From Myxococcota bacterium (GTDB taxonomy: Bacteria > Myxococcota_A > Polyangia > Nannocystales > Nannocystaceae), in NCBI GenBank assembly GCA_039028615.1, contig JBCCHT010000039.1:47040-111039 (forward strand): a stretch of DNA of 64,000 nt. Reading direction: 5' to 3'. The notes beneath the pieces were generated by a model. It did not search any database. It saw only the letters and a program-made list of their open reading frames with translations, and was not told where the DNA came from. Below, piece by piece: positions 1 through 64,000 of this stretch (position 1 is its first letter; every line of letters begins with the position of its first letter). The translations under genes and the position numbers were made by a program.

Positions 1-639
1 GTCGACGGCGTCCCGGTCGAACACACCATCTTGAGCACCCGCGGGGTCTGGAAGCTGCCCGGTCTGGGTCGCGGCGAGCACGACGTCGAGCTCGGACCCC
101 TGCCTCCTGGTGTGCGCGTGTACCTCGACCGACCGGGGCTCGATCCACGCCGCGGCAGCACCGACGTCTTCCGCGTGATCACCCTGTATCGGCTCGAGGA
201 CGACCCCATGGGCCTGAAGGTCGACAAGACGGGCGACGACGGCGAGTACATCAACGCGCTGATGATCCGCTGCGACGATCGAGAGCCGAGCCAGCTGAGC
301 GTGCTGCTCGACAACGGCTCGCCGCGACGGCGCCGCGGCGTGCCCATCCAGCGGGTCACCCGAGCCGTGCGCGAGCGGGAGCTGCCCGCCCGCGGCCCGT
401 CGACCGAGCTGGTGTTCTTCGACCGCCCGCAAGCGCGCTGCGAGGCGCTGGGGCGGGTGCCCATTCCGCTCGGCGCCGACCTGGCCCTCGGCCCTCATCG
501 CGTCACGCTGCGCATGAAGGACGGCCCCGGGGTCTGGGTTCGGTTCTTCCGACGGGGGGTCGACGACTCACAGGACCTGCGCGCATTCGAGTGGACCGAA
601 CGACTACTCGACCTCGGCGACACCGCGGGGGCACCATGA
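1..639 (+). CDS. Hypothetical protein, 5'-truncated by the window edge; first visible gene of the pgsB-like operon
   Basis: Frame is open from base 1 (VDGVPVEHTILSTRG...) to TGA at 637-639, has GC-rich third positions, and its stop overlaps the next ATG (ATGA 636-639). Confidence 0.75.
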   Translation, partial: VDGVPVEHTILSTRGVWKLPGLGRGEHDVELGPLPPGVRVYLDRPGLDPRRGSTDVFRVITLYRLEDDPMGLKVDKTGDDGEYINALMIRCDDREPSQLSVLLDNGSPRRRRGVPIQRVTRAVRERELPARGPSTELVFFDRPQARCEALGRVPIPLGADLALGPHRVTLRMKDGPGVWVRFFRRGVDDSQDLRAFEWTERLLDLGDTAGAP

Positions 640-1658
640 ACGAGATGCCGCGCGCGCGAAACCTGCTGTGGGTCACCACCACGGCGAGCTGCTTGCTCGC
701 GGGGGGTCCCGACGAGGCTTCGCAGCGCCAGCGCGGCTCCTCGCACGCCACCGATCCCGGCGAGCGCCTGGGTCCCGAGCGAGACATGAGCGCGCGACAG
801 GCCCGGGCCGCGCTGTGGCCCAACCTGCGAGGCCAGGGCTACGAGGCCGCGTCGACCGAGCACGTCGAGGCCACCCAGCAGCTGCTCGCCGCGACCATGA
901 CCTACGCCACCGGGAGCACCGACGGCCAGGCGCTGCCCCAGCTCGCGCTCGCGGCCGGGCTGCTGCTGCAGCGCTGGAAGATCGACGAGCACCACTACCT
1001 GGCGATCCTCGAGGGCCCCGACGGCTCCGGTCGCACGGGGGCCTTCCTGCTGCGCCTGGGCCCCCCGCCCGCCGATGGGCGAGAACGACTGCTGCAAGCG
1101 CCCCACGCCTTCTTCGACATGGGTACGGGCCGGGTGACGCTCGACGTGCTGCTCGCTCGCCCCGCCGACTTCCGGGGGCTAGCCACCAACACGCTGCAGC
1201 GCTACGTGCAGCCCGACGGCACCAAGAAAAAGTCCGCCCGCAACCCGGCCGACGTCTGCCACAACCACCGGCATCCCTTCGTGGCCGCCACCGTGGGCAT
1301 GGCCGAGGCGAGTGATGCCCTCGAGGTCATTCAGCTGCACGGGTTCGGGGACGACCGCACCATCCCCGAGCTGCCCGAGGCCTGGGCCATCGTCAGCGCG
1401 GGCTCGCTCGACCCCGGCTGGCCGCGCGTCACCGCGGTCGCCACCGCGCTCGAGCGAGACTTCGGCGTCACCATTGCCCGCTACCCCGAGGACGTCGAGC
1501 TGCTCGGGGGCACCACCAACGTCATCGGACAGCGCGTGCGCTCCATCCCGGACGCGACCTTCCTGCACCTCGAGCTGTCCTCGAACTTCCGCACCAAGCT
1601 CCGCCAAAAGCCCGAGTGGTCACGACGGTTCGCCGCCGCGCTGGTCTCTGCTCCGTGA
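636..1658 (+). CDS. Exported Zn-dependent peptidase/amidohydrolase, gamma-PGA-hydrolase/N-formylglutamate-amidohydrolase-like
   Basis: Hydrophobic N-terminus; motifs QAPHAFFD, QLHGF and FLHLELS parallel the APH..E / HG / QxE motifs of PghP-type hydrolases; ATGA and TGATG overlaps with both neighbours. Confidence 0.65.
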   Translation: MNEMPRARNLLWVTTTASCLLAGGPDEASQRQRGSSHATDPGERLGPERDMSARQARAALWPNLRGQGYEAASTEHVEATQQLLAATMTYATGSTDGQALPQLALAAGLLLQRWKIDEHHYLAILEGPDGSGRTGAFLLRLGPPPADGRERLLQAPHAFFDMGTGRVTLDVLLARPADFRGLATNTLQRYVQPDGTKKKSARNPADVCHNHRHPFVAATVGMAEASDALEVIQLHGFGDDRTIPELPEAWAIVSAGSLDPGWPRVTAVATALERDFGVTIARYPEDVELLGGTTNVIGQRVRSIPDATFLHLELSSNFRTKLRQKPEWSRRFAAALVSAP

Positions 1659-4600
1659 TGGCCCGGTGGCTGCTGACCCTGCTGCTGTTGTCCATGGTGG
1701 GGCTGTGCTCGCGCCCCGCCGCCGCCGTTCCCCCTCCCCTGGCCACCGATCGGGCGGAGTGGACCTGGAGCCCCACACCCGTGCACTACGGGGTCGATCC
1801 CGCCGACGTACGAGCGAGCGCGCCCTTCGTGCCCCGAGGAACACCCCGCGTCGAGGGCAAGGTCGTCATCGAGCCCGGTCGCGCGGTGGTGGTGTGGATG
1901 AGCGCCCTGTCCACGGTTCGCGTGCGAAAGACCCGGCCGGAGTCGAGGGGCACGCTGAGCTTCTCGCGGGTCGAGCCCAGCGCGGGCCTGGCCACGGCGC
2001 GGGTCGATGAAGACGGGATCGCGGTCGCCCCCGGGACGTGGCTGCTTCGGCACCCGGTCGGCTGGGGCGCGCCGTGGCTCGTGCAGAGCGATCGACGAGT
2101 GGAGATCGTGGTGGAGCAGGCCGTCGCTCGTCGGGGGCAGCGGATCTGGGAGCACGTGCACGACAACGTCTTGCAGTGGGTGCAGCTGCGCGGCTCCATG
2201 CCCCACCTGCCTTCGACGGCGGGCTCCGAGCGCTATGTCCGACGGCGCCTGGCCGATCGCGAGGTCGCGCGGGAGATCCAGGACCTGTCGGGGGGCAACG
2301 CCGAGGTGCGCCAGGCCCTGATCGCATGGCGCATGATTCGAGCCGCCGATGAACTCGACCTGCTGCGCCCCCTGGGCCAGGTCGAGGAGATCGTGCCCAA
2401 GGCCGCGCCGACGGTGGAGCTGCCCCACCTCCGCGACGACCCCACCTCCGCCTCGGCCGACCTGCACTTCGTTCGCGTGGAGCCGGAGCAGCCGTGGCAC
2501 TTCGGGGTGCGTGGTCCGGGGGTGCTGCGGCTGGGCCTGCGAGCGTTGCTGCCCCCCGATGGCCCGCGCTCGCGACCGCTGTCCGCGGTGGTGAAGACCC
2601 GAGGCGACGACGGTCGCGAGCACGTGGTGAGGCGCCTGGACGTGCTCGCATCGGTCGCGCGAGTCCGTGACGTCGGCGATCCACAGGCGCCCATCCCCAC
2701 GCTGGTCGACGCCCGCACCGAAGCCGGAGAGCTCGCGTCGCTGGAGCACACGCTGACGGTGCCCCTGCGGCCGGGCAAGCACGAATACTGGGTGGAAATC
2801 GCGGGCAGCCCGGTGGCCCTGCGCGCCCGGCTGGGCCGCGTGGTTCCGCAGGCGCACGGTCGAGACTCGACACAATGGCGGGCCCGCACCCGTCGTCGCG
2901 CCCTCGCCCGACTCGACGATCAGCGCACGGTGGCCGCCCACGTGACGCGCCTTTTGTTGGCCGATCCCTGGGTCGCGCCGTGGCGCCTGCCGCTGCCCCT
3001 GCGCAAGACCCTGGGCCGCGATGCGCCGCGCGTCCGCGTGTTCATGGAGCTTCACTCGCTGCGGCGGCGAGACATCGATGCCGTCAGCCGCATGGCGCGA
3101 GGTCGCCAGGTGAATGCATGGCTGCCCTTGGCCCCCGAGGCCGACGCCCTCGACATCGAGCTGCGCATGCAGATGTTCGAGCTGCGCATGGCCGCCGGGC
3201 GACACCTGCGAGCGGTGGAGATGCTGCGCAGCCACGCGGGGGCCCTCAACGGCGACGAGCTGCCCGCCCTGGTCGACGCGGTGCAGGAGCCCGGACGCGC
3301 GTGGCCGCTGATGGGTGCGCTCGATGCCGTGGCCGCCCGCGCCCCGCTGGCCAGCCGACTGCGGGCCGCCCATGCGCGCCTGTGGTCGTGGACGAGCTGG
3401 GCGCGGCTGCACCCCACCACCGACGTTCCCGCGTGGCGCTGGGTCGAGCCACCGACCGCCCGCTCGCCGACCGCCGACTCGCCGCCCGGGGCCCTGTGGT
3501 CCATGCCCCTGCGGACCGCGGTGAAGCTCGTCGCCCCCGCGCACCCCTTCGAGCGCGATCGGACCCCCGTGCTGCGGATCTCCGTGCACGCCGACGCCCC
3601 CGTGAAAGGTCCGCTGAAGCTTCAGGTCGGCGACGACGTATTCACCACGCCCATGCTCGGCCTCTCGGAGGTGTTCGAGGTCGCGGTGCCCGTGGGGACT
3701 CACTTGGTCTGGCTCGATGCCCCCGAAGGCGTGCACGCGCTGAGCAACTTGCACCCTGCCCCCGGACAGACGCACGCCAAAGGGCCGAGCCCGCTGCGGA
3801 CCACGATGTGGCCGGCCCACCGCGACGGTCGGGCGACCCAGTTCGACCTCGGTGCGCTGCCCCGCGACACGCTGGTCCAGGTGGGACTGCGGGTCATCGA
3901 TCCTCCCTCGTCGCCGGCCGAGCCCGTCACCGCGTGGGTCTGCTTCGACGACGGCCAGCGGCGTCGGGTCGTCGTCGCGCCCGGGTCTCGCCCCACCGAG
4001 CTCATCACCATGCCGGGCGCGCCGACCGTGTCCGATCGCGTGCACGTGGTGGTACCGGCCTCGCGTCGCGCGACGCGGGTGTGGGTCGAATCCGAGACGC
4101 CGCTGGCGGTGGCGGCCAAGGTGCGGCGCTGGGATCCGCCACCCGCCCAGGCCTTCGCAGAGACCACCACCGTGGCCACCCGAGGCCCGGGCGCTCGACT
4201 CACGCCGCAAACACGCCACGCCGCCACGAACCGACGCCGCGTCCGACGAGGTGAGCCCTACGAGCGACTGCGGCAATCGACGCGGCGCATCGCAGCCCAG
4301 CCCAAGTCCATTCGCGCCCGGGTGGAGCATGCCCATCGCCTGCTCGACGTCGGCGATCGCCAGCGCGCCCAGTGGGAGCTGCTCGACGTGCTCGAGGCCA
4401 ACCCGCTGCGCCCCGACGATCCACGCGTGCCCCTGGTGCAGGCCCTTCAGGCGCGCATCGATGCGTTCTTGACCGACGACTACATTCGCCAGCCGAACAC
4501 CCCGTATCCGCAGCCGTTGCTGCTACGGCCGGCCATGGCTGCGCTGGGACCCGACCACCCCTCGCGCTCGCAGGTCGCCGAGGCCACCGCCGCCGCGCAC

Positions 4601-6718
4601 GAGGGACGGCTGCGCGAGGCGTTCGAGGGTCACGCCGACGCCTATGCGCACAGCGAGGCCCTGGGCCCGGGCTATGCCGCCGCGCTCGCCTACGCCGATG
4701 CACTGTGGGGAACGCCGGGTCAGCCCCTCGATCCCTCGTGGGTCCCCCTGCGCTCGCTGGCCTACGGCGTCACCAGCCGAGTGCGCGCACAGATCGACAC
4801 GCCGCGCCTCCGTCGGCTGCACAACGAGCTGGCCACCCCCGGTCAGTGGCAGCCCCTCCAGCTCGCCGAGCGAAGCGCGGGCACCCAGGATCGAGGGCGT
4901 CGCGCCAACACCCGAGCGCTCACCGACACCGAGCGGCTGTGGTGGGCCCTGCTCGCTCCGCCCTGGGCCGAAGGCGAGGGGCAGCTGCTGCGCTCGGGGG
5001 CGCGGAGCATCATCAAGCTCGAGCTGCCCGACCCCCACGCGATCGAGCTGGAGGTGTTCTGCGACGATCGCCGCAGCGATGCGGACGAGCTGTCGGTCGA
5101 GCTGCGCACTGAAGACTCGACCACGCCCATGCAGGACGACACGCTGGTGCTGCCTCGCCGCCGCGCACGACGACATCGGCTCCCGGCTCGTCGCGGCTCG
5201 GTGCGCATCGAGTTGCGGCTCCCGCCGGGCGCTCCCGAGCGACGCTGTGCGGTGCGCTGGCAGCTGGTGCGCTCGGCCACCGAGGCCCTCGTCTCCGAGC
5301 GACCCCTGCGGTGGCTGCGAGCCGAGCCGGGGCGACCGGTGGAGATGATCGTGCTGGGCCCCACCGCCTTGCGCCTGAACCTCGAGCCGCGCCGTGAAGA
5401 CACGTCCACCACCGCCACCGTGCAGATCGCCGACCTGGCGGGCAAGGACCCGCAATTCGTGTCGCTCCCCGTCGAGGCGGTCGGCGACGGCGGCTCGGAC
5501 CCCGTCACTCTGCTCATACCGCAGGCGGGGGCGCAGCGGCTGACGATCAACACCGACGACGAAGGCGTGCTCGCCCGGGTGGCCGTGCGTCGCTCGAGCG
5601 ACGGCAGCGACGAGGCCGTCGCCGAGCAGATCGCCGCCCTCGCTCCCACCACCCACGGCTCGGACACCGCCGCCGTTTCGGCCGCCCTCGACCTCGACCC
5701 ACCGGGTCCCTACTGGCCCTCGGGCGCCGATGCACGCCCCACCGAGCGCATCGCCGACGCTCCCTCCGACGCCACCGGGCGGCTCGGCTCCTTCGAGGCC
5801 GAGCTCGGCTTCAGCCGCACCGACATCGCCGAGGCCGACGACCCCCGCCCCCGCAGTCGATTGCGCGGCAGCGTGCTGTGGCGGCGCGAGCTGTACCCCG
5901 ATCACATCTGGCTCAAGCTGGCCACCCACGGTCAGGGGCGCGACGGGGCCGGGGGCGCGGGAGGAGCGGCCGCCACCGCCTACGCCCAGCTCGGCTCGCG
6001 GCGCCTGCGGGGATGGGCCTCGGTCGCCTCGTGGGCGGAGCGCTACGGCGACATCCCGGCGTCGAGCGTCCGCGCCACGCTGCATCTCGATCGACCGCTG
6101 GGCATCACCCCGTCGCTCGCCGTCATCCCCTACTTCCGCAGCTCGTATCGCCACCAATCCCTCGACGACGCCCAGTTCGACATCGACATCGACCCCTCGC
6201 ACGCCCAGGTGTTCTCGGCCTACGTCGAAGACCACCCGCTGGTGCTCACCCCCGGGGCGCGGCTGCGCTGGAATCCGTATCGCGACCTGCAGGTCTCGGG
6301 TGAGGTCAGCGCCACGCCCAACTCCGTGCCCGACTCGCTCGACCACGTCGACGGCGCGGTGAACCTCCAGGGCATCATCGACACCCGGCTGCCCCTGCTG
6401 GTGCGCTACGGCGGCGCCTACCGGGCCTCGCTGCGCTTCGAGGACGACGACCGCGTCCAGACCTTCGTTCGCCACAGCCCCAGCCTCAATGCGGGCGTGA
6501 CCTGGATCTTCCGCTCTGTCGGTCGCCTGAACCTCGATCTCCGCGATACCGTCTACCTGTCGCGCCCCTTTGCCCCCCGCAATGGTGTGCACGTGGTGCT
6601 GTCCTTCGAGCTGACCTTGGACCGAGGCGTCCGCGATACCTCCCCCATGGAGCTGCTGTTCCGCCCCGCCTACCGCTACCGATGGTGGCAAGCCCCGCCG
6701 CGGAGGTCGGCGCGGTGA
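1658..6718 (+). CDS. Large secreted protein (~1686 aa): signal peptide, beta-rich domains, TPR-like patch, probable C-terminal outer-membrane beta-barrel
   Basis: Signal peptide MARWLLTLLLLSMVGLCSRPAAA; helical repeat-like segment ~4260-4450; alternating amphipathic strands rich in aromatic and Gly residues ~5780-6640; coupled to both neighbours. Confidence 0.7.
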   Translation: MARWLLTLLLLSMVGLCSRPAAAVPPPLATDRAEWTWSPTPVHYGVDPADVRASAPFVPRGTPRVEGKVVIEPGRAVVVWMSALSTVRVRKTRPESRGTLSFSRVEPSAGLATARVDEDGIAVAPGTWLLRHPVGWGAPWLVQSDRRVEIVVEQAVARRGQRIWEHVHDNVLQWVQLRGSMPHLPSTAGSERYVRRRLADREVAREIQDLSGGNAEVRQALIAWRMIRAADELDLLRPLGQVEEIVPKAAPTVELPHLRDDPTSASADLHFVRVEPEQPWHFGVRGPGVLRLGLRALLPPDGPRSRPLSAVVKTRGDDGREHVVRRLDVLASVARVRDVGDPQAPIPTLVDARTEAGELASLEHTLTVPLRPGKHEYWVEIAGSPVALRARLGRVVPQAHGRDSTQWRARTRRRALARLDDQRTVAAHVTRLLLADPWVAPWRLPLPLRKTLGRDAPRVRVFMELHSLRRRDIDAVSRMARGRQVNAWLPLAPEADALDIELRMQMFELRMAAGRHLRAVEMLRSHAGALNGDELPALVDAVQEPGRAWPLMGALDAVAARAPLASRLRAAHARLWSWTSWARLHPTTDVPAWRWVEPPTARSPTADSPPGALWSMPLRTAVKLVAPAHPFERDRTPVLRISVHADAPVKGPLKLQVGDDVFTTPMLGLSEVFEVAVPVGTHLVWLDAPEGVHALSNLHPAPGQTHAKGPSPLRTTMWPAHRDGRATQFDLGALPRDTLVQVGLRVIDPPSSPAEPVTAWVCFDDGQRRRVVVAPGSRPTELITMPGAPTVSDRVHVVVPASRRATRVWVESETPLAVAAKVRRWDPPPAQAFAETTTVATRGPGARLTPQTRHAATNRRRVRRGEPYERLRQSTRRIAAQPKSIRARVEHAHRLLDVGDRQRAQWELLDVLEANPLRPDDPRVPLVQALQARIDAFLTDDYIRQPNTPYPQPLLLRPAMAALGPDHPSRSQVAEATAAAHEGRLREAFEGHADAYAHSEALGPGYAAALAYADALWGTPGQPLDPSWVPLRSLAYGVTSRVRAQIDTPRLRRLHNELATPGQWQPLQLAERSAGTQDRGRRANTRALTDTERLWWALLAPPWAEGEGQLLRSGARSIIKLELPDPHAIELEVFCDDRRSDADELSVELRTEDSTTPMQDDTLVLPRRRARRHRLPARRGSVRIELRLPPGAPERRCAVRWQLVRSATEALVSERPLRWLRAEPGRPVEMIVLGPTALRLNLEPRREDTSTTATVQIADLAGKDPQFVSLPVEAVGDGGSDPVTLLIPQAGAQRLTINTDDEGVLARVAVRRSSDGSDEAVAEQIAALAPTTHGSDTAAVSAALDLDPPGPYWPSGADARPTERIADAPSDATGRLGSFEAELGFSRTDIAEADDPRPRSRLRGSVLWRRELYPDHIWLKLATHGQGRDGAGGAGGAAATAYAQLGSRRLRGWASVASWAERYGDIPASSVRATLHLDRPLGITPSLAVIPYFRSSYRHQSLDDAQFDIDIDPSHAQVFSAYVEDHPLVLTPGARLRWNPYRDLQVSGEVSATPNSVPDSLDHVDGAVNLQGIIDTRLPLLVRYGGAYRASLRFEDDDRVQTFVRHSPSLNAGVTWIFRSVGRLNLDLRDTVYLSRPFAPRNGVHVVLSFELTLDRGVRDTSPMELLFRPAYRYRWWQAPPRRSAR

Positions 6719-9700
6719 AGATCGGCCCGCTGAAGCTCGGCGTGCCCTCGCTGGCGCGGGTGCGGCACCACGACGATCCGAGCTCGCCCGCCTACGTGGG
6801 ACGAGACAGCCATCGCCGCGCGGTCATCGACCTCATCGCGCGCCACATGTCTCCGCTGCAGGCCAAGGTGCGGCGTCGGGTGCTGGACGAGCTGTCGCGG
6901 CGCATCGTCGACCGCGAGGGCGAGATCGATCTGTTCTTCCAGCTCGACGAATCGGAGCGCCTGGCCGCGACCCTGCTGCACGCCCGCCATGTGATCCCCG
7001 TGCTCGAGGCCGAAGAGGAGCGCTTCGTGGTCGAGTTTCGCCGGCTGGTGCGAGCCCACGACGCCCTCGATTCCCAGGCCGAGCAGCGGCGCTTCTTGGC
7101 CGATCACCTGCAACGTACCGCGTCGAGCCGCGGGCAGGCCCGGGCCGACCGTGCCGCCCTGCGTCGCAACCTCAACCTCGAGGCGCTCAAGGAACGGCAC
7201 GATGGCGATCGGCATCGGGTGTTGGTGCAGGTCGAGGTCTCGCTCGACTTCATGGCCGGGGCCCTGGTCACGCTGGGCCCCGACGCGCCCGCCCCGACTG
7301 AATCCAAGGCCTCGGCGCTGGCGCTGTTGGGTGACTCCGACGTGCTCGAGTTCCTGGTGACCTACGCCCGGACCCAAGCGCGCTGGCAGACCCGCTGGGC
7401 CGCCGCCCGAGCGCTGGAGGCCTACGTCTGCACGGGCATCACGCTCACGGACGCGCAGATCGAGGGCCTGCGCGGGCGCATCGCCGACAAGAACGAGCAC
7501 CCGTGGGTGGTCTCGGTGTTGGTGAGCACGCTGTGGACGACCCGGCCGCAGCTCGCTCGTACGATCACCGAGGAGCGCCTACGCACGCCTCTGGAGCACC
7601 CGCTGGACTTTCTGGTACGGCGGCTGCTGCTCGACCAGACCCATCGCGACGGGCCCTGGGCGCTGGGCGTCATCGAGGCCCTGCTGCACCGAGGAGACCC
7701 CGCCCAGCACGTACGCCTGGGCATCAACCGGGTACTGCGGCGTCTGCTCGACGAGCACCCCGAGGCGCTCGATCTCATCGTCTCGCAAGTCGGCATCTTG
7801 CCCGCGAGCGCGCCCGAGCCCGAGCCCGCCCCGCGGCGCAAGAGGAAGAAGGCCAAAGCCGAGCCCGCGCCCGCGCCGAAGCTCGAGCTGCCGTCGGAGA
7901 CCGTCAGCACCGAGGACGTCGCATCCTCCAACGACGCCAATTACGACTCCGCCGATCGCAAGAAGAAGCAACGCCGCAAGCGACGGCGAAAGAAGAAGGA
8001 CAACAAAGAAAAGAAGAAACGGAAGAAGACGGAGAAGCCCGCTCCGCCACAACAGCCCGCGCAGGACGAGCCGACCGAGGCCGTCGAGGAGCCCGCGAAG
8101 GACGAGCCGACGCCGGCCGAGCCCGAGGCACCGACCGAAGACTCCGGGCCCAGCGAGCATGCCGTCGTGCCCGACGTGGGCGATGCCGCGGCACGGGTTC
8201 GAGCCGTGGCGGGGCGAGCATTGGTCGTCACCCTGGGCGAGCGCCTCGCCTGCCCCGAAGCGGGCCCGCGGGGCAAACAGAGCCTCGCGTACCTCCACAC
8301 CTGGCTACGGCGTGAGCGCGACGAGCTACCCCTGCTGGTCACCTTCGAGGCCCTCCGTCGCGTGCTCGAAGACATCCACGAGGACCACGACGGTCGCGAG
8401 GCGCTACGGATCCTCGCCCCCGTGCTCGCCGAGCTGTCCCGTGACGGCGCTGCGTCGCCCGCCATCCACGAAGACGCTGCCGCCACCCTCGAGACCCTCG
8501 ATCGCGTGCTCAGCCCACCGCGCCGGGCCCTGGTCGCCCGGCTGCGCTCCGCCTTGTCGCAGACCTCGGTGCCCGGCTCGTGCCGCGTGCCCCTGACCGA
8601 GGACAACGAGCGCGCCGACGTGGGCCGAGCCCTGGCCGAGATCACCCGCGATGACTGGGGCGTCTCTGCGTCGCTGTCACCTCGCCGGGCACGCCTGCGC
8701 CGTGGCGACCGCTTCACCACCAAGCTGTGGCGAGTGCTGCACGAGATCCGCAACCCCGCGCCCAACAAGCGCCAGGGCTTTCGCCACACCGTCGGCCGCG
8801 TGCTCACGGGCGACCTGCGAGCCCACAGCGGACAGCTGCACGAGGTCACCCCCACCGTGGTCCCCGGCGAGCGCGTGCACATCCGGGGCGAGGGCGGCTG
8901 GGGTCGACACGTGCCCTCGGCCGACGACGTGACCACCGTGCCCCTGCTTCGGCCGCGCCCGGTGGAGCTTTACAGCAGCTTCGGCGTCACTCGACTGCGC
9001 GCCACCGGATCGCTCGCCAAGCGCCTGTGGTCGCGCGCGCGGCTGACCTTCCGCTACGCCGAGGTGGCCGCCCAGCGCAGCACCAGCCTCGACTCCGACG
9101 AGCCCGAGGAGTCGCGCCGCTACCTGACGATGCTGCGCGATCGCTACGGCATCGAGGTGGAGATCGAGCCCGCGCCCCCCTGCGGCGAGCACCCGCGGGC
9201 CCTGCCCGAGCGCATCACCGCCCTGCTGCCCGGCGAACCGGAGCCCCCCGCCGACGCGTCGTCCAAGCCGTCGACGAAGGTCGCCGCGCTCGCGCTGGCC
9301 CCCGACGCGCTCACCCCCGGCGTGCTGCCCCGCCTCGACGAGTGGCTCGACACCCACGTCCACTACTTCCTGTCGATGCAGGCCAACCAACAGGCCTCGC
9401 TCGCCGCGTTCTTCCTCGGGGCCTTCGCGCTGTTCTTCGGCGACTCGTTCCGCCGCCGCCACTCCATCGATCGCGCCCGCAAGAAGATCCCCCTGTGCAT
9501 CGGCGGCTGGGGCACCCGCGGCAAGTCGGGCACCGAGCGGATCAAGGCGGGCCTGTTCCACGGCCTCGGCTACCAGGTCTTCTCCAAGACGACCGGCTGC
9601 GAGGCGATGATGATCCACTCCGTACCCGAGGGCCCTCCCGCCGAGGTCTTCGTGTTCCGCCCCTACGGCAAGGCCACCATCTGGGAGCAGCGCAACCTGC

Positions 9701-11604
9701 TGGAGCTCGGCGCCGCCCTCGAGGCCGACGTGTTCCTGTGGGAGTGCATGGCGCTCAACCCCAAGTATGTCGAGATCATCCAGCACAAGTGGATGCGCGA
9801 CGACCTGTCCACGCTGACCAACGCCTATCCCGATCACGAGGACATCCAGGGCCCGGCCGGCATGGACGTGGCCAACACCATCTCGCGCTTCATCCCCGAT
9901 GACGGGATCATCCTGACCAGCGAGATCAACTTCCTGCCCCTGTTCCGCGAGGTCTGCCGCGAGCGAGACAGCGAGCTGGTGGCCATCGGGCCTCACGAGG
10001 GCGACCTCATCGCACCCGAGCTGCTCGACCTGTTCCCCTACCAGGAGCACCCCCGCAACATCGCGCTGGTGGCTCAGATGGCGGAGCAGCTCGACGTCGA
10101 CCACGACCTGGCCATCGTCACCATGGCCCAGCACGTGGTCGCCGACCTCGGCGTGCTCAAGAGCTATCCGCCCGTGCGGGTCTGCGGGCGCGTGCTCAAG
10201 TTCATCAACGGCTGCTCCGCCAACGAGCGCGCCGGGTTCTTGGGCAACTGGGAGCGCACGGGCTGCGCTGCGCTGGCCGAGAGCGAAGACCCCGAGCAGC
10301 TGGTGATCACCGTGGTCAACAACCGGGACGACCGCATCAGCCGCAGCGAGGTCTTCGGTCGCATCCTGGTCAACGACTGCGTGGTCGATCGTCACGTGCT
10401 CATCGGCACCAACCTACGCGGGCTGCTCTCGTACCTGCGCGGGAGCATGGCGATCTTCCTGCAAAACATTCAGCTCGTGCGTGCGGCCGACCTCGAGGAC
10501 CCCGAGGGACGGGAGCGGGCGCTCGGGCGCCTGGCGGCGTTGATGCAGCGGCTGCGGATCTCTCCGCTGTCTGCCAATGCCCTGCTCGCCCGCCTCCGCA
10601 CCTATGCAGCCGGTTGCGGCCTCGAGCTGCGCGACCCCGAGCCCGCCCGCAAGGTCCTCGAGCAAGCCCTGGCCAGCGACGGCGGCCTCGAGCTGGCCAA
10701 GCTCCGCAAGGACTTCGAGCAAGACGCCAAGCTCCGCGCCGCCCTCGATGCCGGCCTGAGCGAGCCCACCGAGGCCTCCACCCAGACGCCGCCAGAGGTC
10801 CTGATCCCCTGCGAACGCAAGGAACTCGAGGTGCACTTCGCCCGCCAGCTCGCGCGCGCGGTGATCCATGCTCGCCTGCGACGACAGCTCGAGGCCCTGT
10901 TCGACAACAAGTCGACGTCCGAGCTGGGGGCCTACGAGGATCGGGTCCGCGAGACCTATCGGGTGATGTTCGATGACATGTTGGTGGTCGTCGAAGATCC
11001 CAAGACCAAAGGTGACGCAATCGTGCAAGCGTGTGCACGGTGTGTACCGCCCGGGACCCATGTACGCATCATGGGTACCCAGAACATCAAGGGTACCGGT
11101 CTCGACTTCGTGTATCGATGGTTGGCCGTCGATGCCGTGGTGGCGGAGCTGAAGATCCTGCAAGGGCCGGAAGACGACGGGCGACTCGGGGCGCTCGAAC
11201 GACTGCAGGCCTTTGCCGATCACGGGGTGATGGATCTCGGCCTCCTCCATCGATACCTGCGCGAGAACGAGCCTCGGGGGGCCGCCGAGCGAGCGCCCTT
11301 CGATCGCCTCAAATCCAAGGTAGAGCCCGCCTACAAGAAGAAACGGGCTCCTTTCGAAGCGGCGACGGGCCCCGATGCACCGGGCGGCAAGAAGAAGAAG
11401 ACGTGGGTCGAGTCGGCCGCGAGCTGGATCGAGGGATGGCTCGATTTCCTCGACGGTGCCCGTCGGTTCCACGGATCGGCCGCGATCATGAAGGACCTGG
11501 TGCACGGCCGTGTCTCCCACCCCCGCGCCGCCGTGCTCATGCGCGAAATCTACGCGAGAGAAAAGGGAGGTTGGTTGCTGGCACGCTTTTCCAACAAGGG
11601 GTGA
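6715..11604 (+). CDS. pgsB: Giant poly-gamma-glutamate synthetase PgsB/CapB-like protein (Mur-ligase fold) with ~900 aa N-terminal extension
   Basis: GTG at 6715 overlaps the upstream stop (GTGA) with GGAGG upstream; P-loop [50 protein letters not shown] and late MGTQNIKG match PgsB/CapB signatures; hydrophobic helix ~9390-9440 precedes the ligase domain. Confidence 0.8.
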
Positions 11605-11680
11605 GTGTAGGACGTCCCAATACGAAATCAGACCATTTCATGATCCTCGAAGGGGCACTTCGACCTTATCGTTGCCCCGT

Positions 11681-13804
11681 ATGACTGGACTCGCGTTGTT
11701 CCTGCCGTCGACCCTTGGTTCAAAGTATGGGCGCTCGATCGTCGGGCCCGGGCTGGCCGCGATGTGCATGCTGCTGGCGAGCGATGCCGCCCAGGCGGCC
11801 GTCGTGCCCGCGCAGATCGTAGTGCGGACCGGCGACACCCCGACCGGACCGATGGTCATCGACGTGCACGGAGCGGTCGTCAACGATGCGGGGGAGCCGG
11901 GGTTCATCGTCGATCTCGCGGATGGCGATCACCTGGTGTGGGTCGGCGCGGGGCCGGTTTGGGAGGGCAGCGACGACGCCGTCAACATCCTCAGCGACGT
12001 CGAAGCCACCATGGGCACCAACGGCCTGGGCGACTTCGTCTACGCGCCCGACATCAATGGCATCGACGGCCTGTATACGAACAGCGGCCCCTTGGCGATC
12101 GCGGGCGACCCTGCGGTGGGGCACCCCGCAGGTGCGATCTACACCTTCCATCGCCGCCCCTCGATGAGCGCCGACGGATCCGTCTACTGGAGCGCGGGCG
12201 TCGACCTCGACGGCGGAGGCACAGACGTCCTCACTTTCTACCGCAGCCCCGACGGCACCCCGGGCTCCATCGAGCGGCTGCTGTCCAGCGGCGACGCGGT
12301 CGGAGCCTTGATCGTCGACGACTCGGGCGGCGGCACCGATGGCGGCATCGACAGCGACTACCAGGTCTCCGAAGACGGCACCCACCGAATCCACGTGCTC
12401 AACATGGAGGGCCCCTCGACCATGGACGGCATCGTGTGGGTCGATGGCGCGGTCGCCATGCAGGAGGGGACCCCCACGGGCGGCGGAGACAACTGGGACA
12501 ACTTCGATCTCGTCTCGATCAACAACGCGGGCAACTACCTCGTCACCGGCAATACCGATGGCCCCGAGGGCACCGACGAGTTCGTCGCCTACAACGGGAC
12601 CGTCGGCATTCGCGAGGGCGACCTGGTGGGCGGGGTGGCCCTGCAGACGAGCGCCAGCCTCCGCTTCGCCTCGATCAACGACAGCAACCAGGCCGCGTTT
12701 TCCTGGGGCTACCAGTCGGTGGCCGGCTTCCGGGAGGCGGTGTTCTTTTCCTGCAACGCGGCCGACCTCGGGGCGTCGTCGCTGCCCGTGCTCACCACCG
12801 ACGACGACACCATCGACATCGACGGCGACATGATCGGCGACTTCGTCGTCGACGAGATCGTCAGCTCTACCGCGGTCACGGCCAAGGTCCTGGGCAACAC
12901 CCCCTTCATCTATGCCGAGGTCGACCTCGACGACGGCGAGGCGGTCTACAACGCCGTCGTGCAGATCCCCGTGATCTGCTGCGGCAACGGCCTGGTCGAT
13001 CCGATGGAGGACTGCGACGACCAGAACGCCGACAACACCGATGGCTGCCTCGACAGCTGCATCGCGGCCAGCTGCGGCGACGGCTTCATCCAAGCGGGGG
13101 TGGAGACCTGCGACGACGGCAACGACGACGATACCGACGACTGCCCCGGCACCTGCCAGCCCGCGACCTGCGGCGACGGCTTCGTGCAGGCCGGCGTGGA
13201 GGAGTGCGACGACGCCAACGCCGACGACACCGATGACTGCATCGCGGGCTGCGTGGCGGCCTCGTGCGGTGACGGGTTCGTGCAGGCCGGCGTCGAAGAC
13301 TGCGACGATCAGAACGACGACGACACCGACGACTGCGTGGCCGGCTGCGTGGCGGCCTCGTGCGGCGACGGGTTCGTGCAAGACGGCGTCGAGGAGTGCG
13401 ATGATGGCAACGACGACGATGACGACGAGTGCCTGAGCGACTGCACCATACCCGTGCCCCCCTCCGACACCGGGTCCGAAGGTGGCGACACCACGGGCGG
13501 TGATACCAGCGAAGACACCACGGCGGGGGAAGGCGAAAGCGGCGTCGACAGTGCGAGCACGGGCGACGGCGGCAGCGCGGAAGGGGTGGACCCCGATGAT
13601 GCGGGCAATGCCACCGACTCGGCCGGAGACGCGACCGGCTCGGGCAGCGACGGCGGCAGCGGCAGCACGGCCGGGGTGGGCGACGACGGGGGCGGCTGTG
13701 GCTGTCGCACCAGCGACGAGCGCCCAGTCTCCGGCATCGTGTGGAGCCTGTTCGGGCTGGGCCTGCTGGGCCTGAGGCGCCGACGTCCCACGCTCGGTCG
13801 CTAA
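11681..13804 (+). CDS. MYXO-CTERM surface protein with myxobacterial Cys-rich (DUF4215-type) repeats
   Basis: Signal-like N-terminus; five CGD/NG...E.CDD.N.D.TD.C repeats ~12980-13440; Ser/Thr/Gly/Asp linker; C-terminal GCGCRT...[15 protein letters not shown]; start codon uncertain (11681 or 11762). Confidence 0.85.
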
Positions 13805-13859
13805 AGCCGGGCTCCGCTTCGAACGGCACCGGTCGACGGTATTGCAGTACTGTCGACCG

Positions 13860-14969
13860 GTGGCGGACGACGATCAACCCGCTCCCTACAGCGCGGACTC
13901 GATCACGGTGCTCGAGGGCCTCGAGGCCGTGCGTCGGCGGCCCGGGATGTTCGTGGGCAGCGTGGACGCCGAGGGGGTGCATCACCTGCTGTGGGAGGTC
14001 GTGGCCAATGCCCTGGATGAGCACCTCGCCGGGCATGCCCAGCGGGTGCAGGTCTGCCTCGACGGCAGCACGGCCACGGTGGAGGACGACGGCCGGGGGA
14101 TCCCCACCGCGCTGCACCCTTCCGGGAAGACGGCGCTCGAGGTCGTGCTGACCACCCTGCAAGCAGGGGCGACCGCGGACGGGCACACCCCCCACGTGCA
14201 CATTGCCCCGTGTCTACACGGCGTGGGGCTGGCCGCCGTCAATGCCCTCTGCGAGCACCTGCACGCCCGGGTGCACCGCCACGGCCGACGCTTCGAGATC
14301 GCCTGCGCCCGGGGGCAGGTCGTCTCGCCCCTGCGGGATCACGGGCCCAGCGACGGCCGGGGGACTCGGATCGAGCTGCGGCCCGACGCCACCCTCTTCA
14401 GCGACACCACCTTCGACCGGGCCCTCGTACGCGAGCACCTGCGCCGGCTCGCGTACTTCAACCCGACGCTGCGCATCGGCCTCGACGACGAATCGTTCCA
14501 CGAGCCCGCCGGTCTCGCCGCCTTCGTCCGCGAGCACGCCTGCGCCCGAGACGAGGCGACCCCCGTCATCCACCTGTGCGAGGTCGCCCGGGACGTGCGG
14601 GTCGAGGTCGCGATCACCTTTGGGGAGCCCGCCGCCCCTCGCACGCACTCCTTCGTCTGCCAGCGACCCACGAAGGAGGGCGGCACCCATGTGGAGGGCC
14701 TGCGGCGCGGCCTCGAGCGAGGCATGCGGGCGTGGTTCCAGGCTCGACCGGCGCTGTCCCCCGTCCGCCTCGATCGCGTGCCCGGCTTCGTGGGCGCGGT
14801 GCACGTCGGCCTCTACGACCCTCGCTTCGGCGGCCCCACCCGGGATCTGCTCGCCGACGGTGAAGCGCGATCGGCCGTGCACGAGGTCGTGGCGCATCGC
14901 CTGCCGCAGTGGCTCGAAGACCACCCCGATCACGCTCGCTGGCTGGCGGCTCGGATCGCGCCTTCGTGA
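13860..14969 (+). CDS. Stand-alone GyrB/ParE-like N-terminal fragment (GHKL plus transducer, no TOPRIM)
   Basis: YSADSITVLEGLEAVRRRPGMFVG, EVVANALDE, VEDDGRGIP, LHGVG and EGGTHVEG; ends after ~369 aa with no C-terminal half. Confidence 0.85.
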   Translation: MADDDQPAPYSADSITVLEGLEAVRRRPGMFVGSVDAEGVHHLLWEVVANALDEHLAGHAQRVQVCLDGSTATVEDDGRGIPTALHPSGKTALEVVLTTLQAGATADGHTPHVHIAPCLHGVGLAAVNALCEHLHARVHRHGRRFEIACARGQVVSPLRDHGPSDGRGTRIELRPDATLFSDTTFDRALVREHLRRLAYFNPTLRIGLDDESFHEPAGLAAFVREHACARDEATPVIHLCEVARDVRVEVAITFGEPAAPRTHSFVCQRPTKEGGTHVEGLRRGLERGMRAWFQARPALSPVRLDRVPGFVGAVHVGLYDPRFGGPTRDLLADGEARSAVHEVVAHRLPQWLEDHPDHARWLAARIAPS

Positions 14970-15116
14970 GCCTCTACGGCGACCGGTTGTGCGCCTCGGG
15001 ACGGCGACCGACGATCCGCTTTCGCGGCCATTGAACAATTCCGCCTCCGAGGGGGTGACCGACGACCCCATGAAGAGGAGCCCCGGCGATGAAGCCTCGG
15101 CTCCTCTTTGTTCCTC

Positions 15117-15650
15117 TCACTCGCCGGTAGAGCCCGCGTCCTTGGGCAGGTTCTCGCAGGCCGTGCCCGCGTGCTCGCAGGTGAACCCGGGCCACGACAC
15201 GCAATCGGCGTCGTTGGCCTGGCACTCGAGCAGGCAATAGCCGTGGGCGCACAAGAAGCCCTCGTCGCACACCGTCTGATCGATGCCGCAGAACACCAGG
15301 CACGTGTCGAAACACTGCGGGCTTCGGCAGCACATCTCGCCCTGGTCGCAGGCGGGCACCGTGGCGCAAGGCTGACCCAGCGTAGGCGCAGGACCGGTGG
15401 ATTCGCTCGACCCCGCCCCCGTGCTCGTGGACGTCGTCGCGCCGCTCGCCTCACCCGTGGTCTCGGCGGCGGCTTGGGTCGTAGACGCCGACGAATCGGT
15501 CGCGGCGTCGGACGTGCTCGACGCCGCACTCTGGCCGCCGCCGGCATTGGCATTCCACAGCGGGTTCTCGCCGATGAAACAACCACCGAGCGACACGAGC
15601 ATGACCAACGACCACGCCCTACGGCGAGATCGCGAGCCCTTCGTCGGCAT
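15117..15650 (-). CDS. Cys-rich lipoprotein
   Basis: Lipobox-like LVSLGGC, Ser/Thr linker, Cys-rich C-terminal domain. Confidence 0.7.
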   Translation of the reverse strand: MPTKGSRSRRRAWSLVMLVSLGGCFIGENPLWNANAGGGQSAASSTSDAATDSSASTTQAAAETTGEASGATTSTSTGAGSSESTGPAPTLGQPCATVPACDQGEMCCRSPQCFDTCLVFCGIDQTVCDEGFLCAHGYCLLECQANDADCVSWPGFTCEHAGTACENLPKDAGSTGE

Positions 15651-15778
15651 GGTCTGTGGATGCAGCATGCGTCGTTTCCGACCCAGGAGAGCATCATACC
15701 GCACTCCGAGGTGAGCCCGATCGCCGGTCGGCGGGATTTGTGACGCAGGCGCTTGGCGCCGCGGTGGGCCGCGCTACC

Positions 15779-16786
15779 ATGCGCTCCGTGCCCGCGATCG
15801 CCTGGAAACGGTGGTGCGTCACGCTGCTCGGCCTCAGCGTCTCCACCGCGCTCGCTTCACCCGCCATGGCGGGCGAGTCGGACGTCTCCACCGTTGTCCT
15901 ACCGATCTCCACCGAAGGCGAGCTGAGCCAAGTCGCGCTCGACCGGATCGACGCTTCGCTGCGCAAGGGCCTGACCTCGGGCGGACTGTCCATCGTCGAC
16001 GGCGGCGGCACGAGCCCGTGTGCCGATGCGCAATGCGTGGCCGATCGGGCCACACAAGCCGAAGCAAACACCGCCGTGCAGCTCCAGCTCGTGCTCGAAG
16101 GTCGCGACTATCGCATCGAGCTATTGGCCACCGATCGCGATGGCAAGCCGCTCACGGCATCGGCCGAGTGTGCCATCTGTGGCTTCGACGAGGCCGCGAC
16201 CGTCGTCGGAGACGAAGCCACGATCCTGGCCGGAAAGCTCACCGAGGGCCCTGAACCGGCCCAGGTCACCGTCGACACGACCCCCGCAGGCGCAGCCGTC
16301 TATCTCGACGACGAGCCGGTCGGGACGTCACCCTTGTCCATCGACGTCACCGAAGGCGAGCACGAGATCCGCCTCGAGAAAGAGGGCTTCGGTACCAAGC
16401 GCGCCACGTACTCGGCGGTGGGCGGGGTGAAGGAAAAACTCAGCTACGAGATGGTCGCCCAGACGGCCCCGAGCAAGTCGATGCGCACGGGAGGCTGGGC
16501 CGCGGTGGGAGCCGGGGCCGCGGCGTTCATCGCCGGAGTGGGCTCGCTGGCAATCAACGGGCGCGACGTCCCGTGGCGCTGCGACGACCCGGTCAACATC
16601 GACGCCAACGGAATCTGCCGCTACCAGTTCACCTCGGTGCCGGTCGGCGCGACGCTGCTGGCGCTGGGCTCGGCGAGCGTGGCCGCGGGCACGGTGTGGC
16701 TGCTCGTCGATCGCAACCGCCGTCGCGCCGACGCCAAGCAGGTGCGCATCATCCCCACCGGGCTGGGCATCGCGGGTCGGTTCTGA
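15779..16786 (+). CDS. PEGA domain protein
   Basis: Signal peptide; VDTTPAGAAVYLDDEPVGTSP...GEHEIRLEKEG PEGA pattern; hydrophobic C-terminus ending GLGIAGRF. Confidence 0.85.
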   Translation: MRSVPAIAWKRWCVTLLGLSVSTALASPAMAGESDVSTVVLPISTEGELSQVALDRIDASLRKGLTSGGLSIVDGGGTSPCADAQCVADRATQAEANTAVQLQLVLEGRDYRIELLATDRDGKPLTASAECAICGFDEAATVVGDEATILAGKLTEGPEPAQVTVDTTPAGAAVYLDDEPVGTSPLSIDVTEGEHEIRLEKEGFGTKRATYSAVGGVKEKLSYEMVAQTAPSKSMRTGGWAAVGAGAAAFIAGVGSLAINGRDVPWRCDDPVNIDANGICRYQFTSVPVGATLLALGSASVAAGTVWLLVDRNRRRADAKQVRIIPTGLGIAGRF

Positions 16787-16874
16787 GCCTCCACTCACAC
16801 ATCAGACTTTCCCTGACAGCAACGCTCGCCGGGCCGCGATTTCGGGCGCCTGCGAGCGATGTGCCCGGTGGCAC

Positions 16875-17375
16875 TTACAACAGATCGTAGAACTCGCCAG
16901 GCCCGAGGAACAGCACCGGAGTCGAGCCGAAGCGGATCCGGTCGCCCGTGTTGACCACGATCGACTCGTTGGGCTCGAGCTCGCGATCGCCGACGGTGGT
17001 GCCGTTGCTGGACTTGCGATCGCGCAGCACTGCGCGGGTGGGAGTCTCGATCCGAAAATCGGCGTGGTACTTGGAGATGTCGCGGCTTCGGATCATCACG
17101 TCGCAGTTGCGGGTCCGCCCCACGATGATGCGATCGCGATAGGGGTTGGCCCCCGTGCTCCGCAGCGGCAGCACGCGATGGGCGGGGGGGAGCTCGTCGC
17201 GCGGACCGGGGGTGGTCTGCGTTCGGAACTCGAAGTCGACGTCGGCGTCTTCGTCGACCAGCAGCACGAAGGGGTAGTTGAAGCGGAGGATGAAGTCCTT
17301 GCGCGAGAACTCCCGCTTGCGCTCGACCCACCGCTCGTCGCTGATCTGGACTTCCTCTTCTTCGTTAATTTCCAA
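16875..17375 (-). CDS. FHA domain protein
   Basis: IVGRTRNCDV, ISKYHA and DRKSSNGT FHA motifs; overlaps the 3' end of the upstream kinase. Confidence 0.85.
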   Translation of the reverse strand: MEINEEEEVQISDERWVERKREFSRKDFILRFNYPFVLLVDEDADVDFEFRTQTTPGPRDELPPAHRVLPLRSTGANPYRDRIIVGRTRNCDVMIRSRDISKYHADFRIETPTRAVLRDRKSSNGTTVGDRELEPNESIVVNTGDRIRFGSTPVLFLGPGEFYDLL

Positions 17376-19638
17376 CGGTCTTCTCCAGCTTCTCGAGGCG
17401 CTTGGTGGCGCTCGGGTGACCTAGGGACTGGGCCTTGTCGTAGTGACGTCGTGCTTCGCCGTACTCCAAGACCTTGAAGTGCGCATCGCCGAGCAGGATC
17501 CGGAGGTTCCCCTGGCTGGGCGAACGCTTGATGGCCCGCTTGGCGAAGACCAGAGACTTTCGATATCGACCCCGCTCGAAGTAGAGCTCGGCGAGCCCGG
17601 ACAGCGCTGCCTTGTTCTTGGAGTCGAACTCGAGGGCACGATGATACAGGGTCTCGGCGCGATCGAGCTGGTTGGCCGAGAACGCGGCCTTGGCTTCCTT
17701 GGCGACCGCGGCCGACTTGGCGGGATCGCGCTGCGCCGCGCCGTCGTCGGTGGCTCGTGGTCGCCGACCCGACCCCGAGCCTTCGTCGGTGGACGATGGT
17801 GAGGTCGGTTCCGCGGCGGGCTCGTCGGCGGCGTCTCCGTCGGCCGACGCTTCGACCGCCGGTTCATCCGCCGGCTCGGGCGCAGGAGCGGGTTCGGCCG
17901 CATCGGTGGCAGGCGGGCGAGCGTCGTCGATGCCCGCCCCGCGCGTCGCCTCTGCATCGTTCGGGCCATCCCACCCCTCGAGGATTTCAGCCACGTGGAC
18001 GTCGGTCGTCAGCGGCCCCACCCGGTCGCGAACCTCGGCCAGCATCACGTTCCGCACGCCGGTCTCCGGCGCGGCCAGGGCCACCAGCGACTGCGCCGCT
18101 TCGAGCTCCAGCTTCGAGAAGCTGCGCTCGCGGGCTCTCACCTCGAGCGAGGCGAGCTGCCCGGGTGTCATGCGAAGGCGCGACGCGGCGTGCTCGTGCT
18201 CGGGCAGAAAGGTCAGCGCCCCCGCGTAGTAGTCCATCGAGAAGGGCCGGCCTCCGTCTTGGTCGTAGTAGCGATCGCCCAGGGCGACCAGCGTGCTGCC
18301 GAACTCCGTGCGGAGGTCGGCCGCCCGTTCGTCGGCCGGATCGGCCGCGTCGCCCTCGGTCCGCTCGAGTTCGAGCACCAGCGTGTACGCGGTCTCGGCG
18401 TTGGGCTCGGCCACCGACGGATAGATGTAGTGACTCTTGGCGGCCGCCGCCCGGGCGTCGATGGTCAGCTGCTCGATGCGATCGCGCTCGGCCGGCTCGA
18501 GCTCGCCCCTGAACATCAGCATGGCCGCGCTGGTCAGCACCGCCGTGGCCGCGACCACTCCCGCCAGCGCCATCATCTGGGTCCGCCGCGAGCGTCGATC
18601 TTTGACCAGCGCGTGCAGCAGGGACTCCATGTCGGGCCAGCGCTGCTCGGGGTGGAGCGAGAGCCCGCGAATGATCGTCGCCCGCAGCCACGAGGGCACC
18701 CCCGGGTCGCGCAGCGGCTGCGACCAGTTCTGCTCCAGCGTGTTCTTGCGGACGATGTCGAGGGTCCGACCGCCGAAGGGCCGGTTGCCGTATAGCGACT
18801 GATACAGGCTCACGCAGAACGCATACTGATCGGCGCGACCGTCGATCTTGGTGTCGGCCGAGTACTGCTCGGGCGCCATGTAGCCCGGCGTGCCGATGCC
18901 CCCGCTGGGCCCCTGCACCGAGGGATCGCGGCCGATGGCGTCGGGCGAGACCATGGGCTTGAACACCGCCTCGGCGATGCCGAAATCGAGCACGCGCACC
19001 CGCCCGTCGTGACCGAGCATGACGTTGCTCGGCTTGAAGTCGCGGTAGATGAGCCCCGCCTCGTGGGCCGCCGCCAAGCCGATGCCCGCCTTCTCGTAGA
19101 CGTCGCGGACCGCCTTCCAGCCCCCTTCTTCGGGTAGATCCCAGTCGCGCAGCGTCACCCCGTCGATGAGCTCCATCGCGATGAAGAGCCGCTCGTCGGC
19201 GATCCCCACGTCGAAGATGGGCACCACGTTGGGGTGCGAGAGCTTCGCCATGATCCGCGCCTCTTGGCGCAGGTTGTCGCGGAGCTGGGCGTCGTCGGCG
19301 GAGACGTTCCGGTGCAGGACCTTGATCGCCACCCGGCGGTCGAGCTCGGGATCGTAGGCAGCGAACACCGCCCCGAGCGCTCCTTTACCGACCTGCTCGA
19401 TGATGAGGTAGCGACCGAGCGTGCGGCCGGGGAGCGTCTGGCCGAGATCGTCGTCGGTGGTCTCGAGCACGCCCGCCGCGGCCTGCACGGTGGCCTCGTC
19501 TTCACCGAAGAGGAGCTCCTGCAGGCGCTCGTCACAGGATGGGCACTGCTCGACGTGCTCCATCGCCGCTTCGCGTTGGGCCGACGACAGCTTGTTGCCG
19601 GCCAAGTCCGCCATCACGGCATCGTGCAGACACTCCAC
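17365..19638 (-). CDS. Membrane Ser/Thr protein kinase with N-terminal zf-HC2-like motif and C-terminal TPR domain
   Basis: HVEQCPSC; GKGALG, VAIK, YRDFKPSN, DFG and GTPGYMAPE; TM helix; TPRs at the C-terminus. Confidence 0.9.
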   Translation of the reverse strand: MECLHDAVMADLAGNKLSSAQREAAMEHVEQCPSCDERLQELLFGEDEATVQAAAGVLETTDDDLGQTLPGRTLGRYLIIEQVGKGALGAVFAAYDPELDRRVAIKVLHRNVSADDAQLRDNLRQEARIMAKLSHPNVVPIFDVGIADERLFIAMELIDGVTLRDWDLPEEGGWKAVRDVYEKAGIGLAAAHEAGLIYRDFKPSNVMLGHDGRVRVLDFGIAEAVFKPMVSPDAIGRDPSVQGPSGGIGTPGYMAPEQYSADTKIDGRADQYAFCVSLYQSLYGNRPFGGRTLDIVRKNTLEQNWSQPLRDPGVPSWLRATIIRGLSLHPEQRWPDMESLLHALVKDRRSRRTQMMALAGVVAATAVLTSAAMLMFRGELEPAERDRIEQLTIDARAAAAKSHYIYPSVAEPNAETAYTLVLELERTEGDAADPADERAADLRTEFGSTLVALGDRYYDQDGGRPFSMDYYAGALTFLPEHEHAASRLRMTPGQLASLEVRARERSFSKLELEAAQSLVALAAPETGVRNVMLAEVRDRVGPLTTDVHVAEILEGWDGPNDAEATRGAGIDDARPPATDAAEPAPAPEPADEPAVEASADGDAADEPAAEPTSPSSTDEGSGSGRRPRATDDGAAQRDPAKSAAVAKEAKAAFSANQLDRAETLYHRALEFDSKNKAALSGLAELYFERGRYRKSLVFAKRAIKRSPSQGNLRILLGDAHFKVLEYGEARRHYDKAQSLGHPSATKRLEKLEKTVGN

Positions 19639-19974
19639 TTTGTGCCGATCCTAACCCATTCAGTGTCGATCACCGCATTCATTGCCGGACTCGAGCACCC
19701 ACATGAACGTCGACGCACTCGACCGTTGTGCAGTCGCGGTACGAGCTGTTCGCGACCGGCCGCATTCGGACTCGGGCGGCGAGCGACTTCGCTCGGACTC
19801 CGCCGAATGTGACATGGCAATGGCACTTTCGATCAGGGGAACAGCCCTCACACTCCTTCGCACAAGCGAGCACCCAAATGTATTTAAAGTTAGTTTTTGA
19901 GTTGCTAAAGTTATTTAAATGCTTCGAAGATCTTGCTTAACATCGAAATATTTTGGTGCTATGAACTACATTCA

Positions 19975-21237
19975 ATGCGTCGCTGTAGAACGATCCCTGA
20001 GGCGGTTTCGATTGCGCTGTTGTGCGCTGTCGGTGGCATGAGCGGGTGTGACGAGGCCGAGAAGACCCAGCCGCAAGAGCTGCGAACCATCGTTCAACAG
20101 ATCCAGACCACGCCGACGGCGGAGGGCAGTCGTCTCGGCTTCGACATGCTCACCGTGGACAAGCACACCGCCGGAGCCATGGCGTGTGACCCCGGAGCCA
20201 CCATCACCATCGGGGTCAGCTACGAGGGACCCGAAGGACCCTTCGACATCGTCGAAGATTGGCAGATCCAAGTGGTCTGCGAAGACGATCCCTCGTACGA
20301 AGTCGCGGTCGTGCTGGACAACAGCGGCTCGGAACACGACTACATCGACGTCATCACCGATGCGGCCAGTGCCTTCGCCGACGAGCTGCTCGGCCTGGGC
20401 GGCCGCATGTCGTTGGTCCGCATCAGCACCCAATCCGAGGTGCTCGAGGGAGTCACGGACGACGAGGTCCTGCTCACCGACGCCATCGATCAGCTCTACG
20501 CCGGCAACGGCTGGACCGCGCTCTACGACGCGGTACGCATGGGCGGCGAGACCCTGGCCGAGAGCGCCGAGGCAGCGCCCGACGCCCCCGCCCCCGGGGT
20601 CGAAGCCAGCCAGTCCTGCACCGCGCCGAGTCGACGCTCCATCGCGGTCTACACCGATGGCCAAGAGAACAACTCCGCCGACCAGCACCCCTGCGAGAGC
20701 TGCTCGGGACCCTCGGACGGCATCGACACCACGCTCGAAGACCTCGCCCTCCTCCACGTCAACTACGTCCCCATTCCCATCTATGTGGTGGGCGTCGGCG
20801 AGAACATCCACACCGACGAGCTGACCATCATGGCCGAGGCCAACGGTGGCACCTACTTCCCCGTGGACAGCCACGAGGAGATGCTCGAGGTCTTGCCCGA
20901 GATCGCAGCCTACGGCACCAGTGCCGCGCATGTCTGCGTGGACGTGTTCAACCCCGAGTGCGGGCCCGCGTGGGTGCAGATCACCGTACAGACCGAGGCC
21001 GGCGGGGCGACCATCGAGAGCACGACCGTCCACGCCACCGAGTTCTGCCCGGCGCTGCCCGACTTCCCCGTGGCGCCACCTCCCGGTGGTGGCGAGCCTC
21101 CGCCTCCGGGCGAGCCGCCTCCTCCCGAGCCTCCGCCTCCGGGCGGAGAGCCACCGCCGCCTCTGCCCCCGCCTCCGGGTGGCGAGCCTCCGCCGCCTCT
21201 GCCCCCGCCCCTGCCTCCGCCGCCTCCCGGCCCCTGA
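19975..21237 (+). CDS. VWA domain lipoprotein with poly-proline tail
   Basis: Lipobox-like GGMSGC; MIDAS DNSGS, WTALYDA and YTDGQEN; PPPGGEPPPPL repeats ~21070-21237. Confidence 0.85.
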   Translation: MRRCRTIPEAVSIALLCAVGGMSGCDEAEKTQPQELRTIVQQIQTTPTAEGSRLGFDMLTVDKHTAGAMACDPGATITIGVSYEGPEGPFDIVEDWQIQVVCEDDPSYEVAVVLDNSGSEHDYIDVITDAASAFADELLGLGGRMSLVRISTQSEVLEGVTDDEVLLTDAIDQLYAGNGWTALYDAVRMGGETLAESAEAAPDAPAPGVEASQSCTAPSRRSIAVYTDGQENNSADQHPCESCSGPSDGIDTTLEDLALLHVNYVPIPIYVVGVGENIHTDELTIMAEANGGTYFPVDSHEEMLEVLPEIAAYGTSAAHVCVDVFNPECGPAWVQITVQTEAGGATIESTTVHATEFCPALPDFPVAPPPGGGEPPPPGEPPPPEPPPPGGEPPPPLPPPPGGEPPPPLPPPLPPPPPGP

Positions 21238-21277
21238 GTCATCGCGGTCTGGCCACCCACGGCGGGTGAGTCATGTT

Positions 21278-21307
21278 CGGGAGCTTCGCGTCGATGCGAA
21301 GCTCCCG
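21278..21307. terminator. Hairpin between convergent genes
   Basis: Perfect 12-bp inverted repeat CGGGAGCTTCGC/GCGAAGCTCCCG followed by a short T-rich tract. Confidence 0.55.
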
Positions 21308-21322
21308 CGCTTCGTTTTGGCG

Positions 21323-22165
21323 TCAGTTGCAGCTGCCCGCGATGCAGATCTCGTCGTGATCGCAGTCGTCCCCGCAGCCGCCACAGTGGTCGTGGTCGGA
21401 GTCGAAGTTCACACAGTCGCCTTCGCACTCGGTGAACCCCTCCGGACAGGTGCAGTTGCCCGCGACGCAGTCTTGGTTGCCGCCGCAGGCGTTGTCGCAG
21501 CCGCCACAGTGCAGCGGATCGGTGGCTGCGTCGGCGCAGTCGTCCCCGCACTGGATCGTGCCCGCCGGGCAGGTGCTCTGGCACGTGCCCCCGCCACAGA
21601 CCTGCCCGTCGCACGACGAGCCGCACGCGCCACAGTGGTCGGCGTCGGAGTCCGTGGTGACGCACTCGGTCCCGCATAGCGTGGCGCCGAGCGGACACTC
21701 CTCGACGCAGTTTCCCGACACGCAGGTCTCGCTGCTATTGCAGTTTTCGTCACACTCGCCGCAGTGGTCGAGATTGACGCTGAGATCGACGCAGTCCTCG
21801 TCGCACATCACGTGGGTGGCCGGGCACTCGCCGCCGCAGACCCCCACCACGCACTCGACGTCGGCCGCACAGGCAAACCCACACTCGCCGCAGTGCCCCT
21901 CGTCGTTGTCGAGGTTGAAGCACGCCTGACCGCAGACCGACTCGCCCTCGGGGCACCCGTTGCTGCCGTCCAGCTCGCCCGTGGAGCCGTCGGCCGCCGT
22001 CTCCGAGCCCGCCGCGGTGGTGGTGCCGACGGCGGTCGTGTTCCCGCCGCCCTCCGTGGCCGCGCCGCTGGTCGCCGTGCCGCCATCGTCTCCGCACGCA
22101 AAGGAGAGCACGCCGCCCAGCACGAGCGCGACGACGGGGGTCAACATCCTCGGGGTTTCAGCCAT
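21323..22165 (-). CDS. Cys-rich repeat lipoprotein (C..CVD...D..HCG.C...C repeats)
   Basis: Lipobox LSFAC; RBS-like AGGAGGGAG upstream; tandem Cys repeats. Confidence 0.85.
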   Translation of the reverse strand: MAETPRMLTPVVALVLGGVLSFACGDDGGTATSGAATEGGGNTTAVGTTTAAGSETAADGSTGELDGSNGCPEGESVCGQACFNLDNDEGHCGECGFACAADVECVVGVCGGECPATHVMCDEDCVDLSVNLDHCGECDENCNSSETCVSGNCVEECPLGATLCGTECVTTDSDADHCGACGSSCDGQVCGGGTCQSTCPAGTIQCGDDCADAATDPLHCGGCDNACGGNQDCVAGNCTCPEGFTECEGDCVNFDSDHDHCGGCGDDCDHDEICIAGSCN

Positions 22166-22190
22166 ACGGTTCTCCCTCCTCGAGACGGGC

Positions 22191-23513
22191 TCAGAAGCAC
22201 TGGACGGCCTCGGTGCACACGGTGGCCCCGCCGAGCAGGTCCCACTCGCAACACAGGTCGAAGTCGTCGACACATTCGTCGCAGGGGCACGAGTCGCAGG
22301 TCGGCGCGAGCACCCAGTCCTCGCAGTTGCCGTTGACGCACACGCGGTTGCCCGAGCACTCGTTGTCGCACTCGCCACAGTGGTTCGGGTCCGTCTGGAA
22401 GTCGACGCAGCTCGAGCCGCACTGGTTGGGGAACTCGCCGCAGTCCATCAGGCAGTTGCCGCCGCCGCAGGGCGAGCCCACGCAGTCGTTGCCACACTCG
22501 CCGCAGTGCAAGGGGTCGGTATTGGGATCGATGCAGTCCCCGTCGCACTCGATCCAGCCCGGCTTGCACACGCAGGTGCTCATCATGCAGACCTCGTCCC
22601 AGAAGCCGCAGTCGTCCCCGCAGGCGCCGCAGTGGTCGGGATCGTAGTCGACGTCGACACACTCGCTGTTGCACGCCTCGAGGCCTTCTTCGCACAGGCA
22701 GTTGCCCAGCTCGCAGACCCCGGTGTCACAGTCGTTGAAGCAGTCGCCGCAATGATCGGGGTTGTTCGACAGGTCGACGCACTCGTCGCTGCACGACACC
22801 GCGTCCCCGATGCAGTTGCAGTTGCCCGACACGCAGACCTGCTGCCCGCCGCAGTCGTCGTCACAGCCGCCGCAGTTGAGCGGGTCCGTCTGCGGGTCGA
22901 CGCAGTCCTGGATGCACTGCACCGAGCCCATGGGGCAGGAGTCGACGCACTCGCCCTTGGAGCACACCTGGTCCTGCGTGCACGCGGCGTTGCAGGCACC
23001 GCAGTGGTCGGCGTCGGAGTCCGTGCTCACGCAGTCGCCGTCGCACAGGGTCGCGCCCACCGGGCACTCGCCCACGCACAGCCCGGTCAGGCAGAACTGC
23101 TCGGCATCGCAGGCATTGCCACACTCGCCGCAGTTGGCGGCATCGATGGAGACGTTGACGCAGGCGCCATTGCACTGGACCTCGCCCTCGCCACAGATCT
23201 CCGCGCACGTGCCCTCTTCGCACTGCTGGTCCTCGGTGCAGGCGTTGTCACACGCACCGCAGTGGTCCTGGTCGGTCTGCGTGTCGACGCACGCATCGCC
23301 GCACCGAGTCTCCGAGTCCGCGCAAGCGCCCGCCGTGGTGTCGCCTCCGCTGGTGGTGGTCGTGGCCACCGGTCCCGTGCTGCTCGTGCCGGTCGACGAC
23401 CCCGAACTCGCCTGACCACCACCATCGTCGCCGCAGGCGGAGGCCAAGAGCATGGTCATGCCCACTACCGTTCGTACAACCCAACTATGCTTCCTGCATT
23501 GCGTCATGGTCAT
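22191..23513 (-). CDS. Cys-rich repeat lipoprotein, tandem paralog of 21323-22165
   Basis: Lipobox LASAC followed by GDDGG as in the paralog; about eight Cys repeats; shared CP.GATLC...CV.TDSDADHCGAC block. Confidence 0.85.
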   Translation of the reverse strand: MTMTQCRKHSWVVRTVVGMTMLLASACGDDGGGQASSGSSTGTSSTGPVATTTTSGGDTTAGACADSETRCGDACVDTQTDQDHCGACDNACTEDQQCEEGTCAEICGEGEVQCNGACVNVSIDAANCGECGNACDAEQFCLTGLCVGECPVGATLCDGDCVSTDSDADHCGACNAACTQDQVCSKGECVDSCPMGSVQCIQDCVDPQTDPLNCGGCDDDCGGQQVCVSGNCNCIGDAVSCSDECVDLSNNPDHCGDCFNDCDTGVCELGNCLCEEGLEACNSECVDVDYDPDHCGACGDDCGFWDEVCMMSTCVCKPGWIECDGDCIDPNTDPLHCGECGNDCVGSPCGGGNCLMDCGEFPNQCGSSCVDFQTDPNHCGECDNECSGNRVCVNGNCEDWVLAPTCDSCPCDECVDDFDLCCEWDLLGGATVCTEAVQCF

Positions 23514-23930
23514 GTCAGTCGCAGCTCCGTAGGCCAGCACGGTAACAGATTCAATTATCCACCGCGGCGCGAAAACGGGGCGTACGAGCGTTACTGCGCG
23601 TGCCTATCGAGTGACACGGACCATTGCGGGCCATTTCGAAAACGTCGATTCGAAACTCGGTGACGACAGGTACTTCTGACAGTTGTCGCTCTCGATGCCG
23701 ATGATAGTTTGAGATCGGTTGTAGTCGCACACGGGAAGAACCCGAGCTCGAGCCCCCTCTCGTGCTTCGGATTCGAGTCCTGGACCACGACCACTGCTCG
23801 CCAACGACTCGGTGCTGGTGCCCGCCGGGAAGGTCCGATGCGTCGGACCTTCGACCCCCCGGTGGCGTCACGCCGAGCTCCTGGCGAGTTACTTGACTTC
23901 TCTACGCGAATCGAGCAAAGGGAGGCGATC

Positions 23931-25085
23931 ATGAGGATTGGTACGACGACACGTACACTCACCCAGCGGCTGCTGGGCGCCGTGATCGTGTCGTGGGCCA
24001 CAGGCTGTGCCGACGTGGAGGCCGACGACCTGCAGCCGGGGGCCAGCTCGGACTCGCGAGTCGTGCTCGAGGCGGGCTTTGCCGAGCTCGCCGAGCCTCG
24101 TCTCACCCGTCGGGGCCGGGTCTACCTGCCGCGGACCACCCTCGACCGCGTCGGCCTGCAGCCGGGGCAGCAGGTGCGCATCTGGTTCAGTGACGGCAGG
24201 AACGATCACTGCGACGATCCCTTCGACGACCTCATGGGCGGCTGTGCGCTGTCGCTGCTGTTCACCCTGCAGGACCTGCCCGACGACGCTCCCGCCGGGC
24301 CCACCCTCGGTTCCGACGGCCTGCAGCGCGTGCTCGCGCTCAATCCCGACTTCGAGGGCCGACACGACTTCATCCTCGATCGCGACGTGACCGGGCCGGA
24401 AACCGACTTCCGCGACGAGGTGTACGACAACGTGCAGCAGCGAGACCTCATCGCGCTCGCCCCCCACGGCGGCTCGATCGAGGCCCATACCGACGCGCAA
24501 GCGATGGCGCTGTGCGACTGGGACGAAGGTCGCTTCGGCGCCTGGTACGGCCGCGGCATGGGGCCCGATCAGCTCGGTCGACTGCACGTCACCAGCACCG
24601 ACATCAGCCCCAACCCTTGGGTACCCGCCTCCGCGCATCCGAGCTTCACTTCCCTCGAACCGCTCGGCCAAGGCGAGTTCCGCTACGCGGTCTCGTTCCA
24701 CGGCTTCAAGTCCAACGAGGTCTGCGAGTCGACCGACTACTGCATCGACCTCGGCGGCGGCATGGGCTCGAAGGCGCTGCGAGAGGACCTCGCCGAGCGC
24801 CTACGAGCCGAGCTGTCCCCGGGCGACGGCACCGAGCTGCACTGCGGCACCCAGCGCCTGCCCGTGGGCGACGGCGTCGATGCGCCGCAGTTCGTGGTGC
24901 GCACCGACGCCAACCACGACGACATGGACGGCGGCAGCTCCAACAACATCGTCAACTGGATGACCACCACGGGTGATCGCGGGATCCAGGTGGAGCAGAC
25001 GCTTCCGCTGCGCGAGCAGTGTGGCATCGCGGTCGCACAGATCGTGGCCGAGTTCTACGCCGAGCAGCTCGACGCGAGCGCGTGA
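23931..25085 (+). CDS. Poly-gamma-glutamate hydrolase (PghP/DUF867 family) lipoprotein
   Basis: GGAGG RBS; lipobox WATGC; APHGGSIE, LHVTST, SFHGF and GIQVEQ motifs typical of phage-type PghP. Confidence 0.8.
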   Translation: MRIGTTTRTLTQRLLGAVIVSWATGCADVEADDLQPGASSDSRVVLEAGFAELAEPRLTRRGRVYLPRTTLDRVGLQPGQQVRIWFSDGRNDHCDDPFDDLMGGCALSLLFTLQDLPDDAPAGPTLGSDGLQRVLALNPDFEGRHDFILDRDVTGPETDFRDEVYDNVQQRDLIALAPHGGSIEAHTDAQAMALCDWDEGRFGAWYGRGMGPDQLGRLHVTSTDISPNPWVPASAHPSFTSLEPLGQGEFRYAVSFHGFKSNEVCESTDYCIDLGGGMGSKALREDLAERLRAELSPGDGTELHCGTQRLPVGDGVDAPQFVVRTDANHDDMDGGSSNNIVNWMTTTGDRGIQVEQTLPLREQCGIAVAQIVAEFYAEQLDASA

Positions 25086-25525
25086 CGGAGTCGTCGTCGG
25101 CCCTCGATTTCGAGCCGATCGGCACCACCGCCACCTCGTTGCCGCGGCGTCGTGCCCGGCGTCGTTTTGCCGCCGAGGCTCGGCATCGAACGCCGCAGGG
25201 AACACACGCGCAGTCCATGCTCCAGCTTCGTTTCGTTCGACGGAGCACGGCGGGCAATCGAGTCCGCACTTGGGCCGATCCGCTCCGGGTTTCTCATGAT
25301 GGGAAAGTGTGCACAGTGCAGGGAAGTGGATCACCCGTGCGGTCTCGACCTACTTCGTCGCCCATTGAACGGACGAGTAGGCGGGCCTGCTTCCAACAGT
25401 TTGTGCACGCCGACGACCTCTTTGGGTATCATGAACTCGCGGCGGTGAACGGCCTTTTCGCGCGTCACTCATGGGATACGACGTTGTGAAAGCGGGCCCT
25501 CACCTCCGATGAGAGAGGACCGAGG

Positions 25526-27277
25526 ATGGCGAGACTTGGACTACGGAGCTTTGAATGGGTCGTGATGAGCTGCGCGGCGCTTGCACTGACCGCGTGCACC
25601 GACCCCTGTACCGACGACGGCTTCGGCGGCGGTGATCAGAGCGAATGTACGACCATCTCGGGCGGCGCCAACGGAGGCGGCACGGCAGGCAGCGGGACCG
25701 CGTCCGGCTCGGCCTCCCAGGGCATGACCCTCGACGATTCCGCCACCCTGGGCGGCGGAGGGGGCAGCGGTGACAGCGGGCTCGACAGCGACACCGACGG
25801 CATGACCGACGGCGTCGACAGCAGCGGCACGAGCGGCTTGGTCGAGTTCTGCCAAGACATCGACGGTGACGGCTATCCCAACCTCGCCACCTGTGTCGAC
25901 GCCGATCCCGACGACCCGCCCGCCGGGCACATCCCCGCCACCGAAGACGGCGACTGCGACGACACCAATCCCAACACCCACCCGGGCGCGGCCGAGTTCG
26001 AGCTGCCCGAGGCGTGCACCAACGACGACGACGACGACGGCTGGGGCGACGACTCCCCGCCGCCGGGCGTCGACGCGGGCACCGATTGCGACGACACCGA
26101 CAACGACACCTTCCCCGGCGCCGCCGAGAACGAGTCGCTCACCCTGTGCATGGACGACGACGACGAGGACGGCTACGGCGATCCCGATCCCCCAGGCGGC
26201 GTCGAGCCGGGCGTCGACTGTGACGACTCCGACGAGACCCTCGGCCCCTGCATCGTGTGGTGCATGGACTCCGACGGCGACGGCTTCGGCGATCCGAACA
26301 ACGGCATGGAGGGCGACCCGCTCATTCCGCCGACGCCCGACCACGTGATGAACTGCGACGACTGTGACGACAGCGCGTCGTTCACCTTCCCCGGCGCGGC
26401 CACGCTCGAGCAGCCGCCCCTGGACATGGAGTGCCTCAAGGACGAAGACCACGATGGCTTCGGCGACGAGGACCCGCCCGTCGGCGTCACCCAGGGCACC
26501 GACTGCGACGATCTCGACCCCTTGCTGCTGCCGGGCATCGCCGAGCTCGAGCCCGAGATCTGCACCATCGACGAGGACGACGACGGCTGGGGCGACTGGA
26601 ACGCGTCGGCCGTCAACCCGCAGGCCGAAGAGGGCAGCGACTGCGATGACTCCAGCCCGAGCATCGGCCGCTGTGCCCTGCTCGTCACCCAGGACGGCAC
26701 CGCCAACGCGCCCATCGACGCCGCCATGCTGCCCATGCTGCAGGCCCTCGACCTGGACGTGATCTTGGCCGAGGACCTCACCGTGACCGCGATCGATGCC
26801 GACCCCACCGCGCTGGTCGTCATCAGCGGCAGCGCCACCTCCTTCCAGGTCGGCAACATCTTCCGCAACGTGAACGAGGGCGTGGTGGTCCTCGAGGGGC
26901 AGATCTGGGACGACATGAACATGTCGCCCACGGGTAACCCGGCCAGCGACGTCGACGTGCAGATCCTCGACGACGGTCACGACATCGCGGGGGGCCTGGC
27001 GGGCACCGTGGACTTCATGCTCGCCGATCCCGGCTCGGGCATCTTCCACACCTCGCCCAACGGCAACGCCGACATCATCGCGGCTCGCGTCGGCAACCCC
27101 ACGCAGGTGGTCGTGTTCGGCTTCCACGACGGAGCGACCATGGAGGGCGGCTTCTCGGCCCCCGGGCGACGCGTGGGCTTCGGCGCCGACATCGACGGCG
27201 GCATGGGCACCAACGGCCAGCTCGGCACCGAGGGCCTCATCATGTTCCAGGCCGCCGCGAGCTGGGCCATGGAGTAG
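25526..27277 (+). CDS. Lipoprotein with acidic D.D.DG(Y/F/W)G / DCDD metal-binding repeats (MopE-related type)
   Basis: Lipobox LTAC; repeated DCDD and DxDxDG motifs; GAGAGG upstream. Confidence 0.8.
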   Translation: MARLGLRSFEWVVMSCAALALTACTDPCTDDGFGGGDQSECTTISGGANGGGTAGSGTASGSASQGMTLDDSATLGGGGGSGDSGLDSDTDGMTDGVDSSGTSGLVEFCQDIDGDGYPNLATCVDADPDDPPAGHIPATEDGDCDDTNPNTHPGAAEFELPEACTNDDDDDGWGDDSPPPGVDAGTDCDDTDNDTFPGAAENESLTLCMDDDDEDGYGDPDPPGGVEPGVDCDDSDETLGPCIVWCMDSDGDGFGDPNNGMEGDPLIPPTPDHVMNCDDCDDSASFTFPGAATLEQPPLDMECLKDEDHDGFGDEDPPVGVTQGTDCDDLDPLLLPGIAELEPEICTIDEDDDGWGDWNASAVNPQAEEGSDCDDSSPSIGRCALLVTQDGTANAPIDAAMLPMLQALDLDVILAEDLTVTAIDADPTALVVISGSATSFQVGNIFRNVNEGVVVLEGQIWDDMNMSPTGNPASDVDVQILDDGHDIAGGLAGTVDFMLADPGSGIFHTSPNGNADIIAARVGNPTQVVVFGFHDGATMEGGFSAPGRRVGFGADIDGGMGTNGQLGTEGLIMFQAAASWAME

Positions 27278-27287
27278 CGGGTGGTCG

Positions 27288-28367
27288 CTACGGGCGGTTG
27301 AGCACGGTGCCCGGCCAGTCGCGGTAGGGCACCCCGATCGCCACCTCGCCGACCGCGTCGTCCCGCAGCGGCAGCGGCATGTAGAACGCGTCGTGGCGCC
27401 AGCCGTCGATACCCGAGCCCCAGCGCAGGCCGTGGCCGAAGGGGTCCCCCGTGCCCGTACCATTCGCCTCGAGCAGGGTCACCATCGCCGAGCCGTCGGG
27501 CGCGATCCGATACAGAGACAGCGTCTCGAAGTCGGAGACGTACACGTAGCCGCACACGTCCACGCCGATGCCGTCGTGCCAGTCGCCGAGGCCGTCGTAA
27601 AACAGCGTGGGCTCGCCCACCACCTCGAGCGCGTCGTCGAGCTGGGCCACCCAGACTTGGCCGCCCGTCTCCGCGGTGCCGATGTACATGCGGCTGGAGT
27701 CGGGGCTGAAGTCCACCACCCGGGGCGACACGCCGGGCGCCGCGAGGAACTCGATCTTGCCTCCGCGCTCGGGATCGATGCGATGCACGACCTGCGAGTT
27801 GGCGGTGTACACGAGCCCGTCGGGACCGGTGCGGACGCCGTAGGCGAACACGTCGGTGGCGAGGTCGGACGTCACCCCCTCGGGCGTCACCCGCACGATG
27901 GTGCCCGTATCGAAGCGCGCGACCACGAAGTCACCCCCGGGTAGGATGTCGATCTGATCGAGCTCGTCTCCAAGCCCCGGGACGAAGGGCTGCACCGGTT
28001 CGCCGTAGCCCGCCCGAACCAGGTGGGGCTCGACGACTCCGATGCAGTGGCCGAACTCGTCGAAGGTGATCCCACGGCCCGCCTGCGGCCCCTGCAGCAC
28101 CGTCGTCGGCGGTGAATCGTCGGTGATGGTGGCACAGTCGAACGACTCCTCCGGGGCGTTGCCGGTCGAATCCACGCCGCTCGAGCTGCCGTCGCCACCC
28201 GTCGATGCGTCGATCCCCGTCGCGCTTTCGTCCGTGCCGGACGAAGAAGACCCCCCGCTGGAGCCAGAGGTCTCAATGGGTGCCGGGTCGGTCCCTCCGC
28301 ACGCCGCCGCTGCGACGCAGGCCACCGCGGCCGCTCGAGGAGCATCGCGAAAAACAAGCCAAGACAT
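27288..28367 (-). CDS. SMP-30/gluconolactonase-like beta-propeller lipoprotein
   Basis: Lipobox AAAC; propeller-type repeats (GITFD, DFSPDSSRMY, DGIGVDVCGYVYV). Confidence 0.75.
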   Translation of the reverse strand: MSWLVFRDAPRAAAVACVAAAACGGTDPAPIETSGSSGGSSSSGTDESATGIDASTGGDGSSSGVDSTGNAPEESFDCATITDDSPPTTVLQGPQAGRGITFDEFGHCIGVVEPHLVRAGYGEPVQPFVPGLGDELDQIDILPGGDFVVARFDTGTIVRVTPEGVTSDLATDVFAYGVRTGPDGLVYTANSQVVHRIDPERGGKIEFLAAPGVSPRVVDFSPDSSRMYIGTAETGGQVWVAQLDDALEVVGEPTLFYDGLGDWHDGIGVDVCGYVYVSDFETLSLYRIAPDGSAMVTLLEANGTGTGDPFGHGLRWGSGIDGWRHDAFYMPLPLRDDAVGEVAIGVPYRDWPGTVLNRP

Positions 28368-28517
28368 GGTTTACGAACCATTCTCTCCGCAAGCCGTGGC
28401 AGCAACACCGCTGGTCGCAACGCACGGACCGTTCACCGATCGCCCGCCATGGGTCCGCCCGCGCGGCCGCTGCCCTCGCCGCTGGCCAGATCGTCCACGA
28501 GGCTCTATCGTGATGCG

Positions 28518-30257
28518 ATGCGCTTAGGGTCGGGGGTCGTGTTCGCTGCTGTGTTGTCCTTGGGGGGGTGCAACGACACGCCCGCCGCCACCGACGACTC
28601 GGACTCCAGCGGCTCCGCCACCGATGCGGCCACCGACGCCGACGACAGCGGAGGCACCGATGCGGACGACGCCGACGGAACCGCCGCGCCCAGCTGCGCC
28701 GCCGACAACCAGGCCCCGCAGGCGCCGTATATCGTCACGCCACCGCCCGGCGCACGCAACCTCGAGCCCGAGACCCTCCTGATCCAGAGCTCGGCCTTCG
28801 ACGACCCCGATGGCGACGCACACGCCTTCAGCGAGTTCGAGATCTGGCGACTCAACGGCGGCGAGCCAGTGGAGCGGGTCTGGTCCGCCACCATCTCGGA
28901 GCCCTCCTCGCTCGACCGGGTCACACTCGACCAAGGTCAGCTGCACGGCACGGCGGAGCTCGACGGCCACCTCGCCCAGTGGCGCAACCATGTCGTGCGC
29001 GCCCGGTACAACGACGGCAGCGAAGGCGACTGTGGCTACAGCGAGTGGAGCCCAGACGTCGACTTCCGCACCGACGACGGCAGCCAGTACCTCTTCGACC
29101 AATCGGTGATCCGCGACATCTACCTCGAGATCCCCGAACAGAGCGCGCTGCCGATCCACGAGCAGGCGGTGCCGCCCAAGTGCATCCCGTGGGACCGCGA
29201 GTTCTACGTGGGCAGCATGACCTACGAGGGCCAGCAGTTCGACGGCATCGGCATCCGGGCCAAGGGTGGCTGCGGCTCCGCGCGCGGCCTCGACGAGAAG
29301 GCCGGCTTCCGCATCAACCTGGGCTGGGACGACCCCGACGTGCCCGGGTGCCCCGAAAACCAGCGCCTCTACGGTCAGGACCACCTGACGCTCAACAACA
29401 TGGTCCAGGACCCGAGCTTCTCGCACGAGCGGCTCGCCTATCGCGTCTACCAGGCCTTCGGCGTGCCCACGCCCCGCGTCGCGCACATCCGCGTGCACGT
29501 CAACGGCGAGCTGTGGGGCCTGTACCTGCTGGTCGAGACCCCCAAGCGACGCTTCCTCGATCGCCGCTTCCAGTCCAAGAACGGCATGCTCTACGAGGGC
29601 ACCTACTGGTGCGACCTCATCGAGCCCAACGTCCCGCCCGGCGACGAAGACACCTACTGCCTCCAACGCAAGTTCTCGCCCGGGGCCTGCGACGGCGCGC
29701 CCGAGCCCGACGAAGATCCCAAGGACTACGAGCTGCTGCGCACCCTCGTCGCGGACCTCGACGCGCTGTCGATGGGCAGCTTCTATCCCGAGATCGAGGG
29801 CGTCTTCAACTTCGAGGACTTCCTCTCCGCGTGGGCCGTCGAGGGGGCCATCGGTCACTGGGACAACTACGCGTTCGAGATCAACAACAACTATCGCGTG
29901 TATCACCACCCCGCGACCGGGCTGTGGAACCTGCTCCCGCACGGCGTCGACCAGACCTTCGAGGACAGCCTCGACCCCTGGCTCGTGGAGGGCGTCATCG
30001 CGGTGAACTGCATGCAGGAAGGCGCGTGCGAGGCCGCCTTTGCCGATCGCTTTGCCCAGGTCGGCGAGACCATGGCTGGCCTCGACCTGGCCGCCGAGCT
30101 CGACGTGATCCACGACCTCATCACCGAGGACGTCTACGCCGACCCGCGCAAGGAAGTGAGCGACGAGGAGTACGAGCTCGCGCAGCAGCTCACCCGCGAG
30201 TGGATCCAGCAGCGGCCCGACGAGATCGTCGAGCTGCTCGCGGTGCACGGATTCTGA
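28518..30257 (+). CDS. CotH kinase family lipoprotein
   Basis: Lipobox LGGC; GIRAKG, LTLNNMVQDPS..HERLAY, VNGELWGLYLLVE, WDNY, NNYRVY and PHGVDQTF. Confidence 0.85.
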   Translation: MRLGSGVVFAAVLSLGGCNDTPAATDDSDSSGSATDAATDADDSGGTDADDADGTAAPSCAADNQAPQAPYIVTPPPGARNLEPETLLIQSSAFDDPDGDAHAFSEFEIWRLNGGEPVERVWSATISEPSSLDRVTLDQGQLHGTAELDGHLAQWRNHVVRARYNDGSEGDCGYSEWSPDVDFRTDDGSQYLFDQSVIRDIYLEIPEQSALPIHEQAVPPKCIPWDREFYVGSMTYEGQQFDGIGIRAKGGCGSARGLDEKAGFRINLGWDDPDVPGCPENQRLYGQDHLTLNNMVQDPSFSHERLAYRVYQAFGVPTPRVAHIRVHVNGELWGLYLLVETPKRRFLDRRFQSKNGMLYEGTYWCDLIEPNVPPGDEDTYCLQRKFSPGACDGAPEPDEDPKDYELLRTLVADLDALSMGSFYPEIEGVFNFEDFLSAWAVEGAIGHWDNYAFEINNNYRVYHHPATGLWNLLPHGVDQTFEDSLDPWLVEGVIAVNCMQEGACEAAFADRFAQVGETMAGLDLAAELDVIHDLITEDVYADPRKEVSDEEYELAQQLTREWIQQRPDEIVELLAVHGF

Positions 30258-30269
30258 GGCTCGCGTGCC

Positions 30270-31793
30270 CTACAGCGTCTTCAGGTACTCGAGCACCGCG
30301 CGCCGCTGCTCGTCGTCGAGGTGGTCGCCGAAGCTGTGCCCGCCGTTGCCGTAGCCGAACAGCGTGGTGTCGTAGATGAACTTGCGGTCGGCCTCGGCCG
30401 CCTCGTCGTGACCGACCGGCGACTCTTCCCAGGGCCAGCCCAGCGCCTGCTCGTCGAAGTTGGTGCTGTCGTAGTCGACCCGCCGCCAGTAGGTCGGCCG
30501 CGCGGTGCTGTCGAGCACGAGCGCCAGGGTGGGCACGGAGCCATTGTGTAGGAACGGCGCGGTGGCCCAGATGCCATCGAGCGGCGGCGCGGTGTAGCCG
30601 GGCTCGGGCGCAGCGGTGACGACCTCGCTGACGGTGCCGTAGAAGGAGTCGTTGAAGCGCTCTTCGAGGTGGTTGTAGGCGCCGCCCGGGCCGGCGTAGT
30701 CGGCAAAGGCGGAGTCGGTGCCGATCACGGCGGTGGGGATCAGCAGGTTGGGATAGGTCTCGGTGGCGGGGTCTGCATCGTAGGTACCGTGGCACCCGGC
30801 GCAGTCGCACTCGAAGATCTCCTGCCCCTGGGCGGCCAGCTCGGCATCGATGGCAAAGGGATAGTCGGGAGCCTCGAGCGACGCGAGGTAGGCCTGGATG
30901 TCGGCGAAGTAGTCGAGCATCTCCGAGGCCTCCTCGACGGTGTCGGTGCACAGCGAGGAGGCGAGGATCATGGTGCCGCGATGGTCACCGCGCGACATGC
31001 CGTTGCTGAAGTGGGTGGCCTTCTTGGCCGCGCGCCACCACGGGGGCGGATCGGCGGGCAGCACCCGGTCGGGCAACAGCTCGTACTGCGGCTCGTCGCT
31101 CCACGCCAAGGTCTCGGGGTCGCGGTGGGCGAGCAGCACGATGGCGTACATCACGGCCGGGTTGGCGCCGATGGTGGCCATGGTGCCGAAGGGCCCGAGG
31201 GTGGAGACGCGCTCCTTGAACTTGTTGAAGGCGATGTTGGCATCGCTGGTCTCCAACAGCGGAGGGATGGGATCGAGGATCTCGTCGAAGGCGTCGGTGC
31301 CGTCGTAGTCGACCTTGCCCAGGCCCACGATGAGCTCGCCGTTGAAGCGACCCGCGTGGCACTGCAAGCAGTTGGACACGACCAGCTCGCTGCCGTCGGG
31401 CTGCTCGACCACCGTCCACGAGTGGCCGACCTGGGCGTTCTTGCCCTCGCGTCCGGGCAGCGGCTCTTCCTCGCCGAGCACCCCCGACGCGACCCCGAAC
31501 AGGTCCCACGGGATCCCGCAGCTGACGTAGTCCTCGGTGATGAGCGCGCGGTACCCGGCGTCGGGATCGCCGGGCGGGAGCTGGGGCATCTCGATGACAT
31601 AGCCCGCCTCCCACGGCCCCATGCACGCCGCCTCACCCGTGCTCTGGTCCTCGCCAGTGGATGTGCCAGGCGTTGGCTCGCCCGTGCTGCTGCTGGACTG
31701 CGCAGGGTCGTCGGCGGACGGCGATTCGGAGCAGCCACTGAGGCCGAGCACCAGAGCGCCGCAGATCTGCCACGTTCGATCGAAGCCCCGCAT
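30270..31793 (-). CDS. Di-heme c-type cytochrome lipoprotein (RoxA/MauG/CCP-like C-terminal motif)
   Basis: CLQCH and [27 protein letters not shown]; ends AVLEYLKTL; lipobox LSGC. Confidence 0.85.
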
Positions 31794-31866
31794 CGAGTCC
31801 ACCATAACCCGAGAGGCAGCGGCAGATCCGCGGGGTCCAGCGGCACGTCCCACGACGCCACAAAAA

Positions 31867-31900
31867 ACGCAACTCTATTGCATTTGCATTCGAATTGCAG
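31867..31900. promoter_or_regulatory. Tandem putative Zur boxes
   Basis: ACGCAAC-TCT-ATTGCAT and TTGCATT-CGA-ATTGCAG resemble the deltaproteobacterial Zur consensus ATGCAAC-N3-GTTGCAT; directly upstream of a COG0523 GTPase. Confidence 0.6.
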
Positions 31901-31935
31901 ATACAGATCACGGCCGTCACAAACGGGAGCAACCG

Positions 31936-33168
<1,233 letters not shown>

Positions 33169-33178
33169 TGCGCCTGAG

Positions 33179-33200
33179 CGGGGGCTACATGAAGCCCCCG
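33179..33200. terminator. Hairpin between convergent genes
   Basis: CGGGGGCT-ACATGA-AGCCCCCG inverted repeat. Confidence 0.5.
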
Positions 33201-33215
33201 ATCCCTGGCCCCCGC

Positions 33216-33941
33216 TCAGGCAGTCCGCTGCAGATACGCCGCCAGCTCGTCGGCGCCGCCGATATGCGCCCCGTCGACGAACACCTGCGGCGTGGTGGCC
33301 TTGCCCGAGACCCCTCGTAGGGTGCGGAGCCCGGCGGGCACGTCCTCGTAGTCGAGCCCTCGCTCCTGCAGCATCGCCTTGGCGCGTGCGCAGTGAGAGC
33401 AGCCCGCCTTGGTGAACAACACGATGTCCGACGGCCGCTTCGCGTCGGGAGCGACGTAGTCGAGCATGGTGTCCGCGTCGGAGACGAGGAACGGGTCGCC
33501 GGGTTGCTCGGGCTCGATGAACATCTTGGTGATCACGCCGTCGTCCACGAGCATGGAGTAGCGCCACGAGCGGGGGCCGAAGCCCAGCTCGCTCTTGTCG
33601 ACGAGCATGCCCATCTGCGTGGTGAACTCGCCGTTGCCGTCGGGCAGGAAGGTGATGCGGTCGGCATGCTGGTCGCGCTGCCACGCCTCCATCACGAAGC
33701 CGTCGTTGACGGAGACGCACACGATGTCGTCGACGCCCGCGGCCTTCAGCGCGGGGGCGAGCTCTTGGTAGCGCGGCACGTGGGACGACGAGCACGTGGG
33801 CGTGAAGGCGCCGGGCAATGAAAAGACCACGACCTTCTTGCCCGCGAAGACCTCGCGAGTGCTGATGTCGCGCCACTGACCGTTGTCGCGAGCGCGGAAG
33901 GTGACCTCGGGAATGCGTTGTCCTTGTCGGTTCTCAGTCAT
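33216..33941 (-). CDS. Hybrid peroxiredoxin-5/glutaredoxin (glutathione-dependent peroxidase)
   Basis: SLPGAFTPTCSSSH, SVNDGFVM and RSWRYSML; C-terminal Grx with CSHC and TTPQVFVDG..IGG. Confidence 0.93.
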   Translation of the reverse strand: MTENRQGQRIPEVTFRARDNGQWRDISTREVFAGKKVVVFSLPGAFTPTCSSSHVPRYQELAPALKAAGVDDIVCVSVNDGFVMEAWQRDQHADRITFLPDGNGEFTTQMGMLVDKSELGFGPRSWRYSMLVDDGVITKMFIEPEQPGDPFLVSDADTMLDYVAPDAKRPSDIVLFTKAGCSHCARAKAMLQERGLDYEDVPAGLRTLRGVSGKATTPQVFVDGAHIGGADELAAYLQRTA

Positions 33942-34207
33942 GATTCGGTAACCCTCGAAGTGCGGTTGCCTCCCTTGCATTACGAGGATCGAGCCAAGAA
34001 CTGAATTCAATGAATTCAATGAGTTCGATGACGGCAGCACCCACAAACACCGAAATAGAGTCGTATATTTCAACGAAATATAGTTGAGAGCGAGATATCG
34101 GTGCGCCTCCAAACTGGCCAGTGGTCGCCCCCCGAAGGGGGGGCGCGCCGCGGCGACGTCCGATCGTACTGCTGGATCATGACCCCGTCGCGCGGGCGAG
34201 CAGAGCA

Positions 34208-34693
34208 ATGAAGCTACCGCGGTTAGCCGATCGCCGCGCTTCGGCCTGCTCGGCACGGGACCGCGCCGTCGGGGTCGTTTTTTCGTCTTCGTCGTATCAG
34301 CTGCAGACCTGTACGACCAACCTCGGGGCGACCCGCGACGGCAACCGCGGGCACGCGACGCTCAAGCACTGCTTGGTGCACATCAAAGATGAGCAGGGCA
34401 AGCCGCTGCGGACGTTCTCGATCGGCCGCGACGGCCTCGGCCCCGAGGGCAACGCGGACGTGCCCTCGAGTCGCTGCGACGCGCCGATCTCCGGCATCAG
34501 CGAGGCGCAGGTGAGCCGCTTCGAGCGATCGATGCAGGCGTGTGCCGACGCGGGCTACGAGTGGGGCGAGCGCGATTGCTGCTCGTGCATCGAGCGGGCG
34601 TTCGCGGACGGACTCGAGCGCGAAGCTCCGGCCGGCGTGCGCGGTGCCGCGGCCGAGCTGGCGTCGGTGCCCGACCCCCTGGGCGGCACCTGA
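34208..34693 (+). CDS. Hypothetical protein, possibly an N-terminally eroded remnant
   Basis: 3' part has coding-like codon bias; start uncertain. Confidence 0.4.
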   Translation: MKLPRLADRRASACSARDRAVGVVFSSSSYQLQTCTTNLGATRDGNRGHATLKHCLVHIKDEQGKPLRTFSIGRDGLGPEGNADVPSSRCDAPISGISEAQVSRFERSMQACADAGYEWGERDCCSCIERAFADGLEREAPAGVRGAAAELASVPDPLGGT

Positions 34694-34757
34694 GCGGCCG
34701 CCCCCTGGAAAAGGGGGCATGCGGGGACCGAGCCGCGGGCTACCGTGATCGCTCATC

Positions 34758-35093
34758 ATGAGCGACATTGCGACCATCAAGATCACGGGCCTCTACGGCC
34801 GTACGGGCCTGTACGGTCGCATTCGATTCTCGGTGTGCGACAGCAAGTCCAAGTGCTGGGTCGAGGCGACCTTTCCCAACGGCCCCGACGGCTGCAACAA
34901 CTGGCTCGACGTGGGCGACACCGTGTTCGAGGTCGCCAATAGCGTCTACAGCAGCACGAGCACGGCCGACGAGCGCATCGCCCAAGCGGAGATCCGCCCC
35001 TCGACCGCGTGCCCCTGCAACAGCAATCAAGTGGCGATCGACGAGGTGATCGCCATTTGGGTGGAAGAGCCCACGCAGCCCTTCCCGCCGTGA
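34758..35093 (+). CDS. Small Cys-containing hypothetical protein upstream of the PatA/PatG-like protease
   Basis: 111 aa with strong codon bias; internal TGLYGR-TGLYGR duplication; co-oriented 46 bp before the protease. Confidence 0.7.
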   Translation: MSDIATIKITGLYGRTGLYGRIRFSVCDSKSKCWVEATFPNGPDGCNNWLDVGDTVFEVANSVYSSTSTADERIAQAEIRPSTACPCNSNQVAIDEVIAIWVEEPTQPFPP

Positions 35094-35139
35094 CGGGCGG
35101 ATCGCCGTTCACATCCGGGGCCATGACACGTCGATCGTC

Positions 35140-36903
35140 ATGGTCGGGATGGTGCGCGGTCTACAACAGCTCCTCGATGATGCCGCCGGTCGGCGAAGCC
35201 ACTCCATCGGGCTCGTGGACGGGCCGGTGGACACCACCCACCCGGGCCTGTCGCGCTCGCGCATTCGCGGGAGCGAGCGCGCGGAGATGGCGTGCACCAG
35301 CCCCAGCAGCCCCGCCTGCCACCACGGCACCTTCGTCGCGGGCCAGCTCAGCGGGCTCAGCCCGATGTCGGAGCTGGTGGCGCATCCGCTCTTTTGTGAG
35401 GCGTCGGATCTCGGCCGCTGCCCCGTCGTACGCCCGAGCCACCTCGCGGACGCCATCAACGGCCTGATGGACCGAGGCGTCCGCATCATCAACATGAGCG
35501 TGGGCCTGCAGGGCGGCCCCGCCGGCTCGCTCAGCACCCTGCATCGCGCCTACCGTCGCGCGGAAAAAGAAGGCGTACTGCTCGTCGCGGCCGCGGGCAA
35601 CGACGGCCACAACGACGCCAACCCGCTGTTCCGCGATCCCTGGGTCATCCCCGTGGCCGCGCACGATCCCGCGGGGCGCGTCCTGCCCAGCTCCAATCGC
35701 GGCGGCATGGTGGCGCGCTACGGCTTGTCGGCCCCCGGCGAAGACATCGTCGGGCTCGCCCCGGGCGGCGGCAAGACCCGCATGAGCGGCACCAGCGTGG
35801 CCGCCCCCATGGTCGCCAGCGCGGCCGCGCTGCTGTGGTCGCTGTTTCCCCAGGCCACCGCGGCCGAGATTCACCACGCCTTGCGCCGACCCGAGTTCGG
35901 GCGCAGCGGCGACCTACCTCCGTCGCTCGACCTGGTGGACAGCCACCAATGGTTGAGCCGTCGATTCCCTCGCTCCACCGCCAACCCCAAGAGGTCCACG
36001 ATGATGCAGCACCTTCCGATCCCCGCCACGCCTCCCACCGCGGGCCACCCCCCGTCGTCTGCCTCGTCGGTCGTGCCGCAGGGGTATCTCGTCCCCCAGG
36101 GCATCGCGCCCCAAGCCTGCGGCTGCGACCCGGGCCCCGCCGCCGGCTTCGTGTACTCGACCGGCACCCTCGACCCGCGCTTCCCCGACGAAGGCGACAA
36201 GAAGGAGTTCACCAGTCGCGCTCGCGAGCAAGGCGTGGCCCCGGACAACTTCTACGCCGTGCTCTCGCAGCGGGACAATCGCTTCCTCGCGCGGCGCATC
36301 TGCTGGGCCCTGGTCGTCAACGAGCGCCCGGCCGGCATCCTGGTCCCCAGGTCCGAGCTCGAGCTCAACGATCTCATCGAGGCGCTCAACCCCGACCTGC
36401 AGCCCGACCCCGAGCTGGCGGTGACCGGGACGCTGGGCAGCACCGCGCCCGCGGAGAAGTGCGACGGGCTCGAGGTGCCGATGGTCGCGATCGCCGACCT
36501 GTCGTATTTCACCAAGGACCAGCTCATCAAGCAGCTCCACGACCAGGTGCACCTTCCGGCCGGGGCCACGTCGTCGGATCTCGACACCGCGATTCAGCGC
36601 ATCTGGACGCTGCTGGGGATCTGGCGGGAGCCCGGCTTCAATGACGAGCAGCGGGCCAAGAACTACGTCGCGCTGCGCACCACGAACATCTACGAGACGA
36701 CGGTGCAGCTGTCGCTCCCGAGCTCGGGTGCCTTCTGGCTGCAGTCGGCCACCGCGTCCTCGGACCAGACCGAGGCCGGCCGCAGCATCGTCAACGTCGA
36801 CTTCGCCTACCAAAACGCCTCGGGCCAGACGCAGACCTGGCGGGCGGAGATCGACGTCACCAACCTGTTCGCGTTCCAGAGCAAGGCTCTGTTCGCGGTG
36901 TGA
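35140..36903 (+). CDS. S8 subtilisin-like protease with PatA/PatG-type C-terminal domains
   Basis: Catalytic triad GLVDGPVD / HGTFVAG / MSGTSVAAP and AAAGND; C-terminal VYSTGTLDPRFP, FLARRICW, DEQRAKNY and EIDVTNLF resemble the PatG DUF. Confidence 0.85.
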   Translation: MVGMVRGLQQLLDDAAGRRSHSIGLVDGPVDTTHPGLSRSRIRGSERAEMACTSPSSPACHHGTFVAGQLSGLSPMSELVAHPLFCEASDLGRCPVVRPSHLADAINGLMDRGVRIINMSVGLQGGPAGSLSTLHRAYRRAEKEGVLLVAAAGNDGHNDANPLFRDPWVIPVAAHDPAGRVLPSSNRGGMVARYGLSAPGEDIVGLAPGGGKTRMSGTSVAAPMVASAAALLWSLFPQATAAEIHHALRRPEFGRSGDLPPSLDLVDSHQWLSRRFPRSTANPKRSTMMQHLPIPATPPTAGHPPSSASSVVPQGYLVPQGIAPQACGCDPGPAAGFVYSTGTLDPRFPDEGDKKEFTSRAREQGVAPDNFYAVLSQRDNRFLARRICWALVVNERPAGILVPRSELELNDLIEALNPDLQPDPELAVTGTLGSTAPAEKCDGLEVPMVAIADLSYFTKDQLIKQLHDQVHLPAGATSSDLDTAIQRIWTLLGIWREPGFNDEQRAKNYVALRTTNIYETTVQLSLPSSGAFWLQSATASSDQTEAGRSIVNVDFAYQNASGQTQTWRAEIDVTNLFAFQSKALFAV

Positions 36904-36916
36904 GGACGGGTGACCG

Positions 36917-38119
36917 ATGGCCATGTCGATGAAGACTCCCCAGTTCTGCGACCCGCCCGCGCATCCCGGGTGGACCCCCAAGGGGCTGCATCCCACCCCC
37001 GAGGCGGGGGCGCGACCGGTGAACTCCTACTCCTTCGGACGGCTGCGGCCTCGCTTCAGCAACCTCGGGGCGTGGCACGAGTTCTGGTGCCTGGTCTCCG
37101 AAGATCCCCCGCCCGCCAACAAGCCCGACGATCTCGATCGCCTCATCGTGCAGACCTTCGGGCCGAGCTCGACCGGCGAGCTCCCCGACGCGTTCTATCT
37201 CGCACGCGAGCTACTGTGGCCGCTCGAGGACGTGTTCGGCATCCCCCAGCTGATCGTCGCCCCGCGCTCCGACGAGGAGATCGTGGAGCTACTCCAGACC
37301 ATGTGCGACTCGTCAGCCCGCTGCGCGACGCCGACCCACGCCATCATACGCGGCTGGATGCTGGGCTTCGCCAGCGGACTCGGGGGTGAGCTGGGCGGGC
37401 TCCCCATGGTCGGGCTCGTCTCGGCTGCGTGCTACGACGTCGAGCAGCAGATCCGCCCCGGCTGTGCCGACGACCGGGCCCGCCTGTTCAAGGCCTATCA
37501 GCCCCTGCTGGCCAACAACGGGATCGGCGACGAGCTGCGCGCGATGAACTTCATCCTCACGCAGTCGAGCGGCTTTTACGAGCTGGCCTCGCGCCTCGAC
37601 GAACGCAGCCGCACGCCCGACCAAGAGAGTCGCCTCGTCGGCATGCACTCGCTGGTCGTCGAAGCCCCGCGGGCCAAGCCGCTCATGGAGGTGGTGTTCT
37701 CGTTTCAGAACACCGCGAGCGGGGCCGTGAGGCGTTGGTCCCAGCGCGTCGACGTGGGCAGCCCCTTCATGTTCCTCGACCCCGAGGAAGTCCTGCCGTT
37801 CTACTCGCGCCCGTCGGGCTCCATCCAGCCGCAGTGGTCGGGCAGCATCGCACCACAGCGCCACGACGAACCGAACGCGGCCGTCCCCGAGGAGTCGGAG
37901 GCCGGAGCCGCGACGGTGGCCGAAGCCGAGCCGGAGGTCGCGGCCGAAGCGAGCCCGAGCGACGCGAGCCCGAACGACGCGGCGACGGCCGAGGCCGCGG
38001 AGGCTCCCGCCCCGTCGGCGCAGTCCGAAGACACGGCGGTACCCGAGTCGAGCGCAGCGGCCGAAACCCAAGCCGCCGAGGCCCCCGAGGACCCCTCCGA
38101 ACCGGGCTCGACCCCATAG
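36917..38119 (+). CDS. Stand-alone PatG-type C-terminal domain protein with acidic low-complexity tail
   Basis: YSFGRLRPRF, YLARELLW, NNGIGDELRAMNF, EVVFSF and RVDVGSPF parallel the C-terminal half of 35140-36903. Confidence 0.8.
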   Translation: MAMSMKTPQFCDPPAHPGWTPKGLHPTPEAGARPVNSYSFGRLRPRFSNLGAWHEFWCLVSEDPPPANKPDDLDRLIVQTFGPSSTGELPDAFYLARELLWPLEDVFGIPQLIVAPRSDEEIVELLQTMCDSSARCATPTHAIIRGWMLGFASGLGGELGGLPMVGLVSAACYDVEQQIRPGCADDRARLFKAYQPLLANNGIGDELRAMNFILTQSSGFYELASRLDERSRTPDQESRLVGMHSLVVEAPRAKPLMEVVFSFQNTASGAVRRWSQRVDVGSPFMFLDPEEVLPFYSRPSGSIQPQWSGSIAPQRHDEPNAAVPEESEAGAATVAEAEPEVAAEASPSDASPNDAATAEAAEAPAPSAQSEDTAVPESSAAAETQAAEAPEDPSEPGSTP

Positions 38120-38222
38120 CCCCGGGTCGCGGCATCGCGTGCCGAGCCGGAGGGCGCGGTGCGTGGACGCGGCGGCTTTTCGTGCGCTGCGCTTCGCCCT
38201 GGTTTAGTCTGCGGGCCAGCCC

Positions 38223-38846
38223 ATGAAGCTCTCGCTCGCCACGCTCCTCGTCGTGTCCATGCTCGGTGGCTGTGCCACGGCCCCGGACTGCCCCCAACCG
38301 AGCGAGGTCCCGGCGGCCCCGGCCCCCGAAGCCGACGCGCCCGCGGTCGTCGCGGCCGAGCCCGCCGAAGCCCCCGGTCCCGCCACCGTGATCGTGTTCG
38401 TCCGGCACGCCGAGAAGGCCTCCGATGGCACCCCGGACCCGCCGCTCACCGAACGCGGCCAGCGACGCGCCGAGTGCCTGGCCACCCTGCTGGGCCCGTT
38501 CGAGGCCGATGTCGTGCTCCACAGTGAGTACCAGCGCACCCGCAATACGGTGAAGCCGCTGTCCGACGCCCTCGGCGTGAACCCCACCGTGATCGAGGCG
38601 GGCAACCTCCAGGCCTGGAAAGACGCCCTGAACACGGTCCCGCCCGGCTCCCACGTCGTCGTGTCCGGCCACTCCAACACCATTCCCGCCTGGGTCCAAG
38701 CGCTGGGGGCAAAGCTCCCCGGTCTCGACGAGCACGGCAACATCCCGCACGACGACTACGACCGCATGGTGCAGGTGGTCCTCGACGGTGAGGGTCAGCT
38801 GCTCACGAGCTACACCACGGCCTACTGTACCGAACCCGCGGGATGA
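38223..38846 (+). CDS. Histidine phosphatase (phosphoglycerate mutase family) lipoprotein
   Basis: Lipobox LGGC; FVRHAEK, LTERG, RTRNT and SGHSNTIP. Confidence 0.85.
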   Translation: MKLSLATLLVVSMLGGCATAPDCPQPSEVPAAPAPEADAPAVVAAEPAEAPGPATVIVFVRHAEKASDGTPDPPLTERGQRRAECLATLLGPFEADVVLHSEYQRTRNTVKPLSDALGVNPTVIEAGNLQAWKDALNTVPPGSHVVVSGHSNTIPAWVQALGAKLPGLDEHGNIPHDDYDRMVQVVLDGEGQLLTSYTTAYCTEPAG

Positions 38847-38863
38847 GTTTTGAAACAGCTTCT
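38847..38863. repeat. 17-bp direct repeat, copy 1 (GTTTTGAAACAGCTTCT), IS-end-like
   Basis: Identical to 43459-43475; its last bases run into CTAG. Confidence 0.7.
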
Positions 38864-39246
38864 AGTGTCCTGAGTCAGCTTTTCGTTGCATAGCCCCCGT
38901 CAGAGCACGAGAAGAGTGCTCAACGCGGGCTCGGCTTCGCCCCTCGAAAGTGGTGAACGGGTATCGCTTGGGAAATGACCCCAGCCGGCCGAAACCCGAG
39001 GGCACCGTTGCGACGTAGGTACTCGGTGAACGGCGGCGGGTGGTCTGATCTTCGGTAACAAGCCGGGCCTCCGCCATCCCTACGGGCGCGCACCTTCGAT
39101 GGCCGACGCAAGAACGACACGTTCTGTATGCGCGTGATGATTGTCGGCGTCGTCGACCATGGCGGTGCCGCCGCCACCGCCACCGCCCTGCATCAAGGAT
39201 TGGTCTATTCGGGGACGTACCCGTGCGTAGCTGCCATTCTATTTGC

Positions 39247-39270
39247 AATTGATATTCATTATCATTATTA
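39247..39270. promoter_or_regulatory. Putative Fur box
   Basis: AATTGATATTCATTATCATTATTA, an AT-rich island resembling GATAATGATAATCATTATC, just upstream of the methyltransferase. Confidence 0.7.
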
Positions 39271-39283
39271 TCGACACGAACCG

Positions 39284-40180
39284 ATGGCACAGGAAAAGAA
39301 CTCGAAACAGACGGTCGATCTCGGTGCGGTGCAGGAGACGCTGCTCATTCCGTTGGTCTCTCGGGCGGAAGAGACCAAGAAGACCCACGGACTGGTGCAC
39401 GACCCACGCGCGGTCGAGATCGTCGAGTCTCTCGACTACGACTTCGACAAGTGGCGAAAGAGCCCAATGATCCTCGCCGGCGCATGCGTCCGCACCCGCA
39501 TGTTCGATCGCATCACCGAGCGCTTCCTCGCCGAACACCCCACCGGAACCATCGTCGAGATCGGTTGTGGGCTGAACACCCGCTTCGAGCGGCTCGACAA
39601 CGGCAAGGCGACGTGGTTCGACCTCGACCTCCCCGACAGCATCGCCTTGCGTCGCCGCTACTTCGAAGACCAACCGCGCCGCACGATGCTCGCGGGGAGC
39701 GTCCTCGACGACGAGTGGCTCGAGCCCGTCGCCGCCGCGGGCGGCCCCTACCTGTTCCTGTCCGAGGCCGTGCTCGTGTACCTCGAGGAAGCCCTCGTTC
39801 GACAGGCGATCACACAAATCGCCACCCGCTGCCCCGACGCCTGGTTCGTCACCGACCTCGCTGCCAAGAAGCTCGCCACCCCCGACTACGCCGCCAAGTC
39901 CCGCGACCGCATGGGGATCAAGGCGTGGTTCGCCTGGGGGTGCGACGATCCGCGCGCGCTCGAGGGCTGGCACCCCGGCACCGAGCTGCTCTCGGCCGAG
40001 ACGTTCAGCGACGCGCACGACGACATCGTCGGACGCATGCCCACCCTCTTTCGGGTCCTCACCCGCTACGCACGCTGGATCGCGCGGATCATGACCAGGA
40101 ACTACGTGATCGCCCACTATCGGCTCGGAGGTCCGACTGGTGCTCCGGCCGGAGAGGACGAGCCCGCCGCGGTGGCGTGA
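39284..40180 (+). CDS. Class I SAM-dependent methyltransferase (LCM/TcmP-like O-methyltransferase)
   Basis: VQETLLIPL, RTRMFD, VEIGCGLNTRFERL, WFDLDLP and LSEAVLVYL. Confidence 0.9.
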   Translation: MAQEKNSKQTVDLGAVQETLLIPLVSRAEETKKTHGLVHDPRAVEIVESLDYDFDKWRKSPMILAGACVRTRMFDRITERFLAEHPTGTIVEIGCGLNTRFERLDNGKATWFDLDLPDSIALRRRYFEDQPRRTMLAGSVLDDEWLEPVAAAGGPYLFLSEAVLVYLEEALVRQAITQIATRCPDAWFVTDLAAKKLATPDYAAKSRDRMGIKAWFAWGCDDPRALEGWHPGTELLSAETFSDAHDDIVGRMPTLFRVLTRYARWIARIMTRNYVIAHYRLGGPTGAPAGEDEPAAVA

Positions 40181-40249
40181 CGAACTCGTGTCGGGCCCTT
40201 GCTCGGCGGCCCGACGTCACCACCAGCTCGATTCCAAGACCTCGGGGAG

Positions 40250-40522
40250 TGCACGGACAACGCCGATGTCGTGTTGCAGGACGTGCGCTGTGGCGCGGGG
40301 GTCGGTGCCCTGTCGCCGTTCATCGCCGACGAAGTTCTCGAACGCGGAGAGCTCGTTCGAGTCTCGCCGCAGTGGCGGATTCCGGGCCGCCATGGCGTCT
40401 ACGCCGTCCATCCGCACCGCGGCCTGCTGCCGCGACGCGTGCAGGCGGTCATTGAGCACCTCGGCGAGCGGCTGCGCGAGGCTCAGGTCGACTGGGACCG
40501 CATGACCGCCGATCCTGCCTAG
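40250..40522 (+). pseudogene. C-terminal fragment of a LysR substrate-binding domain
   Basis: DNADVVLQ..RCGAGVGAL...GELVRV..W.....VYAVHPHRGLLPRRVQAVIEHL; no HTH or N-terminal part upstream. Confidence 0.7.
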
Positions 40523-41068
40523 CGTGGTGAGTCCGCTTTTCCGAAATCTCGCGGGTCGACAGGTGGGAGTTGGGACCCGAGGGCAAGGCCGCGAATTCGA
40601 CGCGGTATCGAGCGGCGGTTTGTAAGCGAGGCAGGGTCAACACCCGAGATCGAGCGCGTGCGCGGGGCCAGTGATGCTCACCTGCGCTCGGGCTCCGCGG
40701 GTGGTCCCAAATACCCTCGTGTCGAGGTCCTAGTCCAATATCTGCGTTGGCAGCGAGGCCTTCTTCCCGAATCGTGCGGGGCCGGCGGCGCAGACGCGGT
40801 GGAGCCGAGAGGTCACGAATGGAGTCCCGTGGATAATCCAGAGGCTCCGCCGTGACTACCAGATACCTGGAAGTGAACGTCCGCCGTGGGCCCGTGGGCT
40901 CGCCGACATGGAGAGCTTGCGCAGAGAGTGACGAGCTGTCGATCTCGCGACCGGTCACAGAGAATCAGTAGTCCGGCGCCGTGATTCTCAATGACTTGTT
41001 CGGCCTGACAGATGCACATGGTGCATCTGATTAACATGCACAACAGAATGATCGAAGCAGGTAGAGAA

Positions 41069-42820
41069 ATGGACACCAAGACCAAGACCAACGACTATAT
41101 TCTTCGGTCAATCGCGGGATTGGCGATTTGCGCGCTCGCCCCTGGGTGCGATCGCCAGACCACGGAGCACGATCATCATACGCGGTCGGACTGTGCGCCC
41201 GCCTCTGATCAGATGTCGACGGTGTTCGTCAGCAGTGCCGTGTTCGACGAGATCGAGGCCTGGGCCGATGATGATGGTGCTCCTCGGCTGAAGCACGACC
41301 TGAATGCCGCCGCGGCTACAGACTGGCAGTCTGCGGATGGCTCGTGTGATGATTTATCGGACTATCCGGGTGTTTCCACGGCGCAGTGCGCCTCGTCCAA
41401 GGACCTGCTCCACCAGCTCTTGGTGAAGCAAGCTGCCAAGGATGCTGGATCTCAGTGCGTAGTCGTGGCGGGTATCGGTCCAGATCAAAACGTCGATGTG
41501 TTGCCCGACTTTGGTGATGAAGAGGTCTCGGAGAATACGGAAGGGGACACCACCAAGCGAATCAGTCGACACGGGCCCGCGTCTTCCATCCTACTCACCG
41601 CGATGAGCAGGGATCGTGCGAACGGGAGCCATTCGGGTGATCCCGTAAGTATCGACACGAAGAAGGCTGTCACCCGTATCAAGGTGATGAATGTCTGTTA
41701 TGATGATGAACACAACCGGATCAAGGATGGCCCTTCGCTCAGAGTGAGTATGGAGGCGGAGTTTCACGGCAAGATCACGGTCGTGAACCAGTCGACCAAG
41801 GATGGGAAGAGGGGAAATTCGGTGGGCAAGGGAGAGTTCATCGCCGGCACCCACAGATATACGTTGACGGACAACTGGACTCTCATCAACGGTACACATC
41901 CCCAGAACCTCGCTCTGAGCCGCGTTGTGAGCCACAGCAGCTGGAGCGTGAATTGGTCAGCAGTGGTTCCATTCCTGATCGATATCGCGACTTGGGCTGC
42001 GGACTACTTCTTCCCTGAATATGAGAGTTTGCCGGGCAATTGGAAGAAGGAGTCGACCGGCGAGGAATCGAGCGCTCCCAATCCGAAATCAGCAGGCGAG
42101 TATGACAAGAAGACCCTCGATGACTTTCGCAAGATCTTCGTAGTCGTCGGGGAGGACGGTGGCGAAAATGGCCGTGATAGCAAACAGGACCAAAACAGAG
42201 TCAACGACTCGATTGTGATCGAGCCGTTCAGTCCGGCGACGTATGAGATGGCTTCTGGAGTCCAGGCATCCGTGGATACTCACAGATACGACCATGATGG
42301 GCACTATAGGAACTTCGTGAGTGTAGCGATGGCCAGCGATTTCGGGGTCCTGTTTACGATGAACTATCCCGAGAGCGAGTGCCAGAAGCTCGACGGGGCG
42401 GCGCGCGCTGCGTGTGAGAGGTTCAATCCGGTGGGATTCTACGCGGTTGGCGCCAAGACGGAAAAGAACATCGGTAGCTCGATGTCGGACTTCTATAACA
42501 ATGATACGGAACGCGAAGGCTTCAAAGACGGCACCTGCGGGCCCGATGAGGGGCGAGAGTGTTTGCCTGACTACATGGGCGGTTGCATCTGGGTGGGGCC
42601 ACCTTGCATCAACTACCAGCAGAAGATCGAAGATGTCTATTCTCCGCGAGACTTCGATGCCTTGGCCGAGAATGCGAGGGTAGTCGCAGGAAATATGGGG
42701 TGGGACGACAACGAACCAGGGTTGAAGAACACCCCCGTGCAGGACATGGTCGACAAGATCAAGGATGCGAACGACCAAGGGGTGACCATCGTCACCGGTA
42801 TCATGGAGCTCGAGAAATAA
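41069..42820 (+). CDS. Hypothetical lipoprotein of atypical, lower-GC composition
   Basis: Lipobox-like LAPGC; long ORF with many A/T-ending codons unlike its neighbours. Confidence 0.75.
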   Translation: MDTKTKTNDYILRSIAGLAICALAPGCDRQTTEHDHHTRSDCAPASDQMSTVFVSSAVFDEIEAWADDDGAPRLKHDLNAAAATDWQSADGSCDDLSDYPGVSTAQCASSKDLLHQLLVKQAAKDAGSQCVVVAGIGPDQNVDVLPDFGDEEVSENTEGDTTKRISRHGPASSILLTAMSRDRANGSHSGDPVSIDTKKAVTRIKVMNVCYDDEHNRIKDGPSLRVSMEAEFHGKITVVNQSTKDGKRGNSVGKGEFIAGTHRYTLTDNWTLINGTHPQNLALSRVVSHSSWSVNWSAVVPFLIDIATWAADYFFPEYESLPGNWKKESTGEESSAPNPKSAGEYDKKTLDDFRKIFVVVGEDGGENGRDSKQDQNRVNDSIVIEPFSPATYEMASGVQASVDTHRYDHDGHYRNFVSVAMASDFGVLFTMNYPESECQKLDGAARAACERFNPVGFYAVGAKTEKNIGSSMSDFYNNDTEREGFKDGTCGPDEGRECLPDYMGGCIWVGPPCINYQQKIEDVYSPRDFDALAENARVVAGNMGWDDNEPGLKNTPVQDMVDKIKDANDQGVTIVTGIMELEK

Positions 42821-43458
42821 CCTCCGAATCTCCCCCGAGTGTCGAGGGGAGCGCTGCGTCCACGCGTAGTCGGCCGCGAGCAAGCCGAGAGTTACTTCGA
42901 TGCCCTGTACGCCGCGGAGAGTCTCACCGACCACAGCATTGATGCGGCGGGCCCTGGTACGACTTGATCACATAAAACAGGCATGGGGCGGGGCTCTGGC
43001 CCGTCCTCGTACTCGAATCTCCGCCGGCACATGGGGCAGTGTCCAAGCTCGAGGACGAGCGCGGTCTGAAGCAAACGTCTACAGGCCGGCAGCGAGCTCC
43101 GGCCCCGAGGGGAAAGCCGGCCCCGGCGTTTCCCCGACAACGTTCAAACTGTAAACCTGCGGACCTCGCGGGTTCGCAGATCGAGCCAGGCGCGGGCCTC
43201 GAGGGTGGCCTTCATCATTCGTATGGGAGGGCAGCCTGACGCCACGGATGAACGAGGTAGCCAGCACGGGCGCGCGAGGCCACCAAGAGATTCCGCCGTC
43301 CGCCAAATTGGAGACATCGCGGAGATGAACGACCCCTCCGCCGGATAAAAAACCCTCAAAATCAAATACTTATATCCCAGCGCTGTACTATCGGGCATGC
43401 CGCGAGAATTCGGAACGAAGCCCTCGGGGACCAGTGCCGTGCAGTGCGGCGCGTGAGG

Positions 43459-43475
43459 GTTTTGAAACAGCTTCT
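43459..43475. repeat. 17-bp direct repeat, copy 2 (GTTTTGAAACAGCTTCT)
   Basis: Identical to 38847-38863. Confidence 0.7.
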
Positions 43476-43502
43476 GGCCCCGACCGGCCTTCGTCCCGCA
43501 TC

Positions 43503-44024
43503 ATGGAGGTGATGAGGAGGGGACGGTGGTGGCTCGCGCTCGCGCTCGTGGTTGGCTGTGCCACCGGCGTGGAGGACAGCTCTCCCCTCACCACCTTCGG
43601 CATCGGCACGCTCGGCAACATGCCGAACGACGACGGAGACACCGAAGGGGCCTCGTCGCAGGGCACGGGCGCGGGCACGGACACGGGCACGGCGGGCGAT
43701 GGCGCCAGCGGGTCGGGGGTCGCCGACGAGACGGGCGGCGGCGAGACGACCTCCGCCAACGGAGGCGAGTCGAGCGGAGGACCGGCCCCCACGTGCGAGG
43801 CGGAGGACGACGACGTCCCCTGTGTCACGTGCGCCAAGACGGCGTGCTGCGAGCAGTTCCTGGCGTGCATTTCCGAGGCGCAGTGCAACTGTGCGCTCGA
43901 GTGCCTGCTCGCCGGAGGAGAAACCGGCGGGTGCATCTTGACCTGTGGCGCGTCGGCCGAGGCGATCAACCTGTTCAACTGCGCGGCGTTGCCCTGCAAG
44001 GCGACCTGCGATCCACCGCGATAG
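43503..44024 (+). CDS. Cys-rich lipoprotein
   Basis: Lipobox LVVGC; Gly/Thr linker; CVTCAKTACC...C.TC domain. Confidence 0.75.
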   Translation: MEVMRRGRWWLALALVVGCATGVEDSSPLTTFGIGTLGNMPNDDGDTEGASSQGTGAGTDTGTAGDGASGSGVADETGGGETTSANGGESSGGPAPTCEAEDDDVPCVTCAKTACCEQFLACISEAQCNCALECLLAGGETGGCILTCGASAEAINLFNCAALPCKATCDPPR

Positions 44025-44102
44025 CGTCCGCGCGCACAAAAATGACGGGCGCCGCATATGCGACGCCCGTCCAGAGTGGAGCAACGGTGCAGGGAGATCG
44101 GT

Positions 44103-44645
44103 TCAATAATCGAGGTGGACTTTGAATTTCTTGGTGATGCCGAACGGGTTCTTGGCCTTGACCTCGAAGTCGTCGTAGGCCGACATCTCCAGCAGGGTCA
44201 GGGCCGAGATGTGCGGGAAGGCGATCGGCACCCAGGGACCCGTGGGGTCTCCGGTCACCGAATCGATGCTGCGCGCCTTGACGTTGCGGTCGCCCGTGCG
44301 CAGGCCCAGCTCGTAGGTCAGGTCGCCCGGTGCGGTATCGGTGACCACCCAGTTGCCGGCGGCGTCTTGGTCATAGGAGGTCTGCTCGCACGAGCGAAGG
44401 CCGGCGAAGCCATCGTCGAAGGCCTGCTGGGCGAAGCCCAAGCCGATGTCGATGTCGCCGTTGTTGCGATGTGACACGGGGCGATCGTTCCGCCACGACG
44501 CGCAGTCGAAGTCGGCGCTGCGGCTGACGATCGCGGCATCGTCGAGTTCGATGTTCTCGGAGACCCCCCGCGAATCGCATGCGGTGGTCAAACCGACGAG
44601 GCTCAGGGTGCATAGTCCGACGAAGTGATGGAGGGAGAGAGGCAT
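44103..44645 (-). CDS. Hypothetical lipoprotein
   Basis: Lipobox LTTAC; GC-rich third positions. Confidence 0.7.
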   Translation of the reverse strand: MPLSLHHFVGLCTLSLVGLTTACDSRGVSENIELDDAAIVSRSADFDCASWRNDRPVSHRNNGDIDIGLGFAQQAFDDGFAGLRSCEQTSYDQDAAGNWVVTDTAPGDLTYELGLRTGDRNVKARSIDSVTGDPTGPWVPIAFPHISALTLLEMSAYDDFEVKAKNPFGITKKFKVHLDY

Positions 44646-45283
44646 GGGATCTGATTCGGATTCGACGCGGGGTCGACGTCCCGAGAGATAAGCTCGGGAG
44701 TCTTTGGCGGCCCGCGGTTGCCCGCTTGTTGTGCAGCCGCGATGCCAACGGCCGCGCTGTGCCGCCGAAATTCGGAGCCGTCGACGGTTTCCTCAGTGAT
44801 CTCGAAGGCAAGCCGCGCTGGCGTCCGTTTTTGGCGATGGGTCGCGCGAGACTGGGGAGCCCTGGAGCGCGCGGCCGATCGCTGCGACCTCCGCCGGGAT
44901 TGAGCAGGGTCCGCGCGGCAACTCGGCGAGATTCACCGATTGCGGCAGATCCTTCATGGCCACCGCCGTGATCCCATGGCTTCACCAGTCGCCACGCACG
45001 CCCCCGTGATTTCGACGGCCGCCGTCGTCGTCGAAATCTCCGCGGGGGCTCCGTGCGTATCCAACCTTGAAGCCCCATGCCCCCGAACGAGCCCGCTCCG
45101 GTCCGCGGTCGCCCGGAAGATCGGGGGTCGATGTCCCGGTCTCGGACGCCACCCGTGGCGACCCAGCCCCTGCCCCACGGCCGGAACGCGCCCGAGCAAA
45201 ACGGACAATGGCGGCTGTTACGATGGCTGACGTTGGATGGTCGCGAGACGAGCCCGCCCAGTCAGACCGACGTGGGCGAGACG

Positions 45284-47890
<2,607 letters not shown>

Positions 47891-47914
47891 GGGCGCCGTC
47901 GACATGCCCCGCGC

Positions 47915-48847
47915 TCATGCGCTGTGCTTGTCGAAGAACGCCACGAGCTTGCCGACGACCTGATCGACGTACACGTCCTTGTCGTAGAGGTCGACATGGG
48001 TCGCCCCCTCGATCTCGTGAAACTCCTTGTCCGAGGTCACCTTGTCGAAGAACACCTGGGTGGCGATCTTGGTGTCCGCCGCGGAGCCCACGATGCCGCA
48101 GTAGGGCTGGACGAACTTGTCGGCGTAGTGCTCCCCGAGGTTCAGGACCGCCGTCTCGTTGATGGTCGACAGCAGGACGTTGGAGAAGTTCGGGTAGGTC
48201 TGGGTGCCGCCGCGCGCGGTGCCGTAGTAGTCGTAGCCTTCCCGCTGGCCCTGTGGCTGCTCGGGGTTCTTCTGCAGGTAGTCCGGGTCGGTGTAGCCGA
48301 AGTAGTCGTTCGACACGGGCTTGCCCGTCTCGAACATCTGCTGCCGAGCCTGGTTCGCCCCCGTCACCATGGCCTTGAAGAAGTCCATGTTGGCGAAGTG
48401 GAACATGTCGGTGGCCATCATGCCGCTGACGGACGCGAAGGCCTTGACCCGCAAGTCGGTGATGATGGTCGACGACAAGATGTTGCCGCCGCCGCACATG
48501 CCGAGCCCGAACACGTTGGACGCGTCGACCCCGGGCCGACTGGCGAGGAACGAGATGGCGTTCCGCAGGGCCTCCCACTTGAGGGGGAAGTCGTCGTCGT
48601 TGCGGAAATCCTCGGTGTAGGAATCGGACTCGCCCTTGCTGACGTAGTCGAAGGCCAGCGCGACGAACCCCGCCCGGGCCAAGCGCGGGCCGTAGTTGGC
48701 CAGCGCCTGATCTTTGACCTGCGGGAAGGGTGGGGTCATCACGACCGCCTTGTGCAGGGTGGAGGTATTGAAGTCGTCGGGGAGGTAGAGGTCGCCGCGG
48801 ACGGTGACGCCCTTGCTCTGGAAGGAGATTTTCTCGATGGTGGTCAT
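47915..48847 (-). CDS. Alpha/beta hydrolase (COG1073/YcjY-like, Cys nucleophile)
   Basis: RGDLYLP, ALAFDY..KGES, GLGMCGGG and GATHVDLYD. Confidence 0.85.
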   Translation of the reverse strand: MTTIEKISFQSKGVTVRGDLYLPDDFNTSTLHKAVVMTPPFPQVKDQALANYGPRLARAGFVALAFDYVSKGESDSYTEDFRNDDDFPLKWEALRNAISFLASRPGVDASNVFGLGMCGGGNILSSTIITDLRVKAFASVSGMMATDMFHFANMDFFKAMVTGANQARQQMFETGKPVSNDYFGYTDPDYLQKNPEQPQGQREGYDYYGTARGGTQTYPNFSNVLLSTINETAVLNLGEHYADKFVQPYCGIVGSAADTKIATQVFFDKVTSDKEFHEIEGATHVDLYDKDVYVDQVVGKLVAFFDKHSA

Positions 48848-49090
48848 GGCTTTGTTCCGTGCGTTGGCTGGGTTTGTGTGTGGCGAGGAGGCCAACCGCG
48901 GCCCTCGTCTGAGATGCATATTGCGATCGAAAGATCAAATAAAAAGGTCCACTTCATCGCATATTCTTGCCCATTTGTATCGAACAACAGAGCTCGAGAG
49001 ATCACGGAGGGCAAACGCCCAGGCGCCCGAGCGGCTCGGCGCAAAGAGGCCGAGCCCGCTCGGCTCGCACGCAATCCAGACGCGACGGCT

Positions 49091-49987
49091 TCAGTGGATG
49101 CCGGTCACCCGCGTCGCAGAATCTCGCGCCCACTGGCGCGGCGGCACGCCGTACATGCGGCTGAACTCGCGGCTGAACTGTGACGCGCTGGCGTAGCCGA
49201 CTTCCTCCGCGGCCTCCGAGACGTTCATGCCGCCCGCGATGAGTGCCGCCGCGTCGTTGAGTCGGATCGCCTTGATGAACTGCAGCGGAGACAAGCTCGT
49301 CGCCGCCTTGAACTTGCGGTGGAAGACGGCCCGGCTCATCCCCGCCTCACGGGCGAGCTCGTCCACCGTCAAGGGCTCGCGCACGTGCTCCCGCAGCCGA
49401 GCCAGTGCGCGACCGAGATCTCTCGAGGCGCCGAAGGTCCGTCGGATCGCCTGCCCCGCCTGACTGCGGATGAGCGCAAAGTAGAGCTCTCGGAGGCGCG
49501 CCCCCGCCAGCAATGCCAGCGCGAGGGGATCGTCGAGGAGTCGAAGCAGGCGCACCATCGCCTCCGTGAGCCCCCGGCTCCAGGGCGTCACCACGAGCCC
49601 GGGAATCGTCTCGTGCGAGCTCGGGAGAGGCTCGTGTCGCCGCAGCGCCTCGAGAGCCACGAGGGTCTCGGTCATCGCCGGCGTCTCCAAGCTCAACAGG
49701 ATGCCCAAGACCGGATCGTCGGGGCTGGCCTCGCGCACCTCGGCTTCGATGGGCAGCGGCATCGTGCAGCACAGCAGGCTGTCCTCGCCGTAGACATGGG
49801 TCTCGCCGCCGAAGTAGGCGTGCTTGTTGCCCTGAACCACCGCGCACACGCTGGCCGGGTAGATCGCCGGGATGCGCTCGACGGGGTGGGTGAGCCGAAA
49901 CAGCTGCACTCCATCGAACGGGACATCGACGACTCCATTGCTGGAGGCGTGCCGCTCGATGAGGTCGAGGAGTTCGTCGCCGGCCAT
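49091..49987 (-). CDS. AraC family transcriptional regulator (YqhC-like)
   Basis: C-terminal LAREAGMSRAVFHRKFK..SPLQFIK.IRL..VGYASASQFSREFSRMYG. Confidence 0.93.
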   Translation of the reverse strand: MAGDELLDLIERHASSNGVVDVPFDGVQLFRLTHPVERIPAIYPASVCAVVQGNKHAYFGGETHVYGEDSLLCCTMPLPIEAEVREASPDDPVLGILLSLETPAMTETLVALEALRRHEPLPSSHETIPGLVVTPWSRGLTEAMVRLLRLLDDPLALALLAGARLRELYFALIRSQAGQAIRRTFGASRDLGRALARLREHVREPLTVDELAREAGMSRAVFHRKFKAATSLSPLQFIKAIRLNDAAALIAGGMNVSEAAEEVGYASASQFSREFSRMYGVPPRQWARDSATRVTGIH

Positions 49988-50134
49988 GGGTCGACCCTAA
50001 CGAAAGGCCGAGCCGCTGTCGTGCACCAGAGACAAATAGGCAAGAAAGGGAGATCAATCGCGCTTTTTTCGCCGGCGGTTGGGCGTCAATGTGTCATCAC
50101 GCTCCTCGACAAAGCCGAGCGAAGGAGAGCCCCA

Positions 50135-50524
50135 ATGGCCACCCGCACCAACCTTTCCATCCGCGTCGTCCTCGGTCTCGTAGGGGTGACGCTCGTGCTC
50201 AACGGGATCCAGTGGGGCTTCTTGCCCGCGTCGAACCTCGACGCAAACTCGATCAGCGTGGGCTCGGCGCTCGGCATGAACATGCTCAAGAGCGACATCG
50301 GCGGGCCCCTCATCGCGACGGGCACCTTCGCCCTGCTCGCCGGTATCCGGGGGGCACGGTGGGCGCTGCCCGTCGCCATCAGTGCGGGCGCGTACCTGGT
50401 CGTCCGCATCGTGAGCCTCGCGGTCGACGGCTACTCCACGCTCGCCGCCGTGGGGGTGGGCATGGAGGCCTTGGTCCTGGGTCTCGCCGTGCTGCTGTGG
50501 CGCGGCCGAGGAGGAGAGCAGTGA
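50135..50524 (+). CDS. Small 4-TM membrane protein (DUF4345-like)
   Basis: AAGGAG RBS; four hydrophobic helices; RIVSLAVDG. Confidence 0.75.
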   Translation: MATRTNLSIRVVLGLVGVTLVLNGIQWGFLPASNLDANSISVGSALGMNMLKSDIGGPLIATGTFALLAGIRGARWALPVAISAGAYLVVRIVSLAVDGYSTLAAVGVGMEALVLGLAVLLWRGRGGEQ

Positions 50525-51036
50525 TGTCCATCGTCTCGCAGATCACCGCGCCGCTGCGGCTGGCCTCCACCTTGGTGCGACGGCTCTTCATCGGCATCGC
50601 CCCCCTGAAACCCAGCGTCGAGATCGCGTCCCAGGCCGCACTCGCGCGGCAGGTGGACGCCACCGTCCTCCACCAGATCCGTGCCGGGCGAACTCATCGC
50701 TTCATCGACATCCTGTTCGTCACGGTGGACGACCGCGTGTTCTGTCGCCGCTATACCTACGGCGAACGTTCCTGGCGCGACGTGTTCCTCCGGGACCCGG
50801 ACGGCCAGGTCGCATTGAATCGACGAATCGTGGACATCGAGGCGCGCGTGCCCGAGGACCTCGACACCATCAACCCGCGGGTGAATGCCGCCTACGAAGC
50901 CGCCCTTCAGCGCATCGGAGCCAACTGGATGCTGGCGGGCGCGGTGGAGCAGCGAGCCATGGACAGCACCATGGAGATCACCGTCAGCCCGCCGGGTCGT
51001 ACAGCGTCACCGGGTCGAAGCTCGGATCGTCGGTGA
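50524..51036 (+). CDS. DUF2255-like protein
   Basis: Coupled to the upstream gene (GTGATG); IRAG..HRF..I.FVTVDDRVFCR...SW pattern. Confidence 0.65.
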   Translation: MSIVSQITAPLRLASTLVRRLFIGIAPLKPSVEIASQAALARQVDATVLHQIRAGRTHRFIDILFVTVDDRVFCRRYTYGERSWRDVFLRDPDGQVALNRRIVDIEARVPEDLDTINPRVNAAYEAALQRIGANWMLAGAVEQRAMDSTMEITVSPPGRTASPGRSSDRR

Positions 51037-51781
51037 CCACCAACGCCGCGATCGCGGCGAAGTCTTCACCCACCCCTTGCTCGCGGTTGCGCAGCGTGAG
51101 CTCGTGGGTGCCCGCCTCGAGCTCGAAGCTCATCATCGTGGGGCTGCAGTCCATGGGCCCCGCCGCTTCCAGCGGAAGCCAGGCCCACGCCATGTCGCCC
51201 AGGCCCTCGGTCTGACAGCCGTACTCCCATAGCTCCTCGGGCTGACCGTCGACGGAGACGAGGAACGAGTCGGAGTTGTCGGGCTGGGTCCCCTGGGCGA
51301 TGTCCCAGACGAGGCCGAAGATGGTGACCGTGCTCGCGCACTCGAGTTCGAAGCCGAAGGTCACCGAGCCCATCTCCGCCAGCAGCGAGCGCGCCATCTG
51401 GGGCTTGCCCGGCAGATAGATGGCCTCGCGCAGCTCCATGGGCGGCAGCACCAGCGCATCCTCGGCCCACAGCAGCGTGTCCGGCTCGGTAGGCTCGCAC
51501 GCCTCGGTATCGGTGCCGGTGACCGGGTCGGGGCCGCTCGAGGAACTCGTGGAGTCGTCGGCCTCGGAGGTCGAGCCCTCCGACGTGCTGGTCGCCAGCT
51601 CGTCGCCCTGCGTCTCGTCTGCGCCGCCCGTGCTGGTGCTCGAGCCCGCCATCGTCACCCCGGTGCTGTCCGTGCCCGGGCTCGTCTCGAACACGGGCAT
51701 GAGGATCGGCGCCTCGGTAAAGCAGCCTCCCGGTAGGACCACCGAGCCCAACAGGGCGATGAGGGGAGCGCGGCGTGGCAT
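50984..51781 (-). CDS. Hypothetical lipoprotein with C-terminal beta-sandwich (CBM-like)
   Basis: Lipobox-like LPGGC; Ser/Thr linker; WAEDA, DSFLVSVDG and LEAGTHELTLRNRE; overlaps the opposite-strand gene by 53 bp. Confidence 0.7.
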   Translation of the reverse strand: MPRRAPLIALLGSVVLPGGCFTEAPILMPVFETSPGTDSTGVTMAGSSTSTGGADETQGDELATSTSEGSTSEADDSTSSSSGPDPVTGTDTEACEPTEPDTLLWAEDALVLPPMELREAIYLPGKPQMARSLLAEMGSVTFGFELECASTVTIFGLVWDIAQGTQPDNSDSFLVSVDGQPEELWEYGCQTEGLGDMAWAWLPLEAAGPMDCSPTMMSFELEAGTHELTLRNREQGVGEDFAAIAALVVTDDPSFDPVTLYDPAG

Positions 51782-52000
51782 GGCGACGAGGTGGGAGAGT
51801 GTCGGAGATCCGGTCGCAACAATGCCCCGCGGCCCGGCCCCTCGCAAGCGATGCAACGAGCTGCACACGTCTGCGGGGCGCAAACCGGCCGCTGCAGGGC
51901 ATGTGTGCCCGGAGGCAATCGATCCGCCGACGCCCTCCCGTGGCGTGCGCACGGGTCGACCCCCGACGCGAGCGTAGGGGATCTCCGGGCCGCGATGGGG

Positions 52001-53713
52001 TCAACCCGGAGCCAGCGTGAACGGCATGGTGACGATGACGATGCCGCCCCCCCTGGGCTTGGGGAACTTCCAGCGCTTGGCTGCTCGAGCGATGCACTTG
52101 CCCACGGCCGGGTCGCCCAGGGTGGTCGTCTTCACGTCCGACTTGTCCACCCCACCCCGCTGGTTGATGGTGAACTTCACCTGGACCTTGCCGGACAGCT
52201 TCGGCTCTTTGACGAGGCCCTTTTCGTAGCAGTGGCGAACTTCGGCCGCGTGGGCCCGCACGATGCGACGGATGATCTCGCGGTCCAAGCTCCCCAAGGC
52301 CACGGGATCGCCGAGCTTCATCTTGACCTTGGTTTTGCGCTTGGCACCGCCGCTGCCCGAACCTCCCGCTCCGTGGCCGACGCCGGGCGCCGAGCCCGTC
52401 CCGCCTCCACCACCGAACAGGCCGCCACCCGCAGGGCCGCCACCCGCCCCGCCGAGGCTGCCACCCCCAGGGCCCCCTCCGAGACCGGACCCCCTGAACC
52501 CGAAGCCCGCCATGACTTCGGGTGGCTTCTCCTCGAGGTCGCGGGATTTGAAGCACACCGTCACCGTGGGCACCTTCGCGCGGGTGAGCGGAGCCTCGAA
52601 ACACTGCTTGCCGTTCTCCTCGCGCGGCCTGCCGTAGAAGCTACGCGCGGTGATCACCTGGCCGGCCTCGCTTCCATCGGACCAGTACACGGCGCCGCCC
52701 GCCTTGGCCTCCCATTCCGCGGAACCGGCGATTCCCGGGGCACCCATGATCTCCTCGTCATCGATGGCCGCGGCCATGGGGATCGGCTTGGTCTCCACCC
52801 AGACGTTGGGTGCGATCGCGTCGAGCTCGAGGCAGGCATTGCGGACCGTGACCAGGGACGTCGCGCTGGCCGTGCGGGTGGCCGGGGTTCGGGGCGAGAC
52901 GGCGAAGTAGTCGATGCCGCCGGCCCCCGCGAGCCCCTCGGGCCCCACTCGCTCTCGATCGTAGACTAGGAAGTCATGGGTCCCGTCCGTCAGCTGGCCG
53001 ATGGGAGCCTCGGTCGAGCGAGGCTCACCCGGCTCGTAGGTATAGCCGACGCTCAGCCCCGGAATGGGCACCCGCACCTTCACCCCACGCGCCTGCACCT
53101 CGGCCTTGCCCCCGCTGAACGAAACGGTGGAGCCCCGGGACAGCCGCGCCGCCGAGCGGTCTTCGAACTCGTGCTCGTGGTCCTCGGTCAAGACGGGCAC
53201 GAGGTCGTCGGGTGAGACGTACAGGCGCAGGCGAAAGTTCTTCAGGCCGGGCACTCGACCCGCGCAGTAGTGCTCGCCCGCGAGGGTCTCGACTTCCCAC
53301 CGACCATCACGCTCCCCGGAGACGGCCACGGTCATGCCCGCCACCTCGAGACCCTCTTCTTTGAGCAGCCGCAGGTCGAAACCCGCGACACCTGTGCTCC
53401 CGTAGTACAGCGACGCCCCCGTCTTCACCACCGCGTAGCCCGACGGCGTCCCCTCGGGCAGCTCGATGACGGGTGGGTCGACCTCGACGAGTTTGGGCGG
53501 GACCTCGACCGCCTCGGGGATCGCGGCCTCTTTGTCCGCCGCTTTCGCGGGCTCGACCGGTTTGTCGGCCTCGGCCGACTTCGCCGACGCTTCAGCGCTC
53601 GTCTTCCCCGCGCCACTCGGCTTTGCCTCGGGCTTCGCCTCGCCATCGCAGGCCCCTGAACACAGAACGAGAGCACCGAGCACGAACGAAGGCGTAGACA
53701 ACCGCGGCATCAC
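52001..53713 (-). CDS. Lipoprotein with AgmX/PglI (TonB-C-like) C-terminal domain
   Basis: Lipobox SGAC; Gly-rich linker; LDREIIRRIVRAH..EVRHCYEKGL..P.LSGKV.VKFTI...CIARAAKRWKFPKP. Confidence 0.85.
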   Translation of the reverse strand: MMPRLSTPSFVLGALVLCSGACDGEAKPEAKPSGAGKTSAEASAKSAEADKPVEPAKAADKEAAIPEAVEVPPKLVEVDPPVIELPEGTPSGYAVVKTGASLYYGSTGVAGFDLRLLKEEGLEVAGMTVAVSGERDGRWEVETLAGEHYCAGRVPGLKNFRLRLYVSPDDLVPVLTEDHEHEFEDRSAARLSRGSTVSFSGGKAEVQARGVKVRVPIPGLSVGYTYEPGEPRSTEAPIGQLTDGTHDFLVYDRERVGPEGLAGAGGIDYFAVSPRTPATRTASATSLVTVRNACLELDAIAPNVWVETKPIPMAAAIDDEEIMGAPGIAGSAEWEAKAGGAVYWSDGSEAGQVITARSFYGRPREENGKQCFEAPLTRAKVPTVTVCFKSRDLEEKPPEVMAGFGFRGSGLGGGPGGGSLGGAGGGPAGGGLFGGGGGTGSAPGVGHGAGGSGSGGAKRKTKVKMKLGDPVALGSLDREIIRRIVRAHAAEVRHCYEKGLVKEPKLSGKVQVKFTINQRGGVDKSDVKTTTLGDPAVGKCIARAAKRWKFPKPRGGGIVIVTMPFTLAPG

Positions 53714-53799
53714 CTCAAGGAACGTACAACAGGACTTCGGGTGCTAATGGCCAGGCAGCGATTTTTCCGCAGTCCTCGTGGACCCGGCCAGCACCCTCC

Positions 53800-55857
53800 T
53801 CAAAGCAGCTCGATGAACGCCAGCACAGCCGCCTGCTCCGCGACCTCCAGCCGAGCTCCCCCGTCCGCAAAGTGCAACCCCGCCCCCGGGACGAACCCCT
53901 CGAGCACCTCACTCAACGACCCCGCACTCCCGTTCGTGAAATAGGGGCGCTTCACGTAGAGCCGTCGCAACGGGGGCACCCGAGCCCCATCCTCATGCAC
54001 ATAGGGCTCGATCCCCGTCTTCACCCGCCGGTCCGACGCCCAGACGATCGCGCCCCCGTCCGCGATCGATGAAAGCCACCGCTCCGGCTCCACCCGCGTC
54101 CCCGCGTCATCCGTCACCCACCGGGCCGAGTGGCACTGCTCGCAATGCCGAGCAAACAGCTCCGCTCCGCGGGCCACAGCCGGCTCCTCGACGCGCCCTG
54201 CCACCGCCGCCCGCGGGTTGGGCTCGGGCGTAAACTCCATCAAAAACCGCATCAACGCCCGCCGCAGCCTCTCGGGCCCGACCGACTCCGTCACCCCCAA
54301 GTACGCCACCCAAGGCGTCTGCTCGGGCGAGACCGAAAACCAAGGATCCCCCGCCGTCCCCCGACTCGCCACATCGAATTCGTTGTGCGCCATCGTGGCC
54401 ATGGTCGGATCCAGCGCCCGCGAGAAGTGAGGCCGATTGTTGAACAGCCCCCGCAACGATCGAGTCGTCGCGTGCACCGTCCCCCGCCCCGTGAAGTGCA
54501 CCCGCCCATCGACCAGCCCCTCGAAGTGGCAGGTCTCGCAGGTGAAGCGGCTGCGCTTGCCCTCGGAGATCGCGGCCGGCCCCATCAGCCCCGTGAACGC
54601 CAGCGCCTCACCCAGCCGCACCTCGGTGTCGGGAGCCCCCGGCTCGACGATCACCTCGACGCCGCTGTCGTCCCATCGCACCCGCGCGTCCAGCAACGGA
54701 CTGACGGCGACCCCTCGAGCGCCGTCGCTGTCGAGCACGGCATCGCTGATCCCCGGCACCACGGCACGCGTCGAGACGGAGGGCTCGCCAAAGCTCGCAC
54801 CCCAGCGGGCCGTGACCAGGGTGTCCGCGCCATAGCCGATCGCGTGCAGGGTGGTCACGCCCTCGTCCACGCGGAGATCGACCCACTTGGGCGTCACCGC
54901 CCCGTGGCTGGCCAGGTTGATCTGCGCCCGACGCTCGGGTGCGCCCACGACCGGCAGATCGACGACGAACGCGAACGAGTCGACATAGCCGAATGCACCA
55001 TCGCCGCGATCGAGCGGGTGATCTTCGACGCCGCCCAGCACCACCCGCAGCGGGGGCCGAGCGTCGCCGGGCTGCGCGGGCAGGACCTCGACATCGAGGC
55101 TCCACAGCGGCCCGTCGAAGGGCACGTGCACGGGCTCGCCGTGCGGGAGGCCGTCGTCGCCGAGCGCCCACACCGAGAGCCGATGGTCGAGCATGCACAG
55201 CGCCAGCAGACGCCCGGGGGCGAAGCGAAGCTCGATCGGTCCGCCGCACGCCGCCGACCAGCGGGGCGCCACCGTCTTCGCGCCCGCGGGGCTCATCGAT
55301 GCTGCCGGATCGACCACCATCACGCGGTGCGCATGCGCGTCACCCACGGCCAATGAGCCACCGGGCCCACTGGCAATGCTGCGCAGCGAGTCCGATCCCT
55401 CGATGCCGACCCGCACAGCCGCGGACGGGAGCGCCTCGGGGTCCTCGGCCAGCGCATGGCGCCAAAGCTCGCCCGAGCGTGGACTCACGACCCACAGATC
55501 GCCCGAGGACAACGCCCAGTCGGTTGCGTCCGTCGCGGTCGGGACCCCGTCGTCGCTCGGCGCAGAGCCGAACCGAGCAATCTGTCCCGCGCCGCGCCGC
55601 AGCACCCAGGGCTCCCCCGATGCCCGCGGCAACAGACGGAACGGATTCGGCCCCGAGCGCTCGCTCCAGGGCCGCTCCGCCTCGAAATTCGTGGCCCGAC
55701 GCTGCTCGTCCTCCCAGTGAGCGAGCCGCGCGATGGCCTCGTCCTGGGGATCGGCGGCGGACGGCGACTCTACGGGCGCCGACTGCTCGACGGCGTCGGG
55801 TTGTTGGCTACACGCCGCCAGCGCCAAGCCGACGGCGAGCCATCGACTACCAGCCAC
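53800..55857 (-). CDS. Lipoprotein: beta-propeller plus di-heme cytochrome c peroxidase/MauG-like domain
   Basis: GTG at 55857 overlapping the upstream gene; lipobox LAAC; CETCH and CEQCH; TRSLRGL and VPPLRRL...PYFTNGS. Confidence 0.8.
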   Translation of the reverse strand: MAGSRWLAVGLALAACSQQPDAVEQSAPVESPSAADPQDEAIARLAHWEDEQRRATNFEAERPWSERSGPNPFRLLPRASGEPWVLRRGAGQIARFGSAPSDDGVPTATDATDWALSSGDLWVVSPRSGELWRHALAEDPEALPSAAVRVGIEGSDSLRSIASGPGGSLAVGDAHAHRVMVVDPAASMSPAGAKTVAPRWSAACGGPIELRFAPGRLLALCMLDHRLSVWALGDDGLPHGEPVHVPFDGPLWSLDVEVLPAQPGDARPPLRVVLGGVEDHPLDRGDGAFGYVDSFAFVVDLPVVGAPERRAQINLASHGAVTPKWVDLRVDEGVTTLHAIGYGADTLVTARWGASFGEPSVSTRAVVPGISDAVLDSDGARGVAVSPLLDARVRWDDSGVEVIVEPGAPDTEVRLGEALAFTGLMGPAAISEGKRSRFTCETCHFEGLVDGRVHFTGRGTVHATTRSLRGLFNNRPHFSRALDPTMATMAHNEFDVASRGTAGDPWFSVSPEQTPWVAYLGVTESVGPERLRRALMRFLMEFTPEPNPRAAVAGRVEEPAVARGAELFARHCEQCHSARWVTDDAGTRVEPERWLSSIADGGAIVWASDRRVKTGIEPYVHEDGARVPPLRRLYVKRPYFTNGSAGSLSEVLEGFVPGAGLHFADGGARLEVAEQAAVLAFIELL

Positions 55858-56068
55858 CCTCTTTTTTCTCGTCGGCCTTCGCCTCATCGGCCTTCTTGTC
55901 GTCGGCCTTCTTGTCATCAGCCTTTTTGTCGTCGGCCTTTTTGTCGTCTTTCTTCTTGTCGGCGTCCTTCTTGTCCGCCTTGGCATCCTTGCCGTCCGCC
56001 TTCTTGTCGTCACAAGCGGGGACGAATGCGAGGGAGAGGGCCGCCAACATCAGGGGGAGGGTGCGCAT
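55847..56068 (-). CDS. Small lipoprotein made of KKADD repeats
   Basis: Lipobox FVPAC followed by DDKKAD repeats (15-bp tandem DNA units). Confidence 0.75.
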   Translation of the reverse strand: MRTLPLMLAALSLAFVPACDDKKADGKDAKADKKDADKKKDDKKADDKKADDKKADDKKADEAKADEKKEGGW

Positions 56069-56317
56069 GGACATCCCACCGAGGATCACCTCGACCACCC
56101 TGCTGTGGCAATCGGCCCCAACCGACATGGCCCGGATCGGTTGGGCCGGAGACGCCGCCACCCGCCATGAATGTGTGAGAACACCCCCGATCCTCGCCCT
56201 TTGAGCCGGTTGTGCCCACGTTCACGACTTGCCGGCCCTCCGTGCCTGGGGTAAGCCCCCGCAGAGGACGCACCGCTGTCGGACGAGCTGACCAACCTCG
56301 ACGACCGGCCGCCCCGG

Positions 56318-57706
56318 TTGTTCAAGCTGAGCCTCGAGTGGCCGCTCGTTCGAAGGGTGGCGCGGCTCGGCGTGTGGGTGGTCTTGGCGATGGTCACTCA
56401 GTACCTCGTCAACGTCACCGACAACGCGATGGTCGGTCGTCTCGAAGGCGACGAGGCCACGGCCTCCCAAGCCGCGCTCGGGGTCGCCATGCCCTTCTTC
56501 TGGGCCTTCGGCGGCTTCTTTGCCGCGGTGGGTGCAGGCACGCAGGCGATCACCGGTCGCCGCTACGCCGAGGGTGACTATCGCGGCGCGGGCCAGGTGC
56601 TCTTCAACGCGATGTGCATCGCCGTCATCGCAGGGGTCACCGGGACCGCGCTCGGGTACTGGGCATCCGCCCCCGGCCTGGGCTTTTTGGCCGAGGGTGG
56701 CGGCTCGCAAGAGGCCCTGGCCATCGAGTACTCGCAGATCCGCATGCTCGGCGTGGCCGGCATGGTGGTGACCTTCGCGTACAAGGCGTTCTTCGACGGA
56801 GTCGGCCGCACGTATGTGCACCTGTGGGCCGCGTTGTCGATGAATGTCTTCAACATCATCCTCAACTACTTCTTCATCTACGGCAACGACACGCTGGGGA
56901 TCCCCCGCATGGCGTTGGCCGGCGCGGGCTATGCCTCGGTGATCAGCACCTATCTCGGTCTGCTCATCATCGGCCTGGTCGCGACCCGCAAGCACTACAA
57001 CGACAAGTATCGCTTCTGGCGAATGAGCCACTTCGATCCGCGGATCATGGGGCGCATCGTCAAGCTGATGATCCCCTCGGGGGTCGCCACCGTGGTGCTC
57101 ATGGCCGGCTTCGCGCTGTTCATGCGCTTCGTCGGCGAGATCGACACCGCCGCGGGCACGGGCAACGTCTACGGTGCGGCCACCAAGGCGATCATGGACA
57201 TCGCCGGGGTCTGCTTCATGCCGCTCATCGCGTTCGGCACGGCCACCGCCACCTGCGTCAGCCAGAGCCTGGGCGTCAACAAGACCAACCTGGCCGCGCG
57301 CTACGGGTGGGAGGCCTCGCGGGTGGGCGTGTTCGCCATGCTCGTCATCGGGTGCCTGTTCATCGCGATCCCCGAGCCCATCATCGCCCTGGTCTCGCCC
57401 AACGACCCCGCCGTGGCCATTGCCGGGGCGAACTCGCTGCGCATCATCACCCTGGGCCTGCCGCTCATGGCCGTCGGACTGGTCCTTTCCCAGGCGCTGT
57501 TCGGGGCGGGAGCCAACGTGTTCGTGGCCATTGCCGAGGGCATCTTGCACTTCGGCTTCTTCGTGCCCGGGTCCTGGTTGCTGGGCCCCAAGCTCGGCTT
57601 CGGCATGGAGGGGGTATGGGTTGCTGCGACGATGTATGTCAGCGCCCTCGGCCTCGTGATGGGGGCCAAGTTCCTGAGCCACGGCTGGCGCAAGATCAAG
57701 TTGTAG
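56318..57706 (+). CDS. MATE family efflux transporter
   Basis: About 12 TM helices; DNAMVGRL, FNIILNYFFIYG, GAGYAS and VSQSLG. Confidence 0.9.
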   Translation: MFKLSLEWPLVRRVARLGVWVVLAMVTQYLVNVTDNAMVGRLEGDEATASQAALGVAMPFFWAFGGFFAAVGAGTQAITGRRYAEGDYRGAGQVLFNAMCIAVIAGVTGTALGYWASAPGLGFLAEGGGSQEALAIEYSQIRMLGVAGMVVTFAYKAFFDGVGRTYVHLWAALSMNVFNIILNYFFIYGNDTLGIPRMALAGAGYASVISTYLGLLIIGLVATRKHYNDKYRFWRMSHFDPRIMGRIVKLMIPSGVATVVLMAGFALFMRFVGEIDTAAGTGNVYGAATKAIMDIAGVCFMPLIAFGTATATCVSQSLGVNKTNLAARYGWEASRVGVFAMLVIGCLFIAIPEPIIALVSPNDPAVAIAGANSLRIITLGLPLMAVGLVLSQALFGAGANVFVAIAEGILHFGFFVPGSWLLGPKLGFGMEGVWVAATMYVSALGLVMGAKFLSHGWRKIKL

Positions 57707-57773
57707 GCGCCCTACCTGGGTAAATTCGCCGAGGATTGGCGTTCGAACGTCCCGATCGGCCTATCATCGGGTC

Positions 57774-59057
57774 ATGCGAACGCTTGGCCTCGTGTGTGTG
57801 ACCTTGGGAATGAGCTGGCCGATGACCGCGCAGGCCGATGCCTCCGCGCTCCCGCTGACCTCGCTGAGGCAAGCGCAGCCCACTCCCCAGACGCCCGAGC
57901 CCACGTCGTCACCCGCGGGCGAGGTGGTCGAGCCCCCGCAGCCGACCCCGATCCACCAGCCCACCTCCTCGCGCGCCCCCTCCTCGACCCACCAGCCCAC
58001 CTCCTCGCGCGCCCCCGGTTCCGCCCCCATCGTGGAGCAGCCGGAACCCGAGCCCCAGCCGGAGCCCGAGCCCGAGCCGATCGACGAGGACCTCACCCTC
58101 GCCGACGAGCGTGACCAGGCCGCCATCGACATGGCCTTCCACCGCCACGCCATCGGGGCGCACGGCGGCATCGTCGTCATTCCCACCTGGCTGCTGTCCA
58201 ACTGGCTGGCCAGCCACACCAACGCGCTGTGCCGCGGCGCCACCATCGGTGGGTTCGCGGGGGATCGTGGCCTCAACCAACAGGACGGCTGCAACTACTA
58301 CGTCGGGCTCGACTACGCGTTCCGCTTCTCCCGCGTGCTCGATGTCGCCGCCTCCGTGCAGTACCAGCGCGCCAAGGTCCCCGACGGCCTGTGGCTCGAC
58401 AAGCAGCGCTTCGACGGCAGCGCGGCCAGCCTCGAGTCGGCCGACTACACCGAGATCGACCTCGGCCTGGTCGCGATGGAGGTCGACTTCATCGCCCGAG
58501 CCCCGGTCGCGGTGACCAAGGACGTCGAGTTCGGCATCGGCGGCGGCGCGGGCCTGGGCCTGGGCGTGCTCTTCGGCAGCATCAACCAGACCCCGCTGGG
58601 CGCCGCCCCGGCGGGCTTCACCTCGGGCGCGGGGCAGACCCCCGACTCTTGCCAGACCCTCGACGACCTCGGCGACCTGACCCGCTGCACGCCGCGCTAC
58701 GACATCAATGCCGACGGCGACCAGGTCCCGCCCGACGAGAGCGAGCTGAGCTTCCCCAACCCCGACCTGTTCGCCAACTGCACCAGCAACGAGTGCAACG
58801 AGTCGGACCTGCGGGCCTTCGGCTACCGTCGCGAGCAGACCGGCGTGCCCCCGGTCATCCCCATCGTCAACCTCATCCTGAGCGCCCGGCTCATCATCAA
58901 GGACACGGTGGGCATCACCATCAACGGTGGCTTCAACACCGGCTTCTACTTCGGTGGCGGGCTGCAGGTGTTCTTCGGCAAGTCCGAGCAGGACGAGATG
59001 CGCAAGAAGGGCGCGGAGATCGGCAAGCGTCGGACCCGACGCTCGGCGAAGCTCTGA
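57774..59057 (+). CDS. Secreted, probable outer-membrane beta-barrel protein
   Basis: Signal peptide; Pro-rich linker with duplicated HQPTSSRAP (57953-58016); amphipathic strands ending GFYFGGGLQVFF. Confidence 0.7.
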   Translation: MRTLGLVCVTLGMSWPMTAQADASALPLTSLRQAQPTPQTPEPTSSPAGEVVEPPQPTPIHQPTSSRAPSSTHQPTSSRAPGSAPIVEQPEPEPQPEPEPEPIDEDLTLADERDQAAIDMAFHRHAIGAHGGIVVIPTWLLSNWLASHTNALCRGATIGGFAGDRGLNQQDGCNYYVGLDYAFRFSRVLDVAASVQYQRAKVPDGLWLDKQRFDGSAASLESADYTEIDLGLVAMEVDFIARAPVAVTKDVEFGIGGGAGLGLGVLFGSINQTPLGAAPAGFTSGAGQTPDSCQTLDDLGDLTRCTPRYDINADGDQVPPDESELSFPNPDLFANCTSNECNESDLRAFGYRREQTGVPPVIPIVNLILSARLIIKDTVGITINGGFNTGFYFGGGLQVFFGKSEQDEMRKKGAEIGKRRTRRSAKL

Positions 59058-59082
59058 GCGTGCCGTGGTCGGCGGGCCAGCC

Positions 59083-59478
59083 CTACGCGGGCGCCCGCAA
59101 CGACTCGATGAAGGCCTGCACCTCGGCGTGCCCGAAGGGCTTGGACAGCCACCCGCGGGGCCGCAAGCTCTCGAGGAACTCGCGGGTCTTGGGGTCGAAG
59201 GCTCCGCCCGTCATGAAGCCCACCCGCTGGGCGAGCGACGCCTGCTCGACCCGCAGCCGCTTGAGGAACTCGGCGCCGCTGAGCTCTGGCATCATCACGT
59301 CGCAGAGGATCGCCTCCCACGGCTCGGCCGCCGCCAAGCGCAGGCCCTCGCGACCATCGGTGGTCGTGGTGATGTCGTAGCTGCGCCGCATGAGCCGAGC
59401 CAGCATGCCGCACATCAGCGGCTCGTCGTCGATCACGAGCACGCGAGGCAGGCCGGCGCTGGACTTCGGGGGGGTCAT
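59083..59478 (-). CDS. Single-domain response regulator
   Basis: VLVIDDE, CDVMMP, FMTG and LSKPF. Confidence 0.92.
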   Translation of the reverse strand: MTPPKSSAGLPRVLVIDDEPLMCGMLARLMRRSYDITTTTDGREGLRLAAAEPWEAILCDVMMPELSGAEFLKRLRVEQASLAQRVGFMTGGAFDPKTREFLESLRPRGWLSKPFGHAEVQAFIESLRAPA

Positions 59479-60611
59479 GCGGGGTCGTCCTGAGCGACCG
59501 GGATCAGCAGACGAAACGTCGAGCCGACCCCGAGCTCAGAGCTTACCTCGATACGACCCCCGTGGTCAGCGATCATGCGTTTGGACAGCGCCAGGCCCAG
59601 GCCCGTGCCCTTGCCCACCGGCCGGGTCGTGAAGAACGAATCGAAGATCCGGGAGCGATTGTCGGGGCTGATGCCAACTCCGTTGTCCCGGACCTCGATG
59701 GAGACCATGCGCTCGGAGTGGCGAGCGACTTCGATCTCGATGAGGTTATCCTCGGTCGAGCGCTCCTCGGGCAGCGCGTGCAGTGCGTTCTGCACCAGGT
59801 TGACCAGCACCTGCCCCAGCCGGCCACGATCGGCCCGGATCTTGGGCACCTCGTGGAACACGTAGCTCATGCGCGCGCGGTGGTGGACGGTGTTGCGAAT
59901 GAGCGCCAGCGCGGACTCGACCACCTCGGCCACGTCCCAGTTGTCGAACGAGATCTCGACCGAGGGCGCCAGGTTCTTGAGGTCGACCGCGATCCGGGCC
60001 GCTCGCGCCACGCCCTCGCGCGCGTCACTGATCGCGCTGCGGATCTCCGCCATGCGCTCGCCGTGATCGACGATGGCCAGCTCCTCGAGCTCCATCGAGA
60101 TGAACTCCAGGTTCCCCAAAGCATAGGACAGCGGGTTGTTGAGCTCGTGCCCCACGCCCGCCGACAACGTGGTGTAGGCCAAGCGCTCGGCCAGCGCCTG
60201 GCTATTGGCCTGCTCCTCGATGAGCGAGTTCTTCTGGCGGATCTCGTAGACCAGCGCCCCCACCTCTTCGGCCGCGTTGTTGACGAGATAGGCCAGCACG
60301 TCTTCGGGGCTGCCGTCGAAGGTCCGGGTGACCCGCGCCGCGAACTCGCCCGCGCCGATTCGCACCAGCACGTCGGTGACGGTGGCGATCAGCGTCTCCA
60401 TGCGCTCGCGGTCCCGGGCCCGCAGCGCGAACAGCTCGCCGATCTCCTCGATCATCAAGTTGAACAGGTGCGCGACCGTGTCCTGCGCGTCCTGCTTGCC
60501 CGTTCGCTTGAGCCGAATCCCAAAGTCGCCTTGCGACAACGAGATGAACGCGTCCGTCAGTTCCTCGACGAACTCGACTTCGAACTCGGACGGCGAGGAT
60601 CTCGTACTCAT
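59475..60611 (-). CDS. Soluble sensor histidine kinase with two HAMP-like repeats
   Basis: GHELNNPL, QVLVNLVQNA, DNGVG, FFTT and GTGLGL; no TM helix; overlaps the response regulator start. Confidence 0.92.
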   Translation of the reverse strand: MSTRSSPSEFEVEFVEELTDAFISLSQGDFGIRLKRTGKQDAQDTVAHLFNLMIEEIGELFALRARDRERMETLIATVTDVLVRIGAGEFAARVTRTFDGSPEDVLAYLVNNAAEEVGALVYEIRQKNSLIEEQANSQALAERLAYTTLSAGVGHELNNPLSYALGNLEFISMELEELAIVDHGERMAEIRSAISDAREGVARAARIAVDLKNLAPSVEISFDNWDVAEVVESALALIRNTVHHRARMSYVFHEVPKIRADRGRLGQVLVNLVQNALHALPEERSTEDNLIEIEVARHSERMVSIEVRDNGVGISPDNRSRIFDSFFTTRPVGKGTGLGLALSKRMIADHGGRIEVSSELGVGSTFRLLIPVAQDDPA

Positions 60612-60647
60612 CGGAGTCAGCGTTCGAGCAGCCTACCACTCGCCACG

Positions 60648-61091
60648 CTACACGCGTGCGCGGTGGGCTCGTTGGCGCTCTCGGATCCAGGGCCGGGCCT
60701 CCTGGAGGGTCGTGAACATCTTCACCGGAGTTTGTGGCTGGCTCAGGCCGAGAAAGAACGAGCCCATGGCGCGACTGAGCATCGAGCCACCGATCAATGC
60801 GAACCCAACCGACCACTGAGGAGAGGGGTCGTCGGCGTATACCTTACGCGCAGCCCGATCTTGTGACGCCAAGCGATCGAAGAAGATCGCCACGATCGGC
60901 GGCAGGTGGTTGGCATCGAAGTGGAATTTCTGGAATTCCACGTTCTCGTGGGCCGTAGGCCCCGTATCGTGCGCCCCTGCGTGGGGCAGGGCCAGCAGGA
61001 CCCCCTCGTCGTCCACGTAATAGACCGTGTTCGACGTCTTGCCGACGATGGGCCAAGCGACGTCCCACCCGGTTGGCCAATCGCTCGGCAT
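60648..61091 (-). CDS. STAS/SEC14-like small protein
   Basis: ARKVYA, FALIGGSMLSRAMGSFFL and PVKMFTTLQEARPWI pattern. Confidence 0.7.
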   Translation of the reverse strand: MPSDWPTGWDVAWPIVGKTSNTVYYVDDEGVLLALPHAGAHDTGPTAHENVEFQKFHFDANHLPPIVAIFFDRLASQDRAARKVYADDPSPQWSVGFALIGGSMLSRAMGSFFLGLSQPQTPVKMFTTLQEARPWIRERQRAHRARV

Positions 61092-61235
61092 ACCCGTGAG
61101 TATCTCGACATTGCGAGCCCCGGTCCAGCGGCATTCACCTACACGGGATGCGCGACCCCACCGGGTCATACATTCTCCGCCAGTCCGGCACCGTAGCGTC
61201 GTGGCCCCGCCGCACGCGCGTCGAATGATGAGCAG

Positions 61236-61688
61236 TCAGTACGACGAAGACTGGAACTTCATCGTGCGCCCGGTGGCGTAGATGCGGCGATCCCAGTCGG
61301 GGATGTAGTACTGGAAGACCGAGCCGGTGCCGAGGCCACGATTGGCGAGACAAAGGCCTACCGCGGCTTCCACGGGCATGTCGACGACGAACTCTGCAAT
61401 CGACTGTCGGTAGCCGCGCGTCGGGCTCGGCTCGACCTGAGCCAGGCGCCACAGCGTCTCGGCAAACTTGTAGGGCCGGGTCCCGACGTAGGCGCCTCGA
61501 GCCTCGCGCGCATCCTCTTCGCTCAAGAAGAAGTTGCTGTGGCCGCCGACGCCTTGCCACACCTTGGTCATGGGCTCGACCTGGACGTTGATCCACGTGT
61601 CGACCCGGTAGCCACTACCAGCTTGATCTGCTCTCGCGAGTGCTGCGACGTCCATCGTCTCGTCCCTCCGACCTTCGCGCAGGAGCAT
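61236..61688 (-). CDS. Hypothetical protein resembling a polymorphic-toxin C-terminal domain
   Basis: AQVEPSPTRGYR and ANRGLGTGSVFQYYIP; start either 61688 or 61655. Confidence 0.55.
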   Translation of the reverse strand: MLLREGRRDETMDVAALARADQAGSGYRVDTWINVQVEPMTKVWQGVGGHSNFFLSEEDAREARGAYVGTRPYKFAETLWRLAQVEPSPTRGYRQSIAEFVVDMPVEAAVGLCLANRGLGTGSVFQYYIPDWDRRIYATGRTMKFQSSSY

Positions 61689-61883
61689 AGCCCAACCGCC
61701 CCGCTCGGGTCTCACTCGAGGCATCACGCCGCGAAAACGAGCCCGTGAATGCGCTGCTTCGAGCGGCAGACCCCCTTCCGGCGGCTGAATTCGAGCGCCG
61801 ATCGACGAATGTTGATCGCGATGTCGAGCGCCCCGACCACCCCTTCGCGACTCGATTCCATGGGTCCGAAGGAAGAACCAACG

Positions 61884-62327
61884 ATGACCAAGCCACACGA
61901 GAACCGGCAAGCCGAATTTTCCAACGACGTCGACAACGGCAAGCTCGCCGAGCCGACTTCGAGCGGCTCGACCTTCTACATCAAGCTCGCATCGAACGGG
62001 ACGCCAGTGGGCTACGTCGGCGTGAAAAACGGGTGGTGCGCCGTGGTCGACGAAGGCTCTGCGCTCGAATTCGAGGCCTACGTGTACGACGACGTCACGT
62101 ACTACAAAGTGGCCTCCGGCTCCTACGCGGGCAAGTACCTGTCGGTCAGCAAGCACGACGCGGTGGGTCTGTACCGCTGGCACGGCGCCACCGGGTGGTC
62201 CAAGAGCGGCGACGACCTCGTCAGCAAGTACAACAACCAGAAGCTCTCCATGTACAGCACCGACTACGAGTACCTGTACGCGTGGAACGACTACACCGTG
62301 CTCTCGGTGTCCCTGCCCTCGACCTGA
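61884..62327 (+). CDS. Small Tyr/Trp-rich beta protein (possibly beta-trefoil)
   Basis: AAGGAAG RBS; strong codon bias; aromatic-rich strands. Confidence 0.7.
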   Translation: MTKPHENRQAEFSNDVDNGKLAEPTSSGSTFYIKLASNGTPVGYVGVKNGWCAVVDEGSALEFEAYVYDDVTYYKVASGSYAGKYLSVSKHDAVGLYRWHGATGWSKSGDDLVSKYNNQKLSMYSTDYEYLYAWNDYTVLSVSLPST

Positions 62328-62499
62328 CCGCAGCCAGGTCGGCGTCGCCCCGAGTCGGTGGCGACGCCGCGCCATCCCCCGGCGCCGCGGGGTATCATGG
62401 CGCCCATCCCCCCGGGATCATGGCCGAAAACGCCACGCGGAGGCCCGGGACGGACTTTTTGCCAACACTCTCGGGTCCCGCGGCATCCACCCGTATTCG

Positions 62500-63900
62500 A
62501 TGCGTAGCTCCGTGTCCGATCCCGGCCTCGTGCCCCAACTCGCCCCTGGTCTCATGCGCCTGGCATCACGACTGGCCGGGAGCCACGACGCCGAGGACCT
62601 CGTGCAGTCGACCTGGGTGCGAAGCCTCGAGCACGACGGCGACGTGAAGGCGCCCAAGTCCTGGCTGCGCCGGGTCCTGGTCAACGAGCGACGCATGGGG
62701 CTGCGAGGTCAGCATCGTCGCGACGCCCGCGAGCGCGCCCACCACGAGACGAGCGAGCAACCGGCGAGCGTCGAAGACATCGCCCACTGCCTCGAGGTCG
62801 CGCGGATCATCGACGAGCTGCTCAACGAGCTCGACGACGACGTGCAGCTGGTCGTCCGCGAGCGCTACTTCGCGGGAGACACGGCCGCCCAGATCGCCCG
62901 ACGCCATCACATCCCCCCCGGCACCGTGCGCTGGCGCCTCAAGTCGGGCCTCGATCACCTTCGCCAACAGCTCGACGCCCGCTACGGCGGCCGACGTGCC
63001 CTGTGGGCCGGAGGCCTCGCTCCCGTCACGAACTCGCCAACACTTTTTCACCCGGTGGCATCCGAGACCACGACCGTGCCGCATGCGCTTGCTGCCACGG
63101 CGAAAGGACACAGTGCCATGAGTGTGAAGATCGTATTGGCAATCGGACTCGCTGCGACCGCCGTCGGCGGTGCCGCCCTGGTGACCACCCGCGACGCCGC
63201 CCCCACCCCTCCCGCCTCCGAGCCAGCCCCCGCCCTCGCCTCCTCGGCGAGCCCCGACACGCCCCCTCCCGCGACCGTCACCCCCAAAGCCGCGCCCAAA
63301 CCCAAGACCAGCCGCGAGCGATGGCTCGACCGCCGCGCCCGGATCCAAGCCGCCCGCGCCAAAGCAGCCACCGAGGCCGTCGCCGCCAACGCCCGAGCCA
63401 ACGCCAACGGCAACACCTGGCACAGCGCCTCCGGAGACGAGCTCGAGCTCGGCGAACACGAGGGGCGCGTCCTGTGCCCCATCGGCAGCGCCTGCTTCGA
63501 ATCGCTGAACCAAAAAATGACCGAGCTCATCACGGGTTGCAGCGACTTCTTCGTCCCCGACAGCCCCGAGCTCACCCTCACCGCCACCGTCATCGGAGCC
63601 GAAGGCGAGGGCACGATCATCGACTCCGTCGAGCTGTCCAAAGGCAAGAGCGACGAAGCCTCCGCCGACCTCGTCGAGTGCCTCACCGAGTCGATGTACA
63701 CCCTCGAACTCGACCCCGTCGAAGACGACCTCGAACGCGAAATCTCCATCACCCTGGGCGGCTCCGCAGCCAAGACCGAAGCCGCCCAAAAAGCCCAAGC
63801 CCTCCTCGACGACGACCTCACCGAACACGGCCACCCCATCCCCGAAGGCGCCCACACCGTCTTCGTCGGCGTCGACGACCCGGACGAGGACGAGGACTAA
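62500..63900 (+). CDS. ECF sigma factor with TM helix and long C-terminal extension
   Basis: DAEDLVQSTW, SWLRRVLVN and IPPGTVRWRL; hydrophobic KIVLAIGLAATAVGGAALV. Confidence 0.88.
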   Translation: MRSSVSDPGLVPQLAPGLMRLASRLAGSHDAEDLVQSTWVRSLEHDGDVKAPKSWLRRVLVNERRMGLRGQHRRDARERAHHETSEQPASVEDIAHCLEVARIIDELLNELDDDVQLVVRERYFAGDTAAQIARRHHIPPGTVRWRLKSGLDHLRQQLDARYGGRRALWAGGLAPVTNSPTLFHPVASETTTVPHALAATAKGHSAMSVKIVLAIGLAATAVGGAALVTTRDAAPTPPASEPAPALASSASPDTPPPATVTPKAAPKPKTSRERWLDRRARIQAARAKAATEAVAANARANANGNTWHSASGDELELGEHEGRVLCPIGSACFESLNQKMTELITGCSDFFVPDSPELTLTATVIGAEGEGTIIDSVELSKGKSDEASADLVECLTESMYTLELDPVEDDLEREISITLGGSAAKTEAAQKAQALLDDDLTEHGHPIPEGAHTVFVGVDDPDEDED

Positions 63901-64000
63901 CCCCCTCCCCCAAGCCGCCCCCCCCCCCGGCGCGAGCAGCCCCCTCTCCTGCCGCGCCGCCCGGCCCCCCCTCCACCCGAGGCCGAACCCCAAACTCAAC

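Follow-up and report, generated by a model that had tools for sequence, protein, structure and literature searches.

Poly-gamma-glutamate (PGA) synthesis in Bacillus is carried out by the PgsBCA(E)/CapBCADE systems, in which a PgsB-type ATP-dependent amide ligase, ordinarily of about 400 residues and preceded by a hydrophobic helix, is encoded in one operon with PgsC/CapC modules. Short PgsB/PgsC cassettes are found in the two-membrane bacteria Francisella (capBCA) and Fusobacterium, and Fusobacterium nucleatum, which Candela et al. are said to have described in 2009, is reportedly a precedent for a diderm PGA producer. The synthase-dependent exopolysaccharide systems (BcsA/B/Z/C, PgaABCD, Alg8/44/K/E/L and PelB-G) bring together a synthase in the inner membrane, a partner anchored in the periplasm, a polymer hydrolase of the periplasm, a large secreted protein with an outer-membrane barrel at its end, and a sensory regulator. 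The locus described here, from the genome of a marine myxobacterium with two membranes and 72% G+C, shares the ligase, the preceding helix and the PgsC/CapC modules with Bacillus, PgsB and PgsC with the short cassettes, and its operon layout with the synthase-dependent systems. The initial annotation of this DNA knew of no characterised system of the kind, and a literature search likewise found no description of such a giant operon or of a two-membrane route. According to the account in PMC7401248, Chromohalobacter canadensis secretes a PGA-containing exopolymer.

The operon consists of six genes, A–F, the first of which begins about 7.3 kb upstream of the window, the 64,000-nucleotide stretch of DNA analysed as a whole. 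The four co-oriented, overlapping genes first noticed are present where they were placed, on the forward strand, but the operon of four that they were thought to form is too short. Stop/start overlaps link all six genes (in the listed coordinates of locus L003, gene A ends at 11844 and gene B starts at 11861); the junctions ATGA (636–639, genes C and D), TGATG (1656–1660, D and E) and GTGA (6715–6718, E and F) were read directly from the sequence. Genes A (L003 9724–11844, 706 residues) and B (L003 11861–15031, 1056 residues) lie upstream of the window. Gene C, whose ATG is at G000:C39:45060 (L003 15021), encodes 872 residues, and its 3′ end occupies positions 1–639 of the window (212 codons). 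It is followed by gene D at 636–1658 (340 residues), gene E at 1658–6718 (1686 residues from its ATG) and gene F at 6682–11604 (1640 residues from the ATG at 6682, or 1629 from the GTG at 6715). At 72% G+C long spurious frames are common, and 65 open reading frames of at least 100 codons overlap the first 16 kb of the window in the ORF listing; the four frames of the window (the 3′ end of C, D, E and F) are nevertheless real: each has counterparts in other genomes, and these are arranged in the same way.

The identity of the polymerase is given by profile comparison. The PgsB family TIGR04012 matches residues 926–1253 of F with an E-value of 2.9e-59 and 200.7 bits, covering profile positions 18–330 of 380, and is the sole NCBIfam family to match at E ≤ 0.01; FolC, MurC–F and CphA give no match at this threshold. 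In a search of the whole genome with this family, F scores 204.8 bits and the next-best locus 19.6, so that the grouping with PgsB proposed at the outset, rather than with FolC, MurD or CphA, is upheld. Relatives of F carry the name 'poly-gamma-glutamate synthase PgsB/CapB' in their source annotations. The score of 200.7–204.8 bits falls under the TIGR04012 equivalog cut-off of 222.7 bits, and F is thus a homologue of PgsB and not an equivalog by the NCBI rule. A long branch separates F from the phylum's short PgsB genes, to which it is 29–38% identical.

Compared with the PgsB of Bacillus, F is a protein of 1630 residues that adds HEAT repeats, a 260-residue domain of no known family, an insertion of 190 residues and a C-terminal tail. 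Its order of parts is HEAT repeats, a basic low-complexity tract, a conserved domain, a hydrophobic helix, the PgsB-like ligase and a C-terminal extension. The Lys/Arg-rich tract (7834–8037, residues 385–452) lies in the N-terminal region and is the source of an SR-25 match in Pfam, which we reject as spurious. The conserved domain (8599–9378, residues 640–899), between the HEAT region and the helix, has no match in PDB, Pfam or Atlas searches. The hydrophobic helix (9394–9450, residues 905–923), followed by a basic stretch, sits where ordinary PgsB has its membrane anchor. In two loci (L010 and L014) F is split into a HEAT protein and a PgsB; there the PgsB gene begins just ahead of the helix, and the domain of residues 640–899 stays with the HEAT protein. 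The N-terminal 900 or so residues have no signal peptide and, where they form a separate protein, neither signal peptide nor membrane helix; as the basic side follows the single hydrophobic helix, a true membrane span would place this region outside the cell. The ligase core (9457–10440, residues 926–1253) contains the P-loop (9502–9531, residues 941–950), common to 18 F orthologues along with 60 or more invariant columns, and a second 10-residue motif at 9826–9855. The C-terminal part (10441–11604) begins with the variable insertion of about 190 residues, which splits the PgsB module and parts the last 50 TIGR04012 positions from the core; it continues with a conserved region, marked by a 10-residue motif (11080–11109), which gives a weak alignment to the last part of short PgsB, and closes with a family-specific tail at whose end is a conserved ..QKGGWL helix (11563–11580).

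Gene B encodes the PgsC partner, which, in contrast to Bacillus, is present here as a tandem pair joined in one protein with two degenerate hydrolase-like domains. The two CapC (PF14102) modules score 75.6 and 69.7 bits against a Pfam cut-off of 27, each over about positions 1–117 of 119, and the protein as a whole scores 123.7 bits; these modules are the sole CapC matches in the genome. Against NCBIfam TIGR04011, B reaches 53.5 bits, under the equivalog cut-off of 96.45. The two C-terminal domains of B are homologous to D (hhalign probabilities of 98.3%, E 2.5e-14, and 95.4%, E 1.7e-8), and the invariant His residues of D have been lost in the B of the window; the two domains look inactive and are read as pseudo-hydrolases. 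The presumed regulator of the operon is gene A, a CHASE2 sensor with a GAF domain. The protein of gene C is beta-rich with an N-terminal hydrophobic anchor and belongs to no family in Pfam or NCBIfam; one module of it has weak profile similarity to a beta-sandwich region of E (hhalign probability 75.8%, E 2.3e-5).

D is exported and may be a lipoprotein (Cys19). It had been read as a zinc-peptidase-like protein, a description that the predicted fold supports. The AlphaFold2 model (pLDDT 78.4) was compared with known structures using VIA-align, and the best scores are to 2odf (Z 13.3) and 2q7s (Z 12.1), both of the N-formylglutamate amidohydrolase type, with the PGA hydrolases PghP (3a9l, Z 12.3), that of phage PM1 (21dc, Z 11.9) and YndL (5onj, Z 10.9) close by. 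The two groups tie within one Z unit, and the substrate cannot be read from the fold. A BFVD search with D ranked the PGA hydrolase of Bacillus phage Bobb second. PghP is, by the account given in PMC4497714, a zinc-dependent endo-hydrolase of PGA. D resembles PghP/YndL and the N-formylglutamate amidohydrolases (PF05908, PF05013) in its predicted fold; it differs in having 13–18% identity to them, an extra N-terminal helical and beta region (residues 45–130 or thereabouts in the model) and no Pfam match. One of the 11 D orthologues matches PF05908 (E 0.0089); the D of the window gives no match to this family at E ≤ 5 and none to any other in Pfam, and a D profile found nothing among PDB sequences. 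Seven residues are invariant in the alignment of the 11 orthologues, H157, D161, T164, H235, G236, H311 and E313, within the motifs APH..D..TG (1095–1130), LHGF (1329–1349) and FLHLELS (1560–1580), and H157, D161 and H235 are the candidate zinc ligands. Unlike the phage PGA hydrolases, D belongs to the host and is either secreted or anchored by a lipid, and two inactive-looking copies of it are carried inside B.

The protein encoded by gene E has a signal peptide (1658 to about 1735), a periplasmic part of about 1350 residues made up of domains without known family, and a C-terminal barrel. Its family comprises 1150 cluster representatives at E ≤ 0.001. The structure model, which covers E beyond its N-terminal 1050 residues, has a pLDDT of 83.4 and predicts a beta-sandwich region (4982–5593, model residues 60–263 by AlphaFold2 secondary structure) and an outer-membrane beta-barrel of 14 strands (5771–6625, residues 1372–1656), after which comes a conserved tail motif, RG.RD..P (6620–6646). 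Foldseek gave OmpG as the best match to the barrel (TMt 0.57–0.67), and VIA-align gave Z 20.3 for CymA, 18.7 for OmpG, 15.2 for PgaA, 15.0 for BcsC and 14.6 for PelB. The barrels of the last three, matched at lower Z, are wider than a 14-stranded one. Of the TPR/beta-barrel protein expected here, the barrel is supported by the predicted fold and the TPR is not: no Pfam TPR match was obtained for the window's E, which has no Pfam match at all, for six orthologues or for 28 family representatives. One of the representatives, P0262, contains a LysM domain (E 1.5e-10).

Conservation of gene order, which the initial annotation had made a test of its proposal, is evident both within the phylum and in Gammaproteobacteria. 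Our comparison among myxobacteria covered 20 loci from 15 genera and nine families. B, D and F occur in this order in 15 of the 20, B precedes F in the same orientation in 17, and a frame resembling E is directly upstream of F in 18. C-like frames are present in 13 of these loci and in Marinobacter, and in two (L011 and L013) C and D are fused. The genes are scattered or differently arranged in Sorangium and in two Bradymonadia-like loci, L008 and L009. Outside the phylum, Marinobacter daqiaonensis and Halomonas daqiaonensis (63% G+C) have a CHASE2 kinase, a receiver and then B, C, D, E and F in that order, the gene ends overlapping, and Candidatus Uabimicrobium, a planctomycete of 33% G+C, has B, E and F together with a CHASE2 kinase. 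The cassette is kept in three phyla: Myxococcota, the gammaproteobacterial carriers and Planctomycetota. D is absent from four of the 20 myxobacterial loci, one of them on a truncated contig, and is absent as a separate gene in Vreelandella and Uabimicrobium; it is dispensable in some lineages. Six Myxococcota loci with a PgsB of the short type (about 400 residues) have a single CapC adjoining it and no homologue of C, D or E within about 9 kb.

Taken as a whole, the operon departs from that of Bacillus in lacking PgsA/CapA, PgsE and CapD, in adding the envelope proteins C, D and E, and in belonging to a two-membrane host. It had been suggested that PgsC or PgsA might lie upstream of the window. 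This was right for PgsC, the tandem pair in B, but PgsA/CapA (PF09587) is not linked to the operon, the sole PGA_cap match of the genome being on another contig (C45). The 96.7%-complete genome contains no match to pgsW (TIGR04332), a family that is also without matches in 14 control genomes. The likeness to the synthase-dependent systems extends to the barrel of E, which matches PgaA, BcsC and PelB at Z 14.6–15.2. Against this, the predicted 14-stranded barrel is nearer to CymA and OmpG (Z 18.7–20.3), no TPR is detected, and the regulator is a CHASE2 sensor, with no PilZ or other c-di-GMP receptor identified for the operon. The polymerase, too, is an amide ligase of the Mur-ligase type in place of a glycosyltransferase; the locus would resemble the synthase-dependent polysaccharide exporters in its working but is not a member of their class.

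From the sequence comparisons and the models, we think it likely that the operon makes a polyamide of the poly-gamma-glutamate type, and we predict that it exports this across both membranes much as a synthase-dependent system would. In the mechanism we envisage, F, which its hydrophobic helix would keep at the membrane beside B, would add glutamate to a gamma-linked chain at the expense of ATP, as PgsB does. The duplicated PgsC module of B would form the passage through the inner membrane, and its two pseudo-hydrolase domains, probably periplasmic, would hold the emerging chain, which C and the periplasmic part of E would then guide over the periplasm. D, as a putative zinc hydrolase, may trim or release the chain, the role that BcsZ, AlgL or PgaB has for polysaccharides, and the barrel of E would be the exit pore. 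The activity may be set by the CHASE2 sensor A, and perhaps also by the HEAT region and the domain of residues 640–899 of F.

Both the product and its destination could be otherwise. F might polymerise another amino acid, build a chain that is mixed or of the glutamine type, or place gamma-glutamyl chains on an acceptor such as a glycan or a lipid, and the same machine would export the product; the scores of F and B under the NCBIfam equivalog cut-offs, the long branch of F and its insertion and extra domains would all fit such a product, and, according to a preprint (bioRxiv 10.1101/2022.11.30.518518), the proposed role of halobacterial CapB relatives concerns a wall polymer of glycosylated polyglutamate. 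We consider this unlikely, since three components point to gamma-glutamyl chemistry (PgsB, PgsC twice over, and the PghP-type fold in D and B) and F matches no other ligase family. Retention of the polyamide by the cell in an envelope layer, either periplasmic or anchored to the surface, with E as the anchoring platform and D processing or attaching the chain in the manner of CapD of Bacillus anthracis, would accord with the very large periplasmic part of E, with the binding-type pseudo-hydrolase domains of B and with the narrow, 14-stranded kind of barrel, and the LysM domain in P0262 hints at contact with peptidoglycan. The operon has, however, no sortase-, GGT- or CapD-type enzyme visible to Pfam or NCBIfam, and the polymer exporters BcsC, PgaA and PelB are arranged in the same way, as secreted proteins with a terminal barrel whose gene comes immediately before that of the synthase; we judge a cell-bound layer to be unlikely as well.

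The barrel and the hydrolase could also be read in the opposite sense, as an entry channel and a depolymerase for the import and degradation of foreign polyglutamate, given that the nearest barrels, CymA and OmpG, are oligosaccharide uptake channels and that D has a hydrolase fold. This seems to us very improbable. No other gene of the cassette is as conserved as that of the ATP-dependent ligase, which keeps its P-loop intact and is accompanied by a PgsC module; the part most frequently lacking is D; and the operon shows no transporter or catabolic gene.

We return to synthesis and export of a poly-gamma-glutamate-type chain as the preferred reading. Whether the cassette is, beyond this, a dedicated trans-envelope polyamide secretion machine built around a Mur-ligase-type polymerase, equivalent to the systems for cellulose, PNAG, alginate and Pel, and one that gene transfer has distributed between Myxococcota, marine Gammaproteobacteria and Planctomycetota, we regard as evenly balanced. 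If it is, the machine would have nameless parts of its own: a channel of tandem PgsC modules that includes pseudo-hydrolase domains for holding the chain, the family of C, and a family of barrel proteins of about 1700 residues with more than 1000 clusters.

Four overlapping frames, all on the forward strand, stand at the start of the window (contig C39, 47040–111039): the 3′ end of gene C, open at its 5′ side (1–639), D (636–1658, 340 aa), E (1658–6718, 1,686 aa) and F (6715 or 6682 to 11604, 1,629 or 1,640 aa). The overlaps that join them, ATGA at 636–639, TGATG at 1656–1660 and GTGA at 6715–6718, are present in the sequence as the initial annotation described. The first 16 kb has a G+C content of 64–74% and is overlapped by 65 ORFs of at least 100 aa; because long frames commonly arise by chance in such G+C-rich DNA, the reality of those discussed here rests on their homologues. 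Cross-phylum conservation rules out chance ORFs as their source.

All four frames of the proposed four-gene operon are thus real, but the operon is longer. In the 17 kb upstream of the window (locus L003; window position equals L003 position minus 17,000), gene A (L003 9724–11844, 706 aa) is followed, 16 nt past its stop, by B (L003 11861–15031, 1,056 aa). C, the owner of the first frame of the window, starts at an ATG at L003 15021 and overlaps the stop of B by 11 nt. A carries a CHASE2 domain (E 4.5e-13), with weaker GAF matches under the Pfam cut-off. PgsC, which had been suggested to lie upstream together with PgsA, is found there inside B, but PgsA/CapA is not linked to the operon: this genome (12.3 Mb, 94 contigs, 96.7% complete) has one PGA_cap match, located on contig C45. 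The genome gave no match to pgsW (TIGR04332), but this model did not match any of the 14 control genomes either. No RNA data set was listed with the locus; the sole run that contains it is a marine metagenome, which may be where the DNA comes from.

Directly 3′ of F, the frame at 11510–13804 (+) encodes a protein whose cysteine-rich acidic repeats match DUF4215 (E 4.1e-18) and TIGR02232 and which carries a MYXO-CTERM sorting signal (E 5.5e-5). The 375-aa product of 13842–14969 (+) matches the N-terminal half of GyrB only (HATPase_c and DNA_gyraseB; score 286 bits, cut-off 740), and the frames that follow it hold no C-terminal GyrB part; these domain matches describe a GyrB-like ATPase that is either truncated or stand-alone. 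A PEGA-domain protein (E 4.4e-13) is encoded at 15656–16786 (+). On the opposite strand, some 3–6 kb before the operon begins (L003 3905–6915), a DUF1552 protein lies beside a DUF1592/DUF1588/DUF1587/DUF1595/DUF1585 protein, a pair that we take to be typical of planctomycete-type genomes.

Residues 926–1253 of F match the PgsB model TIGR04012 (E 2.9e-59), the sole NCBIfam family at E ≤ 0.01, with a score of 200.7–204.8 bits that is slightly below the equivalog cut-off of 222.7; the protein is therefore PgsB-like, as first suggested. Across 18 orthologues a ten-residue P-loop motif is invariant, as are more than 60 other columns. Short PgsB proteins, of the ordinary type of about 400 aa, align to positions 4–330 of the F profile and, weakly, to 515–572, from which we deduce an insertion of approximately 190 aa in F before a conserved ten-residue region, and a family-specific tail. 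Phmmer and profile searches of PDB sequences with the F ligase region and with B found nothing.

Immediately ahead of the ligase part is a hydrophobic helix (residues 905–923) followed by a basic stretch. HEAT repeats upstream of this helix are weak in the window protein (E 0.0056), close to the Pfam cut-off in Marinobacter F (E 6.8e-6, 26.7 versus 27.7 bits) and clear in a split form of the ligase (E 8.2e-8). In two related loci, L014 (369–4660, −) and L010 (429–2570, −), F is divided into a soluble HEAT/unknown-domain protein, with neither signal peptide nor membrane helix, and a PgsB protein of 714–742 aa that begins at the hydrophobic helix. These split forms indicate that the N-terminal 900 aa of F are a separable, probably cytoplasmic, module, and in more distant loci F is matched over its C-terminal 1,000–1,100 aa or so only. 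The helix is flanked by cytoplasmic-looking regions on both sides; rather than spanning the bilayer, it may be embedded in the membrane or rest on it, or rest on B. A conserved 260-aa domain of F is without a Pfam, PDB or Atlas match; the mid-domain profile gave noise alone (E > 0.8) against PDB sequences and no usable match in the ESM Atlas. A very basic, Lys/Arg-rich low-complexity tract (window 7834–8037, +; F residues 385–452) produces a Pfam match to SR-25 that we regard as spurious. The enzyme that carries this tract, in its cytoplasmic-looking N-terminal part, is predicted to produce a polyanion.

B matches CapC/PgsC (Pfam E 7.1e-36) through two full-length modules that score 75.6 and 69.7 bits; CapC is matched nowhere else in the genome. 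Its membrane part is confined to the first 365 residues, and profile comparison reveals that the remainder consists of two domains homologous to D (98.3%, E 2.5e-14; 95.4%, E 1.7e-8) and to one another (97.6%). At the positions of the invariant histidines of D, the window's B has other residues, and its D-like domains are probably binders, not enzymes.

D itself has an N-terminal export signal with a possible lipobox at Cys19; its orthologues vary between a clean lipobox and an ordinary signal peptide. Residues H157, D161, T164, H235, G236, H311 and E313 are invariant in the alignment. An AlphaFold2 model built from 11 sequences (pLDDT 78.4) has a Zn-peptidase fold by Foldseek and VIA-align, and the description of D as an exported Zn-peptidase-like protein holds at the level of signal and predicted fold. 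The top four VIA-align matches are Atu2144 (Z 13.3), PghP (12.3), N-formylglutamate amidohydrolase (12.1) and phage PM1 polyglutamate hydrolase (11.9), with YndL at 10.9; as the top matches tie within about 1 Z unit, the substrate cannot be read from the fold alone. Among viral models, a Bacillus phage polyglutamate hydrolase ranks second. By sequence, one of 11 orthologues matches PF05908 (E 0.0089), and the D profile has no match among PDB sequences. PghP is a Zn-dependent endo-hydrolase of poly-γ-glutamate (PMC4497714).

E carries a classical signal peptide and belongs to no Pfam or NCBIfam family. The initial annotation had read it as a TPR/β-barrel-like protein, of which the second half survives. 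No Pfam TPR is found in the window's E or in six orthologues, all of which are without any Pfam match, or in 28 representatives of the family, where the matches are one weak MalQ_N and one LysM. The model of residues 1050–1686, built from 40 sequences (pLDDT 83.4), comprises a β-sandwich region followed by some 14 long antiparallel strands, predicted to be barrel-like by their similarity to CymA (Z 20.3, 255 residues aligned), OmpG (18.7), PgaA (15.2), BcsC (15.0) and PelB (14.6). A profile of the last 640 residues retrieves 1,150 cluster representatives (50% identity) at E ≤ 0.001 and 629 at E ≤ 1e-30; among the best 150 of the 1,150, full-length relatives are mostly 1,300–1,900 aa. The LysM domain is in the periplasmic part of one representative (P0262, residues 1160–1201, E 1.5e-10) and hints at peptidoglycan contact there.

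C has an N-terminal anchor and is β-rich. It matches no family in Pfam or NCBIfam and only unnamed clusters in the ESM Atlas, and one of its modules weakly resembles a module of E (hhalign 75.8%, E 2.3e-5). In two related genomes C and D form one fused protein of about 1,166 aa (L011 7487–10987; L013 7321–10815), which ties the C family to the hydrolase.

A query with the PgsB domain found matches in 99 of 301 sampled genomes of the phylum. Ligases of the giant type, long like F, were found at 35 places, spread over 34 genomes including that of the window, with E ≤ 1e-97, 42–100% identity and long open frames; the remaining matches are of the short type, with 29–38% identity and open frames mostly near 400–450 aa. 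Twenty of the 34 giant loci outside the window's own genome, picked for contig room and spanning 15 genera and nine families, were compared. In 17 of them B and F share a strand, with B upstream. Gene order is conserved, B, D and F following one another in 15 of the 20, and an A–F-like order recurs in Marinobacter and Halomonas. D is present in 16 (one locus is a 3.8-kb contig end, and L008 and L009 are rearranged), C-like ORFs are recognised in 13, and an E-like frame with barrel and tail motif lies directly upstream of F, or of the separate HEAT gene, in 18. At six short-type loci PgsB is adjoined by a single CapC, with no homologue of C, D or E within about 9 kb. One short-type locus (L028 8313–10052, +) has PgsB and CapC read as one 580-aa frame, CapC at residues 440–556, a possible PgsB–PgsC fusion.

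The closest named relative is Paraliomyxa miuraensis (Myxococcota; 70–79% identity). A scan of one genome per species yielded at least 559 long-ligase relatives, the best 80 of which include the myxobacterial genera Nannocystis, Enhygromyxa, Plesiocystis, Haliangium, Corallococcus, Pyxidicoccus, Sorangium and Labilithrix, along with Marinobacter daqiaonensis, Halomonas daqiaonensis, Vreelandella and Halovibrio isolates and Ca. Uabimicrobium (Planctomycetota). This cross-phylum reading is based on isolates only. Several MAG records labelled 'uncultured Enterobacteriaceae', 'Rickettsiales' or 'Spirochaetaceae bacterium' are contigs placed in the window's phylum, and their labels look wrong. In Marinobacter and Halomonas (63% G+C) a CHASE2 histidine kinase, a receiver, B, C, D, E and F lie on one strand with overlapping ends. 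Vreelandella is without a separate D, and the V. massiliensis genome apparently carries the cassette twice, with matches on contigs C1 and C2: four to CapC, which amounts to two copies of B, and two to E. In Uabimicrobium (33% G+C), E and F face a group made up of a CHASE2 kinase, a receiver and B, and in Sorangium the genes are scattered across some 80 kb, the sole D-like match being elsewhere.

In a FastTree built from 111 ligase cores, with the six short ones as root, and read descriptively, without support values, the longest internal branch divides giant from short type, the window's ligase adjoins Paraliomyxa, and gammaproteobacterial and planctomycete ligases nest among myxobacterial lineages. 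A survey of 120 further genomes from the family to which the Halomonas carrier belongs turned up no giant ligase and one short PgsB; the giant ligase is patchily distributed there. The family search makes no link to Chromohalobacter canadensis 28, a halophile whose secreted exopolymer has a polyglutamate fraction according to passages that name no genes (PMC7401248). Fusobacterium nucleatum is cited in the reference list of PMC4497714 as the first Gram-negative producer.

Three independent components, the PgsB ligase, PgsC in two copies and the PghP-type fold in D and B, point to γ-glutamyl chemistry; that they are consistently linked to a secreted barrel protein speaks for export. As far as sequence comparison can establish, the locus combines the chemistry of PgsBC with a new and much larger architecture that includes an envelope module of its own. 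Overall, we favour, with some reserve, a role in the synthesis and export of a polyglutamate-type polymer; the poly-γ-glutamate interpretation first offered is supported so far as computation reaches.

The textbook poly-γ-glutamate machinery, PgsBCA, comes from single-membrane Bacillus. The operon can be matched part for part with the layout of the synthase-dependent polysaccharide systems Bcs, Pga, Alg and Pel; all of the polymer-handling steps are inferred. F with B would form the inner-membrane synthase, corresponding to BcsA; C would be an anchored periplasmic partner like BcsB; D would act as the periplasmic hydrolase, the counterpart of BcsZ, AlgL and PgaB; and E, secreted and barrel-ended, would take the place of BcsC, PgaA and PelB. 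A is a putative sensor, for which no polysaccharide counterpart is listed. The structural match of the E barrel to PgaA, BcsC and PelB fits this shared layout; however, polysaccharide exporters have barrels of 16–18 strands, whereas 14 are predicted in E, and the TPR of those exporters was not found in E. The hydrophobic helix of F, with its cytoplasmic-looking flanks, is a third feature that matches the layout poorly.

To our knowledge, the outer-membrane polymer exporters described so far handle sugars. Searches of the open-access and bioRxiv literature brought up no account of this cassette or of a polyglutamate route across the outer membrane. Carriers are in culture (Marinobacter, Halomonas, Corallococcus, Nannocystis and Plesiocystis), which makes an exit route of poly-γ-glutamate from two-membrane bacteria directly testable, and the new PgsB/PgsC architecture may serve polyglutamate production in Gram-negative hosts. 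The cassette provides a first functional context for three large unannotated protein families, that of E alone having 1,150 cluster representatives, and supplies candidates for the parts of a polyamide route, namely a synthase in the inner membrane, partners in the periplasm, a hydrolase that would trim the chain, a barrel for its exit and a sensor.
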